Part shown: positions 1 to 57,539 of the stretch, one piece after another
Layout of the letters: each line of letters opens with the position of its first letter
Position numbering within the stretch: the first letter of the stretch is position 1
IMG/VR virus record: IMGVR_UViG_3300033067_000809
Span: 1-57,539 of that record
Length of the DNA: 57,539 nucleotides
Source of the DNA: a virus
Taxonomy: Duplodnaviria > Caudoviricetes
Direction: 5' to 3' (one strand)
Program-made: the position numbers and the translations under genes
Notes under the pieces: generated by a model
The model's input: only the letters and a program-made list of their open reading frames with translations
Told to the model about the DNA's origin: nothing
The model's database searches: none

Positions 1-146
1 CATGCTGTGTGCGCGGTACGTAGGGGGCGGGGGCGGGTGGGGTGGGGGGTGGGGGGCCTGTGGGGGGTAGGGGGGGGCCTGGACCTAGACAAGCCGCATA
101 GGGTGTAGGGCAGCAAGCCTGGCGCCGCAAGGAGCTAGACATGCTG
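1..146 (+). repeat. Left copy of terminal direct repeat
   Basis: Identical to 57393-57539 except that the last G-run is G8 here and G9 at the right end. Confidence 0.95.
23..77 (+). other. G-tract array (putative G-quadruplex)
   Basis: Eight G-runs of 5,5,3,4,6,6,6,8 nt with 1-5 nt linkers. Confidence 0.7.
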
Positions 147-160
147 CATACACTGAGCGG

Positions 161-500
161 TGGTCGTGCCGTTCGCTGGGTTCGCCCTGCAATACCTGTC
201 GCCTTATCACCGACGTGCCGCGTTTACGCCCGGCAAGGTATCAAGCGTGGCATTAAAATTCATAAGCGGGATAATCTGATGGTGTCAAGGCGACCTAATG
301 GGCGCGGAGAGTCGTCGAACGGCAGCAAAGCTGCACGTGTTCCCGTCCCGGCTAAGGCGCCGGGCCATTTTTGCGGGTTTAGGGGAAACCTGCCGGACAA
401 TGTCCGACTCCATCGTCGTAAAGCCGCGCAAGCGACAGACGTAAACAGGCCGGGCAAACCTGGGAGTCGGTTTCATTATGTATCCATGTCGGGTACATAT
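161..500 (+). ncRNA. Putative large structured RNA / leader
   Basis: No credible CDS; nested helices 167-175/316-324, 183-187/300-304, 198-205/287-294, 216-225/243-252, 347-352/359-364, 373-380/386-393, 404-411/463-470, 477-485/491-499; G-U pairs and a GCAA tetraloop. Confidence 0.65.
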
Positions 501-518
501 CAAGCCAAAGGAAAAACC

Positions 519-719
519 ATGTCCGCAGAACTGAACACGACTGAAAACGCATTGGATGCCGAGCTGCAAAGCTGGCTGGATGATGCAGACGTCGCATTCC
601 AAAAGCGTGAGGCTGATCGTCGCGCCCTTGAAAAACGGGCGCTGAAAAACCTTGGCAGCTGGGAGCAAATGAAGTTCGACCTGCGCCGCCACCTCTACAA
701 AAAGGCGATAGGCGCGTAA
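519..719 (+). CDS. Early hypothetical protein (66 aa, MSAELNTT...)
   Basis: AAAGGA SD before ATG 519; true start inside ORF 141..719. Confidence 0.8.
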   Translation: MSAELNTTENALDAELQSWLDDADVAFQKREADRRALEKRALKNLGSWEQMKFDLRRHLYKKAIGA

Positions 720-766
720 ACAGTTTAGACCATCGGTCAGCGTGCTGGCCTTTGGTGTGCACTGTT
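719..766 (+). promoter_or_regulatory. Conserved intergenic hairpin, copy 1
   Basis: Aligns without gaps to copies 2 and 3, with compensatory base changes. Confidence 0.8.
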
Positions 767-798
767 CTTTTTGCACATAACCGCCAAAGGAAAAAACC

Positions 799-1329
799 AT
801 GTCCGAAGTAACTATCTCCAAGACCATCCTGGCCGAAGCTTTCGCAAAGGCCCGAATCGAATTTGGAGTCGGCACCGAAGCTGACTTCACGGCGACCCGG
901 GTTAGTGCGAAGGGCAAGGCCACCACGCGCTCAGAGCTGGGCGTGGCCCTGTCGGGGAATAAGGTTGAGCGGGCGAAGCATGTGGCGCATATCGCGCTCA
1001 CCATGTGGGTCACGGGCAAGCTGCCGCAACTGTCGGCAGAGATTCGCCGCGTGTTCCCGAAGCTGGAGCAGGCTGTAAGCGCGCAAAACGCCGCGATCAA
1101 TAGCCTGATCAAGACTAATCCTGAGCTGGCCGGCAAGCTGCGGCTGATCAGTATCGACCGGCCTGCAAAGGCCGATATTGGCAAGATGTTCGATCTTGCC
1201 AAAGACCTGGCCGGCGCCGACAAAGGCGAAAAGGCCAAGATGATCGCCGTAGGGCAAGTCATCAATGAGTATGAAATCCGGGCCCGCGCCATTGCGCTCG
1301 AGCTGGCAGCGCTGGAGCAGACCGCGTAA
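799..1329 (+). CDS. Early hypothetical protein (176 aa)
   Basis: Same RBS block as the gene at 519 (GCCAAAGGAAAAA(A)CCATGTCCG); coding-like composition. Confidence 0.85.
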   Translation: MSEVTISKTILAEAFAKARIEFGVGTEADFTATRVSAKGKATTRSELGVALSGNKVERAKHVAHIALTMWVTGKLPQLSAEIRRVFPKLEQAVSAQNAAINSLIKTNPELAGKLRLISIDRPAKADIGKMFDLAKDLAGADKGEKAKMIAVGQVINEYEIRARAIALELAALEQTA

Positions 1330-1381
1330 GACGGTACAAACCATTGGCCAGCGTGCTGGCCCTTGTTGTGCATCGTCGCAC
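1330..1381 (+). promoter_or_regulatory. Conserved intergenic hairpin, copy 2
   Basis: 50/52 nt identical to 1671-1722. Confidence 0.85.
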
Positions 1382-1396
1382 GAAAGGAGGAACGCC

Positions 1397-1672
1397 GTGT
1401 CAAGACAGATTACAGTCCGCCGCGCCAAAACGCCCTACAAGCCCGAACCGAAGGTGTTTAGTGGGGGTACCGCCCCGACGCCCGAACGGGCCGTCGTAGA
1501 GGGGTCAGGGCGCGTTCTGCAGGGGGGTTTGCCCCCAGTGCCATACCGCACGCCCTGGGCGCGGGCCGACCTCACGGGGCGCGGGGCGCGGGAGCCGTTC
1601 GCTTCCAAGGCGGTCAAAGCCGAGTTCTATGCCGCCAGGCGGGATGCCGCCGGCGATCCGGTGGACCAATGA
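1397..1672 (+). CDS. Early hypothetical protein (GTG start)
   Basis: AAGGAGG SD upstream of GTG 1397. Confidence 0.7.
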   Translation: MSRQITVRRAKTPYKPEPKVFSGGTAPTPERAVVEGSGRVLQGGLPPVPYRTPWARADLTGRGAREPFASKAVKAEFYAARRDAAGDPVDQ

Positions 1673-1722
1673 CGGTTCAAACCATTGGCCAGCGCGCTGG
1701 CCCTTGTTGTGCATCGTCGCAC
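1671..1722 (+). promoter_or_regulatory. Conserved intergenic hairpin, copy 3
   Basis: 50/52 nt identical to 1330-1381; overlaps the upstream stop codon. Confidence 0.85.
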
Positions 1723-1741
1723 AGTGCCAAGAAAGATACAT

Positions 1742-1945
1742 ATGTCCGCACACCAAAAAAACCCGGCGCGCACACTGCAGCGCATCGATTGGACAGACTT
1801 AGAGTCTGTCATGGCCCAGGCTCTGCGCTTTGGGCCTGGCATGGTCGTCGTCAAGCATGATACCCGCGCAAACTTCAACATTACACACGCGGAGCGCCCA
1901 GACTTGTGGGACAGGCCTGACGTGACCGTACTGTTCCGCACATGA
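1742..1945 (+). CDS. Early hypothetical protein (67 aa)
   Basis: ATG 1742 after the hairpin and a purine-rich leader. Confidence 0.65.
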   Translation: MSAHQKNPARTLQRIDWTDLESVMAQALRFGPGMVVVKHDTRANFNITHAERPDLWDRPDVTVLFRT

Positions 1946-2530
1946 AGGGGGTGGTACATACGTATGTATAGGGCAAACCCTATACACATGCCAAGCTGTC
2001 CATATGTATGCCGCAGGGCATACATATTTAGGCACAATCAGGCAGACACCATGAGGTTGTCTTATTACCTGTCTTAATAGGCTCTCTAGAGGAGAAACCA
2101 CCCTTTTTAGACCCCCTATTAAGACAATAAGACAATAAGACAGCAAAAACGGACCAGAAACAGTTTTGGCCCTTTTTCTGCGAGCCTATGACGCGCTGCA
2201 GCGCGTCATGTGTATGGTCGTTACGCATAAGACCGAACGCACACATGGACCCCCATAAATCCTGCCTCATCCAAACCGGGTCTGCCTGAATACACCCAAA
2301 AACGCACTTTTCCCCTGTAAAATCATGGGGTTAGCTTTAAGACAGCCCGGTTTTCGCCTTTTGCCTGATTACCCCAAACCCTGTCTTATTGCTTAAATTT
2401 TGAGCATATGTATGCCTTTTGAGCCCCGCCCCGTGCGCCCCTGGTGTCTGATCCGCCGGCACCACCTCAGAAATCATACGTATGCGCAAGCATAGCCCCT
2501 CCGTATGTATATTTCATACGTAACCCCACC
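1946..2530. other. Non-coding iteron/palindrome region, candidate replication origin or control region
   Basis: TAAGACA/TGTCTTA repeats, several perfect inverted repeats, lower GC, no credible CDS. Confidence 0.5.
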
Positions 2531-2542
2531 TTGGAGACCTCC

Positions 2543-2854
2543 ATGACCCCCAAAATCACGACTTGGACCCTCGCCATCGGCGTGGCCGCCATCCTCGCCG
2601 CCAGCTACCTGATCGACGGACCGAGCGAGCTGGAGATGGCGCAGGCGCAGGCTGCCGACCTGGCTGAGGCGCAATCGCAGGCCCAGTACGTATCAAAACT
2701 GACCCGCGAGTGCCACCGCTTGCGCGGCCCCAGCGCCGAGCTGCTGCAGATTAGAGAATCCGGCGATTACGTATGCCGCGTGGTCGAGATCGATCCGGTA
2801 CCTGCCGAGATCCTCCATCGATACGCATCCCTGGCCCTGGGGGCTCGGCCGTGA
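2543..2854 (+). CDS. Hypothetical protein with N-terminal TM/signal segment
   Basis: GGAG SD; WTLAIGVAAILAASYLI hydrophobic stretch. Confidence 0.75.
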   Translation: MTPKITTWTLAIGVAAILAASYLIDGPSELEMAQAQAADLAEAQSQAQYVSKLTRECHRLRGPSAELLQIRESGDYVCRVVEIDPVPAEILHRYASLALGARP

Positions 2855-3057
2855 CGACGGTTATCACTGGGGCTGCCCAGATCCAACGAGCCCGCTTAGT
2901 GACCCTGCGGGCTGCACTGCGCCTGGAGATTGCCGGCCTGCGCCGGCGCGGCCCCAGCGCCTACGCCATCCTCAAGCATGAGCTCGAGCTGCCTCGCGCC
3001 AGCCGCCAGGAAGTCCTTGCTGCCCTGAACCTTACCCTGTCCAACGCACTGGAGTAA
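2851..3057 (+). CDS. Hypothetical protein
   Basis: GTGA overlap with the upstream stop. Confidence 0.7.
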   Translation: MTTVITGAAQIQRARLVTLRAALRLEIAGLRRRGPSAYAILKHELELPRASRQEVLAALNLTLSNALE

Positions 3058-3061
3058 AGCC

Positions 3062-3358
3062 ATGATCTGCATCACCACCCCCACCCGAGGCATACTGACC
3101 CGCGCAAAACAAGCGCTGGCACGTCTTCTGGGCATCAAGCCCCCGCCAGCGCCGCCTGTACGCATCATCGCAGTCCACGCACGGATTGATGGGTTCGGGC
3201 AGACCCGCCTCTACCCCGCCTGCCATCTGGCCCAGCACTTCGCTGACATTGCAGGAACCAAGACCCTGACTGACCGCACGTTGCACCACATCCTTCGCAT
3301 GGGGTACTTGGTGCAGCTCGAGTCCGAACTCGGCCCTGAGTTCAGCACTTTCCTCTGA
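3062..3358 (+). CDS. Conserved phage hypothetical (YPAC..A..FA..AGTKTLT motif)
   Basis: GGAG SD; motif recalled from phage early genes. Confidence 0.75.
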   Translation: MICITTPTRGILTRAKQALARLLGIKPPPAPPVRIIAVHARIDGFGQTRLYPACHLAQHFADIAGTKTLTDRTLHHILRMGYLVQLESELGPEFSTFL

Positions 3359-3386
3359 TACATCACCACCACAAAGGAGCACCATC

Positions 3387-3938
3387 ATGGGATGGACATT
3401 CAACTGCAGCCGCTCGTTCGGCAAAAAAGAGCTGGTCGCTGAGCTGCGCCAGCCGGCCCGCTACGGCGACAGTCAGCGCCTGATCAAATCGTCGGTCGTG
3501 GGTAACCACCACTGGTATGTGGCCGAGATCCTCGCCACCGGTGAGCGATACATCGGGCTGGACCTCATGCAGTCCGGCTACCCGGACCACGGCTGGGGCT
3601 ACAAAGACATGACCGAGGGCTGTGGCCCTTGCTACTACGACTGCCCGCTGGGTTTCTTGGATCTGGTGCCCAACGTGCCCGAGCCCTATGGCGCCGAGTG
3701 GCGCGAGAAAGTGCGAGCTCACCACGCCAGCCGACTGGCCAGACGGCGCAATCCGCACAAGCCGGGGGACATGGTGAGCTACGGCGGCACCACCTACACG
3801 CTGGTCCAGAACCTGGGCCGCAGAGGCTGGTCGGTCACCCCAGGCCGGGACCCGTACTGGCACACACTGCGCATGACTTCCAAGCAACTAGCCCGGGCCA
3901 AGCGCCTGGCGCCCACCACCGAGGAGCACTCAGCATGA
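3387..3938 (+). CDS. DUF6927-like protein
   Basis: MGW start and WGYKDMTE.CGP.YYDCP...EWRE motifs; AAGGAG SD. Confidence 0.7.
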   Translation: MGWTFNCSRSFGKKELVAELRQPARYGDSQRLIKSSVVGNHHWYVAEILATGERYIGLDLMQSGYPDHGWGYKDMTEGCGPCYYDCPLGFLDLVPNVPEPYGAEWREKVRAHHASRLARRRNPHKPGDMVSYGGTTYTLVQNLGRRGWSVTPGRDPYWHTLRMTSKQLARAKRLAPTTEEHSA

Positions 3939-4297
3939 GCCACGAAGAAACCATGCTGGCCGCATACATCGCGGCTATGTACTTCACCGAAACCGGCGAG
4001 GAGGGGCAGCCGCCGTCCTACGCCCCGATGACCCCACTGACCAGGATGCATGCTCACAGGGCTTGTCGCGACTTTCGCGAGGCGGTCGGTCCGCACGGCG
4101 GCGCCAGCCTGGGCTCGATCGAAGGCTACGACGAGCTGCCCTGGGAGCAGATCGGCCACGACTTGTGGCTGACGCGCAACCGGCACGGCACCGGCTTTTG
4201 GGACCGGAAGTGCTACACCGAAGCCCAGGCCGACTTGTTCTGCCGCCTGGCGGCAGCCATGGGCTCCTACGACCCCAACTTCTTGGAAACCGAATGA
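3935..4297 (+). CDS. Conserved hypothetical (GHDLWLTRNRHGTGFWDR motif)
   Basis: GAGGAG SD and ATGA coupling. Confidence 0.75.
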   Translation: MSHEETMLAAYIAAMYFTETGEEGQPPSYAPMTPLTRMHAHRACRDFREAVGPHGGASLGSIEGYDELPWEQIGHDLWLTRNRHGTGFWDRKCYTEAQADLFCRLAAAMGSYDPNFLETE

Positions 4298-4581
4298 TGA
4301 ACCGAATCTCCATCACCCGCGCTGTGCGCGAGTTCATCCGCTCCGGCGGCTTCGTCTGGCCTGGTGGCTACCCCTGCGCCCTGCTCATGGGCGACGGCGA
4401 AGTGATCGACGCCAAGTCCGCCCATGAGAACTACCGCCTGATCCTCCAGGCGCTGCGCCAGCGCGGCACCGACTTGCAATGGGAGCCCTGCCAGGTGTTC
4501 ATCCACTGGGAATGCCCGCCGCTGATCTGCGCCCACTCCGGTCGCGAGATCGAGTCCGCCTATGGGGAGGTGGAGGCGTGA
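4294..4581 (+). CDS. Hypothetical protein (WPGGYP motif)
   Basis: ATGA coupling. Confidence 0.7.
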   Translation: MMNRISITRAVREFIRSGGFVWPGGYPCALLMGDGEVIDAKSAHENYRLILQALRQRGTDLQWEPCQVFIHWECPPLICAHSGREIESAYGEVEA

Positions 4582-4787
4582 TCCCGGTATCCCGCGAAGA
4601 GTTCCTGGCCTACGTCGGCCCGAGGGACATCGTCCTTGTGTCACGAGCAGACCACACGATCTGGCAGACCCGTGACCGACAGGTAGTAGGCCGCACAACC
4701 CCAGGCTACGCCAACCAGTGGGGCCCCAACGGGCCCGCCCATGCAACCTACGAGCTGATCGCCAGCGCAGCCAAGACGGCTGGCTGA
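4578..4787 (+). CDS. Hypothetical protein
   Basis: GGAGG SD; GTGA coupling. Confidence 0.65.
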   Translation: MIPVSREEFLAYVGPRDIVLVSRADHTIWQTRDRQVVGRTTPGYANQWGPNGPAHATYELIASAAKTAG

Positions 4788-4832
4788 CCACACAACCCGG
4801 GGCGCTTCGCCCCACCTATTTGAGCCCAAACC

Positions 4833-5069
4833 ATGACCCACACATTTATCGTGAAGATCAACTGCGGCAATGCCGCGTTCGCCGACGAGGCTGGCAACGT
4901 CATACCCGACACGGCGGCGCCCGAGCTGGCGCGCATCCTGCGCCACATTGCTGACCGGGTTGAGGCTAGCACCGACTTCGACTGGTTCAAGACCGTCTAC
5001 GACGTGAATGGCAACGACGTGGGCCGCTACGCCCTGAAGCCTGGCCAGTTCATGCTGAAGGAGGTTTGA
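4833..5069 (+). CDS. Conserved hypothetical (NAAF...ELARILR...DVNGNDVG)
   Basis: Recurring small phage protein motif. Confidence 0.75.
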   Translation: MTHTFIVKINCGNAAFADEAGNVIPDTAAPELARILRHIADRVEASTDFDWFKTVYDVNGNDVGRYALKPGQFMLKEV

Positions 5070-5071
5070 CC

Positions 5072-5245
5072 ATGAGCCTGCTTGCACACGCCACCCGCGC
5101 AGCCTGGGGTATGCAGAAAGAACGCCGCGAGCTGGACAAGCAACGACTGCTCGAAGTCAACGAGGCCAAGCGCATTCAGCGCGAAACGGGCTGCACCTGG
5201 GCCGAGGCGATCCGGCGCGCGGCCGGGGTCAACAACAGGAGCTGA
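5072..5245 (+). CDS. Small hypothetical (57 aa, MSLLAHATR...), not in the ORF track
   Basis: AAGGAGG SD; fills the gap between genes. Confidence 0.65.
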   Translation: MSLLAHATRAAWGMQKERRELDKQRLLEVNEAKRIQRETGCTWAEAIRRAAGVNNRS

Positions 5246-5247
5246 TC

Positions 5248-5391
5248 ATGACCGAAGACGAGATCAACGACATGGACCGCAAGGAGCTAATCCACTACCT
5301 CGAGGGCTGGGGCTTCCAGTGCTATGACTGGGAGACGACCGACGAACTGCGCGACGCAGCCCTAGACAACCTCAGGACCGAGGGAGCCTGA
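5248..5391 (+). CDS. Small acidic protein (47 aa, MTEDEINDMD...), not in the ORF track
   Basis: AGGAG SD; D/E-rich. Confidence 0.65.
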   Translation: MTEDEINDMDRKELIHYLEGWGFQCYDWETTDELRDAALDNLRTEGA

Positions 5392-5476
5392 CGACAGCGC
5401 CAGTGCCAGCCGGGTGACAGCCGGCTGTCGCGGGAACTGACAAGCCCGAATCCAACCACCAAGCAAGGAGCTGACC

Positions 5477-6007
5477 ATGCACATTGCACGAAACGAAGAC
5501 GCGCCGCAATACACAAAGCCGGCCCGCGCACGCCAAGCCAAGGCCGCGCCGATGAGCGCCGACGACAAGACCATCCTCAAGGCACTGGAGATCCTGCGCC
5601 AGCGCCTCACGAACCCCACCAACACTATGGACTCACCGCAGGCCATGGGCAAGTTCCTGGTGCTGCACGCTGGCGCGCCGGGTCGCGACCTGCATCGGGA
5701 GTATTTCACAGTCGTCTACCTCGACTCGCAGCACCGCGTGATCGCTGTAGCCGACGAGTTTGTCGGCACGCTGACTCAGACCTCGGTCTACCCCAAGGAG
5801 ATCGTGCGATCAGCACTCACGCACAACGCTGCGGCCGTGGTCTTGAGCCACAACCACCCCAGCGGCGCCACGCAGCCTTCGCGCGCCGACGAATCACTGA
5901 CCAGCACCCTCAAGACCGCGCTGGCGCTGGTTGACGTTCGAGTCCTGGACCACATCATCACCGCCGGCGCGGCGTTCACCAGCATGGCCGAACTCGGCCT
6001 CGTTTGA
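5477..6007 (+). CDS. RadC-like JAB/MPN domain protein
   Basis: E.F.V.YLD, HNHPSG, PSRAD and VLDHII motifs. Confidence 0.92.
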   Translation: MHIARNEDAPQYTKPARARQAKAAPMSADDKTILKALEILRQRLTNPTNTMDSPQAMGKFLVLHAGAPGRDLHREYFTVVYLDSQHRVIAVADEFVGTLTQTSVYPKEIVRSALTHNAAAVVLSHNHPSGATQPSRADESLTSTLKTALALVDVRVLDHIITAGAAFTSMAELGLV

Positions 6008-6016
6008 AAGACCACT

Positions 6017-6295
6017 ATGAGCAAATATTGGGTTGAAGCCACTTACACCACAGGGGTTCAAGGCACCGTCGCGTTCCCCGAGGGCAAGTCCTGGGATGAC
6101 GTGCAAGACTGGTACATCAAATGGGACTATCTGCACGCCCTGTTCAAGGGCGAGAAGATGTACCGGGAGTTCCCCCTGAACTCCGACAGCTCGGGTGACA
6201 GCACCGACTGGAAGCGCCCTAACACGGTCACTGTGCTTGCGTCAGACGAAGACGGCGACCCCGACTACGACACCATAGTCGCCGAGACTGAATAA
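6017..6295 (+). CDS. Acidic hypothetical protein
   Basis: ORF in operon order; D/E-rich C-terminus. Confidence 0.7.
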   Translation: MSKYWVEATYTTGVQGTVAFPEGKSWDDVQDWYIKWDYLHALFKGEKMYREFPLNSDSSGDSTDWKRPNTVTVLASDEDGDPDYDTIVAETE

Positions 6296-6340
6296 CCATC
6301 AACCCCGGGCCCAATCGGGCCCGCCTTTCGGAGCCCAACC

Positions 6341-6586
6341 ATGATCAAGTGCTACCTGCGCCAAGGCAACGACTACCTGGAAGACGCCAAGCTCATGCCA
6401 TCCTTGGCAGCTGCCAAGGCCGAGTTTGAGTTCACTGCCCGGGAGCTGGCCAGATTCGACCAGAAAATCCAGGCCACGATCCACATCTACGACCCGCGTG
6501 TGAACGACGCACCGTTCTGCCACGAGTACCCCGACTACGTGCTCAGCCTCGGCCCCAAAGGCGGCCTGCGCTGCGACCGGGCATAA
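6341..6586 (+). CDS. Hypothetical protein (C-terminal LGPKGGLR motif)
   Basis: GGAG SD. Confidence 0.7.
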   Translation: MIKCYLRQGNDYLEDAKLMPSLAAAKAEFEFTARELARFDQKIQATIHIYDPRVNDAPFCHEYPDYVLSLGPKGGLRCDRA

Positions 6587-6609
6587 GTTAACCCACCACG
6601 AGGAAAAGA

Positions 6610-7035
6610 ATGAACAAGGAGCTTTTACCATGGGATACGGACCCGTTCGAGGCGGCAAGCAGCTGCCCATCACACCCCGCAACGGGCGCAACTGGTGCGA
6701 CCTTGCCAACACCCCGATCGACGCCAGCATCCGGCGACTCGCCGCCGAGCGCCTCCCAGCCACCAACCCAAGAGCCCTCAGGCTCCCTTTGGGACGGCCT
6801 CAAGGCCATGCGGGACAGCTCGAAGCAGAGGCGGGCTGAGCACCGGGAGTACGCCCCGAAGGTGCTGGCGGACCGAGGCTTCCACTTCGAGGCCAAGAAC
6901 GGGGGTGCCCACCTGATTGTCGACGCCGCACTCGGCAAGATCGACTACTGGCCGGGGACAGGCCTGTGGGTCTGCCGCTACGGCCTTCGAGGCCGGGGCC
7001 TGCAGCCCCTGCTGCAACACCTGAACAAGTTTTGA
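6610..7035 (+). CDS. Hypothetical protein (NGGAHLIV...IDYWPGTG.W)
   Basis: GAGG SD; conserved-looking C-terminal half. Confidence 0.7.
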   Translation: MNKELLPWDTDPFEAASSCPSHPATGATGATLPTPRSTPASGDSPPSASQPPTQEPSGSLWDGLKAMRDSSKQRRAEHREYAPKVLADRGFHFEAKNGGAHLIVDAALGKIDYWPGTGLWVCRYGLRGRGLQPLLQHLNKF

Positions 7036-7071
7036 ACCCGGGGCGCCCTGCCCCACAACCTGGAGAAAACC

Positions 7072-7395
7072 ATGAACGCAAAGACCACGCTGCGCACCAT
7101 CGCAGCCTACGAAGCCAACCGCCGCCGCACAATCCTCGCGGACCTGGCCCCAAACACCATGACCCTGATCTCGGGGATGGCGTCCTACTGGAGCGAGTCC
7201 ACCGAGCTGACCGTCACACAGGCGGCCACCACCCTCGACCTTGGGCTTTCGACGAGCACGGTGCACCGCACTTTGAAGGTCCTGCGCCAGCGCGGCTTGG
7301 TTGACCTCCGCACCGATGATTTTGACCAGCGGGTCAAGTACGTCACCCCGACCGCCAAGCTCCTCGACGCGCTGCACGTGATAGCCGCTCGCTGA
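7072..7395 (+). CDS. MarR-type winged-helix regulator
   Basis: LSTSTVHRTLKVLRQRGLV...DQRVKYVTPT helix and wing. Confidence 0.85.
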   Translation: MNAKTTLRTIAAYEANRRRTILADLAPNTMTLISGMASYWSESTELTVTQAATTLDLGLSTSTVHRTLKVLRQRGLVDLRTDDFDQRVKYVTPTAKLLDALHVIAAR

Positions 7396-7397
7396 CC

Positions 7398-7526
7398 ATG
7401 CTGATCTTGATCTGCGACCACTGCGGGCGCACGTTCGCCCCAGACGAAGGCCTATTGCCGGGTGGCGAATGCCCGGCAGAGGACTGCCCATCCAACGACA
7501 CCGAAGGAGAAGACGAATGCTGCTGA
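7398..7526 (+). CDS. Small Cys-rich zinc-finger-like protein (42 aa)
   Basis: CDHC...CPAEDC; fills the gap between genes. Confidence 0.45.
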   Translation: MLILICDHCGRTFAPDEGLLPGGECPAEDCPSNDTEGEDECC

Positions 7527-7849
7527 TTGAAACCCTGGCCCGCCGGGCGACCAACCCGAAAAACCTAGCCGATCGACTCGACGCCCTAGTTGCGCTCAAG
7601 GAGCTGCTCGACGACATGACCGCTGTTCGCGAGACCCACGCTACCGCCGTTCAGGCGGCTCAGGATGAGTACAACGATGACGGCATCGAGATCGACGACG
7701 ACCCGCTCTTGAGTGTGGGAGACAACGGCGTGTGGGTGTCCGCATGGGTGTACGTCCAGACCGACCCCGACTTGCCCAAGCCCCCGCCAGGCTACTCCGC
7801 CGAGGAGCTCGAGCGCGACAACCCCTACAACCAATGGATGCACGAATGA
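7517..7849 (+). CDS. Acidic hypothetical protein
   Basis: AAGGAG SD; IEIDDD...GVWVSAWVYV motif. Confidence 0.7.
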   Translation: MLLIETLARRATNPKNLADRLDALVALKELLDDMTAVRETHATAVQAAQDEYNDDGIEIDDDPLLSVGDNGVWVSAWVYVQTDPDLPKPPPGYSAEELERDNPYNQWMHE

Positions 7850-8079
7850 ACAAGTTTTACATGGTCATTGGCCGCATGGCCGGCGACGACGAAGACACCG
7901 CACTGGCGATCTGGGCCGACTCATCGGACACCGCATGCGACCAGTTCCGCCAACTTATGTGGGCCCCAGAGGGGTGCACCCCCAAAGAGATCCAGGAACT
8001 AGAAAGCTCCGAGCAAGGCGTATTTATCACCCACGTCCTGTTCTCCGAAAGCCCCATCAACCAACAGAGGTACGAATGA
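7846..8079 (+). CDS. Hypothetical protein
   Basis: ATGA coupling. Confidence 0.65.
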   Translation: MNKFYMVIGRMAGDDEDTALAIWADSSDTACDQFRQLMWAPEGCTPKEIQELESSEQGVFITHVLFSESPINQQRYE

Positions 8080-8282
8080 AACGACTCTACTTTGCCTTTC
8101 TCCCACTGACCTACAAGCGCGAGGGCGGTGTCTGGTGGTTCAAAGACCTGGCAGCCCCTGAGCTGCAGTCCACCATCGACGCAATAGAACCCGTGTGCAC
8201 CGCGTTGCGGGTGTCTGACGAGTTCCCTGCGCACACGCTGCGCGACATCAAACCGCCGGCCGACGCGCTGGTCATCAAGTGA
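8076..8282 (+). CDS. Hypothetical protein
   Basis: GAGG SD; ATGA coupling. Confidence 0.65.
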   Translation: MKRLYFAFLPLTYKREGGVWWFKDLAAPELQSTIDAIEPVCTALRVSDEFPAHTLRDIKPPADALVIK

Positions 8283-8289
8283 GGTAACT

Positions 8290-9009
8290 ATGCCCGGAGC
8301 CGTCATCTACAAGGGTCGGTCACTGATCGACGACGGCCCCATCGCAGCGATCGCTGTGTGGGGCAGCACCAACACCAAGACCGGCGACATGCTGCAGGTC
8401 TACATCCTGCGCACGGACATGCATCCGATTGATGCCAACCGCACCGGTGCCGACGTCAGCATCTGCGGCGACTGCCCCCACAAGGGCGTGCCCACCGACA
8501 AGCCATCCGGCCTGGCCGCGCAGCGCGCATGCTACGTCACGATGACGCAAGGCCCCAGCCAGGTGTGGAAGTCATGGCTGGCTGGGCGGTACGCTGACGC
8601 CACCAGCGAAAGTAGACAAGCTGCAGTGGGGGCAGGCCGGTTCGTTCGCATCGGCGCCTACGGCGACGGCGCGGCAGTGCCGCCCATCGTGTGGGTAAAC
8701 CTGCTGCAGCACTCACTGGGGCACACGGCCTACTCGCACACCCGCGGGCTGGCCCACCCCCACATCTACATGGCGTCGGTCGGATCCCTCGACCAGGCCA
8801 ACGCCGCATGGCGCGACGGCTATCGGACGTTCCGCGTAGTTGCCGACACCACGGCACTGCAGCCCAACGAAATCGTCTGCCCGAACGAGACGCGAGGGGT
8901 TCAGTGCCGCGACTGCATGCTGTGCGGCGGCGCCAAGGTAGCCGCTAAATCCATCGTCATCACTGCCCACGGCTCGGGCAAGATCCATTTTCTCAAGAGG
9001 ACCTCATGA
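8290..9009 (+). CDS. Cys-rich conserved phage enzyme (possible Fe-S / radical-SAM-like)
   Basis: ICGDCPH...ACYV, RIGAYGD and CP...QCRDCMLC motifs; GAGG SD. Confidence 0.6.
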   Translation: MPGAVIYKGRSLIDDGPIAAIAVWGSTNTKTGDMLQVYILRTDMHPIDANRTGADVSICGDCPHKGVPTDKPSGLAAQRACYVTMTQGPSQVWKSWLAGRYADATSESRQAAVGAGRFVRIGAYGDGAAVPPIVWVNLLQHSLGHTAYSHTRGLAHPHIYMASVGSLDQANAAWRDGYRTFRVVADTTALQPNEIVCPNETRGVQCRDCMLCGGAKVAAKSIVITAHGSGKIHFLKRTS

Positions 9010-9455
9010 TTATCCCCAACATGCCATACATCAAGACCAACACGGTCAAGTACACCCACCGCACCCGCTCGGGCCTCCCAGCCCGGATTCTCTGCACGGA
9101 CTTCGGGGATTCCTTGCGACCGGTGCTCGCTGCCGTACAACACAGCGACGCATCCGAGTCCCTCGTGTTCCTCCTGGCGAACCTGAAAGTATCTGCCGGC
9201 ACCGATTCGCATTACGACCTCTTCGAGCGCACCCCCTGGGATGATGTCGCGGTGGACACGCCAATCTGGGTTTGCGACTACAAAGGCAGCCCGAGCCGGT
9301 GGGCCCCCCGGCACTTTGCCAAGTACGAAGGCGGCGTGGTGTTCACTTGGCTGGATGGCACGACAAGTCACACGGGCGACGGCGAGCAGCTAGTCGCTTG
9401 GGATCACGCTACCCTTGAGGACCCCAACAAACCGCCGTTTAAGCACGGCGTCTGA
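9006..9455 (+). CDS. Hypothetical protein
   Basis: GAGG SD; ATGA coupling. Confidence 0.75.
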   Translation: MIIPNMPYIKTNTVKYTHRTRSGLPARILCTDFGDSLRPVLAAVQHSDASESLVFLLANLKVSAGTDSHYDLFERTPWDDVAVDTPIWVCDYKGSPSRWAPRHFAKYEGGVVFTWLDGTTSHTGDGEQLVAWDHATLEDPNKPPFKHGV

Positions 9456-9464
9456 AAGCACTAC

Positions 9465-9701
9465 ATGAAACAGATCGACGACCTGACCCAGACCTTCACC
9501 GACATTCTCAAGGACGTTCGCGAGGTTCTCAAGCCTGGCGTCCAGCAGGCAGACCGCACTCGCATGGGCGACACGATTGACCGCTTCATCGATCTGCTGG
9601 CCGCCCAGGGCACCGAAGAGCCCGGAGAGCCCGACGAAGGCACCCCCAACGACTTCCGCGAGGACGTAGCAGAGGGCGAAATCGAGCCTGAGAATATGTA
9701 A
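9465..9701 (+). CDS. Acidic hypothetical protein
   Basis: ORF with D/E-rich tail. Confidence 0.7.
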   Translation: MKQIDDLTQTFTDILKDVREVLKPGVQQADRTRMGDTIDRFIDLLAAQGTEEPGEPDEGTPNDFREDVAEGEIEPENM

Positions 9702-9707
9702 GACCGA

Positions 9708-9731
9708 GCGCCCCAAAATAGGGGCGCCTTT
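9708..9731 (+). terminator. Hairpin GCGCCCC-AAAATA-GGGGCGC plus short U-tract, followed by TATAAT at 9735-9740
   Basis: Inverted repeat directly after a stop codon. Confidence 0.5.
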
Positions 9732-9764
9732 ATGTATAATTCATCACAATTCACAAAGGACGCC

Positions 9765-9971
9765 ATGCAACTCGAACACACACCATGCCGGGTTTATACA
9801 TACCGTGGGTTCACCGCGGTCCCACACCACATCAAGCGAAACGTGTACGTCATTCCAGGCGGGGCTGAGGTCTCCCTGGCCCAGCTCGAGCGCATTGAGG
9901 CGCCGTACACCACCCTCAGTCTGTGGGTTCGCCCCTGGGCGGTTGCGGCCAACTTGCAGAGGGCGAAGTGA
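9765..9971 (+). CDS. Hypothetical protein
   Basis: AAAGGA SD. Confidence 0.65.
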   Translation: MQLEHTPCRVYTYRGFTAVPHHIKRNVYVIPGGAEVSLAQLERIEAPYTTLSLWVRPWAVAANLQRAK

Positions 9972-10165
9972 TGCTCGGCATGTTCTCCAAGCCGACGCCA
10001 GAACGGCTGGCCGCCGACGAACTACAGGAGGCCCGCAGGCAGCTGCTTGCCTGGCAGACCGAACACGACAACGCCCACTGCCGCGTGTCGTACTACGAAT
10101 CCAAAATTCGCCGATTGACGGCGTTTCTCGCCAAGGAAAATTATGATCCAGAACAACATCGTTGA
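9971..10165 (+). CDS. Hypothetical coiled-coil protein
   Basis: Coupled to the upstream stop. Confidence 0.6.
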   Translation: MLGMFSKPTPERLAADELQEARRQLLAWQTEHDNAHCRVSYYESKIRRLTAFLAKENYDPEQHR

Positions 10166-10526
10166 GCAGCTTGACGCGCTGGCCGACCGCATCGAAGAGC
10201 GCCTCGAAAACTTGTCGCTCGTCTACAAAATGCCGCACTTGCCGCCAGCCGTTGGCGCGGTGGTTACTGTTGACAGCTGCACGAGCGCACTGCTGCAGAT
10301 GCTGCGCGCCGCGATGCCTCGCGGCGGTGATGACGAGCTCTCCGAGTTCCAACACGAGCTGCTCGAAAAAGCCACCCAGGTCGCGACCTCGTGCGTCTCA
10401 TCGGTCATGGAAAACATGATTTGCGTGCTCGCCCCGACCGACGAAGAGAAGCTGGCCGCCGACATCCTGCGCATCATCCAAATGCGCCACACGCTGCAAG
10501 CTGAAATCCTCCGAGGCGCCACATGA
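10143..10526 (+). CDS. Hypothetical protein
   Basis: AAGGA SD. Confidence 0.7.
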   Translation: MIQNNIVEQLDALADRIEERLENLSLVYKMPHLPPAVGAVVTVDSCTSALLQMLRAAMPRGGDDELSEFQHELLEKATQVATSCVSSVMENMICVLAPTDEEKLAADILRIIQMRHTLQAEILRGAT

Positions 10527-10708
10527 ACCTTCCGCTGCACGAACCTCGCTGCAGCCCTGACCAGCCAGGGGACTTTTGCCGGCGATGCGCCCGGTACGTA
10601 GGCCACCCCTGGCAGGTCATTGGTGTCGGCACACCCCAGGTGCGAATCCTGGGCCCCTGGTCCCCGACGTGCATGCGCGTCGCCATCGATCCGAAAGGAA
10701 AACCATGA
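10523..10708 (+). CDS. Small Cys-rich protein
   Basis: RC...CRRCARY; ATGA coupling. Confidence 0.6.
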   Translation: MNLPLHEPRCSPDQPGDFCRRCARYVGHPWQVIGVGTPQVRILGPWSPTCMRVAIDPKGKP

Positions 10709-10890
10709 GCAAAACAACGCAACCCGAATCGCCGCGGCGATGCTGCGACCACGACTGCAACCAAGGCGATGACTGCCCGGCGTTCAACCCCATCAGTCCT
10801 GTCTGGTGTGCGATCTACTACGCCGCCGCTATCGCCTTGAGCCTGCTTCTACTGTTCACCATCGTCAATGCCTGCTGGGGTGCTGCATGA
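10705..10890 (+). CDS. Small membrane protein (CCDHDCNQGDDCP plus TM helix)
   Basis: AAAGGA SD; recurring phage motif. Confidence 0.7.
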   Translation: MSKTTQPESPRRCCDHDCNQGDDCPAFNPISPVWCAIYYAAAIALSLLLLFTIVNACWGAA

Positions 10891-11099
10891 GCAGAGCCAA
10901 CAACGGCGGGCCGGCGTTTCCGGTCGGTAGCGGTGACATGCGCGACCCAACGGGTATGACCCTGCGCGACTACGCCGCCATCAAGGCCATGCAGGGATAC
11001 TTGACCCATGATGTCGTGGCAAACCAGTCAAACGAATTGATTGCCACATGGGCCTACCAAATGGCTGACGCCATGCTTCATGCAAGGGGGGCAGCATGA
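10887..11099 (+). CDS. Conserved phage protein (GGPAFP...GMTLRDY.A..AMQG family)
   Basis: Widely recurring phage motif; ATGA coupling. Confidence 0.8.
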   Translation: MSRANNGGPAFPVGSGDMRDPTGMTLRDYAAIKAMQGYLTHDVVANQSNELIATWAYQMADAMLHARGAA

Positions 11100-11413
11100 A
11101 CACACAGCAATCCAAAGCCCTGCGACTGGCCAACGACAACGAAATATGCGCGCTGGCTTGGCCTAAAAACAGCATAGCGCACAAGATCCACCAGGACACA
11201 GCCGCCGAGCTGCGCCACCTGCACGCCGCTAACCTCGACTGCATGGAATGGTACGAGGCAGTCAAAAGTGAGCGCGACGAGCTACTGGAGGCGCTGAAAG
11301 CTATGGTCGCGTTAGACGAAGATCAGCATCAGAGGCATCAAGGCGACGAGGATGTTTGCCGGGAAGTACAGCAGGCCCGCGCCGCCATTGCAAAAGCAGG
11401 AGGTGCAGCATGA
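11096..11413 (+). CDS. Modular hypothetical (AAELRHLH / ELLEAL / ARAAIAKA)
   Basis: ATGA coupling; shared modules. Confidence 0.75.
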   Translation: MNTQQSKALRLANDNEICALAWPKNSIAHKIHQDTAAELRHLHAANLDCMEWYEAVKSERDELLEALKAMVALDEDQHQRHQGDEDVCREVQQARAAIAKAGGAA

Positions 11414-11856
11414 GCACACACCAACCGGAAGTCATGAAATGGGCCGTCTATCTTGAGGGGTTCTTCATTAGTGAGGAGGTGAGCGCATCGACGGCAAGAA
11501 AAATTGCTGCTGAGCTGCGCCGCCTTCACCAGCAGGAACTGGCGCTGATCGAGTGGCTTGACAAGACCGAGTGGGTCCAGGCATCCATCCAGGCAAAAGA
11601 GCTCGGCCAGCATCGTGCGGATGTCATCAAACAGCGGCTCGACCTCGTGACTGGCCAGCGCGATGAGCTGCTGCATGCGGCAAAGCGGATGCAAGCCTGG
11701 GTCTTGGTGCTACTGAACCACCTGGACGTCGAACTGGACAGCTTCGAGATGGAGCTGTCCAACTCAAAGACGGGGGACTCTGTAACTCTCAGTCTGAAAG
11801 AGTATTTTGACGAAGCCAGCGCCGCCATTGCCAAAGCCACCAAGGAGGGAGCATGA
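11410..11856 (+). CDS. Modular hypothetical (AAELRRLH / QRDELL / AAIAKAT)
   Basis: GGAGG SD; ATGA coupling. Confidence 0.75.
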   Translation: MSTHQPEVMKWAVYLEGFFISEEVSASTARKIAAELRRLHQQELALIEWLDKTEWVQASIQAKELGQHRADVIKQRLDLVTGQRDELLHAAKRMQAWVLVLLNHLDVELDSFEMELSNSKTGDSVTLSLKEYFDEASAAIAKATKEGA

Positions 11857-12104
11857 GCCGGTACGACAAGATCGACAGCCTGATCGTTCAGGCGATCAAG
11901 AGCGGAAGCAGCACGCTCCTGTGGATCTTTCGCGGGGTCGTCAGAGCCGAGGCAGACAGGCTGCACGAGGAAGACCGGAAAGTTCGCAAGCACGACGCAA
12001 GGTCGGCCATCCTATTTGTCCACTCCCGCCTGCAGGCGCTGCGCAAGCGCGGCCTGATCGTCCACGTCAGGGGCTGGGGCTGGCGCGCGCAGGAGGCAGC
12101 ATGA
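11853..12104 (+). CDS. Hypothetical, possibly winged-helix (RLQALRKRGLI)
   Basis: AAGGAGG SD; ATGA coupling. Confidence 0.7.
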   Translation: MSRYDKIDSLIVQAIKSGSSTLLWIFRGVVRAEADRLHEEDRKVRKHDARSAILFVHSRLQALRKRGLIVHVRGWGWRAQEAA

Positions 12105-12490
12105 CCCAGCGGCACACGCCAGGGCCGTGGCGCACGGTGCCGTTCATTTGCCACGGATCACGCATCGGGATTCAGGATGCAGACGGGAAGTGGGTCGGCG
12201 AGGAAGGCTACCAAGAAGTGCATCACATCCCACGGTTCAGCCCGGCGCACGCGCGCCGCATCGTGGCTTGCGTCAACGCCTGCGAGGGCTACGAAACCGA
12301 AACGCTGGAAACCGTCAACCTGATCGAATCGGCGTATGCCGCCAATGGGCGTGAGTTTGAGCTGACGCGCCAGCGCAACGAGCTACTGGAGGCACTGAAA
12401 TGGACGACGACAATGGACGCAGATCAAGATGATGATGGATGGGAGCAGGTTCATGACGCCATCGACAGGGCGGAAGGTGGTGCAGCATGA
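12101..12490 (+). CDS. Modular hypothetical (HTPGPW...ARRIVACVNACEG...QRNELLEAL)
   Basis: GGAGG SD; recurring phage motifs. Confidence 0.8.
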   Translation: MTQRHTPGPWRTVPFICHGSRIGIQDADGKWVGEEGYQEVHHIPRFSPAHARRIVACVNACEGYETETLETVNLIESAYAANGREFELTRQRNELLEALKWTTTMDADQDDDGWEQVHDAIDRAEGGAA

Positions 12491-12528
12491 GCGCCGCCAT
12501 CGCCGAAATCACAGGGGAACCCAAATGA
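12487..12528 (+). pseudogene. 13-codon remnant MSAAIAEITGEPK
   Basis: Coupled start fused directly to the AAIA(K/E).TGE C-terminal module. Confidence 0.45.
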
Positions 12529-12575
12529 ACTGCCCGGCCCGGGCAATCAGCACTCACCAAGGCCGGGTTGCCGCG

Positions 12576-13391
12576 TCAGTTGACCCGCGTGTTGGTGTTC
12601 GTGTTGACCGGGTTCGCCGTGAGCGTGCCTGCGCCGATGTTGATCGCCTGGTTGGTAGCGCGGATGCTCTGCACGGCGTCGTTGAGCAGGCCGAACATGT
12701 TGTTGAACTGGGCCTGCTGCTGGGCCTGCTGCTGCGCCTGGTTGACCGTCTGGGTGACCGTGATCTCGTTGTCGCGGGCGCGGCGGTTGGACCGCTCGTC
12801 GCTGCGCAGCTCGATGATGGCCGCATTGGCTTCGGCCAGCTGGCGGTTCAGCGTGGCTTCGTACTGGGCCGTGATGAGCGCCCGGGTGCGGTCTCCGTCG
12901 GCAGTGATGTTCTGCGACAGCGCGTATCGGTTCTCCAGCGTGGTCTTCTCCAGGCCGTTGAGCTGCTGCGCGAGCACCATAGCCATGGCGTTCACGGCCT
13001 CCTTGGTGCTGTCGACGCGGGCGGCCAGCGAGGACGCCACGTTGTTGAGCTGGGAGACGATGCCCGCAGACTGCGCAGCTTGCGAGGCTTCCATGGCAGC
13101 CGTGGAGACGGCGACCGCCTTGTCCACCTGGCCGATACCGGCCATGAGGTCCATGTTGGCCTGGTTCTGCTCCGGGGGGTTGCGCAACACAGCACCACCG
13201 ACCACACCGTCGGCGCCGTTGCCGCCGAACAGGCCGCCATTACCCTGGCGCAGCAGCGAGCCGAGGATCAAACCGCCGATCAGGCCGCCGCCACCGCCGC
13301 CACCGAACAGACCACCGCTGTCGCCGCCACCCTTGGTGGCCATCGACATCAACATCGGGCCCAGCCCGTCCATACCAGAGGATTCAGCCAT
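12576..13391 (-). CDS. Gly-rich hydrophobic N-terminus plus long coiled-coil and Q/N-rich tail (271 aa)
   Basis: GGAG SD 6 nt before ATG 13391; protein-like composition; hairpin TGCCCGG-C-CCGGGCA (12531-12547) downstream. Confidence 0.85.
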   Translation of the reverse strand: MAESSGMDGLGPMLMSMATKGGGDSGGLFGGGGGGGLIGGLILGSLLRQGNGGLFGGNGADGVVGGAVLRNPPEQNQANMDLMAGIGQVDKAVAVSTAAMEASQAAQSAGIVSQLNNVASSLAARVDSTKEAVNAMAMVLAQQLNGLEKTTLENRYALSQNITADGDRTRALITAQYEATLNRQLAEANAAIIELRSDERSNRRARDNEITVTQTVNQAQQQAQQQAQFNNMFGLLNDAVQSIRATNQAINIGAGTLTANPVNTNTNTRVN

Positions 13392-13487
13392 AGCAAACTC
13401 CAAAACCACTGCCACATCGGCAGCCAGAACATTTAGCACTAAAGCAATTCAAAACGCATTAGGGTAAACCCGCACAAGGAGAAGAAA

Positions 13488-14129
13488 ATGAGCCTACTTT
13501 CCGCAGCCGCCGACGACGAGGACGGCGACACCATCAACGCCCTGCGCGTCGCAGTCCAGCAGGCGTGCGACTGGATTTCCGAGGAGCCCAGCCGCCGGCC
13601 GATCAGCGCTGGCCACTTGCTCGCCATCCTCACCAATGCGCTGGCCGCCGCGCCGCTGCTGCCGAGCGACCATTGCGAGCAACACCTCGACATGGTGCCG
13701 GCGGTGCCTACGGCGTCCATGATGAACGAATGGTGCGACGCGGAGTGCGCCGCCTCCCCACATCTGCACCAGTCTGATGCGATGAAAGCTGGATACCGCG
13801 CCATGCTCGACGCCGCGCCGCAGCCGCCAACTGCCGAGGATTCCTCGGTGGTTGTTCAGCCGCAAGGCGAGCAAAAGCCGGTAGGAGAAGCTGGGCCAAT
13901 GCCCGTTGCAAAGGGCTTCACGATGGCCTGCTTCCCTGCAAGTGACGTTCCTGTTGGTACCAAACTCTACGCCGTGCCGCAGCCCAAGCGCGAGCCGCTG
14001 ACGGATGAGCAGATCGCAGAAGTCCTGATAGATGAGACAAACGGGCGATCTACCGGAATCGGATTCAAGACCCTACGCGCTTTTGCCCAAGCCATCGAGC
14101 GCGCCCACGGGATCAGGGGTGAGGCATGA
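13488..14129 (+). CDS. Mosaic hypothetical (YRAMLDAAP, REPLTDEQI, FAQAIERAHGI modules)
   Basis: AAGGAG SD. Confidence 0.75.
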   Translation: MSLLSAAADDEDGDTINALRVAVQQACDWISEEPSRRPISAGHLLAILTNALAAAPLLPSDHCEQHLDMVPAVPTASMMNEWCDAECAASPHLHQSDAMKAGYRAMLDAAPQPPTAEDSSVVVQPQGEQKPVGEAGPMPVAKGFTMACFPASDVPVGTKLYAVPQPKREPLTDEQIAEVLIDETNGRSTGIGFKTLRAFAQAIERAHGIRGEA

Positions 14130-14326
14130 CACCGATTGAGTTCCCGGCTGGCGTCGGTAGCTGGCCGAAAATCGTGATGGCCGAGCACATCGAGACCATC
14201 GAGCGCAACCCCTACGATAGCGAGCAGTGCGTCTTGGTGCTGACCAGCAAGCGTCGCATCGACATCGGATGCACACCCCAAAAGGCCGCGCAGATGATCC
14301 GCACTGCAACCGGGGGTGAGGCATGA
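14126..14326 (+). CDS. Hypothetical protein
   Basis: GGGGTGAGGC-ATGA junction. Confidence 0.65.
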   Translation: MTPIEFPAGVGSWPKIVMAEHIETIERNPYDSEQCVLVLTSKRRIDIGCTPQKAAQMIRTATGGEA

Positions 14327-14508
14327 ACACACAATGCAAAGGCTGTGCAATGCACTGGAACGCAGGAAGAAGGCATCCTGGTCCCGGCTTGAAAAAGTAC
14401 AACGACTGGTGTTGTGCAAGAGGCGGTCCAGCAAACGTCGGATGGTGCAAGACCCATAACGCAAAAGTACTGCCTGCTAACGCACACAAGATTGGGGGTA
14501 ACGCATGA
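14323..14508 (+). CDS. Small Cys-rich protein
   Basis: CKGC...WCC...WC; same junction sequence. Confidence 0.65.
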   Translation: MNTQCKGCAMHWNAGRRHPGPGLKKYNDWCCARGGPANVGWCKTHNAKVLPANAHKIGGNA

Positions 14509-14873
14509 CCCGAGATGACACCATCCGCATGGCGCGGGAAGCCGGGTTCAGAGAGCCTAACCCTCACGACGGCTGCCTGGGGCTGGCATACGACTACCGC
14601 GACGGCACGGATACAGGTGCAAGTCTTGAGCGCTTCGCCGCCCTAGTCGCCGCTGCCGAGCGCGAAGCGTGCGCAATAACCGCGTGGTCGGCAGGCATGG
14701 ATGCGCACAATGCCGCACGAGGTCTTCCATGTGATGCGCGAGACGTTGGATCAAAAGCAGCATCAGCCATCCGAGCAAGGGGCGAGCCAGCAACACGCGA
14801 AGAGCGGCGTGCGCACGACGAGCGCTATCTGCAGGCAACGGTCGAACAGACCAGGACTGGTAGGTTCGCATGA
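14505..14873 (+). CDS. Hypothetical (IRMAREAG...LERFAALVAAAEREAC family)
   Basis: Recurring phage motif; ATGA coupling. Confidence 0.75.
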   Translation: MTRDDTIRMAREAGFREPNPHDGCLGLAYDYRDGTDTGASLERFAALVAAAEREACAITAWSAGMDAHNAARGLPCDARDVGSKAASAIRARGEPATREERRAHDERYLQATVEQTRTGRFA

Positions 14874-15118
14874 CCACCCAGCCCATAACACTCGAGCAGC
14901 TGGCGCGCCTGTATGGCGCGCGCAACGCGGCCAACGCCGACATGTCTGCGGCCCTGCGTGTGGGCGGACCTAGGCGTGTTGCAGAGGCCAAAGCCGCCGC
15001 AGGAAAGCTCAACATCGCCTACGAGGCGGCACGCAAGGCGTACAAGCGCCAGCAGAAAGCCGCAAACCATGCTGCGCAAATTAGTTTTTACCTAGATGCA
15101 CTGGAGAACCAAAAATGA
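14870..15118 (+). CDS. Hypothetical protein
   Basis: ATGA coupling on both sides. Confidence 0.65.
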   Translation: MTTQPITLEQLARLYGARNAANADMSAALRVGGPRRVAEAKAAAGKLNIAYEAARKAYKRQQKAANHAAQISFYLDALENQK

Positions 15119-15564
15119 TACTGAATGTCAAGAAGACTCACCCCGATGCGGTTTTGCCACACTATGCCACCAGTGGCGCTGCCTGCCTCGACCTTCATGC
15201 GGCCACGGTGACTGGCCCACTGCTGCCCGGCAATGCTGTTGTTGTGGGCACAGGCATGGCCTTCGAGATCCCGCATGGGTATGTCATGCTGGTGTTCAGC
15301 CGTTCAGGCCACGGGTTCAACCACGACATCCGCCTGGCCAACTGCGTTGGCGTGATCGACAGTGACTATCGGGGTGAGGTCATGCTGAAACTGCGGAACG
15401 ACCGTTCTGCTGAAGACGAACGCCCGGCAATCGCGATTCGCCCTGGCGATCGTGTGGCCCAGGCCATGATCATCCCAGCACCTAACGTCGATCAGATTCG
15501 GGTGGTTGATGAGCTCAGCAGCACCGAGCGCGGTGCCGGCGGCTTTGGAAGCACTGGAGCGTGA
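15115..15564 (+). CDS. dut: Trimeric dUTPase
   Basis: AACLDL, SRSG, GVIDSDYRGE, DRVAQ and RGAGGFGSTG motifs. Confidence 0.97.
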   Translation: MILNVKKTHPDAVLPHYATSGAACLDLHAATVTGPLLPGNAVVVGTGMAFEIPHGYVMLVFSRSGHGFNHDIRLANCVGVIDSDYRGEVMLKLRNDRSAEDERPAIAIRPGDRVAQAMIIPAPNVDQIRVVDELSSTERGAGGFGSTGA

Positions 15565-16088
15565 CCATGGCTACTAGCAAACGCCCTCGCAAGAAGTACC
15601 GCCCCCAGCCGTCGATGCTGGCCAACCCGCTCGAGTATGTGCTTGATGGGTTTACCCCGCTGACGCAGCAGTCTGACTACGTCGCGAAGTGGGAGCTGCA
15701 GGTTCACACTTCCCTGGACTCCTTGCTCCGGGGCACGGGCACACCACGGGATATGTCCGTCATGATTGGAACTCAGTCGCTTTGCGCTGCGGTTCTGGCC
15801 AAGCTCAAGCGCGGCGTCGAGTATGTCGACGTGCTGGCCGAAGCACACCAGGCCATTGCGGCGCTTGCAGACCGCTACCCGGCAGAGAAACAATACGTAT
15901 GCCGGACCAACGAGGGCGAGGCGCTGCGCACATTGGTGGAGCTGCTGGAAGCCTACATCGACACGCTGTCCGTGCGTGACATGGAGCAAGTCCGGGCGGT
16001 CGCACTGCGCAACATGCGCGGCGTGGTGTCCAACAATGGGCAGCCGACAGGAAACACCCGGATTCCGGGTATGGGGGTGCGAGTGTGA
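15561..16088 (+). CDS. Hypothetical (KRPRKKYRP N-terminus)
   Basis: Coupled ORF. Confidence 0.7.
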   Translation: MTMATSKRPRKKYRPQPSMLANPLEYVLDGFTPLTQQSDYVAKWELQVHTSLDSLLRGTGTPRDMSVMIGTQSLCAAVLAKLKRGVEYVDVLAEAHQAIAALADRYPAEKQYVCRTNEGEALRTLVELLEAYIDTLSVRDMEQVRAVALRNMRGVVSNNGQPTGNTRIPGMGVRV

Positions 16089-16118
16089 CACGCGACGACA
16101 CCCGAGCAAGGGGCCGCC

Positions 16119-16313
16119 ATGCGATGCCCTGACTACAAATGCGGCGGCGCTACACGCGTGATCGAAACTTTCCCAGACGTGGAAGAGACCCACCGCCTGC
16201 GGGTCTGCAAAGTCTGCGGTGCGAAATTCTTAACCCAGGAAACCACGACCCCGATGAATTACCTCTCCCAGCTGCGACACGACAAGGAAGTGCGCTACGG
16301 GCGGATAAAGTAA
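16119..16313 (+). CDS. NrdR-N-like zinc-ribbon protein
   Basis: MRCP..CGG.TRV.ET...RLRVCKVCG.KF.T.E. Confidence 0.75.
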   Translation: MRCPDYKCGGATRVIETFPDVEETHRLRVCKVCGAKFLTQETTTPMNYLSQLRHDKEVRYGRIK

Positions 16314-16321
16314 GGATCAAT

Positions 16322-16528
16322 GTGAACATCAAAGTCAACACCGCGCGCACTGCGGCGGTCGCCCAGGACCATTTCTGGATCGACGTGAAGCGCACACCGC
16401 CGCCGGTAGGCGTCAAGCTGCTGCTCATCGACAAGCGCCTCGGCAGCGCCTGCCTGGGCACATACAGCAAGCACCACGGGTTCACCCACTGGCAAGCACT
16501 GCCAAAATTCAAGGAGTCAGAAGCATGA
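16322..16528 (+). CDS. Hypothetical (PP.GVKLLL...THWQALP)
   Basis: AAGGA SD before GTG. Confidence 0.65.
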   Translation: MNIKVNTARTAAVAQDHFWIDVKRTPPPVGVKLLLIDKRLGSACLGTYSKHHGFTHWQALPKFKESEA

Positions 16529-17343
16529 AGCAATATGTAGCGCTCATCGAGCGCATCCTCAACGAAGGCGAGCACCGGTACGATCGCACCGGCGTGGGCA
16601 CCACGGCCGTTTTCGGTGGCAGGATCGAGTTCGACCTGCGCGAGCGGTTCCCCCTGGTTACCATCAAAGAGACCCGCTGGAAGGCGGCGTTCCTGGAGAT
16701 GCTGTGGTTCTTGCGCGGCGAGCCCACCACCGAGTTCCTGCACGCACACAACTGCAAGCTGTGGGACGCCTGGGCGGACAAAGACGGACTCGTCGGGCCG
16801 ATTTACGGCGTCAACTGGAGGCGCTGGGGTGGGGTCACCAGTGACGGCCGGCAGGTCTGGGTTGACCAGATCAGGAAACTGATCCAGGGCATCAAGACGA
16901 ATCCGCAGGGCCGGCGGCATCTGGTCAGCGCGTGGAACGTCGCGCAGCTCGATGAGATGGCCCTGCCCCCATGCCACTGGGCGTTCCAGTGCTATGCCAG
17001 CAACGACGGCCACCTGGACATGCAGGTCCAGCAGCGCAGCTGGGACGTGGCACTCGGCGCGCCGTTCAACATCGCGCAGTACGCCCTGCTGCTGCACCTA
17101 CTGGCCCGCGCCACCGGCCGCCAGCCACGGCGCCTGGCCTTCTGCTACGGCGATGCGCACATCTACTCGAACCACCTGGACGCCATGTGGCATGTGGCCC
17201 GGAGATGTCGTCGAGAGGGCGACGCCCCGACCCGCCTGGTGATCGGCACAGCCAACACCGACATCGACGGGTACAAGATCGAGGACTTCGATGTCGCCGA
17301 CTATGTGCACAACCCCTTCGTAAAACTGGAGATCGCAGTATGA
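16525..17343 (+). CDS. thyA: Thymidylate synthase
   Basis: DRTGVGT, GPIYG, MALPPCH, QRS.DV.LG.PFN and GDAHIY motifs. Confidence 0.97.
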   Translation: MKQYVALIERILNEGEHRYDRTGVGTTAVFGGRIEFDLRERFPLVTIKETRWKAAFLEMLWFLRGEPTTEFLHAHNCKLWDAWADKDGLVGPIYGVNWRRWGGVTSDGRQVWVDQIRKLIQGIKTNPQGRRHLVSAWNVAQLDEMALPPCHWAFQCYASNDGHLDMQVQQRSWDVALGAPFNIAQYALLLHLLARATGRQPRRLAFCYGDAHIYSNHLDAMWHVARRCRREGDAPTRLVIGTANTDIDGYKIEDFDVADYVHNPFVKLEIAV

Positions 17344-17567
17344 CCACCCCCGAGTTCACCACGGACCCCAAAGAGCTGGCGCTCATGGCCTGCAAAGCGA
17401 TGCTGCGCCAGCAGCCAGTGCGCATGGTGCTGCCGGAAGGCTGGGAGCGCCCGGATTGCTTCCCACTGCCGATCAAGGCTGACAAGGATTCGCCGGTGCG
17501 CGAGTACCGCCCGCTTGCTGTGCTCGAGTGGGTCAACGACCAACTGCGGACCAAGGCTGCGACATGA
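17340..17567 (+). CDS. Hypothetical protein
   Basis: ATGA coupling. Confidence 0.65.
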   Translation: MTTPEFTTDPKELALMACKAMLRQQPVRMVLPEGWERPDCFPLPIKADKDSPVREYRPLAVLEWVNDQLRTKAAT

Positions 17568-17737
17568 GCGAAATTGACCGCACTCGCATGCTCGAGATCC
17601 AGCTGCTGATCGCCAGCAAGGCGCTGGCGATTGCCCGGGCTATGGCCCTGCACGTCCTGGACAGCCGCCTCGACCTGGCTTTCGGGGAGGCAGAGCGTTT
17701 CGCAGAAGCCACAGAGAACATGTGGGGGCCTGCGTGA
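17564..17737 (+). CDS. Hypothetical protein
   Basis: ATGA coupling. Confidence 0.55.
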   Translation: MSEIDRTRMLEIQLLIASKALAIARAMALHVLDSRLDLAFGEAERFAEATENMWGPA

Positions 17738-18123
17738 ACCCGGCGATGCTCAGTCGGCGCAGCGATACCGCCACGCAACGCCTGATCATCGCTTTGTTGC
17801 GCGACAGCGGGGCTATGATACAGGCTGAAATATGTAGCGCGCTCGGTCTGCACCGCAACACGGTGTATCGGGTGCTTGGGCGACTCCACAAGAGCCGCGT
17901 GGTGTTCATCGAGAGCTGGGTGCACCCGGCTTCGAGCAACACGCTAACCAGGTCCTGGGATCTACGGACCGCAGAGAAGCAAAGCGATGCCACCCGCCCG
18001 AAGCCCAAGGTTCGGGCGGCGATCAACCAGGACTATCGAGATCGGCACAAAGCGCGGCTGGCAGCACGCCGCAGCGTGGAGCGCGCAGATGAACCCAACA
18101 TTTGGAGAGGATTACTATCATGA
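17734..18123 (+). CDS. HTH DNA-binding protein
   Basis: MIQAEICSALGLHRNTVYRVLGRL. Confidence 0.75.
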   Translation: MNPAMLSRRSDTATQRLIIALLRDSGAMIQAEICSALGLHRNTVYRVLGRLHKSRVVFIESWVHPASSNTLTRSWDLRTAEKQSDATRPKPKVRAAINQDYRDRHKARLAARRSVERADEPNIWRGLLS

Positions 18124-18440
18124 CACCCAACGACAAGCCCAGCATCAAACCCACCGCACCCGACGTGGTCGCCCACCCGCTTTATCGCGTCTTCGTGGCA
18201 GCCCTCGAGCAGGCCATGTATGGCAAGGGTGAGCGCCACGGCGGCGCCCAAACTGCATTCACCGAGCAGCCCTGGACCCACTACGCCAAGATGCACGGCC
18301 GCGGTTTCCTGACCGGCCAGGCCGCCAAGAAGCTCGAGGAGGCTGCCAGCACTCGCAACGGCCCAGCATTCGAGCAAGAGGTGCTGGGTGCCATCGTCTA
18401 CTGCGGCATGGCGGTGCTGCGCGAGCGCGGAGAAGCATGA
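18120..18440 (+). CDS. All-helical conserved phage protein, possibly MazG-like
   Basis: KGERH...QP...GQAAKKLEEA...EVLGAIVY. Confidence 0.5.
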   Translation: MTPNDKPSIKPTAPDVVAHPLYRVFVAALEQAMYGKGERHGGAQTAFTEQPWTHYAKMHGRGFLTGQAAKKLEEAASTRNGPAFEQEVLGAIVYCGMAVLRERGEA

Positions 18441-18709
18441 CCGTGACTGGCAAGAAAGACCCGCGCCTCGAGCGCGCCGGCGTGGATGGTTACAACAAGC
18501 CCAAGAAGACGCCAGGCCACCCCACCAAGAGCCACGTCGTCGTGGCCAAGGAGGGCGACAAGGTCAAGACCATCCGGTTTGGCCAGCAGGGCGTCTCCGG
18601 ATCGCCGGATGGCAGCAAGCGCAACGAGGCATTCAAAGCCCGTCATGCGGACAACATTGCCAAGGGCAAGATGAGCGCGGCTTTTTGGGCCAACAAGGTA
18701 AAGTGGTAA
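18437..18709 (+). CDS. Conserved basic viral protein (IRFGQQG...FKARH...SAAFWA)
   Basis: Recurring motif; ATGA coupling. Confidence 0.75.
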   Translation: MTVTGKKDPRLERAGVDGYNKPKKTPGHPTKSHVVVAKEGDKVKTIRFGQQGVSGSPDGSKRNEAFKARHADNIAKGKMSAAFWANKVKW

Positions 18710-18732
18710 TTTTGACACGCAAAGGAGCTGAC

Positions 18733-18900
18733 ATGAACAGCATCATCAGTATCGAGCAAGCGCCCAATGGTTACATCGTTCGGGGGGAGCTGGGCGGCGG
18801 GTGGACCCCCAAAACTCTGGCCGTGTTCAACGACGTCAAAGACCTGGCGAAGTGGATCGAGGAGAACTTCCAGCTGCCGCGCGCGGAGGATGCCCTGTGA
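18733..18900 (+). CDS. Small hypothetical (IEQAPNGYIV)
   Basis: AAGGAG SD. Confidence 0.7.
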   Translation: MNSIISIEQAPNGYIVRGELGGGWTPKTLAVFNDVKDLAKWIEENFQLPRAEDAL

Positions 18901-20891
18901 GCAAGATCACCCCCGTCTATCTCGACTTCGAGTCGTTCTGGTCCACTGAGCACACGCTCAGCAAGATGTCGCCCACCGAGTACGTGATGCACCCACTCAC
19001 GGAAATCCAGTCGATCTCGATCGGCGTTGGTGATGGCGCGATCGGCGTGCTGTTTGGCGAGAAGGAGATCCGGGCCATGCTGGCCAAGATCGACTGGGCC
19101 AACGCGATGGCTATCGGCCACAACATGTCAGGCTTCGACGCGCTGATCCTGCGCTGGCGTTTCGGCATCAACCCCAAGATGTGGGGCTGCACGGCGGCCA
19201 TGGCGCGTGCAGCCCACTCCAAGACCCAGGTCATGCTGGGCGGAAAACCCCTGGTCGGCGTGTCTCTCAAGAAGCTAGCCGCTGAGTTCGGCGTGGGCCG
19301 CAAGCTGGACTTCGAGGCGACCAACACCAAGGGCAAGCGTCTGGAGGACTTCACCCGGGAAGAGATGCAGGCCATGCGCGAGTACAACCGGGTGGACACC
19401 GAGCTTTGCCGCAGCCTGTTCAAGCAGCTGATCAAGGGGTTCCCCAAGCAGGAGCTGCTGCTCATCGACATGACCACGCGCATGCTGGTGGACCCGCAGT
19501 TTGAGCTCGACATGCCCATGCTCGAGGTGGCGCTATCCATGGAGCGCGACGCCAAGCACAAGGCGTTGCTGACCCTGGCCAAGGACATCCGCAAGATCAG
19601 CGGTGTGGACGTTGAGCTCGACTGGCATGACGAGGATGCCGTGGCAGAGTTCGTCCGATCCGAGATGGCATCTGCTGCCCGCTTTGGGTCGCTGTTGCAG
19701 CGCTTGGGCGTGCCGATCCCCATGAAGCAGTCCAAGACCGACCCGGACAAGGACATCCCCGCACTGGCCAAGACTGACGAGGAGTTCATCAAGCTCCAGG
19801 ACCATTCGGACCCGGTGGTGGCGGCAGCTGCGCGGACCCGACTGCAGGTCAAGTCGACCCTGCTTGAGACCCGCCTGGAAGCGTTCATGAAAGCAGGCAA
19901 ATGCGTGGGCGGCATGCTGCCGGTACCCCTGAAATACGCTGGCGCAGATACCACAGGGCGCTGGAGTGGCGAGCAGTACAACTGCCAGAACCTGCCGCGG
20001 ATCAACCCCAAGGTCCCCAAGGCCAGCGATGCGCTGCGCAACAGCCTGCGCGCGCCCAAGGACCACAAGGTGATCGTGTCGGACTTGTCCGGCATCGAGC
20101 TGCGCGTCAACATGTTCTTGTGGAAGGTCCAGTACGCCATGGACCTGTTCAAGGCGGACCCCGAGAAGGCCGACCTGTACCGCTACTTCGCATCGAACAA
20201 CTTGTTCCGCGTGCCGGAGCATGAGATCACGAAAGATCAACGTCAAGTCGGCAAAGTTTCTCATCTTGGCTTGGGTTTTGGCGCGGGCGCGGCGACGTTT
20301 CAGAAGGTCGCCAAGCTCATGGGCAGCATCGACATGCCTCTATACCCGACCGAGGGTATGGGTATCTCGGCGTCCGAGACTGTCGATGCATACCGGGCGG
20401 CGCACCCAGAGATCGCCAGAGGGTGGAAGGCCGCGCAGGCCAGCCTGCCCAACATCATGCAGGGCATCGAATCCAGCATCGATCCGTGGGGCATGTGTGT
20501 CACTGAGAAGCACGCGGTGCGGCTGCCGTCCGGCCGGCGCATCCACTACCCGGACCTGCACAGAGAGGTCGGCACCAACGGCAAATCGGAATGGTGGTAC
20601 GGCAATGGACGCACTCGGGCTCGGATATACGGGCCAAAAATGGTGGAAAATCTGGTCCAGGGGCTGGCGCGCGACGTGATCGCCGAGCACATGGTCAAGT
20701 TCTACCAGGCCACAGGACTGACGCCAGCACTCACGGTCCATGACGAACTGGTTATGGTCGTCCCAGAGGGCGAAGCCGAGGATCTGCTGGCGCAGCTGCA
20801 AGGCATCATGCGCTCCGGCGTGAGCTGGTGGCCGGAGTTAGTCACCTGGTCGGAAGGCGGCGTAGGAGATACTTATGGCGCGGTAAAGTAA
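18897..20891 (+). CDS. Family A DNA polymerase with 3'-5' exonuclease
   Basis: LDFES exo I, HN..FD, TGRWSG..NCQNLPR, DLSGIELR, R..GK..LG.GFG, TVHDE; GTG start with GGAGG SD. Confidence 0.95.
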   Translation: MSKITPVYLDFESFWSTEHTLSKMSPTEYVMHPLTEIQSISIGVGDGAIGVLFGEKEIRAMLAKIDWANAMAIGHNMSGFDALILRWRFGINPKMWGCTAAMARAAHSKTQVMLGGKPLVGVSLKKLAAEFGVGRKLDFEATNTKGKRLEDFTREEMQAMREYNRVDTELCRSLFKQLIKGFPKQELLLIDMTTRMLVDPQFELDMPMLEVALSMERDAKHKALLTLAKDIRKISGVDVELDWHDEDAVAEFVRSEMASAARFGSLLQRLGVPIPMKQSKTDPDKDIPALAKTDEEFIKLQDHSDPVVAAAARTRLQVKSTLLETRLEAFMKAGKCVGGMLPVPLKYAGADTTGRWSGEQYNCQNLPRINPKVPKASDALRNSLRAPKDHKVIVSDLSGIELRVNMFLWKVQYAMDLFKADPEKADLYRYFASNNLFRVPEHEITKDQRQVGKVSHLGLGFGAGAATFQKVAKLMGSIDMPLYPTEGMGISASETVDAYRAAHPEIARGWKAAQASLPNIMQGIESSIDPWGMCVTEKHAVRLPSGRRIHYPDLHREVGTNGKSEWWYGNGRTRARIYGPKMVENLVQGLARDVIAEHMVKFYQATGLTPALTVHDELVMVVPEGEAEDLLAQLQGIMRSGVSWWPELVTWSEGGVGDTYGAVK

Positions 20892-20910
20892 AAGTGGCTA
20901 CAATGCCACT

Positions 20911-21408
20911 ATGGACCACGCAAGTAACGAAAACTGGAAGCAAGCTCCTGGGCCGCACGGACAAAACTACGAAGTGTCTGATTTTGGTCGCGTGCGCAAT
21001 GGGGCCACAAGAAAAATCCTGACGCCTATGATGACCGGCCCTCGACGTCAAGGGGGCCAAACAGCCAAGGTCCGGTTTAGCACCACCCCAAGAGTGGACT
21101 GGTCCGTAGCCGACCTTGTGCTTACCTGTTTTGTCAGCCCAAAACCAGCAGGGTGCGTCGCCATGCATATGGACGACAACAAGCTCAACAACGCGCGGGG
21201 CAACCTTCGGTGGGGGACGCACCGACAAAATGCTGTAGACATGGCTATGAAAAGCCGTGGTGGGGGGCAGAAAGTCAACGTCGAGCAGGCGCGCGCTATC
21301 GTCGAGCGACGAACTCTTGGCGAGAGCGGCGCCAAGCTGGCTAGAGAATTCAACATCTCTCCGCAGCGTGTGTGCGACATCTTCAAAGGCCGGACAAGTA
21401 TTCTTTAA
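20911..21408 (+). CDS. NUMOD4/HNH homing endonuclease with C-terminal HTH
   Basis: ENWK..PG..YEVSDFGRVR; MHMDDNKLNN..NLRWGT..N. Confidence 0.9.
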   Translation: MDHASNENWKQAPGPHGQNYEVSDFGRVRNGATRKILTPMMTGPRRQGGQTAKVRFSTTPRVDWSVADLVLTCFVSPKPAGCVAMHMDDNKLNNARGNLRWGTHRQNAVDMAMKSRGGGQKVNVEQARAIVERRTLGESGAKLAREFNISPQRVCDIFKGRTSIL

Positions 21409-21501
21409 TCGGACCCCCGACATGCTACAGTCGGTGGCATCACAAGCACCCGCCCCAATAGCCACATTGCGCTCCTGGGGCGCCTTCCTATGGAGAGACA
21501 C

Positions 21502-22182
21502 ATGGCAACCATTCCAGCCTGGACGTACAGCCAGTTGGACACGTTCGAGTCGTGCCCTCGCAAGTTCTACCGAACCAAAGTTGCGCGCGACGTCATTGAA
21601 CCCCCCACCATCCACACCGAGTGGGGCACCCGAGTTCACACCGCCATGGAGCACGCCGTGCAAGACGGCACCCCGCTGCCTGATGGCATGAGCCAGTGGC
21701 AAGGTATCGCCGACAAGCTGGCGGCCCTGCCAGGCACCAAGATGTGCGAGCAGCGCTTTGCCATCGGCCGAGACTTTCAGCCTGCGGACTGGAAGCAAGC
21801 CTGGTCGCGCGGCATCGGCGACCTGGTGGTCATCAACGGCAAGTACGCCATCGCGGCGGACTACAAGACCGGCAAGCGCAAGCCGACCGAGCAGCTCGAC
21901 CTGTACGCGGCCTACACGTTCCACCACTACCCTGAGGTGGAGTACGTCCACACGGCGTTCGTCTGGCTCAAGGAAAAGCGCATCGACTGGAACGTCAGCA
22001 AAGCGGACAAGAAGCCGTTTTCTCGCGACGAGGTTCCTGTCATCTGGCAGAACCTGCTGCCGCGTGCCGCACGCCTGGAGTCTGCCTACGAGCGAGACAA
22101 GTGGCCGGCAAAAACCTCCGGGTTGTGCAAAGCCTGGTGCCCGGTCACGGACTGCGAGTTCAACGGTCGGAGGAACGCATGA
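21502..22182 (+). CDS. Cas4-like PD-(D/E)xK exonuclease
   Basis: SQLDTFESCP, GTRVH, D...DYKTGK, QL.LY, C..WC...C. Confidence 0.88.
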   Translation: MATIPAWTYSQLDTFESCPRKFYRTKVARDVIEPPTIHTEWGTRVHTAMEHAVQDGTPLPDGMSQWQGIADKLAALPGTKMCEQRFAIGRDFQPADWKQAWSRGIGDLVVINGKYAIAADYKTGKRKPTEQLDLYAAYTFHHYPEVEYVHTAFVWLKEKRIDWNVSKADKKPFSRDEVPVIWQNLLPRAARLESAYERDKWPAKTSGLCKAWCPVTDCEFNGRRNA

Positions 22183-22388
22183 TCCCGAACGCCCTGATGC
22201 GCAACATGAGCGACGAGGAATTGGAGCGCGCCCTTTATTGCGCGGCCGACGTGCCTCCAATAGCGGCGGAGCTGGCACACCGACTGGTCGCCGCCACAGA
22301 CGCACTGACCGCTGCAGAGGACGAGCTTCGCACCGCAGAGGCGGTTCCAGAGTACGACTGCCCCTACTGCGATGGGGAGTACGACTGA
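22179..22388 (+). CDS. Small hypothetical (CPYC)
   Basis: GGAGG SD; ATGA coupling. Confidence 0.6.
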   Translation: MIPNALMRNMSDEELERALYCAADVPPIAAELAHRLVAATDALTAAEDELRTAEAVPEYDCPYCDGEYD

Positions 22389-22774
22389 TGGCCAAGACCC
22401 CAGAAGGCATCGTCAAAGATGCGGTAAAAAAAGCGCTTGCAGCACACCATGTGCTGCCGTTTACCGAGATCGCCAGCAACAAGCACCCTGAAGCTGTGGG
22501 GGCCTACTACATGCCTGTGGCGGGCCCATTTTCAGTTCACGGGGTCCACGACTTCGTCGGCTGCTGGTCGGGTCGCTTTTTTTCGATCGAGACCAAGGCC
22601 CCCAAAGAGCTGGTCGATGAGACCATTCACCAAGGGCGTTTCCGAGTAGCCTTCACCCAGGCCGGCGGCATCTCCATGACCGGGGTTCGCGACGGCCCTG
22701 CCGCTGTCGCAGCCATCGCCGCCGTCGTCAACCAAGGAGTTCAGCATGCCAAAGTCCACACCGCGAAAACTTGA
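22388..22774 (+). CDS. VRR-NUC nuclease (Holliday junction resolvase-like)
   Basis: TPEG.VK, G.HDF.GC..GRF.SIETKA, Q..F. Confidence 0.85.
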   Translation: MAKTPEGIVKDAVKKALAAHHVLPFTEIASNKHPEAVGAYYMPVAGPFSVHGVHDFVGCWSGRFFSIETKAPKELVDETIHQGRFRVAFTQAGGISMTGVRDGPAAVAAIAAVVNQGVQHAKVHTAKT

Positions 22775-23015
22775 GTACCAGCGCAGCTACAACGCCCGCC
22801 CGGAGGAGGTGGCCAAGCGAGTCAAGAACAACGCCGCGCGCCGCGAAGCCATTGCTGACGGTCGAGCTCGAGTTGGCGACGGGAAAGACGTCGCCCACAA
22901 AAAATCGCTGGAGAACGGTGGCGGCAACAGCCCGGGCAACTTGAAAGTCGAGGACCGCGCCAAGAACCGCGGATGGCGCAAGGGGTCCGCCAGCTACAAC
23001 CCCGACAAGAAATGA
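22746..23015 (+). CDS. Small HNH-like protein
   Basis: GDGKDVAHKK.L.NGG.N...NL.V....NR. Confidence 0.75.
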   Translation: MPKSTPRKLEYQRSYNARPEEVAKRVKNNAARREAIADGRARVGDGKDVAHKKSLENGGGNSPGNLKVEDRAKNRGWRKGSASYNPDKK

Positions 23016-23016
23016 C

Positions 23017-24591
23017 ATGCTGATACACAAGAAAAAGAAGGCGGTCATCCTCAAGTTGCGATCCACGGCAAAGGTCACAACGGTCATCCCGACGGCCAAG
23101 ACCTTCAAGCACCAGGGGGCCGAGTTGGTGGCCGTGCCGCATCGCCCGGATGAGACCCGGGTGCTGCGCAACCTAGGGTTTGATGTCCCAGATCCTATGC
23201 CGATCCACTACGATTGGCCCCGAGTCAGCGGCCGGTACGACCCGTTTGCCGCGCAGCGGGAGACAGCCTCGTTTCTGGCCATGCACTCTCGCGCGTTCTG
23301 CCTCAACGACATGGGGACTGGCAAAACCAACAGCGTGCTCTGGGCCTACGACTACCTGCGCAGGGTACGGCAAGCGTCAAAAATGCTGGTGGTGTGCCCG
23401 CTGTCCACCATGGAGCGCACCTGGGCGGACTCGGTGTTCCAGACCTTTGCCCACCTGGACTGCGCCGTGCTCTATGGCAGCCGCGAGCGCCGGCTCAAGC
23501 TGCTCAAGCAGGATGTGCACATCTACATCATCAACATCGACGGCCTGTCGATCATTGCGGACGAGCTGGCCAACAGGCCTGACATCAACGTGATCACCGT
23601 GGACGAGCTGGCCCTGGCCCGCAACTCCAGCACCACGAGGTGGAAAACGCTCAACGCCATCTGCAACAAGCAGAGCACCCGCCGAGTCTGGGGGTTGACT
23701 GGGTCTCCGACACCAAACTCCCCAACTGACGCCTGGGCGCAGTGCAAGCTGATCATCCCCGAAGGCACCTCGGTGCCCAAGTTCTACGGACACTTCCGGG
23801 ACCGTGTGATGCGCCAAATCACGCAGTTCAAGTGGATTGCCCGGCCTGAGGCCAACGAGGTGGTGCACGCCATGATGCAGCCGGCTATCCGGTTTTCACT
23901 GGACGATTGCACCGATCTGCCCGAGCAGACCTTCATCACCAGGGAAGTCGAGCTGAGCAAAGAGCAAGCTGTGGCCTACCGCGAGATGCTGTCCAAGCTG
24001 TCGGCGGAGGTGGCCGGCGGCCAGATCCTGGCTGTCAACGAAGCTGTGAAGGTCGGCAAGCTGATCCAGATTGCCTGCGGCGTGGCCTACGACACGAACG
24101 GGGACTCGGTGGTGATCCCAGCGAAACCGCGCATGGACGTCCTCAAGGAAGTCATCGAGCAGTCCGAGGGGAAAGTGATCGTGTTCGTGCCACTGACCGG
24201 CGCCCTGGAGTCCGTGGCGCAAGAGCTCAGCAAGCAATGGACGGTTGAGGTGGTGCATGGCGGGACGAGCAAGGCCGAGCGCGACATAATCTTCGGGGAC
24301 TTTCAACGCATGGCTGACCCCAGGGTCCTGGTGGCCAACGCCGCCACCATGAGCCACGGACTGACCCTGACGGCCGCCACAACGATCGTTTGGTACGCCC
24401 CGGTCAACTCGAATGAGGTCTACCAACAGGCGTGCGCCCGAGTGCGCCGGCCAGGCCAGACACGAACCACCGTGATTGTCCACATCTGCGGCACCGATAT
24501 CGAGCGCAAAGCCTACAAGCGCTTGGCCAACAAGGAGTCCATGCAGGGCCTGCTGCTGGACATGATGAAAGACCGCCCAGAAATAGTTTGA
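23017..24591 (+). CDS. SNF2-family helicase
   Basis: MGTGKT, VDE, LTGSP, HGLTL and QACARVRRPGQ motifs. Confidence 0.93.
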   Translation: MLIHKKKKAVILKLRSTAKVTTVIPTAKTFKHQGAELVAVPHRPDETRVLRNLGFDVPDPMPIHYDWPRVSGRYDPFAAQRETASFLAMHSRAFCLNDMGTGKTNSVLWAYDYLRRVRQASKMLVVCPLSTMERTWADSVFQTFAHLDCAVLYGSRERRLKLLKQDVHIYIINIDGLSIIADELANRPDINVITVDELALARNSSTTRWKTLNAICNKQSTRRVWGLTGSPTPNSPTDAWAQCKLIIPEGTSVPKFYGHFRDRVMRQITQFKWIARPEANEVVHAMMQPAIRFSLDDCTDLPEQTFITREVELSKEQAVAYREMLSKLSAEVAGGQILAVNEAVKVGKLIQIACGVAYDTNGDSVVIPAKPRMDVLKEVIEQSEGKVIVFVPLTGALESVAQELSKQWTVEVVHGGTSKAERDIIFGDFQRMADPRVLVANAATMSHGLTLTAATTIVWYAPVNSNEVYQQACARVRRPGQTRTTVIVHICGTDIERKAYKRLANKESMQGLLLDMMKDRPEIV

Positions 24592-24598
24592 AAGGAGC

Positions 24599-24627
24599 TT
24601 GCCCGACACGATTAGTTCATGTATATT
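24599..24627 (+). promoter_or_regulatory. sigma70-like promoter TTGCCC-N17-TATATT
   Basis: Intergenic, 17-bp spacer, upstream of the SSB/primase block. Confidence 0.55.
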
Positions 24628-24652
24628 CAACACACCGCAACAGGAGCAGACA

Positions 24653-25036
24653 GTGAAAATTTCAGAAGCCGTCGAGATCTATATCAAGATGCGCGACAAG
24701 AAGGCGCAGATGAAAGCCGCCTATGAGGCGTCCGTGGCACCGCTCACCGAGAAGATGAACAAGCTGGAGGCGAAGCTGCTGCACATCTTCAACGAGACCG
24801 GTATGGACTCTGTGAAGACGCCGCTGGGCACCGCCTATACCAGCACCCGCACATCGGTGTCGATCGCCGATCGTGATGCGTTTACCAACTTCGTCAAGGA
24901 GACTGGCGATTTCAACATGCTGGAGCTGCGACCCAGCCGCACAGCAGTACCTGAGTTCGCCGACATGAACGGCGGCGAACTGCCACCCGGCATCAACGTG
25001 AGCATCACACGCACGGTCAACGTGCGCCGCTCGTAA
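24653..25036 (+). CDS. Conserved replication-module protein (coiled-coil plus SVKT..GT)
   Basis: AGGAG SD before GTG. Confidence 0.75.
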   Translation: MKISEAVEIYIKMRDKKAQMKAAYEASVAPLTEKMNKLEAKLLHIFNETGMDSVKTPLGTAYTSTRTSVSIADRDAFTNFVKETGDFNMLELRPSRTAVPEFADMNGGELPPGINVSITRTVNVRRS

Positions 25037-25065
25037 TAAACTCAACCCTCCTACCAGGATCAACC

Positions 25066-26070
25066 ATGGCTAACATCATTCCTTTCGACAGCACCAAGAA
25101 CCTGCCTTCCTTCCTCAAGAAGGTCGACGTCGCCGCCCTCAACAACGACCTGACCGCCCACGCCGGCGGTGGTTTCCCGGTCATCTCCATCAAGGGCAAG
25201 GCATTTGCTGTGGTGCGTGACGGTGAGCGCGAGATCCTGCGCAACCCGAAAGACCCTGAAGCCGCGGCTACCAGCCTGGACCTGGTGCTGATCAAGGCGA
25301 ACAAGGGCACTTCCAAGGTGTTCTACATCAAGGGCTACGACAAGGACAGCGAAGGCCAGAAGCCGGACTGCTACTCCAACGATGGCATCACCCCGGGCGC
25401 TGACTCTCAAAACAAGCAGGCATCCAAGTGCGCGACCTGCAAGCACAACCAGTGGGGGTCGCGCGTCACCGAGAAGGGTGCATCCAAGGGCAAGGCCTGC
25501 TCCGACTCCGTTCGCATCGCCGTGGCACCTGCCGGCCAGATCAACGACGCCATGCTGCTGCGCGTGCCGCCGGCATCCATCAAAGCCCTGGGCGAGTATG
25601 GCCGTGTGTTGGCAAAACGCAACGTCGGCTACAACATGGTCGTGACCAAGGTCTCGTTTGACATGGAGGCCGAGAGCCCCAAGCTGATGTTCAAACCGGT
25701 GGGCTTCTTGGATGACGACGGCTTCGGCGAAGTCCAGGAGCTGATGGAGTCCGACCTGATCGGCAACATCCTGGGCTCCAGCCCCGACGTGGAAGTCGAA
25801 GCTGACCCGTTGGCCGGCCAAGAGCCGCCCAAGGCAAAAGCCAAGCCCGCCCCTGCGGTCGAGGAAGAGGCGGAGGAAGAAGTGGAAGCCGCTCCGGCAC
25901 CGAAGCCAGCCGCCAAGAAGGCCGCCAAGCCGAAGGTCGAAACGCCTGTTGAGGACGCTGAAGAAGAGGCCCCGGCGCCCAAGCATGCTGCCAAGAAGGC
26001 TGCCAAGCCCGCACCTGTGGTCGAGGACGACATGGACTTCGATATCGACGGCATCAGCTTCGACGACTGA
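25066..26070 (+). CDS. Putative ssDNA-binding protein
   Basis: Position between helicase and primase; Cys cluster; acidic tail ending ISFDD. Confidence 0.65.
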   Translation: MANIIPFDSTKNLPSFLKKVDVAALNNDLTAHAGGGFPVISIKGKAFAVVRDGEREILRNPKDPEAAATSLDLVLIKANKGTSKVFYIKGYDKDSEGQKPDCYSNDGITPGADSQNKQASKCATCKHNQWGSRVTEKGASKGKACSDSVRIAVAPAGQINDAMLLRVPPASIKALGEYGRVLAKRNVGYNMVVTKVSFDMEAESPKLMFKPVGFLDDDGFGEVQELMESDLIGNILGSSPDVEVEADPLAGQEPPKAKAKPAPAVEEEAEEEVEAAPAPKPAAKKAAKPKVETPVEDAEEEAPAPKHAAKKAAKPAPVVEDDMDFDIDGISFDD

Positions 26071-26121
26071 TCCTCGGGGGCGCCTGCAATGTGCCCAGGC
26101 CTGGGGCGCCCCTACCTCCCA

Positions 26122-26148
26122 GAAGCCCCACAGCGGGCTTCTTTTTTT
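26122..26148 (+). terminator. Rho-independent terminator
   Basis: GAAGCCC-loop-GGGCTTC followed by T7. Confidence 0.8.
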
Positions 26149-26197
26149 GGAATGGCAATGCGCAACTTGTCAGCAATGAACAGAACGGGGGGTTGAT

Positions 26198-29173
26198 GTG
26201 GACACGCTAGAGTTCCTGCAGACAATCCTTCCTCAGACCGGCGTCCACTATCTGGCCGTCTTCAACGAGGGGTATAGCACCCCACTACACCTGGCGTTCG
26301 ACTCGCTTGAGGCCATGGCATCGGAGATTGATCGCATCGCGGTCAACCCCAGCAAAACCCTGTACCACGCCTGCGCTTCGTACCAGCAGAGCTCGGTCAT
26401 GGTGGAGCGTAACGGCAAGGAGTCCAAGAAGTACCGCGTCAAGGAGAACTGGGCGCGCGCTCAATCCCTGTGGGTGGATGTCGACTGCGGGAAAGCCAAG
26501 TTTGAAAAGGGTGAAGGCTATCTGACCAAGACAGACGCGACGAAGGCGGTCCTGCAGTTCAGCAAAAAGCTCGGCTGGCCGGCCCCGATGGTTGTCGACA
26601 GCGGCGGTGGGATACACACCTACTGGCCCATGACCAAGTCTATTTCAGCCGTCGCCTGGGTCAAGCTTGCGTCCGCACTGAAGGTAGCGCTGGCTCATGC
26701 AGGCGTGATTGCCGACCCGTCGCGCACCGCAGACTTTGCGTCCGTTCTGCGCCCGGTGGGCAGTATCAACAGGAAGGGCGGCGGCGCGCGCGCTGTGGTC
26801 GCCAAGAACCGCGCTACTGCGTCGGACCCACAAGCGCTGGCGACATCCCTGCTGGCGTACATCAAGACCCACAAAATCAAGGTGTCTGCGGAGAGCAAGC
26901 GCGAAACTCCTGCCGCCAACGACATCAACTCCGATCTGACAGGGCATACCCAGTTCCCCCAGGTCGACAGCTTCGGCAATGAGGCTGCGGACAAGTGCTT
27001 CCAGATGTCGTCAATGCGCGATACCTGCGGCGACGTGGGATATGAGCACTGGCGCGGCGTCATAGGCGTGCTGAAGTCCTGCGTGGATGGGGAATCCCTG
27101 GCGGAGGAGTGGAGCTCTCTGCGGGGCAACACAGGACACGCCCAGACCGACTGGCGCATGCGGTATGACACCTGGGCCTACGGGCCCACCAAGTGCGATT
27201 TTTTCGAGAAGTGCAACCCGAGCGGATGCGCTGGGTGCCCCGTCAAGGGGCGCGTGTCATCCCCCATCATGCTCGGGCGCGTCATCCCGATCAACGAGGA
27301 GACCGTCGAGACCGTGGTGACGGAAGACGACCAGGAGGTCGAAGTCGAGATCCCAGCCCCCGTTCGCGGCTACAGCTGGGAGGACGGATATCTTTGTCGG
27401 TGGGTCACCAACAAGGACGGGGTGTCCTCCCCCGAGCCGTTTTGCCACACTCGGTTCTACCCGACCACCCGCATCCGCACAGAGGATGGCACGTTCCGCA
27501 TTGGCATCCGCATGCACATGCCGGACCACAAGGTCCGTGACTTTGAGATGCCTTACGAGTGCATGGCGTCGCAGACCGACATGCTGCGCGCGCTGGCCAA
27601 GTACGAGCTGATGCATTCCAACCACAAGAACGCAGGAGTCCACATGGCCGCCTACCTTCGCGACCAACTTGAAGACCTGAAACGCAAGGTCGAAGAAGTC
27701 AACACGCTGACCAGCTTTGGCTGGAAAGACAACGGTTCCGCATTCCTCATCGGCGACCGCCTGTACCACAAGGATGGGTCCGTGCGAAAAGTGCTGGTTG
27801 GCGGCAACGCAGGCCGGTTCACCAGCTCCATGGCCGCGCCACGCGGCTCGATCGCAGGCTATGCCAGCGGCCTGAATTTCATGTACAACCGCGCCGGCAT
27901 GGAGCACTGGCAGTACGCCGTCTGCTCAGGCTGGGGTTCGGTGCTCACGCCGTTCTGCGAGGAGCTGTTCAAGGGCCTGCTGGTGGCGCTGTCTGGAGGC
28001 GACTCTGGCAAGGGCAAGACCACGGCCTGCTACGCCTCGCTGTACGCCTTCGGCGACGCCGAGAAGATGACCTTGAAGTCCAAGGAGGGTTTCACCACCA
28101 ATGCACTGTGGGCCTTCCTGGGTGCCTACAACAACGTGCCGGTGCTCTTGGATGAGCTGACCAACATGGACGGCGCCATGTTCAGCGACGTAGCCTACGG
28201 CGTTTCTCGTGGTGAAGAGAAGGTCCGCCTGCAGTCGAAGGGTGGCAGCGTTGGGTTTGCCAACACCATCCAGTGGCGCATGTCCCCGTTCGTCACCGGC
28301 AACAAGGACTTCCACGGCCTGCTGGCTACGACCCAGGCCAACTCGCAGGCGGAGGCCGTGCGGCTGATCCAGATCAACGTCGACCGGTACCCAGTGGTGC
28401 GACTGCACGCTGACGCGCAGGTCGAAGCGGAGATGGTCCACCAGGCGGTTGACGCCATGAAGGCCAACAGCGGCGCCGCAGGCGATGCCATGATGCGCTA
28501 CGTGGTAACCCACCAGCGTGAGCTGACTGACATGATCCGCGAGACCATGGGGGCTTTGACCCACTACCTGCCGGGCACCAAGTACCGCTTCTACCGCAAC
28601 CACGGCGCCTGCACGATCGTCATGGCCAAGGTGGCCAAGGACCTCGGCATCATTGACTTCGACCTGCAGCGCCTGTTCGAGTTCACGGTTACCCTGCTCA
28701 CGCAGCTGGCCGAGAGCGTCAACGAGACCAACACCGTTTCGATGGAGGACGCGTTCAGCCGCATGATGGCCACGCTGGCGAGTCGCGTGGTGGTGACCTC
28801 CGAGTTCCGCGACAAGCGCCACAAGAGCGGTCCAGAGACGCCGCGCAACCGGGTTATAGGCGAGATCGCCGGGCGGTATGTGCTGGGCACCCCGAACAAC
28901 CGGGAGCACGCCGGCTACATCATGCTCAACCAGAAAGACGTTCGCGACTGGTGCATGCAGAACCGGACCGACTTCAACTCCATGCTCGACCAGCTCGAGC
29001 GCGATGGGGCGCTGGTGAAACGGACGGACAAGATCACGCTGACCCGCGGGACTGACATCCCGACGGTTCAGGCCCGATGCATTGTGGTCAACGCTTTGAA
29101 GCTGGACAGGGACGCCGTCACTCTGGTTCAGCCGAGCTCTTCAACTGATGGCGCACAGGTAGGTGCTGTATGA
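26198..29173 (+). CDS. Primase-helicase (AEP-like N-terminus, DUF927-like region, P-loop ATPase)
   Basis: VDVD and SGGGIHTYW primase motifs; GWKD...FLIG; GDSGKGKT Walker A; LLDE Walker B. Confidence 0.88.
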   Translation: MDTLEFLQTILPQTGVHYLAVFNEGYSTPLHLAFDSLEAMASEIDRIAVNPSKTLYHACASYQQSSVMVERNGKESKKYRVKENWARAQSLWVDVDCGKAKFEKGEGYLTKTDATKAVLQFSKKLGWPAPMVVDSGGGIHTYWPMTKSISAVAWVKLASALKVALAHAGVIADPSRTADFASVLRPVGSINRKGGGARAVVAKNRATASDPQALATSLLAYIKTHKIKVSAESKRETPAANDINSDLTGHTQFPQVDSFGNEAADKCFQMSSMRDTCGDVGYEHWRGVIGVLKSCVDGESLAEEWSSLRGNTGHAQTDWRMRYDTWAYGPTKCDFFEKCNPSGCAGCPVKGRVSSPIMLGRVIPINEETVETVVTEDDQEVEVEIPAPVRGYSWEDGYLCRWVTNKDGVSSPEPFCHTRFYPTTRIRTEDGTFRIGIRMHMPDHKVRDFEMPYECMASQTDMLRALAKYELMHSNHKNAGVHMAAYLRDQLEDLKRKVEEVNTLTSFGWKDNGSAFLIGDRLYHKDGSVRKVLVGGNAGRFTSSMAAPRGSIAGYASGLNFMYNRAGMEHWQYAVCSGWGSVLTPFCEELFKGLLVALSGGDSGKGKTTACYASLYAFGDAEKMTLKSKEGFTTNALWAFLGAYNNVPVLLDELTNMDGAMFSDVAYGVSRGEEKVRLQSKGGSVGFANTIQWRMSPFVTGNKDFHGLLATTQANSQAEAVRLIQINVDRYPVVRLHADAQVEAEMVHQAVDAMKANSGAAGDAMMRYVVTHQRELTDMIRETMGALTHYLPGTKYRFYRNHGACTIVMAKVAKDLGIIDFDLQRLFEFTVTLLTQLAESVNETNTVSMEDAFSRMMATLASRVVVTSEFRDKRHKSGPETPRNRVIGEIAGRYVLGTPNNREHAGYIMLNQKDVRDWCMQNRTDFNSMLDQLERDGALVKRTDKITLTRGTDIPTVQARCIVVNALKLDRDAVTLVQPSSSTDGAQVGAV

Positions 29174-29212
29174 TGCTTTTGCTGACTGTCTTGTTGGCTC
29201 CTTTGCGGGTTA

Positions 29213-29242
29213 CCCCCGGACGTGTGCCCGGGGGGCTTTTTT
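29213..29242 (+). terminator. Putative terminator
   Basis: CCCCCGG...CCGGGGG followed by a T-run. Confidence 0.55.
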
Positions 29243-29252
29243 GGAGCTCACT

Positions 29253-29444
29253 ATGAAGACCCTCCTTAACACCAAAGAGCTGGCCAAGCTGCTCGGCCTG
29301 ACCGTCGGCTCGGTCCACCAGTATGCGTCCCGGGCGCCCGAGCGGCTGCCACCCAGAATGCGCCTGCCGGGCCGGCGCCTGCAGTGGGACCAAGACGTCG
29401 TAATAGCCTGGCTAGAAGACCACGCAGCACTCACCACAAAATAA
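29253..29444 (+). CDS. AlpA/excisionase-like HTH protein
   Basis: LLNTKELAKLLGL..GSV...LPP.....R.L.W...V..WL; GGAG SD. Confidence 0.82.
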   Translation: MKTLLNTKELAKLLGLTVGSVHQYASRAPERLPPRMRLPGRRLQWDQDVVIAWLEDHAALTTK

Positions 29445-29467
29445 AAAAGCCCCCGCGGGGGCTTTTT
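29443..29467. terminator. Bidirectional terminator between the two genome arms
   Basis: AAAAAAGCCCC-loop-GGGGCTTTTT. Confidence 0.9.
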
Positions 29468-29470
29468 GCA

Positions 29471-32400
29471 TCACTCGCCGGCCGCCTGCATGGCTGCAGC
29501 TTTTTCGTTGGGCCGGTACTGGACACCACCGATCGTCTGCTTCTCCCGCCTGGCCTGCTCTTGCGGCGCCTTGAGCAGGTTCGACACTGGCTGCGGCTGG
29601 AACCCTTCCGCCTGGCGGGCTCGCTGCAGCTTGCTCCAGGATTCGCGGGCGTCTTGCATGGCGCCAGTGTCGCGATCGCGCGCGGCGCGGGCGTAGGCGT
29701 TCTTGATCTTGCTGGCCCGCTCGGTGAACCGGTCTTTGGTGTCCTGGAACCGTTGGCGTTTCTCGTAGGTCTCGGACATGCCGGGCGTTGTGAAGCTCAG
29801 GGCCTTCCAGAACGTCTCCAGCTCGCTGACGTCTTTGGGCGGCAGGATCACGTCGCCGTTGCGCCGGGTCATGCCCTCGTCCGCTATGCGGTAGGCCTGC
29901 ATGGCAGATGACAACCCCTTGGGCATCAGCATCTCCAGGCCCTTGTACCAGTCGCCGTTCTTCATCAGCCCCAAGCCATCCAGACCTCGCACCACCATGC
30001 CGCCGCCAGCACCGCCCACGAGCTGACCGAAAGCCTCGAACTGGCCCGAGGGCGTTGACAGGTCCGCATTGCTGAACGGCATGACCGAGAGTGCGTTGCC
30101 CGCGCCGACGCTGCCGGAGAGGTCCAGGCCGCCGAGCGTCGGCGCGCCGCGCATGACCAGGCGAGCCCAGTCCTTGTCACCGATAGCACCCTCGATTTCC
30201 GCAGCCAGGTCGTACTCTTTGTCCTCATCGCCCAGCAGGGCCGCAGCCAAGAACTGCGCTGCGGCGAAGCCGGGGAGGCCGCGCAGGCCGGCGAAAGCCG
30301 CCGTGTGGAGCAGCGAGTAGGCCAGGGCCTTGGTCGCTGCGCGTTGCTCCTGCGTGGTGAATCCGGCGCTGCGCAGCATCTTGGCGTAGTACGACAGCTG
30401 GATGAGCTGGAACTTGCGGAACTGCAGCGCCACCTTGCCGACGCTCGTGTTGAACATGCGCGGGGCGTTGAACCGGCCATAGTCGCCGTGAGTCTCCGTA
30501 AGTATCCGGTCAGCGTAGTCAGTGGCCGCAGCGGTGTCGCCGCCGTTGCGCGCCAGCTCCAGCCGGTAGGCAGCCAGCGCCGTGGACATCCGGTTGAGGA
30601 TCTCACCCTTTTGCACCAGCATGCGCAGGCCCTTGTTGACCTTGTTCAGCCGGTCCTTGACCGGGCCGGCGCCTTCGACGCGGAACTCGCCCAGCTCGGT
30701 CTCCATGCCGACGTCGATGCGCCCGCGGTTTGCCAGCTCCTGGATGGCGTTCTTCTCGCCGGCCGTGTTGCCCACCAGGCTGTAATCGAACTGCCGGCCA
30801 GAAAGCAGTTTGGTCGACATGATCATGGCCTTGAGGTCTTTGTATGCCTCGAACTGAGCGCTCGACGCAGCTGCATACCCATGCTTGCCTGCCATCACCG
30901 GTACCGACATCATCCACGGCTGCGTCAAGTTGGCCAGGTAGTAGGCCGGGCTAGTCATCAGGTAGTAGACCGAAGACAGGTGCAGCAGCTTGCGCAGCGC
31001 GGGGGTGCTGGAGTCCTCCATCGACTGGGCGTAGCGCGCGGTCAGTTCGTTGAAGAGTTCCGCTTTGCGCGCGCGGTTGCCGCCCCGGTCGCGCTCCTTG
31101 CGCATAGCCTGGATGCTGTCTTGGATTTTGCGGTTGTACTCCACAGACGCCAGGAAGTTAGCATCGGCCCGCCCCTGGGTGGTGAACGACCGCAGCATGT
31201 CGACTTCACCGGCAACCCCCCGGCGCTTCATCTCCGTTTTGCGGGCGCTGTTCTCGGCCAGGGCCTCGAGGTAGAGATCGGTCACCATGCGGCGCAGCTT
31301 TGCAGCCCCCGCTTCGCCGGCGGCCTGCTTGGCTTCTACTTGCGATTGCAGCTTAGTCAGCGCGCGCAGCACCGAGTCCCCGCCGAACAGCGCGTCCATG
31401 TTGGCCTCCCGCTCGAAGAAGTCCACCGCGTCGCCATCCCGACCAAAGTGCCCCTGGGCCTGCAGCTGGCGCGCCAGCTCTCGAGCCTCTGCACGCCCCT
31501 CCGTAAAGCTGACGTGGTAGTGGTCGGCCTGCTTCTGCATCGTCTGGATCTGCTTTTGGTCCCCGGCGGCCTCCGCAGCTCTGTAGGCCTGCGACTTCGC
31601 GACCACCGCATAGGTGCCCATGCGCTTGATGGGCGCATACGGGCGACCTTCCTGCGTGGCAAACAGGTCCTTGAACCGGGTGATGACCGCCTGCTTCTCG
31701 CCTTTCAGCTTGGCTTCAAGCGCTGCGTTACCGTCAGCGGCGGCCGCAGCGATCAAGGCGTCGTACTCCGTGTTGGTGTGGTCCATGACCGTTTTCTTTT
31801 TCAGGGCGAGCATCTTGTCACCGTGGTCAAACACCGCTTTGACGAAGACCTGCGCTTCGTCACTCAAGGCATCGAAGCGGTCCTGCATGTCGCGGTCGGC
31901 GTATTTGCCGTACCCCCACTTGCCCTCACGGGTGGAGTCGAAAATGAACTGGTTGGCGGTGTCAGCCTGGCCCTTCTCCGGCACCAGCCCGCGGTCTTTT
32001 TCGGGCACCAGCGCATACAGGTCGGCGATCTTCTCGACCTCACGTTCCAGCTCGCGCGCTTTGGTGTCGCGCCGGGCCAGGTTGTCGCCGAAGTTCTTGG
32101 CGGCTTGGATGCCGGCCTGGCTGGCGAACCCAATCAGGTCGCTGGTGAACACCACACGGTCCAGCGCCTTGTTACCCCAGCTGCCCATGGTGTCGAGCGA
32201 ATCGCGCACCGCAGGCTGCACCTGGGCGGGGAGCTGGTTGATAGCCCGCTGGACTTGGCCGGCCGTGGCTTTCTTGGGCACCGACATCTTCACGGTGTTA
32301 TCGGGCGCCGACGCAGCGCGGACGTCGCGCGACACAATCTCTGCCGCACCGTAGGCCAAATCCACCACGTCCTGAGCGGTCATAGTGTCCAGCTCACCGA

Positions 32401-35400
32401 GGCCGATCTTGGCGATGGCCTGCTTGAGCAGGCGCACCACAGTGCTGAACCAGCGAGCCAGATCACCCTTCATGCCCATCGCAGTCGGGTCGATACCGTT
32501 CTCCACAGCAGCGCTGACAAAATAAGCCACAGTCTCCGAATTGACCTGGGCATTAGGCGTGCCTGCCGATACCACGCGGGTCAGGGCTTCCTGTGCCAAC
32601 GTGGACTCGAGCGAGCCGTCATTAAGGTCGGCCCAATTGCGAACCTGCGCGGCCAGCGAAGCAAACTCACCCGCATCCAGCAGTTCTTCGATTCCGAGGT
32701 GAACGCCGATTTCATGCAGCAGAACCGATCGGGCGTTGCCCGGGGCAATGTTGCCAGCCACCAGGTAGGCCTTGCCACGCCACACGAATCCGTTGGGCTG
32801 TTCACCTTTGAGCGCACGGCGCGCGCCGGGCGGCAGTTGCTCCACCGACTGCACGATCGACACCAGGTCGGGAGTCAGCGACAACCCCAGCTTGGCGATC
32901 TCGGTTTTCACACGCGCTACGTTAGATCCACCGCGCTCAACGGTGCTCACCATCTGCTGCGTGCGCTCGTCTTGGGCTGCGGCAGACTTGTCGTCGATGA
33001 TGGTGGCGCCCTCAGCGATCTTGTCCAAGAACTGCTTCATCGTCTCGTTGGGCAGGTACTTGGAGCCCTTGAGCGAGTAGTAGAACTTGCGCATCGCCGC
33101 GCCCAGCCGGGAGAAGAACTGCTCGACCACACCCACTGGCTTGTCCGAAGAGACCGCCCAGCGCGAGACCTGGTCGGCGTACCATTCGCTGAAGCTCTTC
33201 CAGTATGGAGTCAGTTCGTTGGCCTGCATGCCGGCCGGGATCGAGGTGGCGCGGCCAGTCGCACGCGCGCGCAGCTCGGCAACGAACTCGCGGGCTGTCC
33301 TCTTGGCGTTGGCGGCCACGAACTTGTCATGCTCGGCGCGGATAGCCTTCTGCGTGTCCTTGTCGGCGTTGTTGAACGCCTCGCGCTCGTGGATGTGGCC
33401 GAGCTCATGCGCCAAAGTCTCCAACATTTTGAGGGTGCTGCTGCCCTTGGTAAACGCAATGTAGTAGTCGGCGCCCACCTTGCGCGCAGATCCAGCCTCA
33501 TTGGCGTTCAGAGCCGCGGAGCCAATGGCGCGATGTGAGCCTGTGAACTCACCCTTGTCAGCGCGCGCATCCTCGATAGTGGTGACATACACGTTGGTCT
33601 TGACGCCGAGCTGGTTCTTCCAGCCCCGCAGGACACCAGTGACGCGCGGGTCGACTCCGGCTGAGAATGACAGGCCGTCAGCATCAAATCTGATGAATGG
33701 GTCGGTGGCGTGCTTCTCAGCAGCGGCAGCCTCCAGCTCCTTGACTTTGGCCACCAGCATGGCTTTCTGTTCGGGGGTGAACAGGCTGCCGGTGTAGCGG
33801 TCGACACCAACAGACGTGCGGGAGTCCCCCATGGCGCCAGAGTAAACCGGCTGCCCGTTGAGGGCTGAGTACCCCAGGATCAGCGCCATGTCACCTTCTT
33901 GCCACGCCACCATGCCGCCTAAGTTCTCGGCGTGCAACTCAGCTTTCGCACGCTGCGCTGCAGTGGTGGCCTCTTTACGCACCTCAGCGGCCGGCTGCAT
34001 ACGCTGCATCTCGCGGCGCACGTCGGCGGGAGTCCAGTTGTCCTCACCAAACTCGACAAAGTCCGTCTGCTGCGCGCGGGTCAGCTCGGCAAACTTGGGC
34101 GCTCCAGGAATGCCAGTGGCGACAGCGTCCCAGGCCTCGGCGGCCAGCTCGCGCTGAGTCTTGATGACCGCCGGAGCGCTTACTTTTTCGGCTTGGGGGC
34201 GGCTTTCGGTTTTGCCGCCTTTTCCGGCAGGCTTTTCGGCGCTGGGTACTTCTTGTCCCACTTCGCCGCCAGCTCCGGCTTCTGGCTGTGCAGGAACTTT
34301 TGCTGCGCTTTCGACTTGTACGGCATTGTCAACTCCTCGGGCTTTCAGTAGGTCGGTGATTTCACCAGCGAGCTTGGTGTTCTTGATGGTGTCGCGAACG
34401 TAGGGCAGCAAAGTCTGCAGGTCTTCGGTCGACAGCGGCTCGAGCTTGCGGTTCGCAGCTTTCCATCGGGCCTGGGCAGCCTGCTGCTCGGGCGTGGCCT
34501 TGGACTCAGCAACCACGGGTGTGCGGACGGCCTTCGGTGGTTTGGCGCCGACTTCCTCTTTGCGTTTCTTGGCCTCGGTCCACGCCTCTCGCAGAATCCT
34601 ATTCTGCTCTTGGATGGCGGACGCTTCCGCTTCCGTCACAGCCGCCGCCATGCCTTCCTTAGCTTTCGCAGCCGCGTCTCGGGTAGCTCGAGCGGCACTG
34701 CGGAACTCCGGCCCCATACTGCGAAGCTGGGCGGTAGCAGTGCGCAGCTCTTGGATTTGACGCTCCAGTGTTGCCAGCTTGCCGATCGCACGATCAACTA
34801 CAGTGCCGGACGCTTCTTGTGACCACCAGCGGTCGGTGCCGTCACTCACGCTCATACCAGAGCCTTCGTCCGCATCAAATTCAATGCCGATTTTGGACAT
34901 CTCCTTGGATGCGCCAGCCGCGTCGGTGCGAGCGTCTGCATCTTCCAGCTGCTCTATCTGGCCCTTGAGGTCAGCCAGCTGCTGTACTTGCTCTGGGGTT
35001 GGCTGCTCTACATTCTGCAAGTCCTTGTATGCCTTTTGGGCTTTGCTCAGCGCAGTTGCATCCCCACGAGATTTGGCTCGGATGCCCAGTAGAGACAACA
35101 CTTGAGATTCCGTGTAGCCCAGTCGAATACCGGCCTTCACCATCTTCGGCTCGTCAATGCGCGACTTCGCCGTGTGGTAGTTGATGCCCATGGCTTTGGC
35201 CACGGCTTCCAACACGATAGTTTTGGACCCCTCTGGTGCGATCTGGCGGGCTTTCAGGAGCTTCTTGGTCTGCGCAATGAACTCGTCTTGATTGCCTGCC
35301 CCCCTAGACGTGCGGAACATCTCGCGGAAGATCGCGTCAGCCGCGGCTTCGTCCATGGGCATCTCTCGCGCGTCAGCAAGCGCCACGCCAACGTCGGCGT

Positions 35401-37675
35401 CAGCAACCTGCGCTTCCAGTTCGGCAGCCAGACCTTTCTGGCCGGCGGTTTGTGCGATTTCTGCAGCGATGCGCAGGTCTTCATCCTTAGGCAGGTTCAA
35501 CGCTGCGCGCTGCGGAGAGATGCTGGCTGGGGCTTCGCCCTCGGGAGCTACATACGCAGCCGGCGCGCCAACCACAGGTTGCACTCGGCGCTTGCGAGAC
35601 ACGACCGGCTCCACGGGTGCTGCAGGAGCAGGTGTCGACGGCGCGCGCGGTGCGGCTAGGTCCGCAGGTGCTGCAGGAGCCACAACGGGGGTGGCGGCCG
35701 CAGGCGTTGGGCGTTCCAAGCCGACAGGCGTGGTCTGGGGCGCAGCCACAGGAGTCGCAGCCGGATATCCTTGCTCTTCAAATCGCTTAATGTCCGCCGG
35801 TGACCTAATCAGACCAGCGTCGAAAGCTGACCTGGCGCGCACCAGCACAGGGTCTTTGACGCCAGAAATGGTGCTTTTTCCTTGCTGCAAAGCCGTAAAT
35901 GCGGCGTCGTAGAAATTAGTCGATATCGCACCGGCCAGCCCGACAAACGCGCGGTCAAGACCGGTGGTACTTTGTTTTGCGCCGGCGGTTGGCGTAGCCG
36001 GCAAGGCCAAACTGGATGGCGCAGTCGCTGGCGCGCGCGGCGCAGTCAGGTCCACCGGTGCAGAACCGGCCGGAGCTGCAGGCTGAAGAACACCCTGACG
36101 AAACACGCGCGGCGCGGGGGCGGCCGGGGCAACCGTGGTGGGTGCCTGTGGGGCTTGCAAACCAACTTGTGGCGGCGCTGCAGCTGCGGCCCGCTCAACA
36201 GCCCATTGATCGAGCGCCTTGATGACTGAGTCCAGTTTCCCCCTGGAGCTCAAGCCTTTGCCGGAGGCCGCCATATTCCAGAACGCGTCCATCTCCGGGA
36301 TCGTCGGGTTGATCCCGTTGGTACCCATGACGTCCCACAACTCGCGCGCCAGCTTGGTGGGCTTCTTGCCGCCCATGCGCGCCAGGATCTCTGCGTCGAT
36401 GTCGACGCCTTGGTCCGCAGTGCCCGCTTGGTCGATGCTCGGGGCTTGAGGCCCCTCGTTCGGGCGCATGAACCCATTCGGCGGCTGTGGGCCTGAGTTT
36501 GGCGGCACAAACCCCGGGCGGGGCATCGGACCTTGAATGGCCTCGAGCTGCCAGAGCTGCTGCAGGTCGTCCAACTTGATGGCGCCGTTGCGCAGCATAA
36601 TCGCGTCGGCCATGGACAGCTCGCGCTCATGTCCAGCCATGCTGCTGGTGTCCTGGACGAACTGCCCGCTGCCTCCTTCGAACAGGTTGCCTACGGCCTT
36701 GGCGTAGTTCTTGTCTGTAGCGTAGAGCGTCTCGTCGACACCAAGCGCCTTGTTGAACCAGTCTTGCGTGAATGGTTGCACTTCGGGTTTGAGCTGGTCA
36801 GGTGCGACGCCGACCGCCTGTTGTGTACCGCGAGCAGCGAGGTCCGTAGCGCCGCCAGCATCTGCGGCAGCTGATCGGCGCCAACCACCAAGACCACCAC
36901 TCACTGCACCACCAAGCAAACCGCCAGCAACTAACGACTCCTGGTACCGGCTAACAGCATCAGGATCGAACATGGTCTCAGAGCTCACAGCGGTTCGCCC
37001 CGCCTGGTTTGCAAACTCTTGCAGCGTTTCAGCGGTGCCTTCAGCCAGCATCCCTTTGGCACCGGTGGCTGCGGTGCGTGCGACCCCGCCGGTAAACCCC
37101 GTCAGCTTGTCCAGTTGGCCGGCGCCGAGTGCGTCCAGAGCGCGAACCCCAGTGCCCAGAGAGCGTCGGGCAAACATGCCCTCTATGCCGAAGCGATCGG
37201 CCGCGCCATATGCCAGGCCCAACGGTATTGCGGAAGTCAGATCGGTGCGGCCGCCAGCCTCACGCTGGTTTTGGAGGACGTCGCCGAGCCCTAGTGCAGA
37301 GCCTGCAGCCCACGCAGCGCCAGGGCCGCCGATTAGGCCTGCTGCTGCCACCGGGATCATGGACGGCAAAGATTGTGCGCCAACTCCAGCCAGCCACTGG
37401 GCGGTCTCCCCAAGCCCCTGGGCTTCGGCAAAAGTCCTCGGTGCGCCGGTCTGCTCGAAGTAGCGCTGTGCGTCGGCGTTTGCAATGGCCTGCTGCTCTC
37501 GGCGCCAGTCGCCAGAAGACAGCCCGACAGCTTCGCCAATACCCAGCAGGCCGGCGCCCAGGCTCCGAGCTCCAGAGCCCAGCATTGTGCCGAGTCCAAC
37601 GCTCTGGGGGACTTCTGCGGGGGTGCCACCCCCGAACATGGCTTCAAATTCTTCGGGAGAAAGCTGCTTAGGCAT
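29471..37675 (-). CDS. Giant internal virion/ejection protein (2734 aa) with two zincin-like motifs
   Basis: Last late gene; Gly/Ala-rich N-terminus; AHELGH and LHEIGVH motifs. Confidence 0.8.
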   Translation of the reverse strand: MPKQLSPEEFEAMFGGGTPAEVPQSVGLGTMLGSGARSLGAGLLGIGEAVGLSSGDWRREQQAIANADAQRYFEQTGAPRTFAEAQGLGETAQWLAGVGAQSLPSMIPVAAAGLIGGPGAAWAAGSALGLGDVLQNQREAGGRTDLTSAIPLGLAYGAADRFGIEGMFARRSLGTGVRALDALGAGQLDKLTGFTGGVARTAATGAKGMLAEGTAETLQEFANQAGRTAVSSETMFDPDAVSRYQESLVAGGLLGGAVSGGLGGWRRSAAADAGGATDLAARGTQQAVGVAPDQLKPEVQPFTQDWFNKALGVDETLYATDKNYAKAVGNLFEGGSGQFVQDTSSMAGHERELSMADAIMLRNGAIKLDDLQQLWQLEAIQGPMPRPGFVPPNSGPQPPNGFMRPNEGPQAPSIDQAGTADQGVDIDAEILARMGGKKPTKLARELWDVMGTNGINPTIPEMDAFWNMAASGKGLSSRGKLDSVIKALDQWAVERAAAAAPPQVGLQAPQAPTTVAPAAPAPRVFRQGVLQPAAPAGSAPVDLTAPRAPATAPSSLALPATPTAGAKQSTTGLDRAFVGLAGAISTNFYDAAFTALQQGKSTISGVKDPVLVRARSAFDAGLIRSPADIKRFEEQGYPAATPVAAPQTTPVGLERPTPAAATPVVAPAAPADLAAPRAPSTPAPAAPVEPVVSRKRRVQPVVGAPAAYVAPEGEAPASISPQRAALNLPKDEDLRIAAEIAQTAGQKGLAAELEAQVADADVGVALADAREMPMDEAAADAIFREMFRTSRGAGNQDEFIAQTKKLLKARQIAPEGSKTIVLEAVAKAMGINYHTAKSRIDEPKMVKAGIRLGYTESQVLSLLGIRAKSRGDATALSKAQKAYKDLQNVEQPTPEQVQQLADLKGQIEQLEDADARTDAAGASKEMSKIGIEFDADEGSGMSVSDGTDRWWSQEASGTVVDRAIGKLATLERQIQELRTATAQLRSMGPEFRSAARATRDAAAKAKEGMAAAVTEAEASAIQEQNRILREAWTEAKKRKEEVGAKPPKAVRTPVVAESKATPEQQAAQARWKAANRKLEPLSTEDLQTLLPYVRDTIKNTKLAGEITDLLKARGVDNAVQVESAAKVPAQPEAGAGGEVGQEVPSAEKPAGKGGKTESRPQAEKVSAPAVIKTQRELAAEAWDAVATGIPGAPKFAELTRAQQTDFVEFGEDNWTPADVRREMQRMQPAAEVRKEATTAAQRAKAELHAENLGGMVAWQEGDMALILGYSALNGQPVYSGAMGDSRTSVGVDRYTGSLFTPEQKAMLVAKVKELEAAAAEKHATDPFIRFDADGLSFSAGVDPRVTGVLRGWKNQLGVKTNVYVTTIEDARADKGEFTGSHRAIGSAALNANEAGSARKVGADYYIAFTKGSSTLKMLETLAHELGHIHEREAFNNADKDTQKAIRAEHDKFVAANAKRTAREFVAELRARATGRATSIPAGMQANELTPYWKSFSEWYADQVSRWAVSSDKPVGVVEQFFSRLGAAMRKFYYSLKGSKYLPNETMKQFLDKIAEGATIIDDKSAAAQDERTQQMVSTVERGGSNVARVKTEIAKLGLSLTPDLVSIVQSVEQLPPGARRALKGEQPNGFVWRGKAYLVAGNIAPGNARSVLLHEIGVHLGIEELLDAGEFASLAAQVRNWADLNDGSLESTLAQEALTRVVSAGTPNAQVNSETVAYFVSAAVENGIDPTAMGMKGDLARWFSTVVRLLKQAIAKIGLGELDTMTAQDVVDLAYGAAEIVSRDVRAASAPDNTVKMSVPKKATAGQVQRAINQLPAQVQPAVRDSLDTMGSWGNKALDRVVFTSDLIGFASQAGIQAAKNFGDNLARRDTKARELEREVEKIADLYALVPEKDRGLVPEKGQADTANQFIFDSTREGKWGYGKYADRDMQDRFDALSDEAQVFVKAVFDHGDKMLALKKKTVMDHTNTEYDALIAAAAADGNAALEAKLKGEKQAVITRFKDLFATQEGRPYAPIKRMGTYAVVAKSQAYRAAEAAGDQKQIQTMQKQADHYHVSFTEGRAEARELARQLQAQGHFGRDGDAVDFFEREANMDALFGGDSVLRALTKLQSQVEAKQAAGEAGAAKLRRMVTDLYLEALAENSARKTEMKRRGVAGEVDMLRSFTTQGRADANFLASVEYNRKIQDSIQAMRKERDRGGNRARKAELFNELTARYAQSMEDSSTPALRKLLHLSSVYYLMTSPAYYLANLTQPWMMSVPVMAGKHGYAAASSAQFEAYKDLKAMIMSTKLLSGRQFDYSLVGNTAGEKNAIQELANRGRIDVGMETELGEFRVEGAGPVKDRLNKVNKGLRMLVQKGEILNRMSTALAAYRLELARNGGDTAAATDYADRILTETHGDYGRFNAPRMFNTSVGKVALQFRKFQLIQLSYYAKMLRSAGFTTQEQRAATKALAYSLLHTAAFAGLRGLPGFAAAQFLAAALLGDEDKEYDLAAEIEGAIGDKDWARLVMRGAPTLGGLDLSGSVGAGNALSVMPFSNADLSTPSGQFEAFGQLVGGAGGGMVVRGLDGLGLMKNGDWYKGLEMLMPKGLSSAMQAYRIADEGMTRRNGDVILPPKDVSELETFWKALSFTTPGMSETYEKRQRFQDTKDRFTERASKIKNAYARAARDRDTGAMQDARESWSKLQRARQAEGFQPQPVSNLLKAPQEQARREKQTIGGVQYRPNEKAAAMQAAGE

Positions 37676-37678
37676 GGA

Positions 37679-39409
37679 TTACCTTTGGTTCTGTTGTGCC
37701 CGAAGACGTTGGCTTTCGCGGTATGCGAGCCATTCTTGCTGCGACGCGTAAGGGCTAGGGGCTCTCGGGTTAGGTGCAATACCACCCATTGTAGGTCGAT
37801 ATAAACCGGTCGCGGTTTGTTGGTCGACCTCGGCATCTCGAGCGGCTTGAGCAGCGCGGCCCGCATGGATTCGAGCGGCAGCGTCTTGCTCCTCCGTCAT
37901 GCGTTCGTCGGCGGCGATGCCTTGAGCGCCAGCTGTGTTCACGGCTTTCGTGAGCGCCTTTACGCCGGCCGCAGTCAGTGGAAACGCCGTGTTGTTGAAC
38001 CCGAGCATGGTGCCATCACGACTCCACTGAGCAGCTTCCGCAACGTGTGGGGGCACCTTCAGCCCCGCCAGCACTTGTGGCCGGTCATCCGGCAGAACGC
38101 CTTTCAGCGCTATGTACCCACCCTCTCCATCGGCTTGCGCAACAGTGCCATCTGGGCGGCGCACTCTGGTGCCGGCAGCAGGGAGCTCTACATCTTTGCC
38201 GGGCTTGGCCACCAGTCCGAACATGGCGTCCTTCTCGACATCGGAAGGGTCCCGCCCATACACACGCCGGAAGTCGTCAACACGTTGCGCCAACGGACCC
38301 AACTTGTCCATGCTGGCGCGGGCGCCGTAATATGACGTCTGTGCGCCAGTGAGCCCAATCTGAGCTCGAGTTTTCTGCTCCTCAAGATCCAGCTTGCGAC
38401 GGTCTTGGGCCTGCTTCTCCAGCGCTGCCGTGTACTCGACGGCAGCTTCCGGGCGAGTGGCCATGGTGTACAGGTACCCGGTGGCTTCAGCCTCATTGCG
38501 GAACGGCATTGGCTCGCCGACCGGCCGACCGGTAGCGGTGTCCACACGCTGCATTGCAATTGCCCCCTTGGGGCCGGCAATGCGCACAAAGTGAGATCCG
38601 GGGTCCAGCAGGTCACTGCTCTCGTGGAGCTTTAACAACTCGTCCAGGCCCTTGTTCTTGACCAAGCTCTTGATGGCCAACTCGCTGCTCTTGAACTCAG
38701 ATTCGGCAATCCCCGTGACACGACTGGCGAAGTTGTATTTCTGGTCTATGTTCAGGGCGTTCCATTCCGGCATGGCGCTGACGTCCCCATTGGTGAGCTT
38801 CGGGTTGGCCTTCTTGGCGTCAGCGTACGCTTGAGTGAACTGGTCGTACTTTTGCTGCTCGGCAGCTTCACGTTGTGCTTTCGCAAGTTGCGTGCCGCCC
38901 AGTTTGGTCTGTTGCTCCAATCCTTGCAACTGCAGGGGCCGGACCTTTGCCTGGTACGCCTGATCTTCAGCGCGAGCGCGTAGGTCTTCGGCTTGCTGGA
39001 CTTGGCCATAACGCCCCAGCACGCCGGCCGCCTCCTGCATTTGCAGGCCGCGCAGCGCGGTTGGGTCGAACTTCCCCGCAACGGTCTGGTCGCGGTACCG
39101 CTGCACTTGCTGCGGTGTGATTTCAATGCCTTCCGCCGGCATGTCCCCCTGCAGGTCCAAGCCCTGACGCGGCGTGTATCGCAACGTCGGCGCAGCGCCC
39201 TCTGCGCCGGGTACGGCGCTCACGTCATAGCCCCCGGACGCCTGCAGCCCCTGAATCTGTCGTGCCTGCTCCGGCGTGTAGTCCGAGAACGTCTCTGGCT
39301 TGGCGTACGCCTGGCCCAACTCATCTTCCATGCGACGGTTGCGAATCTGCTGCCCCACCTGAATGCCCGTTTGGAAACCGCCCGCCAGGCTTTTGAAAAA
39401 ATCTGCCAT
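37679..39409 (-). CDS. Internal virion/ejection protein (MADFFKSLAGGF...)
   Basis: Position; Q/A-rich helical sequence. Confidence 0.7.
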   Translation of the reverse strand: MADFFKSLAGGFQTGIQVGQQIRNRRMEDELGQAYAKPETFSDYTPEQARQIQGLQASGGYDVSAVPGAEGAAPTLRYTPRQGLDLQGDMPAEGIEITPQQVQRYRDQTVAGKFDPTALRGLQMQEAAGVLGRYGQVQQAEDLRARAEDQAYQAKVRPLQLQGLEQQTKLGGTQLAKAQREAAEQQKYDQFTQAYADAKKANPKLTNGDVSAMPEWNALNIDQKYNFASRVTGIAESEFKSSELAIKSLVKNKGLDELLKLHESSDLLDPGSHFVRIAGPKGAIAMQRVDTATGRPVGEPMPFRNEAEATGYLYTMATRPEAAVEYTAALEKQAQDRRKLDLEEQKTRAQIGLTGAQTSYYGARASMDKLGPLAQRVDDFRRVYGRDPSDVEKDAMFGLVAKPGKDVELPAAGTRVRRPDGTVAQADGEGGYIALKGVLPDDRPQVLAGLKVPPHVAEAAQWSRDGTMLGFNNTAFPLTAAGVKALTKAVNTAGAQGIAADERMTEEQDAAARIHAGRAAQAARDAEVDQQTATGLYRPTMGGIAPNPRAPSPYASQQEWLAYRESQRLRAQQNQR

Positions 39410-39457
39410 ACAAAACCCTCTGTTACTTGAACGTCGACGCGCCAAGGGTCGAACCAA

Positions 39458-40255
39458 CTACTTCAACGCAGCGTACGCCCCAAGCCCCATGCCCGCGATG
39501 CTGCCCAACGGGTCTGACTGGCTTGCGTTGGCGCCGTAAACGCTGGTCTGCGACTGCAGGATGTTCCCCAGCCCGGACATCTGCATGTTGAGCCCTTGAC
39601 CGGTAGTAGCCGCACCAGAAGCCATACCCTGCATGAGCTGGCTGCCAGGCGCCGCGGCAGAGTTCAATCCTGCGCTGCCGGCGCCGGTGGCGGCACTGTA
39701 AGCGCCCAGCGATGCCCCTGAGAGGTTGCGCCCAAGACCTGCAGCTTCCACTTGGCGCGCGTAGCCCAAGGCTTCCGCCTGCTGACGAGCCCCCGTCATA
39801 GCACCGGCGCGTTGCGCGGCCAGACCTAGTTGGCCTTGGGCCTGGATGCCCGCAAAACGCCCCGAGTTAGGGTTTACGCCCATAGACGCTGCAGCTCGCG
39901 CGCCGGCTGCCTGCGTGGTGCTGAACGCGCGGCCTGCAGCCGCCGCCGCCTGGCTGGCCAGCTGCTCACGGTATGCGTCCGTGTTGAACTCGTTGGCGCG
40001 CTGCACCAGCCCCTGCTCGAGGGGGCGAAACGTCGACTTCATGTAGTCGTAGTATTCCTGCCCCTGCTGCATGGTCTGCTGCTGGGCGGCAACCTGAGCG
40101 TCCGATATCTGCTTGGCCAGCGGTTTGAGCTCCGCGTACTGCTGCTTGGAAAAGTCCAGCTGCTCACGACCGAGGCCGGTCATGATCTCTGCGGACCGCT
40201 CGCTGGCTGCGGCGAGCGCCGAGTAGTCGGGCGCTGCTTGGGATTTACCACCCAT
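39458..40255 (-). CDS. Small ejection/pilot protein (MGGKSQAAPDY...)
   Basis: AAAGGA SD; G/A/S/Q-rich. Confidence 0.75.
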   Translation of the reverse strand: MGGKSQAAPDYSALAAASERSAEIMTGLGREQLDFSKQQYAELKPLAKQISDAQVAAQQQTMQQGQEYYDYMKSTFRPLEQGLVQRANEFNTDAYREQLASQAAAAAGRAFSTTQAAGARAAASMGVNPNSGRFAGIQAQGQLGLAAQRAGAMTGARQQAEALGYARQVEAAGLGRNLSGASLGAYSAATGAGSAGLNSAAAPGSQLMQGMASGAATTGQGLNMQMSGLGNILQSQTSVYGANASQSDPLGSIAGMGLGAYAALK

Positions 40256-40257
40256 GA

Positions 40258-40674
40258 TTATTCCTTTCGCAGCCAGCGACAATTGTCGGGCCGCATTACC
40301 AAAATGTGCATGTCTGCGCCAGGCGCGCCGTCTCGCATGACAAATTCTTCCTCCCAACCCAGGTGCTTGTCGAACGCCAATATGTGAGGCTCGTTTGAAG
40401 GCACCATGCCGGTCAGGCGCTTGAGCCCACAACGATTGAACGCATAATCCGCCGCCGACTCCAGCAGTCGCAAAAACGCCTTGTTGGGCTTGCGCACCGC
40501 AATGTGGCAGGTGGCGTTGGCGCCGTTGAAGTTGTTGAACACAATGCCCGCAGTGAGCTCCCCGTTCGACTCAACCCCCATGGCGTAGAAACTACCCCAC
40601 TCGCCGGTCTGCCCCACCTGGCACGCCACCCACTCGCCGACATACGCTTTGCGATCAAAAACGAGGTTTGCCAT
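40258..40674 (-). CDS. GNAT-fold acetyltransferase-like protein
   Basis: YAFN..GLKRLTG.V...HLGW.EE; typical position before ejection genes. Confidence 0.8.
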   Translation of the reverse strand: MANLVFDRKAYVGEWVACQVGQTGEWGSFYAMGVESNGELTAGIVFNNFNGANATCHIAVRKPNKAFLRLLESAADYAFNRCGLKRLTGMVPSNEPHILAFDKHLGWEEEFVMRDGAPGADMHILVMRPDNCRWLRKE

Positions 40675-40689
40675 AGTGCGTATTATGGA

Positions 40690-41100
40690 TCAGGCCGGTG
40701 GTGTGGGCCAGACGATGTTGAATGGGTCAGGCTGCAGCGTCACGTCGCGCAGCGCCTGGCGGTAGGCTGCCCAGGCTTCCTTGGTGGTCAGCGGCACGTC
40801 GGGGAGCTGGGTCCAGTCGCTAGCCTGTAGGAGCCGGTTTCGCTCTGTGCGGACGATAGGCCACTCGGTTTCGGGCGTGCGCGGGTCAACCCACACTTTA
40901 GATACAACGTCCCACAGGTGAACGCTGCTAGGTCGGCTTGGTATGCCAACCCAGACCAAATTATTAACGTCAAAGTAAGTGTTATCTGGCGATAGCTCGG
41001 GAAGTATCAGTGTATCTTCTGACTCCAGCTCAATAAGGCTATCCGCGTCACCCTTAAAAAGCACTTCACCTGTTTTTCTTTCGATGGCAGTAAATTTCAT
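40690..41100 (-). CDS. Tail fibre assembly chaperone
   Basis: RTERNRLLQASDWTQLPD.P...W..YRQALRD...WP. Confidence 0.88.
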   Translation of the reverse strand: MKFTAIERKTGEVLFKGDADSLIELESEDTLILPELSPDNTYFDVNNLVWVGIPSRPSSVHLWDVVSKVWVDPRTPETEWPIVRTERNRLLQASDWTQLPDVPLTTKEAWAAYRQALRDVTLQPDPFNIVWPTPPA

Positions 41101-41104
41101 GGTA

Positions 41105-45236
<4,132 letters not shown>

Positions 45237-45245
45237 TGCACCTCG

Positions 45246-45419
45246 TCAGGCCGGCTTGCGGCGTTTTTCGTAAATCGACCAGGCCACCCCGGCAAGCGTG
45301 GCGGCCGCGCCGGCCGCTGCGTCGATTGTCTCACCGCTGACACCGTACTTGGCCGCCAACGCGCCGCCTGCAAGCGTGAGAACGTGCCGGACCAGTGCAA
45401 ATACTACCTGCGAGTTCAT
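45246..45419 (-). CDS. Putative two-TM holin
   Basis: VRHVLTLAGG.L...G..WS plus basic tail. Confidence 0.7.
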   Translation of the reverse strand: MNSQVVFALVRHVLTLAGGALAAKYGVSGETIDAAAGAAATLAGVAWSIYEKRRKPA

Positions 45420-45934
45420 GGCATGCTTTCTGTTGCGCCACCGACGCATATTTGGTACTCAGCATGGCGCCGCCGAGTCAGCCCGGCCAGGGCCCGGCCG
45501 GCTTGTTTGTTCCACCGGAGCAGCTCACGGCACGCACCCGGGTAGTCCGGCGGATCGGCGCGCAGCTTGCGCACCAGCGTGCTCGAACAGGCAGCGCTGG
45601 TACCCACATTGAAGGCCCAGGACACATAGGCATCCCACTCGTGTTGGTAGAGCGCGACGTCGCTAAGGCAAGCGCGCAGCTCGCGCTCATGTCGCTGCGC
45701 ATCGGACAACAGTTGGACCAGCGCCCGGTCTGGCGTGGTGCGGTCGCCCAGCTTGACGCCAGCGGTCGACCCCCAGCCACTGGTCGGAACGTCCTGCGGC
45801 GTCGGGAGGTATGCCTCGCCGCGGTAGGTTTCCCAGCCGGCAATGCCGACCAAAGTTGCCGCTGATAGCGATAACGCCGCAATAGTGGTACGACTGCCCT
45901 TCACCACCACAGTCTCCACATCAGGTACGGCCAA
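45416..45934 (-). CDS. SAR-type endolysin (GH24 lysozyme); start may be a GTG near 45904
   Basis: Hydrophobic N-terminus, then WE...AY....DVPT.GWGST; FNVG; GLTRRR.AE. Confidence 0.9.
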   Translation of the reverse strand: MAVPDVETVVVKGSRTTIAALSLSAATLVGIAGWETYRGEAYLPTPQDVPTSGWGSTAGVKLGDRTTPDRALVQLLSDAQRHERELRACLSDVALYQHEWDAYVSWAFNVGTSAACSSTLVRKLRADPPDYPGACRELLRWNKQAGRALAGLTRRRHAEYQICVGGATESMP

Positions 45935-45956
45935 AGAATTAAAACCATCAGATGCA

Positions 45957-46175
45957 TCACCGCTCCTTTGCCTGGCATTCAGTGTGGCGTAAATCGCGCC
46001 AGATTGCCAGCAGCTTATGGCCGATCATCAACACGGTGTAGATCAACGTCGCCCACAAAACAAGATCCGAAACCGGCACGCCGGCAATAGTGGCGATCGA
46101 AACACTGGCTGGTGGGATTGCTTTTGCAACCATGGCGCCCGCTGATTCGGCTGCAGTTTGGTGTGCTGTGTCCAT
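45957..46175 (-). CDS. Putative holin/pinholin
   Basis: Small TM protein directly upstream of the endolysin. Confidence 0.65.
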   Translation of the reverse strand: MDTAHQTAAESAGAMVAKAIPPASVSIATIAGVPVSDLVLWATLIYTVLMIGHKLLAIWRDLRHTECQAKER

Positions 46176-46210
46176 GCGTGGAGGTGGCTAGTGTTGCTAC
46201 GACTTTGGCG

Positions 46211-46912
46211 TTAACCGGCCACTTGGATGGTGCCACGATTGGGGTTTCCAACCGGGTTAGGCGCGACAGCGACCGTAGCCCGAACCTCAATCCCAAGCGC
46301 GTTGGCAAAGGCCGTGTAGTGCGCTTGGGCCCGCTGCGCGTTCCCAGCAAACTCAGAGTCCTTGCTGTATGCGCGATACAAAAGAAACTCAAGCAACGCG
46401 TTTCCATACACGTCCGGAAGGCTAATATTTCCTGTCACGGCCGTGTATAGCGACCCGTCGGCGGGCTCCGCGATGTTGGTCGGGTATGCCGCATAGACGA
46501 TGTCGAGCTGGGTCGTTGCCAGTGCGGGCGGGTAGACGTAAAACGTCCGTGGATCTCGCACATCGTACACAAAATGCAAAATGTCCAGGGTTCCGGCAAG
46601 TGCGTGCCACCCGGGTGTTTGCGAGTCCAGGATTTCGCGGTTGACCATCCGCACAGACTTTTTTGCGCTAGATGCAGCTGCGTTCCGAATGACGTCGATC
46701 AGCTTAGCCCCATTGGTTGGCAGTGCCTGTTTGCTTCCAGCGGTGCAGGTTAGCGTGGAGCTGGTCACCATCGAGTCGGGGCGATACAGCACAACCTCAC
46801 GCTGGCCGTCGTTCAAATATCGCACCAGCTCACTGATAGGCCAGCGGACAGACGTTGGGTCTTGGAGTGTCTCAACAGCGCGTCGAATAATGTCTTGTGC
46901 AAGAAGGGCCAT
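46211..46912 (-). CDS. Head-tail adaptor / tail tubular protein A-like (DUF6682-like)
   Basis: RW...EL..YLNDGQ..V...RPD; FYVYPP; YRAYSKDSE. Confidence 0.78.
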   Translation of the reverse strand: MALLAQDIIRRAVETLQDPTSVRWPISELVRYLNDGQREVVLYRPDSMVTSSTLTCTAGSKQALPTNGAKLIDVIRNAAASSAKKSVRMVNREILDSQTPGWHALAGTLDILHFVYDVRDPRTFYVYPPALATTQLDIVYAAYPTNIAEPADGSLYTAVTGNISLPDVYGNALLEFLLYRAYSKDSEFAGNAQRAQAHYTAFANALGIEVRATVAVAPNPVGNPNRGTIQVAG

Positions 46913-46921
46913 GGTGCAACC

Positions 46922-47551
46922 TCAAAAAAATGGATGTGCCTTAGCGCGCATGGAGCCACGGACGTACCCGTAGTTCCCCTCCACTCTGGAGTTGGCGGTA
47001 GCTTTTGCCGCTACGCCCCCCCAGTACAGCGCCTGCGTTGGGTTCGTGAATGGTTGGTCGGGTACAAGCATACATCGGTGCAAGGTGCCGGCAACCAGTG
47101 GTTCAACCCACAACTCGAACAGGTCGTCGTGCAGCGTAGTGGCGTCACGTGTCGGGCGCAGCGCGACATTTGCAACTAGGGTGTAAACGTCATCCGGTAT
47201 AGCCGCCAGGCGCAGAGAGAAGCTACCCCCTGAGGTGTCCACGTAGAAGCTAGTCGGTCGAGCCTCAACCGTGGGTGGTTCCCGCAAGGCCTCCGCAAGA
47301 ACTGGCACAATGGCTCGACCATCCAGCGTAACGCCAAGCACCCGCGCAATGGCGAGCTCAGAGCTGGGCGGGGTCAGTCCATATGCTGCTGCGCCGGCGC
47401 TTGTCTGGATCGGATCGAGGTTGATGCGTAGTACCTGCGCGGTGTCGCAGAACTCAATGGCCGAGCTCAGGAGTGCCTGTGCCGCAAGCGGCTCCGAGCA
47501 CCCTGGAAGGTAGGGAAGAATCCGTGGGAAAAAGGCGCTCAGGAGTTTCAT
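46922..47551 (-). CDS. Putative adaptor/virion structural protein
   Basis: PGC......L....IEFC motif; position after MCP. Confidence 0.65.
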   Translation of the reverse strand: MKLLSAFFPRILPYLPGCSEPLAAQALLSSAIEFCDTAQVLRINLDPIQTSAGAAAYGLTPPSSELAIARVLGVTLDGRAIVPVLAEALREPPTVEARPTSFYVDTSGGSFSLRLAAIPDDVYTLVANVALRPTRDATTLHDDLFELWVEPLVAGTLHRCMLVPDQPFTNPTQALYWGGVAAKATANSRVEGNYGYVRGSMRAKAHPFF

Positions 47552-47826
47552 TATTCATCCTCGGCAAAATCAGCCGGGTCGATACCGAGCAATTCTACTG
47601 GCTGCGCGCGTGGCCTGCGTGTGACTTTCTTCGCCGCTTTGTCCCGCTGCTCAACCACCAGCATATTGCTGTGAAGCGCCCTGAGCGTATGGCCTGCATC
47701 GGTCCAGACCCAGCTTTGGCCATCCAAAGCTGCTAGCACGACAATGGTGCCGTCGGGTCGAGTTGCGCGTGCCTTGTTGGCCAGGATCTCACCGCCAAGG
47801 CGCTCGAGGAGGACGTTGAGGTCCAT
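47551..47826 (-). CDS. Hypothetical protein
   Basis: AAGGA SD. Confidence 0.65.
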   Translation of the reverse strand: MDLNVLLERLGGEILANKARATRPDGTIVVLAALDGQSWVWTDAGHTLRALHSNMLVVEQRDKAAKKVTRRPRAQPVELLGIDPADFAEDE

Positions 47827-47838
47827 GATGCTGTCCTT

Positions 47839-47861
47839 AAAAAGGGGGCCTAAGCCCCCTT
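47839..47861 (-). terminator. Terminator after the major capsid gene
   Basis: GGGGGC-TTAG-GCCCCC-TTTTT on the - strand. Confidence 0.8.
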
Positions 47862-47879
47862 GTGTGGTGTCCGTCAGGC

Positions 47880-48881
47880 TTAGGTGGCGCTGCCGACCTG
47901 CGCGACGACCAGGGCTTCCGGCTTGACAACCTTGCGGCCGTAGACGGCCAAACCGCGGACGATATCGCCGAAGTCGGTCTGGTTGCGCAGCGGCTCGGTC
48001 TTGTTCACCGTCATGGCAAACGAGCTGGCGTGCTTGGTGCCGGCAACCATCAGTCGGCGGGCCTTGGCGTTGGTGACCGCTGCGCCGGTGGACGGGTCGG
48101 ACAGGCCTGGGACCAGTGCTTTGCCCGCGGCGCCGCGCGGCAGCAGGTTGCTGACGTAAACGGTGAAGCGGTCCAGCATGCCGATCTTGCCGGTGCGGAT
48201 GGTGCTCGACTGGTCGCCCGTGAAGTATGCCTGGGCGATGTTCGACTGCATCAGCAGATGGCGATCGTACGGGGTGATGATCAGGAAGCGGCCGTCCTCA
48301 GGCACGTTCTGCTCGTCCAGGGTGCTGGACATGCGCAGAATGGCGTTCAGGATGTTGGCGGCGTTGGCCTGGTCGATCGGTGCGATGTCAGTGCCCAGGT
48401 TGTAGCTGGACGAGATCGCACCTGCGGTGGCGCCCATGTTCTTCAGCGCGGGGCCTTCAGTCACGAAGCTGTTGAAGAACACCTCGTTTTCGATCGAGAT
48501 CTTCAGCTGCTTGGCTGCGTCCTCGGTGAACATGTTCATCAGGTTCATGTCGGACTGGTACGCAAGCACCTCATTGACCTGAACGCCGAAGTATTTGCCC
48601 TTGTTGACCTGCATGTCCTGGAAGATCGGGGTCGGGACTTCGTAGCTCAGCGACTGGCCGGCGGTGTAGTCGGAGATGCTGATGGACGGCGCCAGGCGGA
48701 TTCGGATGGTGTCACCCTGGTTCTTCAGCTCGCCTTCGTAGTCGGTGTTGGTCACCTCCGACAAGATGGTGTTCTGGTAGAACTTGGCCAGCAGTTTGCC
48801 GGACCACAGAGTGGGGAGGAACGCACCGGAGTACGACGGGGTGGTGTTAAAGCCGCCGGAGACGGGAAAAACTGCAGCCAT
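47880..48881 (-). CDS. Major capsid protein
   Basis: P.LWSGKLL..F, NTDYEGE...GDTIRI, LDEQNVP..GR, YGRKVVKPEAL; follows scaffold. Confidence 0.92.
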   Translation of the reverse strand: MAAVFPVSGGFNTTPSYSGAFLPTLWSGKLLAKFYQNTILSEVTNTDYEGELKNQGDTIRIRLAPSISISDYTAGQSLSYEVPTPIFQDMQVNKGKYFGVQVNEVLAYQSDMNLMNMFTEDAAKQLKISIENEVFFNSFVTEGPALKNMGATAGAISSSYNLGTDIAPIDQANAANILNAILRMSSTLDEQNVPEDGRFLIITPYDRHLLMQSNIAQAYFTGDQSSTIRTGKIGMLDRFTVYVSNLLPRGAAGKALVPGLSDPSTGAAVTNAKARRLMVAGTKHASSFAMTVNKTEPLRNQTDFGDIVRGLAVYGRKVVKPEALVVAQVGSAT

Positions 48882-48918
48882 TTTGGGCTCCTAAAAACAG
48901 ATGGTGGTTTCGATGGCG

Positions 48919-49845
48919 TCAGGGGGCCACGCGCCCTTCCATGTACGCCGAATCAATTTCAGCTTCGACCTTGCGTGCCTCCTCGAGCTTGCCCGCAGCA
49001 CCTAGTTGGCGGACTTGTTGGAACATGCGATCGATGTCCAAAGTCGTATAGGTGCGGCCAGTTTGGCTCGTGGCTGTAGCCGGCGCGTTGCGCTTAGGTT
49101 GGACCTGAAGTTCCAGCTCGGACGATTTGCGTTTGCGGGGCTCTTCCGGCGACTGTGTTTGCTTGAACAGGTCGACGTAGTATGCAACACCTTCCGCGTC
49201 TCCGCGGGCAAATGCGTCTTGGGCAATCGTTTTTCGCGGGGCGCGAATCATTGGGTCGATTTCATTGAGCCAAGCAATCCATTTCGGATCTGCATTGACT
49301 GTGGAGAAATCGGGCACCAGCTGAGTCAGCTTCTGCTCGAACGACGACTCGACAACTTGAGCGCTGGTCGTTTGCAGCTGCGCGCGCAGCTGAGCATTTT
49401 CAGCTTTCATCGCGTCGAGATCAGCGCGGAACTCCTGCGCAACCTCACGAGCAACTCGGCGCTGTACTTCGATCAGGTCTTCACCGAACGCTTGCACGTC
49501 GGCGTCGGTAACCAGCTTTTCGTGCTTCTGCGGCTCGAGCTTTGGTGCTTCTGCGGCGCGTTGGAGTTGCTCCATGCGCTGGTTCAGCTCCTTGACCTGA
49601 GCGTGCAGTCGGGGGACCTCAGCATCATACATACCCTTGAGGGTTCGGTATTTCTGCTGCCAGGTTTCCTCAGGCACTTCGTTGGTCGCCGGCTTTGGCG
49701 CTGCTTCCGGTTGCGGCGTAGCCTCGACGGGTTGCGAGTCTTCGGTCAGCTCTGCCGAATACCCCGGATCTTGGGTGTCATTCAGCTGCTTTTCAATCGC
49801 TTCCAGCTCTTTCAGCTGCGCTTCAACTTGACGGGGCAATGCCAT
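48919..49845 (-). CDS. Capsid scaffolding protein
   Basis: Acidic coiled coil; W.QKYRTLKGMY; AYMEGRV end. Confidence 0.8.
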   Translation of the reverse strand: MALPRQVEAQLKELEAIEKQLNDTQDPGYSAELTEDSQPVEATPQPEAAPKPATNEVPEETWQQKYRTLKGMYDAEVPRLHAQVKELNQRMEQLQRAAEAPKLEPQKHEKLVTDADVQAFGEDLIEVQRRVAREVAQEFRADLDAMKAENAQLRAQLQTTSAQVVESSFEQKLTQLVPDFSTVNADPKWIAWLNEIDPMIRAPRKTIAQDAFARGDAEGVAYYVDLFKQTQSPEEPRKRKSSELELQVQPKRNAPATATSQTGRTYTTLDIDRMFQQVRQLGAAGKLEEARKVEAEIDSAYMEGRVAP

Positions 49846-49928
49846 TTAATTCTCCAAAAGCTCCAGCTCTGTCTTCGGCTCCCTACTGGTCTGCGTCGAC
49901 ATAATGGTTTGCTGTTTTACAAAACGAG

Positions 49929-50174
49929 TTACTTAGTAACCCGGTCCAAAAGCTCATGCGATTTTTCAACCGCATCAAGGAAATCGATCAGTATTTCAGC
50001 CCGGCCTTGGAGCCTGTGGATGCGGATGGGGTCATCCGCAACAACAAGGGCCTGCTTTACTTCGCTCAGCCTGTCGCGGAACAAATCAAGCAGCGCCGCA
50101 TTCTCCGGCAGCTTGCAGCGCGTGAGCGCCTGCATGTGCTGCCTGGTGGGCTTTATACCTACGAACAATTTCAT
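49929..50174 (-). CDS. Small conserved portal-adjacent protein (RLQGRA motif)
   Basis: Position and motif. Confidence 0.7.
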   Translation of the reverse strand: MKLFVGIKPTRQHMQALTRCKLPENAALLDLFRDRLSEVKQALVVADDPIRIHRLQGRAEILIDFLDAVEKSHELLDRVTK

Positions 50175-50180
50175 TTACGT

Positions 50181-50215
50181 GATTCTATACCACTTGACTG
50201 GGTAGTGGTCAAGTG
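50181..50215 (-). promoter_or_regulatory. Candidate promoter (TTGACC...TATAGAAT) overlapped by an 8-bp inverted repeat
   Basis: CACTTGAC 50191-50198 / GTCAAGTG 50208-50215. Confidence 0.5.
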
Positions 50216-50583
50216 AGATTTTCCAATTTGTACAGCGTCGAGTCCATCAACGCCACGGCCTCATCGATCAGATTCTGAATTTCAGAATGGTCGCACAGGC
50301 CGCTGCGTGTGTCATCGACATACCGGCGTAACGACCGAATCATCATCACCGGATCGGACTCCGCCTTGAATGGCAGTGCTGGGTATTGCAGGACACCATA
50401 CCGACCTTGGTATGCCTCGGCAATGGCGTCGACGTGGTCGACCAAGTCCTCATAGAAGCTACCCAGGGCCATGTGTTTAGCATAGCTCTTAGTTGTCAGA
50501 TGCATGACGTGCGCGTTGGTTCGTGCGTGCATCAGCTCCATCAGGAAGGCCCCCATCGAAGGCGATGTGTTGATACCCTTCAT
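50209..50583 (-). CDS. Ferritin/Dps-like protein (DUF5856-like)
   Basis: H..HL.T.SYA.H.AL..FYE.L....D..AEAYQG; IDE.......YKL; GGAG SD. Confidence 0.85.
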   Translation of the reverse strand: MKGINTSPSMGAFLMELMHARTNAHVMHLTTKSYAKHMALGSFYEDLVDHVDAIAEAYQGRYGVLQYPALPFKAESDPVMMIRSLRRYVDDTRSGLCDHSEIQNLIDEAVALMDSTLYKLENLT

Positions 50584-50596
50584 GTTCAATCTCCAG

Positions 50597-52684
50597 TTAA
50601 ACGCCACTAGGGCGGCTGACCATAATCGAGCCCTCGCGCCCACCAACTTGTGAGCCGTCCGGGAGCATGTTCTTCGGCGCGGGCGCCGGGGCTGCGCCGG
50701 CTTGCGTCGGAGCGCCTGCCGGCGCACCAAGCAGCATCGCCAGTTGCTGTTGGAGCTGCATAATGACCTGCTGCTGCTGCTCCAGCGTGCTGAGCGTTTG
50801 TCGATCTGGGACGATGCGGTCGACGTTTCCGTTGAGGTTGCGCGCGGTGTCGCGCAGCAGCTCGGCCGTGCCACCAGTCCCCACAATCTGCTGAGCCACC
50901 GGGCTGCTCAGCACCAGCTGCAAAAACTCGTTGCGGCGGATTGCCTCAGCTTCCTTGATCACCAGCGACGACGCCCCCTTGGCCACGATATTGACATCGC
51001 CAACCAGGTCGGGGTCTGCGCTGTAACGCAGGTTATCCTGATACAGCCGCTGGATGGCCGGCACAATGACGTTCTGGTCAATGTTGGAGATGACCTGCTT
51101 GATGCCTTTACCGGCATTGCTGATGAGCATCGACAAACCCGAAGACGTGCGCCCGGCGCCGGGGCTGTTTTCCCCCGACATGTACCTCGGAATCATGGTG
51201 TCTTCGTCTGCTCGGGCCGAGAACTTCTCGAGCACCGCCATGAGCTCGTTGGCGTTGCTGTTGGGCTGGAAAAACGACAGCGGGGGCTCGGCCGTGTTGA
51301 CGTCCGACGCCACGAACTGCCACAGCTTCCACGGATGCAGCTCTGTGATGTCGTCGCCGGGCGGGAGCCGGCTGATGTTAACGCCCACTTGAGGGCCAGA
51401 ACTGATGCCCATGTTGTTGGCAAGGGCCCGAGCTGCTGCGTTCACCATGGCCTGCGCGTCGCGGCACAGATCGGTCACACCCTTGCCATCCACGGACCCA
51501 GGCAGGTTCTCGTAGCTGGTCAGGTAGTAGGGTTTGCGGCCGAGCGGGTCGTAATTCAGCACCGCCCGAATCACTGTCGACCCGATGAGCCACACCTCGC
51601 AGGGGTAGCTCATGTCAATGTCAGGGACATCGCTCTCGGGTAGACCCCACTCGCGCAGCAACTTGCCCGGCACGGAGTCCCACAGCTGAACTGCATCCGT
51701 GAGGTCTTCGCTCAAGATCGAGTCGATGACGTACTTCCCCTCGGCTTCAGCCTTGGATGCGTCGGTCCACAGCCAGTGCTTGAGACCCCCGCCGGAGAAG
51801 TCTTTGAGGACCGTTCGGATGGCCGAGTCGTTGTATCCTGGCACGCCAATCAGCGCCTGCAGGTCGTCCGCCGTCATGCGATGACGCTCAATGACAAAGC
51901 CATCCTGGATGTCCCAGGCCCACGGCGCCCAGTAAACGTGAAACGGGTCGACGCGCTCCCACTCGTTGCGGATTTCTTCGGATGGGATCAGCTTTCCGTC
52001 CTGCCAGCGCAGCGTTTTGCGCTTGCGCTTGATCGGGCCTTTGAGCACCGCGTATGGGAAGGTGACCACATCGTCCAAGAACTCGTTGAGCGCCGCGTGC
52101 CAGCCGCCTTCTTGGAGCTGGTCTTCCATCTTGCGCTCCATGCGCTCGACGCGAGTTTCGGCTTCCTCGCGGAGCTGGCGCATCGCAGCGTCGCGCATCT
52201 GGGCTGCCACCTGGCGCAGCGTCTCGTCGTCCGGCATGGCCCCCTGCTGCATTGCGAGGTCGGTCAGCTGCTGCGCCAGCTTGGACTGCAGACCCTCCAT
52301 GATCTCCGGAGGCAGCGTGGGGTCCGGTGTGGCATCCAGGCTCCACGGTTTATCCGCGCCGGCGCCGAGCAGGGTGTCGCGCAGCCAGCTGGTAGCAGCT
52401 CGGCACTTCACGGATGTGAGGTTGATGTAGATGTCCGAGCCGCCGTCCTGGCGGATCTGGGCCAGCTTGTCCTGGTCATACTCTCCGTTGCGCTGGCGCA
52501 GGCACTGCAGCATGCGCTCTTCAAGCTTGCGTTTTGCCAGGCGCGCGGAGTCCCAGCGCTTTCGGACGTGTGCGGCCAACCCCTGGATAACCGGCTGGTT
52601 TTGCAGCTGGGCGTTTTCAGAGCGCGCCTGGGCCTCGAGATCCGCAGCGCGCGCCACAGGGATAAGTGCAATTCCTACTGCCAT
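50597..52684 (-). CDS. Portal protein
   Basis: 695 aa between TerL and scaffold; RTSSGLSML motif. Confidence 0.88.
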   Translation of the reverse strand: MAVGIALIPVARAADLEAQARSENAQLQNQPVIQGLAAHVRKRWDSARLAKRKLEERMLQCLRQRNGEYDQDKLAQIRQDGGSDIYINLTSVKCRAATSWLRDTLLGAGADKPWSLDATPDPTLPPEIMEGLQSKLAQQLTDLAMQQGAMPDDETLRQVAAQMRDAAMRQLREEAETRVERMERKMEDQLQEGGWHAALNEFLDDVVTFPYAVLKGPIKRKRKTLRWQDGKLIPSEEIRNEWERVDPFHVYWAPWAWDIQDGFVIERHRMTADDLQALIGVPGYNDSAIRTVLKDFSGGGLKHWLWTDASKAEAEGKYVIDSILSEDLTDAVQLWDSVPGKLLREWGLPESDVPDIDMSYPCEVWLIGSTVIRAVLNYDPLGRKPYYLTSYENLPGSVDGKGVTDLCRDAQAMVNAAARALANNMGISSGPQVGVNISRLPPGDDITELHPWKLWQFVASDVNTAEPPLSFFQPNSNANELMAVLEKFSARADEDTMIPRYMSGENSPGAGRTSSGLSMLISNAGKGIKQVISNIDQNVIVPAIQRLYQDNLRYSADPDLVGDVNIVAKGASSLVIKEAEAIRRNEFLQLVLSSPVAQQIVGTGGTAELLRDTARNLNGNVDRIVPDRQTLSTLEQQQQVIMQLQQQLAMLLGAPAGAPTQAGAAPAPAPKNMLPDGSQVGGREGSIMVSRPSGV

Positions 52685-52716
52685 TATTGACTCCTAATGC
52701 TGCTACTGTGCCTACT

Positions 52717-52995
52717 TTAAGCAGGCACAACCTCAATCGACCGCAGATTCAGCGATGCCAGGATAGCCTGCGTGTCGCCGAAATAGACCTTGCGAGGCCA
52801 GGTCACATCGTTGATGATGTCCGCCAGCTCCACGTTGTTAAAAGGCCCGCTGGTGACGTATGCAGTGGCGACGGCGGGATCAGCGCCTTCAGTGGCTTCG
52901 TAGTACCCGGCGTGGAAGTAATCCTGGTACTGCGCTTGTGCAGCGGCTTGATCTGCTGCGGCAATGATGACGGTGGCGTAGGTGTAATCGGCCAT
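52717..52995 (-). CDS. Hypothetical (possible fibre-associated protein)
   Basis: Coupled to the upstream fibre gene. Confidence 0.65.
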   Translation of the reverse strand: MADYTYATVIIAAADQAAAQAQYQDYFHAGYYEATEGADPAVATAYVTSGPFNNVELADIINDVTWPRKVYFGDTQAILASLNLRSIEVVPA

Positions 52996-54476
52996 CAGTA
53001 GGCTCCAGTCTTTTGATTGATGAATGTTTCGGTATTGGTAATCTCGCTGGCGCTTGCTTGTTTGCCAGCAATGACAAGCTGATGTAGGCGACCGTTGAAA
53101 AATCTGCTTGAACCAACCCTTGCGCCAATGTAAATTGGTTGATTACCAAAGTATCCAGTACCCGCGCTTGTCAGATACCAAGCCACATTGCTTGGCGTTA
53201 CTCCGTTTATTTTGCTTGCAATTTCCTGATCTTTGGTTGTTCCGGCGATATCGTAATAAATTGAGAGTAAATTTGTTATTGGTGCAATGTAGTTTAAGTC
53301 AGCTTTTGCAATAAGCGAAGTTCCTGCCAGTCCAAATTCGTAATTGTTGATAGGCGTGTAGTTAGCACTAGCAACAACAGAGAATCCTGGAGTGCCAGGC
53401 GTGTACCAAGGGCCATTTTCCACGATAACCCCAGTAGCAGCATCACTCAACTTCCTAACCCCAGCGCATACAAACATTTTGTCCGTCGCAGTGAAGTCAA
53501 TTGAGTTCGTCTGCATGGAACTGCTGGTGCCATTGAATCGCAGATATGGCTTGAACCCCACGGTATCGTAGTCTGTGCTGGTGTTGACGCGCTGGTAGGC
53601 AGACTGGCCTAAGGAGTCGTTGGTTGCGCGAATGTCTGCCTGGGTAACTGACCCGACAACTGTGACAACCAAAGACCCCGCTGCAGCACTGAATGTGTAT
53701 GTGCCCGCAGTCACGGCAGCCAAAACTGACGACCCAGAGAGTGCGATTGTCCCAGTCCCCGAGAAGGTCAGCCTGTAGCTCGTGGCTTGCGTCGTGACCG
53801 TTTGATTGCCTAGGGACTCTGTACCCGCCAGCAGGTTATATCGAGCACTCAACGTAGGTCTGTTTGCGCTGGTGGACTGGAAGGCGTGGTTGCCTGTGAG
53901 TTCTTTGACGGAGATGTTGTCTACTGTTCCTGCGAACGCATTACCTTTTACACCAAGTTGACTTGAGGTGCTTGTAAACATCCTAAACACATATGCACCA
54001 TTAGATGTTATGTTGCTAGAGTACGTAGCTGGCGCACCACCAACATAAATTTGCAAGCTGCCCGACGTGTAGTTACTAACGACAACCTTGCATTCGTAGT
54101 ATCTATATGCTTTTATTGCACTTGGTGTTTGGTATAAAAAATTCGATGTACCAGATGCAACCGCCTCACCTCCGGTAATAGTCCACCCACCACCTATTAA
54201 CCATCCAGTTGAACCACCAATGAAGTCTCCATTAGTAACCAACTCCGGCCCCAGCACTAACCCTTTGCTTTTATCCAGCATCAGCCCCACCGGCTGCTCG
54301 ACAGCCGTCACAGGAGTGGTGCCTGCGGCGTCTTGGAACAGTGTGCTGTAGTCGCTCGGGTCGTGCCAGAAGCCGTTGACGCCTGGGGTGAATATGGATG
54401 CAGGGGTAAACACTGGGGGTGCGGATAACCCGCCAACGAGCCTCGTGATTGCGAGCGATATGCTTGACAGCTGCAT
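52995..54476 (-). CDS. Putative head fibre with carbohydrate-binding/LamG-like domains
   Basis: W.DPSD.STLFQD.AGTTPV; ELVTNGDF; beta-rich; IYIGAR...FFNGR. Confidence 0.65.
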   Translation of the reverse strand: MQLSSISLAITRLVGGLSAPPVFTPASIFTPGVNGFWHDPSDYSTLFQDAAGTTPVTAVEQPVGLMLDKSKGLVLGPELVTNGDFIGGSTGWLIGGGWTITGGEAVASGTSNFLYQTPSAIKAYRYYECKVVVSNYTSGSLQIYVGGAPATYSSNITSNGAYVFRMFTSTSSQLGVKGNAFAGTVDNISVKELTGNHAFQSTSANRPTLSARYNLLAGTESLGNQTVTTQATSYRLTFSGTGTIALSGSSVLAAVTAGTYTFSAAAGSLVVTVVGSVTQADIRATNDSLGQSAYQRVNTSTDYDTVGFKPYLRFNGTSSSMQTNSIDFTATDKMFVCAGVRKLSDAATGVIVENGPWYTPGTPGFSVVASANYTPINNYEFGLAGTSLIAKADLNYIAPITNLLSIYYDIAGTTKDQEIASKINGVTPSNVAWYLTSAGTGYFGNQPIYIGARVGSSRFFNGRLHQLVIAGKQASASEITNTETFINQKTGAY

Positions 54477-54478
54477 GG

Positions 54479-54742
54479 TCAGTACATCGCGACGATGTTA
54501 GCAGCCGTGGTGCCAGTAGCCAAGACTTTGGTCACCTGGATTGGAAGTATGGACCCGGCCCCCACATTGGAGTAGGTCACGTTTCCGTTAAGGTCTGCCA
54601 CGGCCACGTTGCCTGCAGAGCCCACATACAAAGCGCGCGTGGTGTACAACACTGTGGTGTCGCTGGGGGTGACGGGCAGGCCGTAGCCTGCGGGGGCTGT
54701 GGATGCGGCACCGGTGTGTTCTGCGGGGGTACTGATGGCCAT
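54479..54742 (-). CDS. Head-spike base protein (RcGTA Rcc01079-like)
   Basis: VTPSD...TRALYVG.AGNV.V...LPI.V..V.ATGTTA..IVA signature. Confidence 0.85.
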   Translation of the reverse strand: MAISTPAEHTGAASTAPAGYGLPVTPSDTTVLYTTRALYVGSAGNVAVADLNGNVTYSNVGAGSILPIQVTKVLATGTTAANIVAMY

Positions 54743-54794
54743 GAGGACTCTCCAAACGTGGGTACTTCGGGCCGAAAATTACCAGCAAGGGCTC

Positions 54795-54828
54795 GGCGCA
54801 CTGGTTTCAAGTATAAAGCCAGTGCGCC
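54795..54828 (-). promoter_or_regulatory. 10-bp inverted repeat after the TerL stop, enclosing TATACT (- strand)
   Basis: GGCGCACTGG / CCAGTGCGCC. Confidence 0.45.
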
Positions 54829-54831
54829 AAA

Positions 54832-56304
54832 TCAGTTGTAAACCCGCGCAACGCGCACAACATTGCGCTTTTTGGCCTGCAGCCCGGCCCCTCGCACGTT
54901 CATGTCCATAATGGCGTCCGCATACTGGTTCGCGTCGTGCACATGCGAAAACTTGTTCTTGTCCGGCCTGTCTTCTTGCTCTCCGGTCTTTTTGGTCTTG
55001 TACCGATACCCCGACTTGAACCCTTTGATGAGCATGTCACACGAGGGGTCGATCAGGTACATGGCTTTGCCTTCGATCTGCTGGTTGAGCAGTCGCTCCA
55101 CGCTCTGTATGCGCAGTTCCGGGTTGTTGGTCGGCGGCTTGACGCACTTGAATCCGGCGGCCTTGAGTGCGTCCACCAGGGTCATCTCGTTGAGCTGCTG
55201 CTTGGCAAATCCGGCCGGGTCTGGCGCGCACACAAACGAGCACCCCTGAAACCGGTTGGCGATGAAAGGGTTGAGCTTGGTCTGCACAAACGTCTCGATC
55301 CCCATGTTCTCTGCGGTGATCTCGGCCAGAGTCAGCACGCGCCCGCGCGGATCGCGCTGCTTGAACACTGCTGCTGGCGTGCGGCCGAAGTCAACCCCGA
55401 TGACGATGGGATAGTCCTCGCTCTTCAAGGGGCGCAAGGAATATTTGGCTACGTGAAAGTCGTAGTTGAACGTCTTCTCGTAGACCGGCGTCCCGGACAG
55501 GCTTCGGCCGTACTCCGACCGCAAATAGACCCGCAGCCAGTCCTCCGATTTGCCGGGGATGATGTTGGGGTAATACTGCTTGGGCAAGTGGTCGTAGTTG
55601 TCCGCCTCGGGGTTGACCGCCCACTCCTTGCCGTCCTTGTCCAGCAGCACCTCATCCGGCGGCTCTTTGAAGCGCTCCAGGTATACCTCAGGTGTGATGA
55701 TGGCCGCCGGCTGCTTGTGGATGGTCCAGTTGCTGGGTGGGGCCTCCATTTTGTCATGCCACGCCGAGCCCTCGTCCGGCATGTTGGTGTCAAACAGCGC
55801 GCAGGAAGTTGTGGGGCCGCCATCCTTGGCCGACGGGTACCGGTTCAAGCGCGACAGCAGGCCGTCGACGACTTCCATGTGAAGCTCCCGCGCCTCATTG
55901 CCCCAGACAAACGTAGTTTCGAGCGATAGCGCTTTCCGAACGTCATCAGGCGTATCCAACGGGATGAAAATCCACTCGGACTCAACGCGCGTTCCATCTG
56001 ATAGTTTCGCCTGCAGGATGAATGTCTTCTCGGCTGCTTTCCATTGGCCGGCTTGCCCTGGCGGAAGCCAATCAAACACCGTCTTTCTTGTCGTCAAGGC
56101 CAACTGATCCGCAGTGTTTCGGACAATGATCGTCCGCGTCTTGCGAACTCCGTCGGCGTTGGGCTGCTGCAGACATGCAAGCCTGACTAGCTCATGCACA
56201 CAGGTAACGGATTTACCTCCGCCCACCGGCCCGGCCAACACCCGGACATACGCCGGGTCGAGCATGAATTCTTTCTGCGTCTGGGTTGGTTTGTATGTGC
56301 TCAT
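54832..56304 (-). CDS. terL: Terminase large subunit
   Basis: GPVGGGKS Walker A; WGNE; DTN; GVDFG; HVHDANQY. Confidence 0.95.
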   Translation of the reverse strand: MSTYKPTQTQKEFMLDPAYVRVLAGPVGGGKSVTCVHELVRLACLQQPNADGVRKTRTIIVRNTADQLALTTRKTVFDWLPPGQAGQWKAAEKTFILQAKLSDGTRVESEWIFIPLDTPDDVRKALSLETTFVWGNEARELHMEVVDGLLSRLNRYPSAKDGGPTTSCALFDTNMPDEGSAWHDKMEAPPSNWTIHKQPAAIITPEVYLERFKEPPDEVLLDKDGKEWAVNPEADNYDHLPKQYYPNIIPGKSEDWLRVYLRSEYGRSLSGTPVYEKTFNYDFHVAKYSLRPLKSEDYPIVIGVDFGRTPAAVFKQRDPRGRVLTLAEITAENMGIETFVQTKLNPFIANRFQGCSFVCAPDPAGFAKQQLNEMTLVDALKAAGFKCVKPPTNNPELRIQSVERLLNQQIEGKAMYLIDPSCDMLIKGFKSGYRYKTKKTGEQEDRPDKNKFSHVHDANQYADAIMDMNVRGAGLQAKKRNVVRVARVYN

Positions 56305-56594
56305 GTCCCCCTCTTCTTGGTCGTCAGAGCTTTCTCCAGCGTGGCCGCGTTGGTTTTAGGGTCATACTTGTAGTCGCCGGGCTTGTTCTTGCCTCCCGAA
56401 TACTTGGACTCGCGATCTTTGGCTCGACCGTCGTTGCCCAGGTCTTGGCGCTTCTTTCCAGCAGCAGTCAGCGTGCCGTCAGGTTTGATGTGCCCTCGTT
56501 TGACCAGCAAGCCGTGGGCAATCTTTGACGCATCACCTTCCCCGCGAGCAGCGATTTGTCGGGTCAGGCGCGTTTCGAGTTTGGACTTAGGCAT
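56301..56594 (-). CDS. Basic hypothetical protein
   Basis: AAGGA SD before MPKSK; coupled to TerL. Confidence 0.65.
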   Translation of the reverse strand: MPKSKLETRLTRQIAARGEGDASKIAHGLLVKRGHIKPDGTLTAAGKKRQDLGNDGRAKDRESKYSGGKNKPGDYKYDPKTNAATLEKALTTKKRGT

Positions 56595-57108
56595 TGGGGA
56601 TTTCCTTGGTTTCTGCGTCAATCGTAACCGGGGGTGCTGCCTGCGTGTTGCCGGCCGACAGGCTGATGGAGTGCCCGCCGCCCATGTCGATCGTGATCTG
56701 GAACCCTGGGCCGGCCGTGCTGGTGCGCTCTTCCTTGGGCTCCAGCCCCCCGGCTTTGATCAGCGTCTTCAGGACGTCGTGCTTCTGGGCCAGGCTGGCT
56801 TCCGAGCTGGATGCGGACAAGTAGACTTGGTCCAGCAGATCGCCGGCCATCCATGCGGCCTTGGCTTTGAATGTGACTCCGTTGCGGTCGAACTCATTGC
56901 GCTTGGCCGCCACCATCAGCTGGAACCACGGCTGCGCCTCAAGCTCCTGGTACTGCTGGATGCTCAGTCCGTGCCGTGCCGCCACCACCAGGTCGTCTTC
57001 CAGCCCCAGCGCTATGCTGGCCACCATTTCGTCGGACAACTGAGGAAAAGACTTGGTGCTGGGCTTGTACTCCAGCGGCTCGTCGTCGATGTCCATGTCT
57101 GGTGTCAT
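56587..57108 (-). CDS. Putative terminase small subunit
   Basis: Upstream of TerL; helical body with GFQITIDMG C-terminal strand. Confidence 0.6.
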   Translation of the reverse strand: MTPDMDIDDEPLEYKPSTKSFPQLSDEMVASIALGLEDDLVVAARHGLSIQQYQELEAQPWFQLMVAAKRNEFDRNGVTFKAKAAWMAGDLLDQVYLSASSSEASLAQKHDVLKTLIKAGGLEPKEERTSTAGPGFQITIDMGGGHSISLSAGNTQAAPPVTIDAETKEIPNA

Positions 57109-57278
57109 TGCTCGGCCTTCTTGGATGCGTCAGCTCTGTCCATGGCCTTGAGCAGACCGACCAGTGCGATGCGTATGATCTCGGAAACCGTGACGCCTTT
57201 GCGCGTGGCCAAGGCCTGGACTCTGTCGAACAGCTCGGGTTGGAACACCATGTTCCAGCGTCGCGTGCTTTTTTTCAT
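57105..57278 (-). CDS. Ribbon-helix-helix (CopG/Arc-like) protein, 57 aa, not in the ORF track
   Basis: MKKSTRRWNMVFQPELFDRVQALATRKGVTVSEIIRIAL...; AGGA SD; ATGA coupling to TerS. Confidence 0.8.
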   Translation of the reverse strand: MKKSTRRWNMVFQPELFDRVQALATRKGVTVSEIIRIALVGLLKAMDRADASKKAEQ

Positions 57279-57392
57279 ATGTATCCTGGGTAGTTTATAC
57301 GTAACGCATTCTAAGCCGTTTTTGTTTTGTGTGTATGTTTGCCGTTTTTACTACTTTACGTATTGGGCGATACGTATCTTTTTTATTTTTTT

Positions 57393-57539
57393 CATGCTGT
57401 GTGCGCGGTACGTAGGGGGCGGGGGCGGGTGGGGTGGGGGGTGGGGGGCCTGTGGGGGGTAGGGGGGGGGCCTGGACCTAGACAAGCCGCATAGGGTGTA
57501 GGGCAGCAAGCCTGGCGCCGCAAGGAGCTAGACATGCTG
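57393..57539 (+). repeat. Right copy of terminal direct repeat
   Basis: Matches 1-146 with one extra G. Confidence 0.95.

What the first reader, a model, noticed from the sequence alone, without database searches (positions are those of the whole stretch)
161..500. About 340-nt highly structured RNA as the first transcribed element of the genome
Seen: a gene-free stretch that folds into a nested long-range domain: TGCCGTTCG 167-175 / CGAACGGCA 316-324; CGCCC 183-187 / GGGCG 300-304; GTCGCCTT 198-205 / AAGGCGAC 287-294 plus CACC/GGTG; and TGCCGCGTTT 216-225 / AAGCGTGGCA 243-252. Hairpins follow at 347-364 and 373-393. Next is a multibranch domain closed by CCGACTCC 404-411 / GGAGTCGG 463-470 that contains a GCAA tetraloop, then a 9-bp hairpin at 477-499. 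G-U pairs favour an RNA over a DNA structure. Competing stems at 322-334 and 394-406 hint at switching. I do not recognise it as tRNA, tmRNA, an intron or a known riboswitch. Inference: an undescribed phage ncRNA (decoy, sponge, anti-defence or antitermination RNA) expressed first on infection.
Basis: partly seen in the sequence, partly recalled or inferred. Interest (0 to 1): 0.82.

Follow-up and report, generated by a model that had tools for sequence, protein, structure and literature searches.

The report
Structured leader RNA of phage early genes

Summary
Comparison with about 60 related uncultured phage contigs settles more. Four elements are conserved through compensatory changes on the + strand. 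They are a 5' hairpin (156-173), a hairpin at 373-393, a three-way junction at 404-470 (98.9-100% of cells paired, 11-13 of 16 pairs changed on both sides) and a long hairpin at 469-506 just before the ribosome site.

The nested long-range domain (167-324) has no homologue. It clashes with the conserved 5' hairpin and is mostly broken in the one natural variant seen.

No Rfam family matches the window or 20 relatives' loci.

The relatives' leaders carry rrn/lambda-type boxA motifs at fixed places, four of them the perfect GCTCTTTAACAA. In this window those motifs are decayed.

Best reading: a modular, cis-acting 5' leader of the early operon that works in Nus/boxA-type antitermination and RNA processing, not a proven free-standing ncRNA. 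The three-way junction is a new RNA motif. I rate it a new variant of a known kind, of moderate to high interest.

The parts
1..146 (.). Copy of the contig's other end (57393-57539). It holds the G-rich tract and the first promoter-like repeat.
   Evidence: 99% identity; the only difference seen is 8 versus 9 G in one run. It is either a short terminal repeat or an assembly overlap.
23..81 (+). G-rich tract ending in GGGGGGCCTGTGGGGGG. It is conserved in the closer relatives and replaced by a C-rich tract in the distant ones.
85..160 (+). Two ~26-nt direct repeats (85-110 and 135-160, CTAGACA.GC.GCATA...). Every relative has its own version at this place. They may be promoters or operators, but this is not settled.
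   Evidence: exact copies only here and in the end copy; relatives; no sigma-70-type rightward promoter was found.
156..173 (+). Conserved 5' hairpin: stem 156-162/167-173, loop GUCG.
   Evidence: 28 distinct sequences, 92.3% of cells paired, 7 of 7 pairs with changes on both sides, 0 of 500 shuffles as high, slid controls 32-58%.
174..189 (+). Possible local hairpin GC(U)GGG-UUCG-CCC(U)GC, at the place where group-B relatives have a small covarying hairpin.
   Evidence: Read from the sequence and from relatives by eye. ViennaRNA gives it p 0.00, so it is weak.
196..213 (+). UGUCGCCUUAUCACCGAC, the positional counterpart of the relatives' first boxA (UGUUCUUUACCGAC, GAUCUUUAAAAA, GCUCUUUAACAA). 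It is decayed here.
   Evidence: In the window's leader there is no match to GYTCTTTAANA within 2 mismatches.
216..252 (+). It is specific to this phage lineage.
   Evidence: p 0.69-0.98. (X6 copy): 221 gives G-U, 250 breaks a pair, and the loop 226-242 carries 6 changes.
251..268 (+). CAUUAAAAUUCAUAAGCG, the counterpart of the relatives' second boxA-like motif TC[ATG]TTAAAAATT.
   Evidence: the motif is in 33 of 45 distinct leaders, 180-260 nt after the G tract; the X6 copy inserts an A after 254, which gives the canonical CATTAAAAATT.
269..366 (+). About 98 nt present here but absent between the same two landmarks (..AGCG and UUUU) in L081, L082 and L175-type leaders.
   Evidence: comparison by eye; terminator-like site; one X5 contig joins 152 to 337, with what lies between unknown.
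373..393 (+). Conserved hairpin GCGGG-UUUAGGGGAAA-CCUGC, flanked by UUUUU and CGG.
   Evidence: 10 relatives with loop UUUG.GUGAAG.AA. 92.6% of cells are paired even with the window's row out of register, and 5 of 5 pairs changed on both sides; 372-401 is unchanged in the variant contigs.
404..470 (+). Conserved three-way junction. P1 is 404-411/463-470. P2 is 414-417/438-441 plus the GCAA hairpin 423-436. The linker UAAA is 442-445. P3 is 446-449/459-462, with GGCA in its loop.
   Evidence: (MAFFT alignment, 6 sequences): 98.9% paired, 11 of 16 pairs changed on both sides, 0 of 500 shuffles; 14 strong matches, 99.1% paired; 11 further matches, 100% paired; 447 A>G together with 461 T>C in natural variants.
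469..506 (+). Long hairpin: core 477-485/491-499, outer helix GGUUU/AAGCC. The U run after P1 (471-473) is part of it.
   Evidence: the same hairpin-in-helix is predicted in most of 46 leaders with quite different sequences, median z -4.0; p 0.98.
505..719 (+). Ribosome site AAAGGAAAAACC and the first gene (66 aa, 519-719).
   Evidence: the same site recurs at 785-798; an X9 contig joins 511 to 792, so that variant lacks this gene.

Best explanation
Bases about 156-518 are the untranslated 5' leader of the phage's rightward early operon. The leader belongs to a modular family found in an uncultured clade of freshwater and wastewater podovirus-like phages.

Shown:
- The leader RNA is read from the + strand.
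- It keeps a 5' hairpin, a hairpin at 373-393, a three-way junction at 404-470 and a long hairpin just before the ribosome site.
- Relatives carry one or two boxA motifs at fixed places between these structures.

Inferred:
- The nascent leader loads host Nus factors (NusB/NusE on boxA), as in rrn operons and lambda nut sites. Transcription can then cross 350-650 nt of untranslated RNA and the terminator-like hairpins that follow each early gene.
- The three-way junction and the long hairpin serve as a further protein- or polymerase-binding module and as a processing and stability site next to the start codon.
- In this window the boxA motifs are decayed and a lineage-specific insert of about 98 nt (269-366) is present. 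How far this particular leader still uses Nus factors is therefore open.
For: Layout:
- TerS and a small RHH gene point left. Next come a G tract, two repeats, 310-870 nt without a gene, a ribosome site and the first gene. This layout is seen in all relatives examined.

Covariation, with G-U pairs on the + strand only:
- 5' hairpin.
- Hairpin 373-393.
- Three-way junction.
- Hairpin before the ribosome site.

Natural variants:
- Positions 353-516 are kept, with compensatory 447/461, in contigs whose flanks differ.

boxA:
- The E. coli rrnH leader reads tgctctttaacaatttatcag. The published consensus is GYTCTTTAANA (PMC5725501, passages read).
- 10 of 45 distinct leaders match it within 1 mismatch on the + strand, and 0 on the - strand. 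Shuffles give a mean of 1.3 and a maximum of 5.
- Four further distinct leaders have the perfect GCTCTTTAACAA 10-13 nt after the 5' hairpin, plus a second GATCATTAA[AC]AA before the junction.

Terminator-like hairpins:
- They lie at 347-364 and after each early gene at 735-750, 1346-1361 and 1687-1702. The scan found 9 sites against 3.5 expected.

Polymerase:
- No phage RNA polymerase was found. The largest ORF is DarB-like, so host polymerase is the likely enzyme.
Against: - The window's own leader has no match to the boxA consensus within 2 mismatches. None of the first 45 leaders has a perfect match.
- The leaders are related to each other, so the counts are not independent events.
- No transcription start, end or RNA level is known. 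No RNA run was listed, and no sigma-70-type rightward promoter was found.
- The role of the three-way junction is wholly inferred.
- The host is unknown, so its own boxA could not be compared.
- rrn-type Nus complexes are described as acting against Rho (abstract of PMC4807359), not against the intrinsic-type hairpins seen here.
Confidence: 0.5

Rival explanations
1. The three-way junction (two hairpins closed by P1, about 67 nt) is itself a protein-independent antiterminator. It would bind the transcribing RNA polymerase, as HK022 put RNA does, and boxA would be secondary.
For: - Size and place resemble put: put is ~70 nt, has two stem-loops and lies downstream of early promoters, with putR about 270 nt from its start (PMC9378689, passages read).
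- The unpaired bases UAAA and GGCA stay invariant while all stems vary.
- Terminator-like hairpins follow downstream.
Against: - No sequence likeness to put could be tested, because no model or sequence of put was in hand.
- put has no closing helix.
- Many relatives replace the junction by a plain GC hairpin at the same place, so it is not essential to the leader family.
Confidence: 0.15
2. A free-standing phage ncRNA (decoy, sponge or anti-defence RNA), either ended at 347-371 or at the U run after 470, or cut out of the leader by processing.
For: - A good terminator-like hairpin lies at 347-364, followed by CCAUUUUU.
- A U run follows P1 in all junction-bearing leaders.
- The long hairpin 469-506 could be a processing site (inference).
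Against: - The hairpin at 347-364 lies in an insert that relatives lack.
- The U's at 367-371 are the conserved flank of the next hairpin.
- The U run after P1 pairs into the next hairpin.
- The conserved structures run on to the ribosome site.
- No target or partner is known.
Confidence: 0.15
3. A ligand- or protein-sensing attenuator. The junction would be an aptamer whose P1 plus the U run ends transcription before the first gene unless a signal is present.
For: - A three-way junction with conserved junction and loop bases sits directly ahead of a U run and a ribosome site.
Against: - Very few bases are invariant (AU, UAAA, GGCA).
- The P2 loop varies freely (GCAA, UUCG, GAUCAU, UUG).
- No riboswitch family matches.
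- The U run is short in the window (UUU).
Confidence: 0.07
4. A DNA-level element (replication origin, packaging site or operator region) whose hairpins form in DNA.
For: - It lies between the two divergent gene arms, next to the terminase genes, the end overlap and a G-rich tract.
- Direct repeats at 85-160 and palindromes near the RHH gene in relatives look like protein-binding sites.
Against: - Covarying helices keep G-U pairs that would be C-A on the other strand: 15 G-U against 2 non-standard of 234 cells, and 25 G-U of 196 cells.
- The structures abut the ribosome site.
- The boxA motifs are on the + strand only.
Confidence: 0.05

Closest known systems
rrn operon leader (boxB-boxA-boxC) and the Nus-factor antitermination complex
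   Same: - A hairpin is followed by a single-stranded boxA near the 5' end of a long untranslated transcript.
- Four relatives carry the exact E. coli 12-mer GCTCTTTAACAA.
- The second motif, GATCATTAAAAATTTAT, resembles GCTCTTTAACAATTTAT beyond the core.
- A long helix lies near the end of the leader. In rrn the corresponding helix is the RNase III stem; this last point is recalled, not tested.
   Different: - It stands before protein genes of a phage.
- The window's own motifs are decayed.
- No boxC was shown.
- The extra conserved hairpin and the three-way junction have no rrn counterpart that I know of.
Lambda nutL/nutR sites (boxA, boxB, N protein)
   Same: - A cis-acting RNA signal sits just after the early promoters and lets polymerase pass terminators.
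- It uses boxA and host Nus factors (abstracts of PMC2800207 and PMC2724277, search listing).
   Different: - Here the hairpin comes before boxA.
- Its loop is (G/A)UCG, not the lambda GAAAA type (recalled).
- No N-like protein was identified.
- The leader is several times longer.
HK022 put RNA
   Same: - About 70 nt, two stem-loops, in the early leader, acting in cis on polymerase (PMC9378689, passages). This is the nearest analogue for the 404-470 junction.
   Different: - put has no closing helix and no boxA.
- No sequence relation was tested.
- The function of the junction is unknown.
RNase III sites in phage early mRNAs (T7 early region, lambda N leader); recalled, no paper read
   Same: - Long imperfect hairpins sit between the leader or genes and the next ribosome site.
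- A hairpin pair recurs before each early gene here: 469-506, and the repeats at 719-770, 1330-1381 and 1671-1722.
   Different: - No cleavage data exist.
- The helices here have 9-21 bp, often with G-U pairs.
Large ornate ncRNAs found in phages (GOLLD, ROOL)
   Same: - Structured RNAs carried by phages and found by comparative genomics (listing and abstract of 10.1101/2024.12.08.627333).
   Different: - Those are free-standing RNAs of about 600-800 nt (sizes recalled) and are in Rfam.
- No Rfam family matches here.

Membership tests
boxA-type (Nus factor) antitermination signal | Single-stranded boxA matching GYTCTTTAANA (PMC5725501) | tested here: not met
   In the window's leader there is no match within 2 mismatches. 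The positional counterparts 196-213 and 251-264 are decayed. In relatives the feature is met: 10 of 45 match within 1 mismatch, and there are perfect matches in L311, L326, L305 and L317.
boxA-type (Nus factor) antitermination signal | Binding of NusB/NusE and read-through of terminators | not testable with these tools
   This needs binding and transcription assays. The host is unknown.
Lambda-type nut site | boxB hairpin 3' of boxA with a GNRA-like pentaloop, bound by an N protein | tested here: not met
   The conserved hairpin lies 5' of boxA and has a (G/A)UCG loop. No N-like protein was sought beyond Pfam and PHROG scans of the first two genes.
rrn-type leader | Order hairpin, then boxA, then boxC | tested here: inconclusive
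   Hairpin then boxA is met in relatives. A boxC-like element was not tested formally.
HK022 put RNA | About 70 nt, two stem-loops, downstream of an early promoter | tested here: inconclusive
   Size and two hairpins fit 404-470. However, a closing helix is present, and no put sequence or model was at hand for comparison.
Any Rfam 15 family (riboswitches, tRNA-like, tmRNA, introns, known phage RNAs) | Score at or above the family's gathering threshold | tested here: not met
   There were 0 matches in the whole window. There were 0 in 20 relatives' loci. At E up to 10, 1-900 gave only isrO at 13.9 bits against a threshold of 42, and CbSR2 at 9.8 against 300. ARAGORN found 0 genes.
Intrinsic terminator (347-364 plus U run) | GC-rich stem-loop directly followed by a U tract, kept among relatives | tested here: inconclusive
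   The stem and the T run meet the scan's rule. The hairpin lies in an insert that relatives lack.
Protein-coding gene (ORF 141-719) | Frame kept, changes biased to third codon positions, homologues present | tested here: not met
   The X6 copy has five 1-nt indels in 203-254, and its substitutions fall 6/5/4 over codon positions. There is no Pfam hit. Relatives have no matching ORF.

The most novel reading that the evidence does not exclude
The leader is a phage-made imitation of a ribosomal-RNA operon leader joined to a new polymerase- or factor-binding RNA, the UAAA/GGCA three-way junction. Together these would form a previously undescribed RNA-based way for a lytic phage to take over the host's fast, termination-resistant rRNA transcription mode for its first genes, with swappable RNA modules that differ between phage lineages.
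Probability: 0.2. Interest if true: 0.8.

Novelty: new variant of a known kind. Interest (0 to 1): 0.62.

Why it matters
- Early-gene control in uncultured freshwater phages is almost unknown. This work gives a whole family of leaders (about 60 contigs) with helices proven by covariation, an RNA motif not in Rfam (the three-way junction), and boxA signals identical to the bacterial rRNA one.
- That makes a concrete claim testable: that lytic phages outside the lambdoid group recruit the host Nus machinery through RNA.
- The mosaic exchange of leader modules between phages is also a clean natural experiment on which RNA parts are interchangeable.

Tried and rejected
**DNA searches that found no close relative**
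- Megablast and blastn of 1-3000 and 100-1400 against 50,697 phage records found no match.
- tblastn of the 66-aa gene and of TerS against phages found no match.
- The 176-aa second gene has no relative in IMG/VR.
- The DNA of 141-800 has no significant match in 20 related IMG/VR genomes (best E 0.034).
- The exact 20-mer from 375-394 gave 0 hits in viral contigs and 0 in metagenome contigs.
- The 5' domain therefore has no homologue in the collections I could reach.

**The closest relative**
- By TerS (89%) this is L087. Its leader lies off the fetched piece and could not be fetched.

**Sequencing runs**
- No RNA holder was listed.
- Parts of 1-1500 without contig cover in runs X5, X6, X9 and X12 are not used as evidence.

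**Bacterial genome scan**
It says nothing on the host or its boxA.

**Promoters**
- The sigma-70 reading of the AT-rich motif is rejected. There is no conserved -35, and the five-A form lacks the final T of a -10 (by eye).
- The - strand promoter-like site at 503-475 is not kept at that spacing in relatives (by eye), so I take it as chance.
- A phage RNA polymerase reading of the repeats at 85-160 is rejected for now, because no polymerase-like ORF was found.

**Alignments**
- MAFFT alignments A1, A4 and A5 misplaced the 5' strands and were not used. A3 was used.
- The window's row is out of register in A10 and in the 3' part of A6.
- Several rows (L082, L083, L095, L103, L112, L118, L122, L162, L169) had a wrongly called first gene. 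They are included in the median.

Supplementary Table 2 of PMC5725501, on the critical boxA positions, may bear on how decayed the window's motifs are.

**Papers**
- PMC5725501 and PMC9378689: passages read.
- PMC2800207, PMC2724277, PMC4807359, PMC3177189, PMC10250234 and 10.1101/2024.12.08.627333: search listing and start of abstract only.
- I found no description of this leader or junction in searches. These searches were aimed at boxA, put and structured-RNA surveys, so this is not proof that it is unpublished.

Full report
**What the window is.** The window is a whole IMG/VR virus record of 57,539 nt. Its first 146 nt recur at its end (99% identity); the copies differ by one G in a G run. 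Genes run rightward from 519 to about 29 kb and leftward from about 57.3 kb.
- The leftward arm starts with a small RHH-type gene, TerS and TerL.
- The virion genes are distantly like those of Bcep22-like and 933W-like podoviruses (about 31-36% identity).
- The 2,734-aa ORF has a DarB-like end.
- No tRNA, tmRNA or Rfam family is present.
- The finding therefore sits in the divergent region between the two arms, directly ahead of the first rightward gene (66 aa, 519-719). That gene has the same ribosome site as the next gene.

**The observation.** As a single sequence the evidence is thin.
- The + strand folds 2.1 sd better than shuffles, with 3 of 100 shuffles as good. The - strand gives 1.0 sd.
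- Which long-range pairs are predicted depends on where the RNA is cut.

**Relatives.** DNA searches found nothing close.
- Protein searches with a virion protein and with TerS brought in 57, 24 and 72 loci. Six IMG/VR genomes have TerL 77-81% identical.
- All the relatives examined share one layout. TerS and RHH point left. Then come an AT-rich stretch, a G-rich tract ending in GGGGGGCCTGTGGGGGGTGG, two lineage-specific direct repeats, 310-870 nt without a gene (median 547), a ribosome site and the first gene.
- The leaders are mosaics. Blocks are shared between some lineages and replaced in others.
- Public runs show the same at close range. Positions 353-516 recur, about 10% diverged, in contigs whose flanks differ.
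- One X5 contig joins 152 to 337. One X9 contig lacks the first gene. One X6 contig is about 10% diverged in 178-336 but far less downstream.

**Conserved structures.**
1. A hairpin follows the second repeat directly (window 156-173). In 28 distinct sequences 92.3% of cells pair, all 7 pairs show changes on both sides, and slid controls give 32-58%. The rows were picked with a pairing criterion, which inflates this count somewhat.
2. The hairpin at 373-393 covaries in 10 relatives: 5 of 5 pairs changed on both sides.
3. The three-way junction at 404-470 is the strongest case.
   - On a plain MAFFT alignment of six very different sequences, 98.9% of cells pair and 11 of 16 pairs change on both sides. 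No shuffle out of 500 reaches this, and slid controls give 33-44%.
   - A covariance model built from it found eight further strong matches among 87 sources (99.1% paired).
   - After a pattern scan of IMG/VR, the model found eleven more in 23 new loci (100% paired).
   - The invariant bases are the linker UAAA, GGCA in the P3 loop, and a U run after P1.
4. The last 60 nt before the ribosome site fold into a 9-21 bp hairpin inside an outer helix, in most of 46 leaders with unrelated sequences (median z -4.0).
5. G-U pairs are common in these helices and non-standard pairs are rare. The structure therefore belongs to the + strand, which points to RNA read toward the genes.

**The 5' nested domain.**
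- The 3' strands lie in a stretch of about 98 nt (269-366) that L081-, L082- and L175-type leaders lack between the same landmarks.
- H1 also uses bases of the conserved 5' hairpin.
- In the X6 copy, changes at 250, 289 and 322 break pairs, 221 gives G-U, and three indels fall in the 5' strand of H3. By my count stems change about as often as loops.
- I cannot exclude that these helices form in this lineage, but nothing supports them beyond the sequence itself.
- Hairpin 216-252 is thermodynamically robust but lineage-specific.
- The hairpin at 347-364 plus U run meets the terminator rule but lies in the same insert.

**boxA.**
- An AT-rich motif TC[ATG]TTAAAAATT sits 180-260 nt after the G tract in 33 of 45 distinct leaders. 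Many leaders have a second copy just after the 5' hairpin.
- The E. coli rrnH leader, fetched for comparison, reads tgctctttaacaatttatcag. The published consensus is GYTCTTTAANA (PMC5725501).
- Within 1 mismatch, 10 of 45 leaders match on the + strand and none on the - strand. Shuffles give a mean of 1.3 and a maximum of 5.
- Within 2 mismatches, 30 match against 5 on the - strand. Shuffles give a mean of 14.5 and a maximum of 21.
- The more distant junction-bearing contigs found later have a C-rich tract in place of the G tract. Three of those tested by tblastn have TerS about 34% identical; two short pieces gave no TerS hit.
- In four of these distinct leaders the perfect GCTCTTTAACAA lies 10-13 nt after the 5' hairpin, and a second GATCATTAA[AC]AA lies before the junction.
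- The window itself has only decayed counterparts (196-213; 251-264, which the X6 copy restores to CATTAAAAATT).

**Reading.**
- The order hairpin, boxA, more structure, long helix, then start codon is that of an antitermination leader. It is closest to the rrn leader, and to lambda nut in purpose.
- Long untranslated RNA and terminator-like hairpins after each early gene give such a signal something to do.
- The function is inferred. No transcript data exist, no promoter was recognised, and the host is unknown.
- The junction may be a put-like polymerase binder, a protein site or an attenuator. A free-standing RNA produced by termination or processing is not excluded.

**Verdict.** This is a real, conserved, structured leader RNA. 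Its 3' half is firmly supported and its 5' long-range fold is not. It is not in Rfam, and it is best filed as a new variant of boxA-type antitermination leaders that carries a new three-way-junction motif.

Noticed in passing
window 1-146 and 57393-57539: The contig ends overlap by 146 nt. The overlap starts at CATGCTG (a spot conserved in relatives after a T run) and ends at another CATGCTG inside the second repeat. It is either a short terminal repeat or an assembly overlap.
   Followed up: partly
window 23-81; relatives L081-L182; L305, L311, L317, L326, L331: The G-rich tract (able to form G-quadruplexes) is conserved upstream of the leader in the closer relatives. In the distant junction-bearing relatives the same place holds a C-rich tract on the leader strand.
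   Followed up: no
window 719-770, 1330-1381, 1671-1722: A repeat family lies after each early gene. It consists of hairpin GGCCAGCG(T/C)GCTGGCC plus CTTGTTGTGC, then a second small hairpin and the next ribosome site. This is the same two-hairpin plan as the end of the leader.
   Followed up: partly
window 511-792 (run X9): A natural variant joins 511 to 792 at the repeated ribosome-site block (495-528 is similar to 775-808), so it lacks the 66-aa first gene. Another variant (X5) has a different gene after 516.
   Followed up: no
window 1397-1672: The third early gene encodes a small basic protein with the motif LQGGLPP.PYR...REPF. The motif is kept in L081 and L082 although the genes before it differ. 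It is a candidate regulator.
   Followed up: no
window 57105-57278 (-) and 57280-57392; L081, L142, L146: A 57-aa RHH-type gene points away from the leader. Relatives have palindromes such as GTGTGTATACACAC in the AT-rich spacer. A leftward sigma-70-like site lies at 57335-57308.
   Followed up: no
window 29471-37675 (-): A 2,734-aa ORF whose last ~770 aa match DarB-like antirestriction families. The first 1,900 aa match nothing in Pfam or PHROGs.
   Followed up: no
L086, L092, L096, L099, L100, L104, L114, L116, L120, L129, L137 (alignment A8): The ~640-nt leaders of another lineage form strings of hairpins. 22 of 79 predicted pairs have changes on both sides, and two alternative middle blocks occur. 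This may be a large structured RNA in its own right.
   Followed up: partly

Follow-up and report, generated by a model that had tools for sequence, protein, structure and literature searches.

The window analysed here, the whole of the 57,539-nucleotide IMG/VR record IMGVR_UViG_3300033067_000809, comes from an uncultured 57-kb phage of freshwater and wastewater with a podovirus-type genome. Early and replication genes lie on one strand, while a giant protein and the structural genes lie on the other, an organisation like that of phage N4. Past a divergent control region, the + strand block opens with four small genes. Gene 1 (519-719, + strand) encodes 66 amino acids of no known family and is missing in some strains. 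Gene 2 (799-1329, + strand) encodes a product of 176 amino acids without a Pfam or PHROG match, and its family is small (8 clusters, 47-99% identity). Gene 3 (1397-1672, + strand; 91 amino acids) is the conserved gene of the set, with 19 clusters and the motifs LQGGLPPVPYR and REPFASK; 8 of its 13 listed strain differences, among the 40 of 569 differences listed for all positions, fall at codon position 3. Gene 4 (1742-1945, + strand; 67 amino acids) occupies a variable slot that extends from the third of the hairpins described below to a TAGGGCAAACCCTA hairpin at 1970-1983. The original prediction had called these the first four genes, which holds for their order in the + strand block, but the numbering is relative only, because the start of the assembly is arbitrary (57394-57539 repeats 1-146 of the same record).

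The + strand genes farther downstream are tightly packed, with gaps of at most 28 nt or overlaps. No sigma-70-like promoter was found, by scan or by eye, in the three spacers 719-798, 1330-1396 and 1671-1741, where the best match by eye is 7/12; the cistrons are therefore probably co-transcribed. Translation starts in this region are themselves repetitive. The segment leading into gene 1 (495-528, + strand), which reads ACATA..GCCAAAGGAAAAACC ATGTCCG, recurs before gene 2 (775-808, + strand; repeat family D3) with 76% identity, so that the GCCAAAGGAAAAA(A)CCATGTCCG reported earlier as common to genes 1 and 2 is recovered as a 34-nt repeat. The gene 4 start region (1736-1752, + strand; repeat family D12) reads ATACAT ATGTCCGCAC, and ATGTCCG is common to genes 1, 2 and 4. 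Upstream of gene 3 stands the ribosome site AAAGGAGG, followed by a GTG start at 1397. Two further motifs, the operator-like ATAYGTAT (9 sites, 13 matches over both strands against 0.2 matches expected) and TAAGACA iterons, are present in the record and located away from the hairpins.

The intercistronic hairpin and its pairing

Each of the three spacers holds one copy of a 48-nt imperfect hairpin, at 719-766, 1330-1377 and 1671-1718, and there are no others in the record. With a covariance model searched against the whole record, copies 1, 2 and 3 score 75.7, 82.3 and 81.3 bits, respectively, and the next, unrelated match scores 12.6 bits. As a repeat family, the units measure 52 nt: 1330-1381 serves as the reference, 719-770 is 69% identical to it, and 1671-1722 is 96% identical (50/52), the same figure as was first reported. 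A 16-nt core, GGYCAGCGYGCTGGCC, sought with up to two mismatches, occurs at three sites, which is six matches over both strands as compared with 0.58 expected by chance, and none of 100 shuffles reaches six. The hairpin sequences and coordinates given in the original prediction are correct on re-reading, with one qualification: 1671-1722, quoted for copy 3, is the 52-nt repeat unit, whereas the hairpin proper ends at 1718 and the GCAC of 1719-1722 is extra. Copy 2 is followed by this GCAC as well, and so is copy 1, though there it lies 6 nt farther away.

The base of all three hairpins touches or overlaps the upstream stop codon, and the next start codon follows 19-32 nt downstream. The first base of copy 1 (+ strand) is the last base of a TAA stop (717-719), copy 2 (+ strand) begins one base past a TAA stop (1327-1329), and the first base of copy 3 (+ strand) lies inside a TGA stop (1670-1672). 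The predicted location, between early cistrons, at the upstream stop and ahead of the next ribosome site, is thus seen in three of three copies. What follows the hairpin differs among them. On the 3' side of copy 1, TTCTTTTTG extends from 765-773 onward as a U-run past the base, which makes the whole copy 1 unit look like a terminator, and a scan returns terminator-like segments at 735-750 and 740-760. Copies 2 and 3 have no U-run past the full hairpin; a weak tail (5 T in 8) comes after the apical stem, and this U-rich tail is itself paired. The canonical-looking terminator of the phage, identified by the terminator scan at 347-372, is quite unlike the hairpins.

The element is a real repeated hairpin, and it favours the + strand. 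Pairing scored on 16 pairs, or 48 cells, is 95.8% complete. Two pairs of the basal stem have changed on both sides, from A-U to G-C, and two other pairs have changed on one side only, one from G-C to G-U and one from U-G to C-G; the count agrees in every item with the changes first described. The accompanying structure stands less well in its middle 4-bp helix, which carries a C-U mismatch in copies 2 and 3 and which is also the part where the RNAalifold structure differs. Overall, the geometry is one of 16 pairs with 4x4 and 2x2 internal loops and about 22 stacked steps, and in the large internal loop the 3' side (GUGC) is invariant and the 5' side variable. On the + strand, each of the two one-sided transitions makes a G-U pair, which would read as A-C on the other strand, and the pair counts of copies 1, 2 and 3 are 16, 15 and 15 on the + strand versus 15, 14 and 14 on the - strand.

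The hairpins had also been described as co-varying. Pairing is indeed kept through the changes, but the significance of this is marginal. Column shuffles match or exceed the observed covariation in 58 of 500 cases. When 12 random substitutions are simulated, at least 15 of the 16 pairs are kept with p=0.064 under a transition-biased model and p=0.003 under an unbiased one; when at least two double changes are demanded as well, the values are p=0.021 and p=0.0014, respectively. Because copies 2 and 3 nearly duplicate each other, the independent sequences number just two, and the covariation is accordingly suggestive, not proven. Compensatory changes would be expected as well if the palindrome were being maintained in the DNA itself. 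As RNA, copy 1 folds at -23.1 kcal/mol (z -3.59, with 0 of 200 shuffles as good), copy 2 at -23.3 kcal/mol (z -3.10) and copy 3 at -21.9 kcal/mol (z -1.38, equalled by 16 of 200 shuffles). The corresponding DNA folds are weak, at -6.3 to -9.3 kcal/mol (z -0.6 to -1.8) as against -21.9 to -23.3 for RNA.

Distribution and strain variation

Rfam returned no matches at gathering score for the whole record and none at E<=1 for positions 1-2600, and a blastn search with the early region, run on 50,697 phage records in both near and distant modes, found no match. Core-pattern scans of IMG/VR gave zero matches and then three unrelated GC palindromes of 14-17 bits. A 21-base core pattern matched three times in JGI metagenome contigs, always in coding DNA, and four times, by chance, in GTDB contigs (185,579 species, each represented by one genome). 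Among these GTDB matches, one duplicates a metagenome match, one falls in an apparent DNA ligase gene, one scores 11.7 bits and one is without a covariance-model match. Rescoring of the GTDB and metagenome matches with the model gave at most 20.9 bits where a score was reported and no model match at two loci. Single-protein locus searches of IMG/VR, using gene 2, a 183-aa protein and gene 3, found no match, nor did a search with the gene 2 family alignment as query.

Searched with the hairpin covariance model, the whole records of five terminase relatives gave 0/5, and 12 loci around gene-3 homologues gave weak matches only (9.4-11.0 bits, E of at least 4). In distant relatives, the gene-3 homologue is directly followed by a TAGGG..CCCTA hairpin and iterons; analogues in the form of a repeated post-stop hairpin were not found there, the palindromes and iterons being of other kinds. 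A covariance-model search of phage genomes, the check proposed with the original prediction, has therefore turned up no homologue outside the close strains, and the absence of the hairpin from 17 distant relatives indicates that it is not an old conserved device.

The close strains are more informative. They were compared as contigs from four public DNA runs (X4-X7), with 40 of 569 differences listed, and they carry between one and three hairpins. Among the sequencing runs listed as containing the stretch, none is an RNA run. A comparison of the genes lying between the hairpins, also proposed at the outset, reveals cassette loss, fusion and replacement. Genes 1 and 2 are missing in two strains, in which the joints 512->1412 and 516->1412 delete both genes together with both their hairpins. 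A further joint, 511->792, falls in the ribosome-site repeat, where it shares 14 letters with the partner copy at 775-808, and all three of these joints are within the repeat at 495-528. Fusion is seen in one strain, where TAATG forms the overlap of genes 2' and 3' and hairpin 2 is absent (X6, with a loose end before 1412). This implies that hairpin 2 is dispensable for expressing genes 2' and 3', since the same genes stand there without it; the polymorphism also swaps the ribosome site and the first five codons of gene 3. Replacement is seen in X7, where gene 4 is swapped exactly past 1722, the end of hairpin 3, with 245 nt giving way to 287 other letters from 1722 to 1968. Hairpin 3 itself is kept in every strain contig covering the site (X4 record 3, X5 record 11 and X7 record 27), and the variants listed for it among the 40 of 569 differences, 1680 A>G and 1686 T>A, are both at unpaired positions.

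In all, five joints touch early genes in the first 2 kb (511->792, 512->1412, 516->1412, 1676->1978 and 1722->1968), three with borders in the ribosome-site repeat and two with borders within hairpin 3 or at its end. We give little weight to 1676->1978 (X6), since copies 2 and 3 fit two places and may have created this joint as an artefact. The earlier suggestion that the hairpins serve as recombination handles thus gains direct support from strain variants, although joints involve the ribosome-site repeat no less often than the hairpin. The hairpins most likely mark sites where close strains gain, lose and swap small genes.

Proposed role and alternatives

The reading that we put forward, with a little less than even confidence, is that the hairpins act as RNA stem-loops between cistrons, where they process or stabilise the early mRNA, with copy 1 perhaps terminating transcription as well, and that their DNA acts with the ribosome-site repeat as a homology patch for cassette shuffling. 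The three elements would be copies of one lineage-specific stem-loop in a polycistronic + strand early mRNA whose transcription presumably runs through the hairpins. Placed at the 3' edge of a cistron, the hairpin would be either an RNase III-type processing site or a block to 3'-5' exonucleases, and in either case each upstream message would end in a protective hairpin. The phage has no RNase III gene of its own. Copy 1, with its U-run past the base, probably also attenuates or terminates transcription. We infer the folding of the RNA in vivo, and likewise its cleavage, stabilisation and termination at the hairpins; nothing connects them to the leader RNA with which the original prediction had linked them. 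On the DNA side, the strain contigs do show a role of the hairpin unit and the ribosome-site repeat in cassette exchange. The 52-bp unit and the 34-bp repeat would offer short patches of identity, at which homologous recombination may add, delete or replace early-gene cassettes.

A bolder version, which we hold to be unlikely, sees a self-contained early-gene cassette bounded by the hairpin unit at one end and the ribosome-site/ATGTCCG start at the other. Such a recombinase-free exchange system would be a podovirus counterpart of the T4 PeSL mini-circles or of integron cassettes, in which a 52-nt element both sets the 3' end of the message and guides the insertion of new host-takeover genes. 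If it exists, co-occurring strains would show turnover both in which early genes they carry and in how many.

Among the alternatives, the one that survives best assigns the element to DNA alone. The repeats would be leftovers carried with gene cassettes, for instance from a former moron terminator, that persist as recombination patches with no dedicated RNA function today. We doubt this, while recognising that it accommodates the variation in hairpin number from one to three among close strains, the loss of hairpin 2 where genes 2' and 3' overlap, and the absence of the element from the distant relatives examined. Copies 2 and 3, moreover, are 96% identical between unrelated flanks, which suggests recent duplication or conversion. 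Less easily reconciled with it are copy 1, which is just 69% identical to copy 2 and yet forms 16 of 16 pairs with compensatory changes, the same stop-codon placement in all three copies, and the retention of a copy after gene 3 in every strain contig covering the site. Even if there is no RNA-level role, the hairpin would still be a clear recombination break-point marker for comparative phage genomics.

Alternatively, the hairpins could be double-stranded DNA operators, with the 16-bp palindrome GGCCAG-N4-CTGGCC bound by a dimeric phage or host regulator of early genes. In copy 3 all 16 bp form a perfect palindrome, and conservation within the element peaks at the core. Copy 1, however, has one half-site broken by a change that keeps RNA pairing (T-G), conservation and pairing reach 16 nt past the palindrome on each side with compensatory changes, and the obvious operator-like motifs, ATAYGTAT and the TAAGACA iterons, are different and located elsewhere. 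We consider operators very unlikely.

Little credence is likewise given to sigma-54-type promoters over the 3' half of the hairpin. The consensus of such promoters has GG-N10-GC spacing in a TGGCAC / TTGCW context and requires an activator. Here, CTGGCC-N-TGTGCA has the GG-N10-GC spacing, which is seen in three of three copies, transcription would start about 12 nt downstream, and the resulting leaders of 14-27 nt would include the ribosome site. The loose pattern TGGC-N8-TGCW is present in all three copies, at a distance from the next start codon that fits, but it is common in the record (21 matches against 9.4 expected) and two consensus positions are mismatched in each copy. The phage, moreover, has no gene for a sigma-54 activator or a sigma factor, an activator-dependent promoter would be odd for the first genes, and the compensatory changes in the 5' arm are left unexplained.

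If a dedicated enzyme had placed a small mobile palindrome of MITE-, REP- or attC-like type between the genes, such an element would share the form of an imperfect palindrome with unpaired bases and might produce the presence/absence polymorphism of hairpin 2 between otherwise homologous genes. This polymorphism takes the ribosome site and the first five gene-3 codons with it, and so looks like recombination rather than clean insertion. The record contains no tyrosine recombinase and no PF00589 match (the control was positive in 14/14 genomes), and occurrences of the core pattern elsewhere are chance matches, in coding DNA where inspected (GTDB 4, JGI 3, IMG/VR 0 and 3). Such an element seems highly improbable. 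An integron-like cassette was also considered and dropped, as the phage has no integrase.

Promoters of the phage N4 kind, in which hairpins of single-stranded DNA serve a virion RNA polymerase, are barely credible here, even though three hairpins open the early block, the strand organisation is N4-like and the giant virion-type protein has 2734 aa. On the template strand, the hairpins would contain A-C mismatches. The giant protein looks like a polyvalent protein of the PLxRFG/DarB-like type, judging by annotated relatives, PHROG matches and language-model neighbours with LPD domains. It has no match to solved RNA polymerases and none of the polymerase motifs scanned for, and the idea was dropped for want of any polymerase signal. 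A T7-type polymerase family search also gave no match, a result that is uninformative because its control was silent in every genome.

Comparison with known systems

Early regions of lytic phages show the fastest turnover of host-takeover and anti-defence genes. To our knowledge, detailed knowledge of how small orphan early genes are exchanged and yet correctly expressed is limited to T4-type phages. The RNA stem-loop that we favour can be set beside several known elements, none of which it reproduces in full. REP elements are imperfect palindromes right after stop codons that may act as a barrier to 3' exonucleases, and the phage hairpin shares this form, this placement and possibly this effect. 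Unlike REP elements, it does not belong to a host-wide repeat family, the core having only four chance matches across the 185,579 species genomes. Intrinsic terminators and attenuators likewise have a GC-rich stem-loop, and copy 1 has the U-run that goes with it; copies 2 and 3 differ from terminators in lacking a U-run past the full hairpin, their U-rich tail after the apical stem being paired.

In coliphage T7, RNase III sites (R0.3-R1.3, for example R1.1) lie between early genes. Like the T7 sites, the phage hairpins are irregular, recur from spacer to spacer within an early block and could leave the upstream message with a hairpin at its 3' end. They differ in showing no sequence relation and no Rfam match at the thresholds tried, in having copies far more alike than a nuclease site needs, and in a copy number that depends on the strain. 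RNase III substrates, as described in PMC1540722, span two helical turns, and their internal loops restrict cleavage and leave a protective 3' hairpin. By analogy, the geometry seen here, about two helical turns with internal loops, fits the general description of substrate features in that paper (PMC1540722). If the hairpin is indeed a signal for RNA processing or stability, it would provide a compact, portable insulator between cistrons.

The PeSL cassettes (promoter-early stem-loops) of T4-type phages combine a stem-loop with a ribosome site, lie beside small orphan genes and provide the crossover points at which close relatives differ by insertion, deletion or replacement (PMC2839356; PMC4122927). 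The present phage also has a stem-loop and a ribosome site flanking orphan genes, with indels and replacements bounded by these motifs in its strains. PeSLs contain a strong sigma-70-like promoter, whereas none is detectable at the phage hairpins, and PeSLs are AT-rich, about 100 bp long and present in dozens, whereas the phage units are GC-rich, 52 bp long and three in number. An unrelated phage here follows a PeSL-like logic by means of a different element, a GC-rich, promoter-less hairpin joined to a conserved translation start, and its natural strains have one, two or three cassettes.

Genome layout and the control region

The 57,539-base window, an entire IMG/VR virus record, is 97% complete by CheckV, and its last 146 bases (57394-57539) repeat positions 1-146, with one G-run of differing length. 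This implies that the start of the record is either arbitrary or a terminal repeat and that the genome, classed as 'linear' in the collection, is circularly permuted or has a direct terminal repeat. A G-rich tract lies inside the repeat at ~24-80, and GC content along the genome is ~0.56-0.65. The plus-strand block of genes (519 to ~29,170) opens with small orphan genes, followed by genes for a RadC-like protein, a family-A DNA polymerase, a SNF2 helicase and a DUF927 primase-helicase. The minus-strand block, running from 57,278 down to 29,471, includes a terminase-like gene, an SU10-type portal, a tail-tip protein and a protein of 2734 amino acids (29471-37675). By polymerase, the closest named phages (Pseudomonas phages Rollin and KPP25, Rhizobium phage RHph_TM3_14A) are only ~31% identical. 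The C-terminal third of the 2734-aa protein matches PLxRFG/DarB-like giant proteins of ~60-kb podoviruses (PEp14, PBC5, Parlo, SopranoGao), and language-model neighbours of its residues 1-1950 bear LPD (large polyvalent protein) domains; its probable role is that of an ejected anti-defence protein with several domains. On the minus strand, 24-39 nt ahead of where the terminase-like gene begins (54476), TGGCACCACGGCTGCT (54500-54515) is the strongest sigma-54-like match of the window.

Genes 1-4 (519-719, 799-1329, 1397-1672 and 1742-1945) are the first of the plus-strand block, downstream of a divergent, AT-rich control region (57,280-57,393 plus 1-518). Within 247-372, a sigma-70-like site (GTGGCA-17-GATAAT, 9/12) precedes a canonical-looking terminator at 347-372 (CCCGGC..GCCGGG, then CCATTTTTGC), and together they could give rise to a short leader transcript. 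The promoter part is not conserved: strains from two public sequencing runs, X4 and X7, lack 153-336. The original prediction had tied the hairpins to a leader RNA, a link that is unsupported. The motif ATAYGTAT has 13 matches at nine sites, compared with 0.20 expected, within 1736-2483, at 15893 and within 57277-57377. Clusters of them lie downstream of gene 4, ahead of the gene at 2543 and within the divergent control region; the sites include perfect palindromes at 2002-2027 and 1965-1986 and probably form the operator set of a phage regulator. The product of a 57-aa gene beside the control region (57105-57278, minus strand) weakly matches the ribbon-helix-helix family RHH_1 (E=0.0011, 19.3 bits, under the cut-off of 20.5) and is a candidate for binding these sites.

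The hairpin family and its fold

Repeat searching returns one family of three 52-nt copies starting at 719, 1330 and 1671, with the hairpins proper at 719-766, 1330-1377 and 1671-1718; GCAC directly follows the hairpin in copies 2 and 3 and comes 6 nt further on in copy 1. The three sequences originally quoted are present. Copies 1 and 3 are 69% and 96% identical to copy 2, respectively, and a 16-nt core occurs in the window at exactly these three sites (0.58 matches expected). A covariance model derived from all three, run unfiltered on both strands of the window, gives the copies themselves 75.7-82.3 bits and their reverse strands 27-35 bits, with no other site above 12.6 bits. In all three copies the base of the hairpin contacts a stop codon: copy 1 starts at the final A of a TAA, copy 2 one base past a TAA, and copy 3 within a TGA. 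The next start codon follows after 32, 19 and 23 nt, respectively. The intergenic spacers that hold the hairpins measure 79, 67 and 69 nt, whereas later genes of the block overlap or are at most 28 nt apart. Relative to copies 2 and 3, copy 1 has a 6-nt insertion that gives a U-run after the hairpin base, and it may thus also act as a terminator or attenuator. The segment GCCAAAGGAAAAA(A)CCATGTCCG common to genes 1 and 2 is part of a 34-nt ribosome-site repeat (495-528 and 775-808); gene 4 also opens with ATGTCCG.

The structure originally proposed, with 16 pairs and hence 48 cells over three copies, is paired in 95.8% of cells. Two basal pairs show double-sided changes and two pairs single-sided ones (G-C to G-U, U-G to C-G); the description was right, and copies 2 and 3 each have a C-U mismatch in place of one middle-helix pair. 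With RNAalifold the energy is -20.71 kcal/mol (-19.17 from folding, -1.55 from covariation), and the basal and apical helices are retained while the middle is drawn differently. Folded as RNA, copies 1, 2 and 3 reach -23.1, -23.3 and -21.9 kcal/mol on the plus strand (z -3.59, -3.10 and -1.38) and -17.7, -23.0 and -20.6 on the minus strand (z -2.67, -2.90 and -1.08). The corresponding values as DNA are -8.2, -9.3 and -7.4 (z -1.65, -1.81 and -0.61) and -6.3, -9.2 and -8.5 (z -0.88, -1.68 and -0.88). Both single-sided transitions make a wobble on the plus strand and an A-C mismatch on the minus strand, with 16, 15 and 15 pairs versus 15, 14 and 14. Since copies 2 and 3 are near-duplicates, the independent sequences number only two, and the observed covariation values are reached in 58 of 500 column shuffles. 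In simulations that place 12 random substitutions on copy 1, 15 or more of the 16 pairs survive in 6.4% of trials under the observed transition bias and in 0.3% without it; requiring the two double changes as well lowers these to 2.1% and 0.14%. Taken together, these figures make the secondary structure likely rather than proven.

Relatives and strain variants

Among the relatives searched, the covariance model finds no further copy: the hairpin is present in 0/5 whole records searched of terminase relatives (at most 49% identical) and in 0/12 IMG/VR loci with gene-3 homologues (47-72% identical, found by an alignment-based scan), where the top match has E=4. Rfam has no match, and pattern scans of IMG/VR, JGI metagenome contigs and GTDB contigs return zero or chance matches; the IMG/VR ones are unrelated GC palindromes, and all three metagenome matches and the one GTDB match inspected lie within coding DNA. 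The hairpin is a real, clean and lineage-specific feature.

Gene 3 is the conserved member of the four, with 19 protein clusters and the motifs LQGGLPPVPYR and REPFASK, and its family has no Pfam or PHROG match. In relatives its homologue is always just upstream of an iteron region, with a TAGGGnnnnCCCTA hairpin and lineage-specific iterons 3' of its stop codon. The window shares TAGGGCAAACCCTA (1970-1983) and has TAAGACA iterons, both only downstream of gene 4, so gene 4 together with hairpin 3 seems to have been inserted into an older layout. The iterons (2070-2140 and 2380-2400) fall within a ~600-bp non-coding stretch; the relative L062 has the same iteron immediately after its gene-3 homologue (4150-4260). 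Other relatives have different ones (TTAATCCAA, GGAATATTC) in that place, a pattern suggestive of a binding-site system under co-evolution or of an origin. At 2141-2180, an A-run and a T-run flank a hairpin (-12.1 kcal/mol, z -1.07) that has 71% identity in its 5' part to the initial 28 nt of copy 1 and may terminate the early gene block.

The early region was found in DNA runs of nine studies of freshwater, wastewater and groundwater, with no run recorded as RNA, and contigs of four runs (X4-X7) with at least 80% likeness to the window were compared. One X6 contig joins 511 to 792 within the ribosome-site repeat, where 14 letters fit both sides, deleting gene 1 and hairpin 1. Joints from 512 (X4) and 516 (X7) to 1412 connect the leader ribosome site to gene 3 at its codon 6, and the first two genes and first two hairpins are missing from these strains. 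Record 27 of X7 aligns through gene 3 and hairpin 3 to 1722, the final base of the 52-nt unit; 287 other letters then replace 245 nt of gene 4, and alignment resumes at 1968. The final letters of an X6 contig, just before 1412, read as a gene-2 homologue that finishes with ..ALEQ and a TAA, the latter overlapping the start codon (ATG) of a gene-3 homologue. This homologue opens with MRSRV, the N-terminal sequence of clusters P0002-P0008; here the two genes are coupled with no hairpin between. In an X6 contig the end of gene 3 (..GDPMDQ) is followed by a copy-2-like hairpin, and every contig covering that end carries a hairpin (the X6 contig, X4 record 3, X5 record 11, X7 record 27). Among the 40 differences listed of 569, both hairpin 3 variants (1680 A>G, 1686 T>A) are at unpaired positions and 8 of 13 in gene 3 fall at codon position 3, which supports it as a real gene. 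Small early-gene cassettes are lost or replaced in close strains (X4, X6, X7), and of the original proposals it is the one on recombination that has gained evidence.

Competing readings and known systems

Placement, plus-strand bias, stronger folding as RNA and spacers in which no sigma-70 promoter was found lead us to favor, tentatively, stem-loops in a polycistronic early mRNA. The strongest rival, that the element is a relic at the DNA level only, is unlikely; it would account for an element that is young and for hairpin 2 being dispensable in one strain. That the hairpins are operators is improbable, as the change in copy 1 is asymmetric and wobble-compatible, pairing reaches beyond the palindrome, and the phage's evident operator-like motifs are others (ATAYGTAT). 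Sigma-54-type promoters would fit the GG-N10-GC spacing and the distance to start codons, but the loose pattern is common (21 in the window versus 9.4 expected), the phage encodes no activator and the 5' arm is left unexplained, so we give this little credence. We give equally little to a mobile or attC-like element, given the lack of a recombinase in the phage and of other copies. N4-type ssDNA promoters, an idea prompted by the strand layout and the giant protein, are hardly plausible, since that protein is PLxRFG/DarB-like and polyvalent, without a polymerase match or motif.

If the stem-loop reading holds, the hairpins could act as RNase III-type substrates in early mRNA, their size and internal loops fitting the general description. 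As described in PMC1540722, such substrates span two helical turns, with coaxial stacking allowed, and their internal loops limit cleavage to one strand, leaving a protective 3' hairpin. The large internal loop here has an invariant GUGC on its 3' side and a variable 5' side, an arrangement that would suit a single-strand cut, and the analogy seems reasonable. At the DNA level, a role for the hairpin as homology patch is directly supported by the strain comparison, and natural strains show visible turnover of early-gene cassettes. In kind these are intercistronic stem-loop cassettes, already known from phage early regions. The nearest published concept to the homology-patch role is the PeSL of T4-type phages (PMC2839356, PMC4122927), from which the present hairpins differ in the absence of a sigma-70 promoter.

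Follow-up and report, generated by a model that had tools for sequence, protein, structure and literature searches.

We have analyzed a 57,539-nt stretch of phage DNA (the window), a 57.5-kb Bcep22-like podophage contig whose 29-kb replication arm contains one convincing minus-strand gene. This gene, here called T, occupies positions 12576..13391 on the minus strand, stop codon included, and encodes a predicted rod protein of 271 aa. The longest open reading frame at the locus (12576..13439, minus strand) begins with GTG; the start was placed at the internal ATG at 13391, where all homologues begin (MAES/MADS...). GC content by codon position is 0.65/0.45/0.86, and among the open reading frames passing our filter the third-position value (GC3) is the same as for the thymidylate-synthase gene; higher values were found only for the capsid gene (0.87) and for frames nested within it. 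The remaining minus-strand frames at 1-29 kb that passed the filter all lie inside or overlap plus-strand genes, and the AT skew of the plus arm changes sign only in the 12-13 kb bin, which bears out the initial annotation of T as the only credible minus-strand gene within 29 kb. T is a real, strongly coding gene, as judged from its GC3 and from its 2244 homologues at E<=1e-3 among 6194 candidates, with 307 clusters at 50% identity.

As had been proposed, T is organized as an independent unit. It runs antisense to its neighbors and has a ribosome site of its own, a conserved hairpin on the 5' side and a terminator-like hairpin. A GGAG ribosome-binding site (13398..13401, minus strand) follows a run of thymines (GTTTTGGAG) and is located 6 nt upstream of the ATG; this U-rich plus GGAG layout is shared with the capsid and scaffold-position genes. 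Just upstream of it lies a stem-loop with a 5-bp stem and a 5-nt loop (13409..13423, minus strand), for which 30 of 30 cells pair across six related phages. Changes on both sides are seen in three of its five pairs, and the observed covariation was reached by 1 of 500 shuffles. The divergent spacer between T and the plus-strand gene at 13488-14129 (13392..13487) is AT-richer than the window (GC 0.448 vs 0.608), as first noted, and presumably contains the promoter of T; no sigma-70 consensus was found. An 8-mer (AATGCGTT) that precedes both T and the first late gene was dropped, having four occurrences against 1.7 expected and being equaled in 8 of 100 shuffles. The downstream hairpin of the initial annotation is present at 12528..12548 (minus strand), 28 nt past the stop codon and followed by a thymine-containing tail, but it is statistically unremarkable because the scan for such hairpins returned two sites where 1.4 were expected, and the z-score of the RNA fold is just 0.39.

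The protein contains 39 Ala, 35 Gly, 26 Asn, 25 Leu and 23 Gln residues and no Cys, Trp or His. The reported lack of Cys and Trp is thus correct for T itself, although Trp occurs in some relatives, and the sequence motifs originally quoted were confirmed letter for letter. Residues 27-47 (GLFGGGGGGGLIGGLILGSLL; 13251..13313, minus strand) form a hydrophobic segment with a glycine zipper, supported by invariant columns, hydropathy and alignment to the T5.077 family; its G36xxxG40xxxG44 pattern is invariant in 24 close relatives. By simple scales this segment is not a canonical membrane helix and falls below membrane-helix thresholds, because its hydrophobic core spans 11-13 residues, its Kyte-Doolittle 19-residue maximum is 1.37, its position-independent Hessa sum is +4.0 and some relatives have a Glu inside the core. 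Sequence inspection revealed no signal peptide in T or its partner proteins, and T has no second hydrophobic segment or C-terminal anchor. The structure model and sequence periodicity predict a single long helix at residues 74-246 (about 170 residues; 12654..13172, minus strand), which includes the family signature DGDRTRALI at residues 165-173. Its repeat period is 3.67, an 11/3 hendecad, and not the 3.5 of the heptad repeats initially described; some relatives carry an 11-residue deletion. Residues 207-271 (12579..12773, minus strand) make up the predicted beta-prone, Q/N-rich tail of alternating xQxQ and xNxT stretches with a conserved C-terminal end (AINIGAGTLTANPVNTNTNTRVN), and model pLDDT is below 50 from residue 241 on. 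Both the Gly-rich segment and the Q/N-rich tail of the initial annotation are supported, and the segment is conserved. Across the relatives both ends of the protein are conserved and the middle is variable.

Long helices are readily placed side by side by oligomer models of the type used here. T was modeled as a homotrimer, the only stoichiometry modeled, with a score of 0.61, while the best of three controls had 0.00. In calibration, 20 of the 30 proteins solved as pairs of one chain and 1 of the 23 solved as single chains passed the mark applied to such scores; the calibration set-up differs from the T job (three copies, own alignment). At least 35% of contacts agree between runs, partner pLDDT is at least 61, and residues 75-180 form a confident parallel, in-register trimer interface in the model. 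T is thus probably a self-associating coiled coil in the form of a long, three-stranded rod, in line with the self-association first suggested for it. The confident part of the model is a straight rod about 16 nm long, and the whole helix would extend this to as much as about 26 nm. Because the modeled trimer is parallel and in register, all glycine-zipper segments would lie at one end and all Q/N tails at the other.

T belongs to a large family that is not represented in Pfam or PHROGs. Pfam gave no family for T at E<=1, and PHROGs gave no family match, with only phrog_29654 at E 0.058. When 46 relatives were searched against Pfam at E<=0.1, 18 families were matched, none in more than two of the 46, and an SctB2 match in one of them (2e-4) was treated as compositional. 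A PDB sequence profile search with T gave a best E of 0.22, which is coiled-coil noise, and the ESM Atlas returned only unnamed viral clusters. Some long forms of the family carry an N-terminal Ig-like beta-sandwich; this domain retrieved nothing from the ESM Atlas, and Foldseek with the long-form model gave no PDB match at E<=1e-3, just a generic Ig-like beta-sandwich that VIA rates as commonplace (Z<=7.6). Another long form, P0196, has a 340-residue low-complexity N-terminus rich in G/S/Q/R/Y. A first scan of 185,579 species genomes yielded no relatives and a second yielded one, on a phage-like contig, which ruled out T as a host-derived or prophage gene. T occurs in both podo- and myoviruses. 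Copies that are 60-68% identical are found in phages of about 100 kb, where a homologue of the window capsid is present in none of the four records that are at least 90% complete and where the neighborhoods vary (RNR, SbcCD, RNA ligase, TerL). T is read as mobile because such similar copies occur in phages that lack the window capsid and in varied surroundings.

Three cultured phages encode relatives: Acinetobacter phage At2 (XLQ30922.1), Iodobacter phage PhiPLPE (gp38) and Flavobacterium phage FL-1 (APZ82874.1). The At2 protein was a direct tblastn hit and also appeared in the representative search, at E 3.2e-21. The PhiPLPE and FL-1 proteins came up through intermediate sequences, that of FL-1 at no better than E 6e-3. 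A deeper relationship connects T to T5.077 of Escherichia phage T5. When 46 T-family rows were aligned by hhalign to 16 T5.077-family rows, the probability was 98.3% and E was 1.5e-14 over 150 columns (T 33-188 vs 89-293), with profile homology running from the glycine zipper through the central helix. Single sequences reveal little of this, as T5.077 alone reached just 83.8% over 16 columns in hhalign and BLASTP of T5.077 against the T-family member P0140 gave E 5.8. Divergent T5.077 members carry the T signature ('CCC..ADGxATRALIN..NLQ'). The CCC of the central helix is invariant in all 16 aligned T5.077-family rows and T reads ENRYAL at the aligned position; T is accordingly classed as a sister branch without CCC rather than as a T5.077 orthologue. 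On this profile evidence T is a cysteine-less branch of a widespread, uncharacterized T5.077 superfamily of phage proteins. The name T5.077 is absent from the literature searched, and the T5.077 cassette is not mentioned in the available portion of the preprint on the T5 anti-defence island.

In 66 of 73 evaluable loci a co-oriented gene directly downstream encodes a collagen-like or beta-sandwich protein, and these partners match tail-fibre PHROGs and, weakly, T4_gp9_10_N and BclA_C. In the related loci L002, L003, L004, L013 and L023, T is instead coupled to a small Pro-rich frame of 37-67 aa with a 'CCC' motif (in L004 it is truncated where the contig stops), which has no signal peptide or lipobox. 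The CCC peptide of close relatives measures 49-67 aa. No partner frame follows T in the window, from which the coupled CCC peptide gene appears to have been lost, and window T is nonetheless 65-85% identical to partnered copies. T is antisense to its neighbors in the window, in L002, L003, L004, L013 and L023/24, and in FL-1. Nucleotide-metabolism genes, and not capsid or tail genes, share the orientation of T in many of the listed loci. It follows TerL in L005 and L040, and the At2 homologue lies three genes past a homologue of the window's J-like tail fibre. PhiPLPE gp38 sits amid gp34 and gp35, virion proteins confirmed by mass spectrometry (MS), the tail-fibre gene gp36 and other tail genes. 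Its label, 'putative tail-fiber protein', is a bare annotation, the record marking gp34, gp35 and gp63 but not gp38 as MS-confirmed, and gp38 goes unmentioned in the accessible part of the paper on the PhiPLPE group (Comeau 2012). T lies (12.6-13.4 kb) 32 kb from the lysis genes of the window (45.2-46.2 kb), which encode a 2-TM protein (45246-45449), an endolysin with a hydrophobic N-terminus (45416-45934) and a holin-like protein (45957-46175), with no recognizable spanin pair in the cassette. No linkage of T to lysis genes was seen in PhiPLPE, At2, T5 or 80 IMG/VR loci; FL-1 is a partial exception, its antisense T gene being four small genes from a putative lysin.

We tentatively favor, at somewhat less than an even chance, the hypothesis that T works at the host envelope as an autonomous accessory rod. 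T would be an abundantly translated accessory gene that, like a phage 'moron', is carried as a small transcription unit of its own. The clustered glycine-zipper ends would be embedded in the host cytoplasmic membrane or rest on its surface, with the rod projecting from it, and the distal tail would dock a Pro-rich partner, namely the small CCC peptide in close relatives and a collagen-like or beta-sandwich protein in most other phages. This assembly may alter the infected cell's envelope, for instance to block superinfection or to stabilize or remodel the envelope itself, and T would act outside both the virion and the lysis machinery. T is read as autonomous because T5.077-079 is a lone antisense operon and because of the antisense placement of T in the window, in the close relatives and in FL-1. 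The hypothesis also draws on the mobility of T, its confinement to viruses, the trimer model, the conserved glycine zipper and the frequent co-orientation with nucleotide-metabolism genes. It is weakened because the hydrophobic segment falls short of a canonical membrane helix and a signal peptide is absent from T and its partners, because fibre-like genes adjoin T in most loci and the PhiPLPE and At2 homologues are found amid virion and tail-fibre genes, and because the Ig-like domain of the long forms, the strong ribosome site and the capsid-like codon use would also fit a structural protein.

Several of these observations support the main rival, which we consider somewhat unlikely, that T is a virion fibre or fibre anchor, a trimeric stalk whose N-terminal end sits on the particle and whose distal tail bears the collagen-like or knob proteins, with the stalk standing alone in the window. 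The downstream partners and their PHROG matches, the surroundings and annotation of the PhiPLPE, At2, L005 and L040 copies, the Ig-like domains, and the capsid-like GC3 and ribosome site all point this way, and the parallel trimer model resembles stalks such as that of reovirus sigma1, a fibre stalk of the parallel trimer kind, although sigma1 was only a generic long-helix match in the structure search. Against a fibre, the homologous T5.077 lies in the T5 early region behind an annotated early-type promoter and is not known to be among the published T5 virion proteins. The 60-68% identical T copies occur in phages with unrelated capsid proteins and in both podo- and myoviruses, so that a common virion docking site is not evident; conserved ends with a variable middle are the opposite of what a receptor-binding fibre would have; T is antisense in the window, FL-1 and T5; and the MS marks of the PhiPLPE record are uninformative for gp38. 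The precedent of N4 gp17, a virion gene in an early arm, is inapplicable because gp17 is on the same strand as its neighbors, and an N4-like interpretation of the window was rejected, as its giant 2734-aa frame matches the DarB-like phrog_10089 and not a virion RNA polymerase. The linked partners are also compatible with a cytoplasmic, non-virion role, in which the rod would template or chaperone trimerization of collagen-like partners, as coiled-coil chaperones of trimeric fibres such as T4 gp57A do, or would form a Q/N-rich mesh or condensate in the infected cell. The lack of signal peptides in T and its partners, the beta-prone (xQ)n and (xN/T)n stretches, the poly-Q protein T5.078 and the low-complexity N-terminus of P0196 argue for such a scaffold, which is improbable all the same: window T has been kept close to the partnered copies despite the absent partner gene, and the strongly conserved glycine zipper would be left unexplained.

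The suggestion of the initial annotation that T substitutes for the missing spanins fares worst. In this proposal an inner-membrane-anchored, periplasm-spanning T would fuse or disrupt membranes at lysis, and it draws on the lysis cassette without a spanin pair, on a hydrophobic N-terminal segment followed by a coiled coil whose length is about the width of the periplasm, and on the Pro-rich small frame of the close relatives, which loosely resembles o-spanins, themselves Pro-rich. We regard it as highly improbable, since T is distant from the lysis genes and unlinked to them in nearly all loci surveyed, the small frame has no secretion or lipoprotein signal and is missing from the window, and the partners in most phages are collagen-like. 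T furthermore lacks Cys, a hinge, a second helical stretch that could fold back and an anchor at the C-terminus, and its hydrophobic segment is below membrane-helix thresholds. A holin role was rejected on the length of T (271 aa), its distance from the endolysin (32 kb) and its hydropathy.

Returning to the accessory envelope rod, a bolder extension, which we judge decidedly unlikely, is that the T/T5.077 superfamily constitutes an unrecognized class of phage-made envelope struts: glycine-zipper-anchored, parallel trimeric hendecad rods, about as long as the periplasm is wide, that would use exchangeable Pro-rich, Cys-rich or collagen-like partners to re-engineer the Gram-negative envelope and that spread horizontally among unrelated virulent phages. 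Such struts might set envelope geometry so that the tails of rival phages miss the inner membrane, or might act as a new membrane-fusion or membrane-disruption device. Whatever its role, T is a self-contained module that moves horizontally and can exchange its partners, and modules of this kind have repeatedly proved to encode exclusion, counter-defence or host-takeover functions. The T branch alone has over two thousand relatives, is confined to viruses and keeps 60-85% identity across phages with unrelated capsid genes, yet has no Pfam or PHROG entry.

Taken as a whole, the initial reading of T is partly supported; T may act in exclusion or as a toxin, as first suggested. Several known systems share parts of its architecture. 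Spanins of the lambda Rz/Rz1 type and class I fusion proteins likewise have an N-terminal hydrophobic, Gly-rich segment followed by a parallel coiled coil of periplasm-like length, as predicted for T. T differs from spanins in having no Cys, no linkage to the lysis cassette and no lipoprotein partner, either in the window or in its relatives. Its likeness to class I fusogens is architectural only, as T has hendecads in place of heptads and lacks the second helical region, hairpin and C-terminal anchor, the helix being followed by a disordered Q/N tail with no second heptad region packing back on the trimer. T also shares its GxxxGxxxG pattern with glycine-zipper membrane proteins, in which it is an oligomeric membrane-packing element. 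Pfam Gly-zipper families gave no match to T at E<=1, and none was among the 18 families matched by any of the 46 relatives at E<=0.1. The At2, PhiPLPE and FL-1 proteins are only 30-42% identical to T but share its full-length architecture, with the glycine zipper, an NDGEKTRALI motif, the Q-rich stretch and the N/T-rich C-terminus. Beyond the initial annotation, sequence comparison places T within the T5.077 superfamily, as a branch that in most cases has a Pro-rich or collagen-like protein as its partner. This link joins a metagenomic family from freshwater and wastewater to the cultured phages At2, PhiPLPE and FL-1 and sets the question in a classical model phage, in which knock-outs, localization and time-courses are routine. 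T5.077 (YP_006905.1), encoded with T5.078 and T5.079, has the same order of elements as T, with a variable N-terminus, the glycine zipper, a second Gly-rich stretch, a long A/Q/N/S/T helix and a '..TR..I....L' motif, whereas its C-terminus is replaced in T by a Q-rich stretch and an N/T-rich tail. Small Pro- or Cys-rich genes serve as partners in T5 and in close relatives of T, and T5.077-079, like T, stands as a lone opposite-strand unit, in the early/tRNA region of T5, with an annotated promoter (P12) and a bidirectional terminator.

T, the 271-aa rod protein, is encoded by a genuine gene that forms an autonomous unit. Its ORF spans 12576..13439 on the minus strand, and the start codon is taken to be the ATG at 13391, at or near which 23/23 aligned relatives begin, as MAES, MADS or MAE. 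The initial annotation had described a lone antisense gene with its own Shine-Dalgarno sequence, an AT-richer upstream spacer and a downstream hairpin, encoding a product free of Cys and Trp, and this description is borne out. The remaining filter-passing minus-strand ORFs within 1-29 kb all lie inside or overlap plus-strand genes, GGAG is located 6 nt 5' of the ATG, the divergent spacer (13392-13487) has a GC content of 0.448 against 0.608 for the window, and the product lacks His as well as Cys and Trp. A terminator-like hairpin is present at 12548-12528, although it proves little (2 sites found in the hairpin scan versus 1.4 expected; fold z-score 0.39). GC content by codon position is 0.65/0.45/0.86; the third-position value equals that of the thymidylate synthase gene and, among filtered ORFs, is exceeded only in the capsid gene (0.87) and its nested ORFs. 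AT skew along the plus arm is positive everywhere save in the 12-13 kb bin.

The T protein forms a long helix whose periodicity is that of hendecads. Hydrophobic positions recur every 3.67 residues over the whole length of the helix rather than at the 3.5 of coiled-coil heptads, the sole point on which the original description erred, and exactly 11 residues are deleted in two relatives. AlphaFold2, supplied with 46 aligned relatives, predicted a short helix (residues 37-49) and a single helix (residues 74-246), with pLDDT block means >88 from approximately residue 91 to 210, and left the Gly-rich N-terminus and the final 30 residues disordered. Three copies of T gave a complex score of 0.61 (runs of 0.62, 0.61 and 0.61), and the best of 3 controls scored 0.00. 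The mark applied to such scores is attained by 20/30 proteins solved as one-chain pairs and 1/23 solved as single chains, a calibration from which this job differs in its three copies and its own alignment. At least 35% of contacts agreed between runs, partner pLDDT was at least 61, and confident contacts between residues 75 and 180 were in register (169-169, 173-173, 126-126). The score and the in-register contacts support a parallel homo-oligomeric rod, modelled here as a parallel trimer; the chain number is not fixed, three copies being the one stoichiometry modelled. Residues 27-47 include a glycine zipper, G36xxxG40xxxG44, that is invariant in 24 close relatives. On simple scales the segment falls short of a canonical membrane helix (Kyte-Doolittle 19-residue maximum of 1.37; summed Hessa value of +4.0). 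From residue 207 an alternating pattern places I/V/Q on one face and T/N/A on the other, followed by xQxQxQ and a terminal NTNTNT. The alternation is kept in distant relatives, and the stretch appears to be beta-prone.

The 57.5-kb virus record consists of two convergent arms. The plus arm (1-29.2 kb, + strand) encodes dUTPase, thymidylate synthase, family-A DNA polymerase, exonuclease, helicase and a DUF927 primase-helicase. The minus arm (29.4-57.5 kb, - strand) encodes a large terminase, SU10-type portal, scaffold-position gene, capsid protein and structural proteins. It also carries a lysis cassette and genes for an internal virion protein, a 2734-aa protein and a J-like tail fibre, the last accompanied by its assembly protein. 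The cassette, which lies inside the structural arm, is made up of a holin-like gene with a 72-aa product (45957-46175, -), an endolysin with a hydrophobic, SAR-like N-terminus (45416-45934, -) and a 67-aa, 2-TM protein (45246-45449, -); around the endolysin, no pair of spanin genes could be recognised. The 2734-aa ORF (29471-37675, -) has no Pfam domain. Its C-terminal ~770 residues match DarB-like phrog_10089 (E 2e-52), and it is a giant protein of the virion type found in Bcep22-like podophages. This match suggests that the window's phage is a Bcep22-like podophage and not N4-like. Two genes of the structural arm are non-structural: an acyl-CoA N-acyltransferase-like gene adjoining the tail-fibre assembly gene (40258-40674, -) and an ORF with a 'starvation-inducible transcriptional regulator' PHROG match in its C-terminal half (50209-50886, -). 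GC-rich hairpins with T runs on both strands occur where the arms meet (29448-29463) and just 3' of the capsid gene (47844-47859), and are probably bidirectional terminators. An apparently non-coding stretch at ~1.33-2.44 kb contains two copies (1346-1385 and 1687-1725, +) of a 39-nt element, ATTGGCCAGCG(T/C)GCTGGCCCTTGTTGTGCATCGTCGCAC, that differ by one loop base and each open with a GC-rich hairpin; candidate roles are early promoter, terminator or origin repeat.

A word-indexed search for T relatives yielded 2244 proteins at E<=1e-3 among 6194 candidates, and none of the best 120 of the 2244 carries a Pfam domain or a name beyond 'hypothetical protein'. Exhaustive search of 50%-identity representatives with T gave 307 (E<=1e-3), 157 (E<=1e-10) and 18 (E<=1e-30). 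Among IMG/VR loci, 152 of 199 pattern matches were confirmed to carry T and 80 were kept. The sole match in 50,697 cultured-phage records was Acinetobacter phage At2, whose protein matched gp38 of Iodobacter phage PhiPLPE when used as a query; gp38 in turn matched Flavobacterium phage FL-1, at E 6e-3 only. Motif order is identical in the three homologues. Two scans of 185,579 prokaryote species genomes (one per species) returned 0 and 1 relatives, and no family member was found in a prophage by these scans. The single match is a 20-kb contig (L084) binned with an uncultured Aquiluna MAG; most of its ORFs match IMG/VR phage loci, and it appears to be a phage contig placed in a bacterial MAG by binning. 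The T family is thus essentially viral. It is also horizontally mobile. T occurs at ~60% identity in four records of ~100 kb, each 90% complete or better, in which no homologue of the window's capsid protein is detectable.

Genes in the 80 loci were called heuristically by conservation between loci, many of which are near-duplicates. Seven loci with <1 kb downstream of T were dropped, leaving 73. In 66/73 loci, the next conserved gene after T runs in the same direction and belongs to one family, fam0; in 2/73 a Dps-like gene comes next, with a fam0 gene further along the row, and in 5/73 the next conserved ORF is on the opposite strand. The fam0 copy adjoining T opens with a Pro/Phe-rich stretch and an (E/N)DND(L/V)(F/I)IN motif. 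Many fam0 proteins contain collagen G-X-Y repeats and every one ends in a ~90-residue domain with weak T4_gp9_10_N, tail-fibre and baseplate PHROG matches, while a neighbouring family has a weak BclA_C match. Tandem arrays of 2-5 small paralogous proteins, with collagen repeats or a YGVVKVGS-type N-terminus, and with a common C-terminal ~90-residue domain showing weak T4_gp9_10_N and baseplate matches, occur interspersed with a BclA_C-like family in L034 (10723-12521), L020 (10627-12791) and most other loci. The wider surroundings of T differ, and include class II RNR, dUTPase, SbcCD, PhoH, Dps, IscU/IscA, RNA ligase or large terminase. The homologues of PhiPLPE and At2 are co-oriented inside virion and tail-fibre regions, and that of FL-1 forms with a 65-aa ORF a two-gene unit antisense to all its surroundings.

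The window's own clade comprises the related phage loci L002, L003, L004, L013 and L023/24. L013 matches the window at 65.5% in polymerase, 77% in helicase and 49% in primase, and its T is 68.5% identical. Throughout the clade T is antisense and keeps its position upstream of the replication genes. A stem-loop 5' of T (5-bp stem, 5-nt loop) pairs in 30/30 cells, with both sides changed in 3/5 pairs, a covariation equalled by 1/500 shuffles. Located 3' of T is a translationally coupled (TGAnATG) small ORF, for which there are 4 complete copies of 49-67 aa (L002 1280-1429; L003 3309-3461; L013 10788-10937; L023 3564-3767) and a 37-aa copy cut by the contig end in L004. Its consensus, ...V.EHD.V.Y..PEPKPEP..ECCCKT.NI.LHFH, joins a Pro-rich EP/KP repeat to (E/D)CC(C/H)K..NI.L.FH, and a strong terminator follows it. 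The small ORF is absent from the window, which has lost it. In L002, L004, L013 and L023, T is preceded at ~60-110 nt by a conserved direct repeat, (A)GTCGTAY-N8-AGTCGTAT, which stands before a divergent LuxR/GerE-type HTH gene (fam54) on its other side and may be an operator; repeat and regulator are both missing from the window.

Many T genes in RNR-type phages (L015, L031, L044 and others; e.g. L015 9749-10663) are ~48 codons longer at the 5' end. The extension is conserved, and a strong in-frame internal ribosome site (AAAGGAGCCTAAAATG) precedes the usual 'MAE' start, making two isoforms possible; long and short forms may both be made. Further family members have an ~85-residue N-terminal beta-sandwich, predicted at pLDDT 77-91, with structural matches no more than generic Ig-like, and one has a low-complexity N-terminus of 340 residues.

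The location and function of T are matters that we infer, and we tentatively prefer an envelope-associated accessory rod. Counted for an accessory role outside the virion are the autonomous and often antisense cassette, the early-region site of T5.077 (a distant relative of T in Escherichia phage T5), the co-orientation of T with nucleotide-metabolism genes at many loci, the same protein in phages of unrelated capsids and the conservation of T at both ends, most of all in the glycine zipper. To our knowledge, T5.077 is not a T5 virion protein. The leading competitor, which we regard as somewhat less probable, is a virion fibre. This would fit the tight linkage of T with collagen-like and fibre-like genes, the placement of its homologue among virion genes in PhiPLPE and At2, the Ig-like domain on some family members, and codon use and a ribosome site like those of the capsid gene. 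It seems unlikely that T is a cytoplasmic scaffold or chaperone, and a part of the probability goes to none of the readings named here. The initial annotation had offered a spanin substitute as one speculative example and drawn a likeness to class I fusogens, and a lysis fusogen is now the most improbable of these readings: the T gene is far from the lysis genes, the protein has neither a lipoprotein partner nor Cys, and a fold-back region and second anchor are both missing.

In phage T5, the three genes T5.077, T5.078 and T5.079 all lie on the strand opposite to every neighbour, within the early/tRNA region, where the record annotates a promoter (P12) for them and shows a bidirectional terminator. 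T5.077 is laid out as a charged N-terminus, EPVNVF, a glycine zipper, a long A/Q/N/S/T helix and ECCCEL. Direct comparisons were weak, both by BLASTP of T5.077 against the T-family member P0140 (E 5.8) and by hhalign with T5.077 alone (83.8% over 16 columns). Thirty T5.077 relatives were collected and 16 aligned; profile-profile comparison of the 46-row T and 16-row T5.077 alignments gave a probability of 98.3% (E 1.5e-14) over 150 columns, spanning 33-188 of T and 89-293 of the T5.077 family. At the level of sequence profiles, T is shown to be homologous to T5.077. The most divergent T5.077 relatives carry 'CCC..ADGNATRALINQLDKENLQSQL', for which the matching T signature is 'DGDRTRALI....NRQL'; CCC is invariant in 16/16 T5.077-family rows, whereas T is without Cys. 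The profile match, the common signature and the missing CCC make T a branch of the T5.077 superfamily that has lost its CCC. Two further likenesses, both unproven, concern the neighbours of these genes: the Pro-rich part of T5.079 (KPTLILPPRVDF) and the N-terminus of the partner adjoining T (MPLYLPLPPTIEDNDLF) are alike by eye, and the CCC of the T5.077 family is present in the small ORF of T's relatives.
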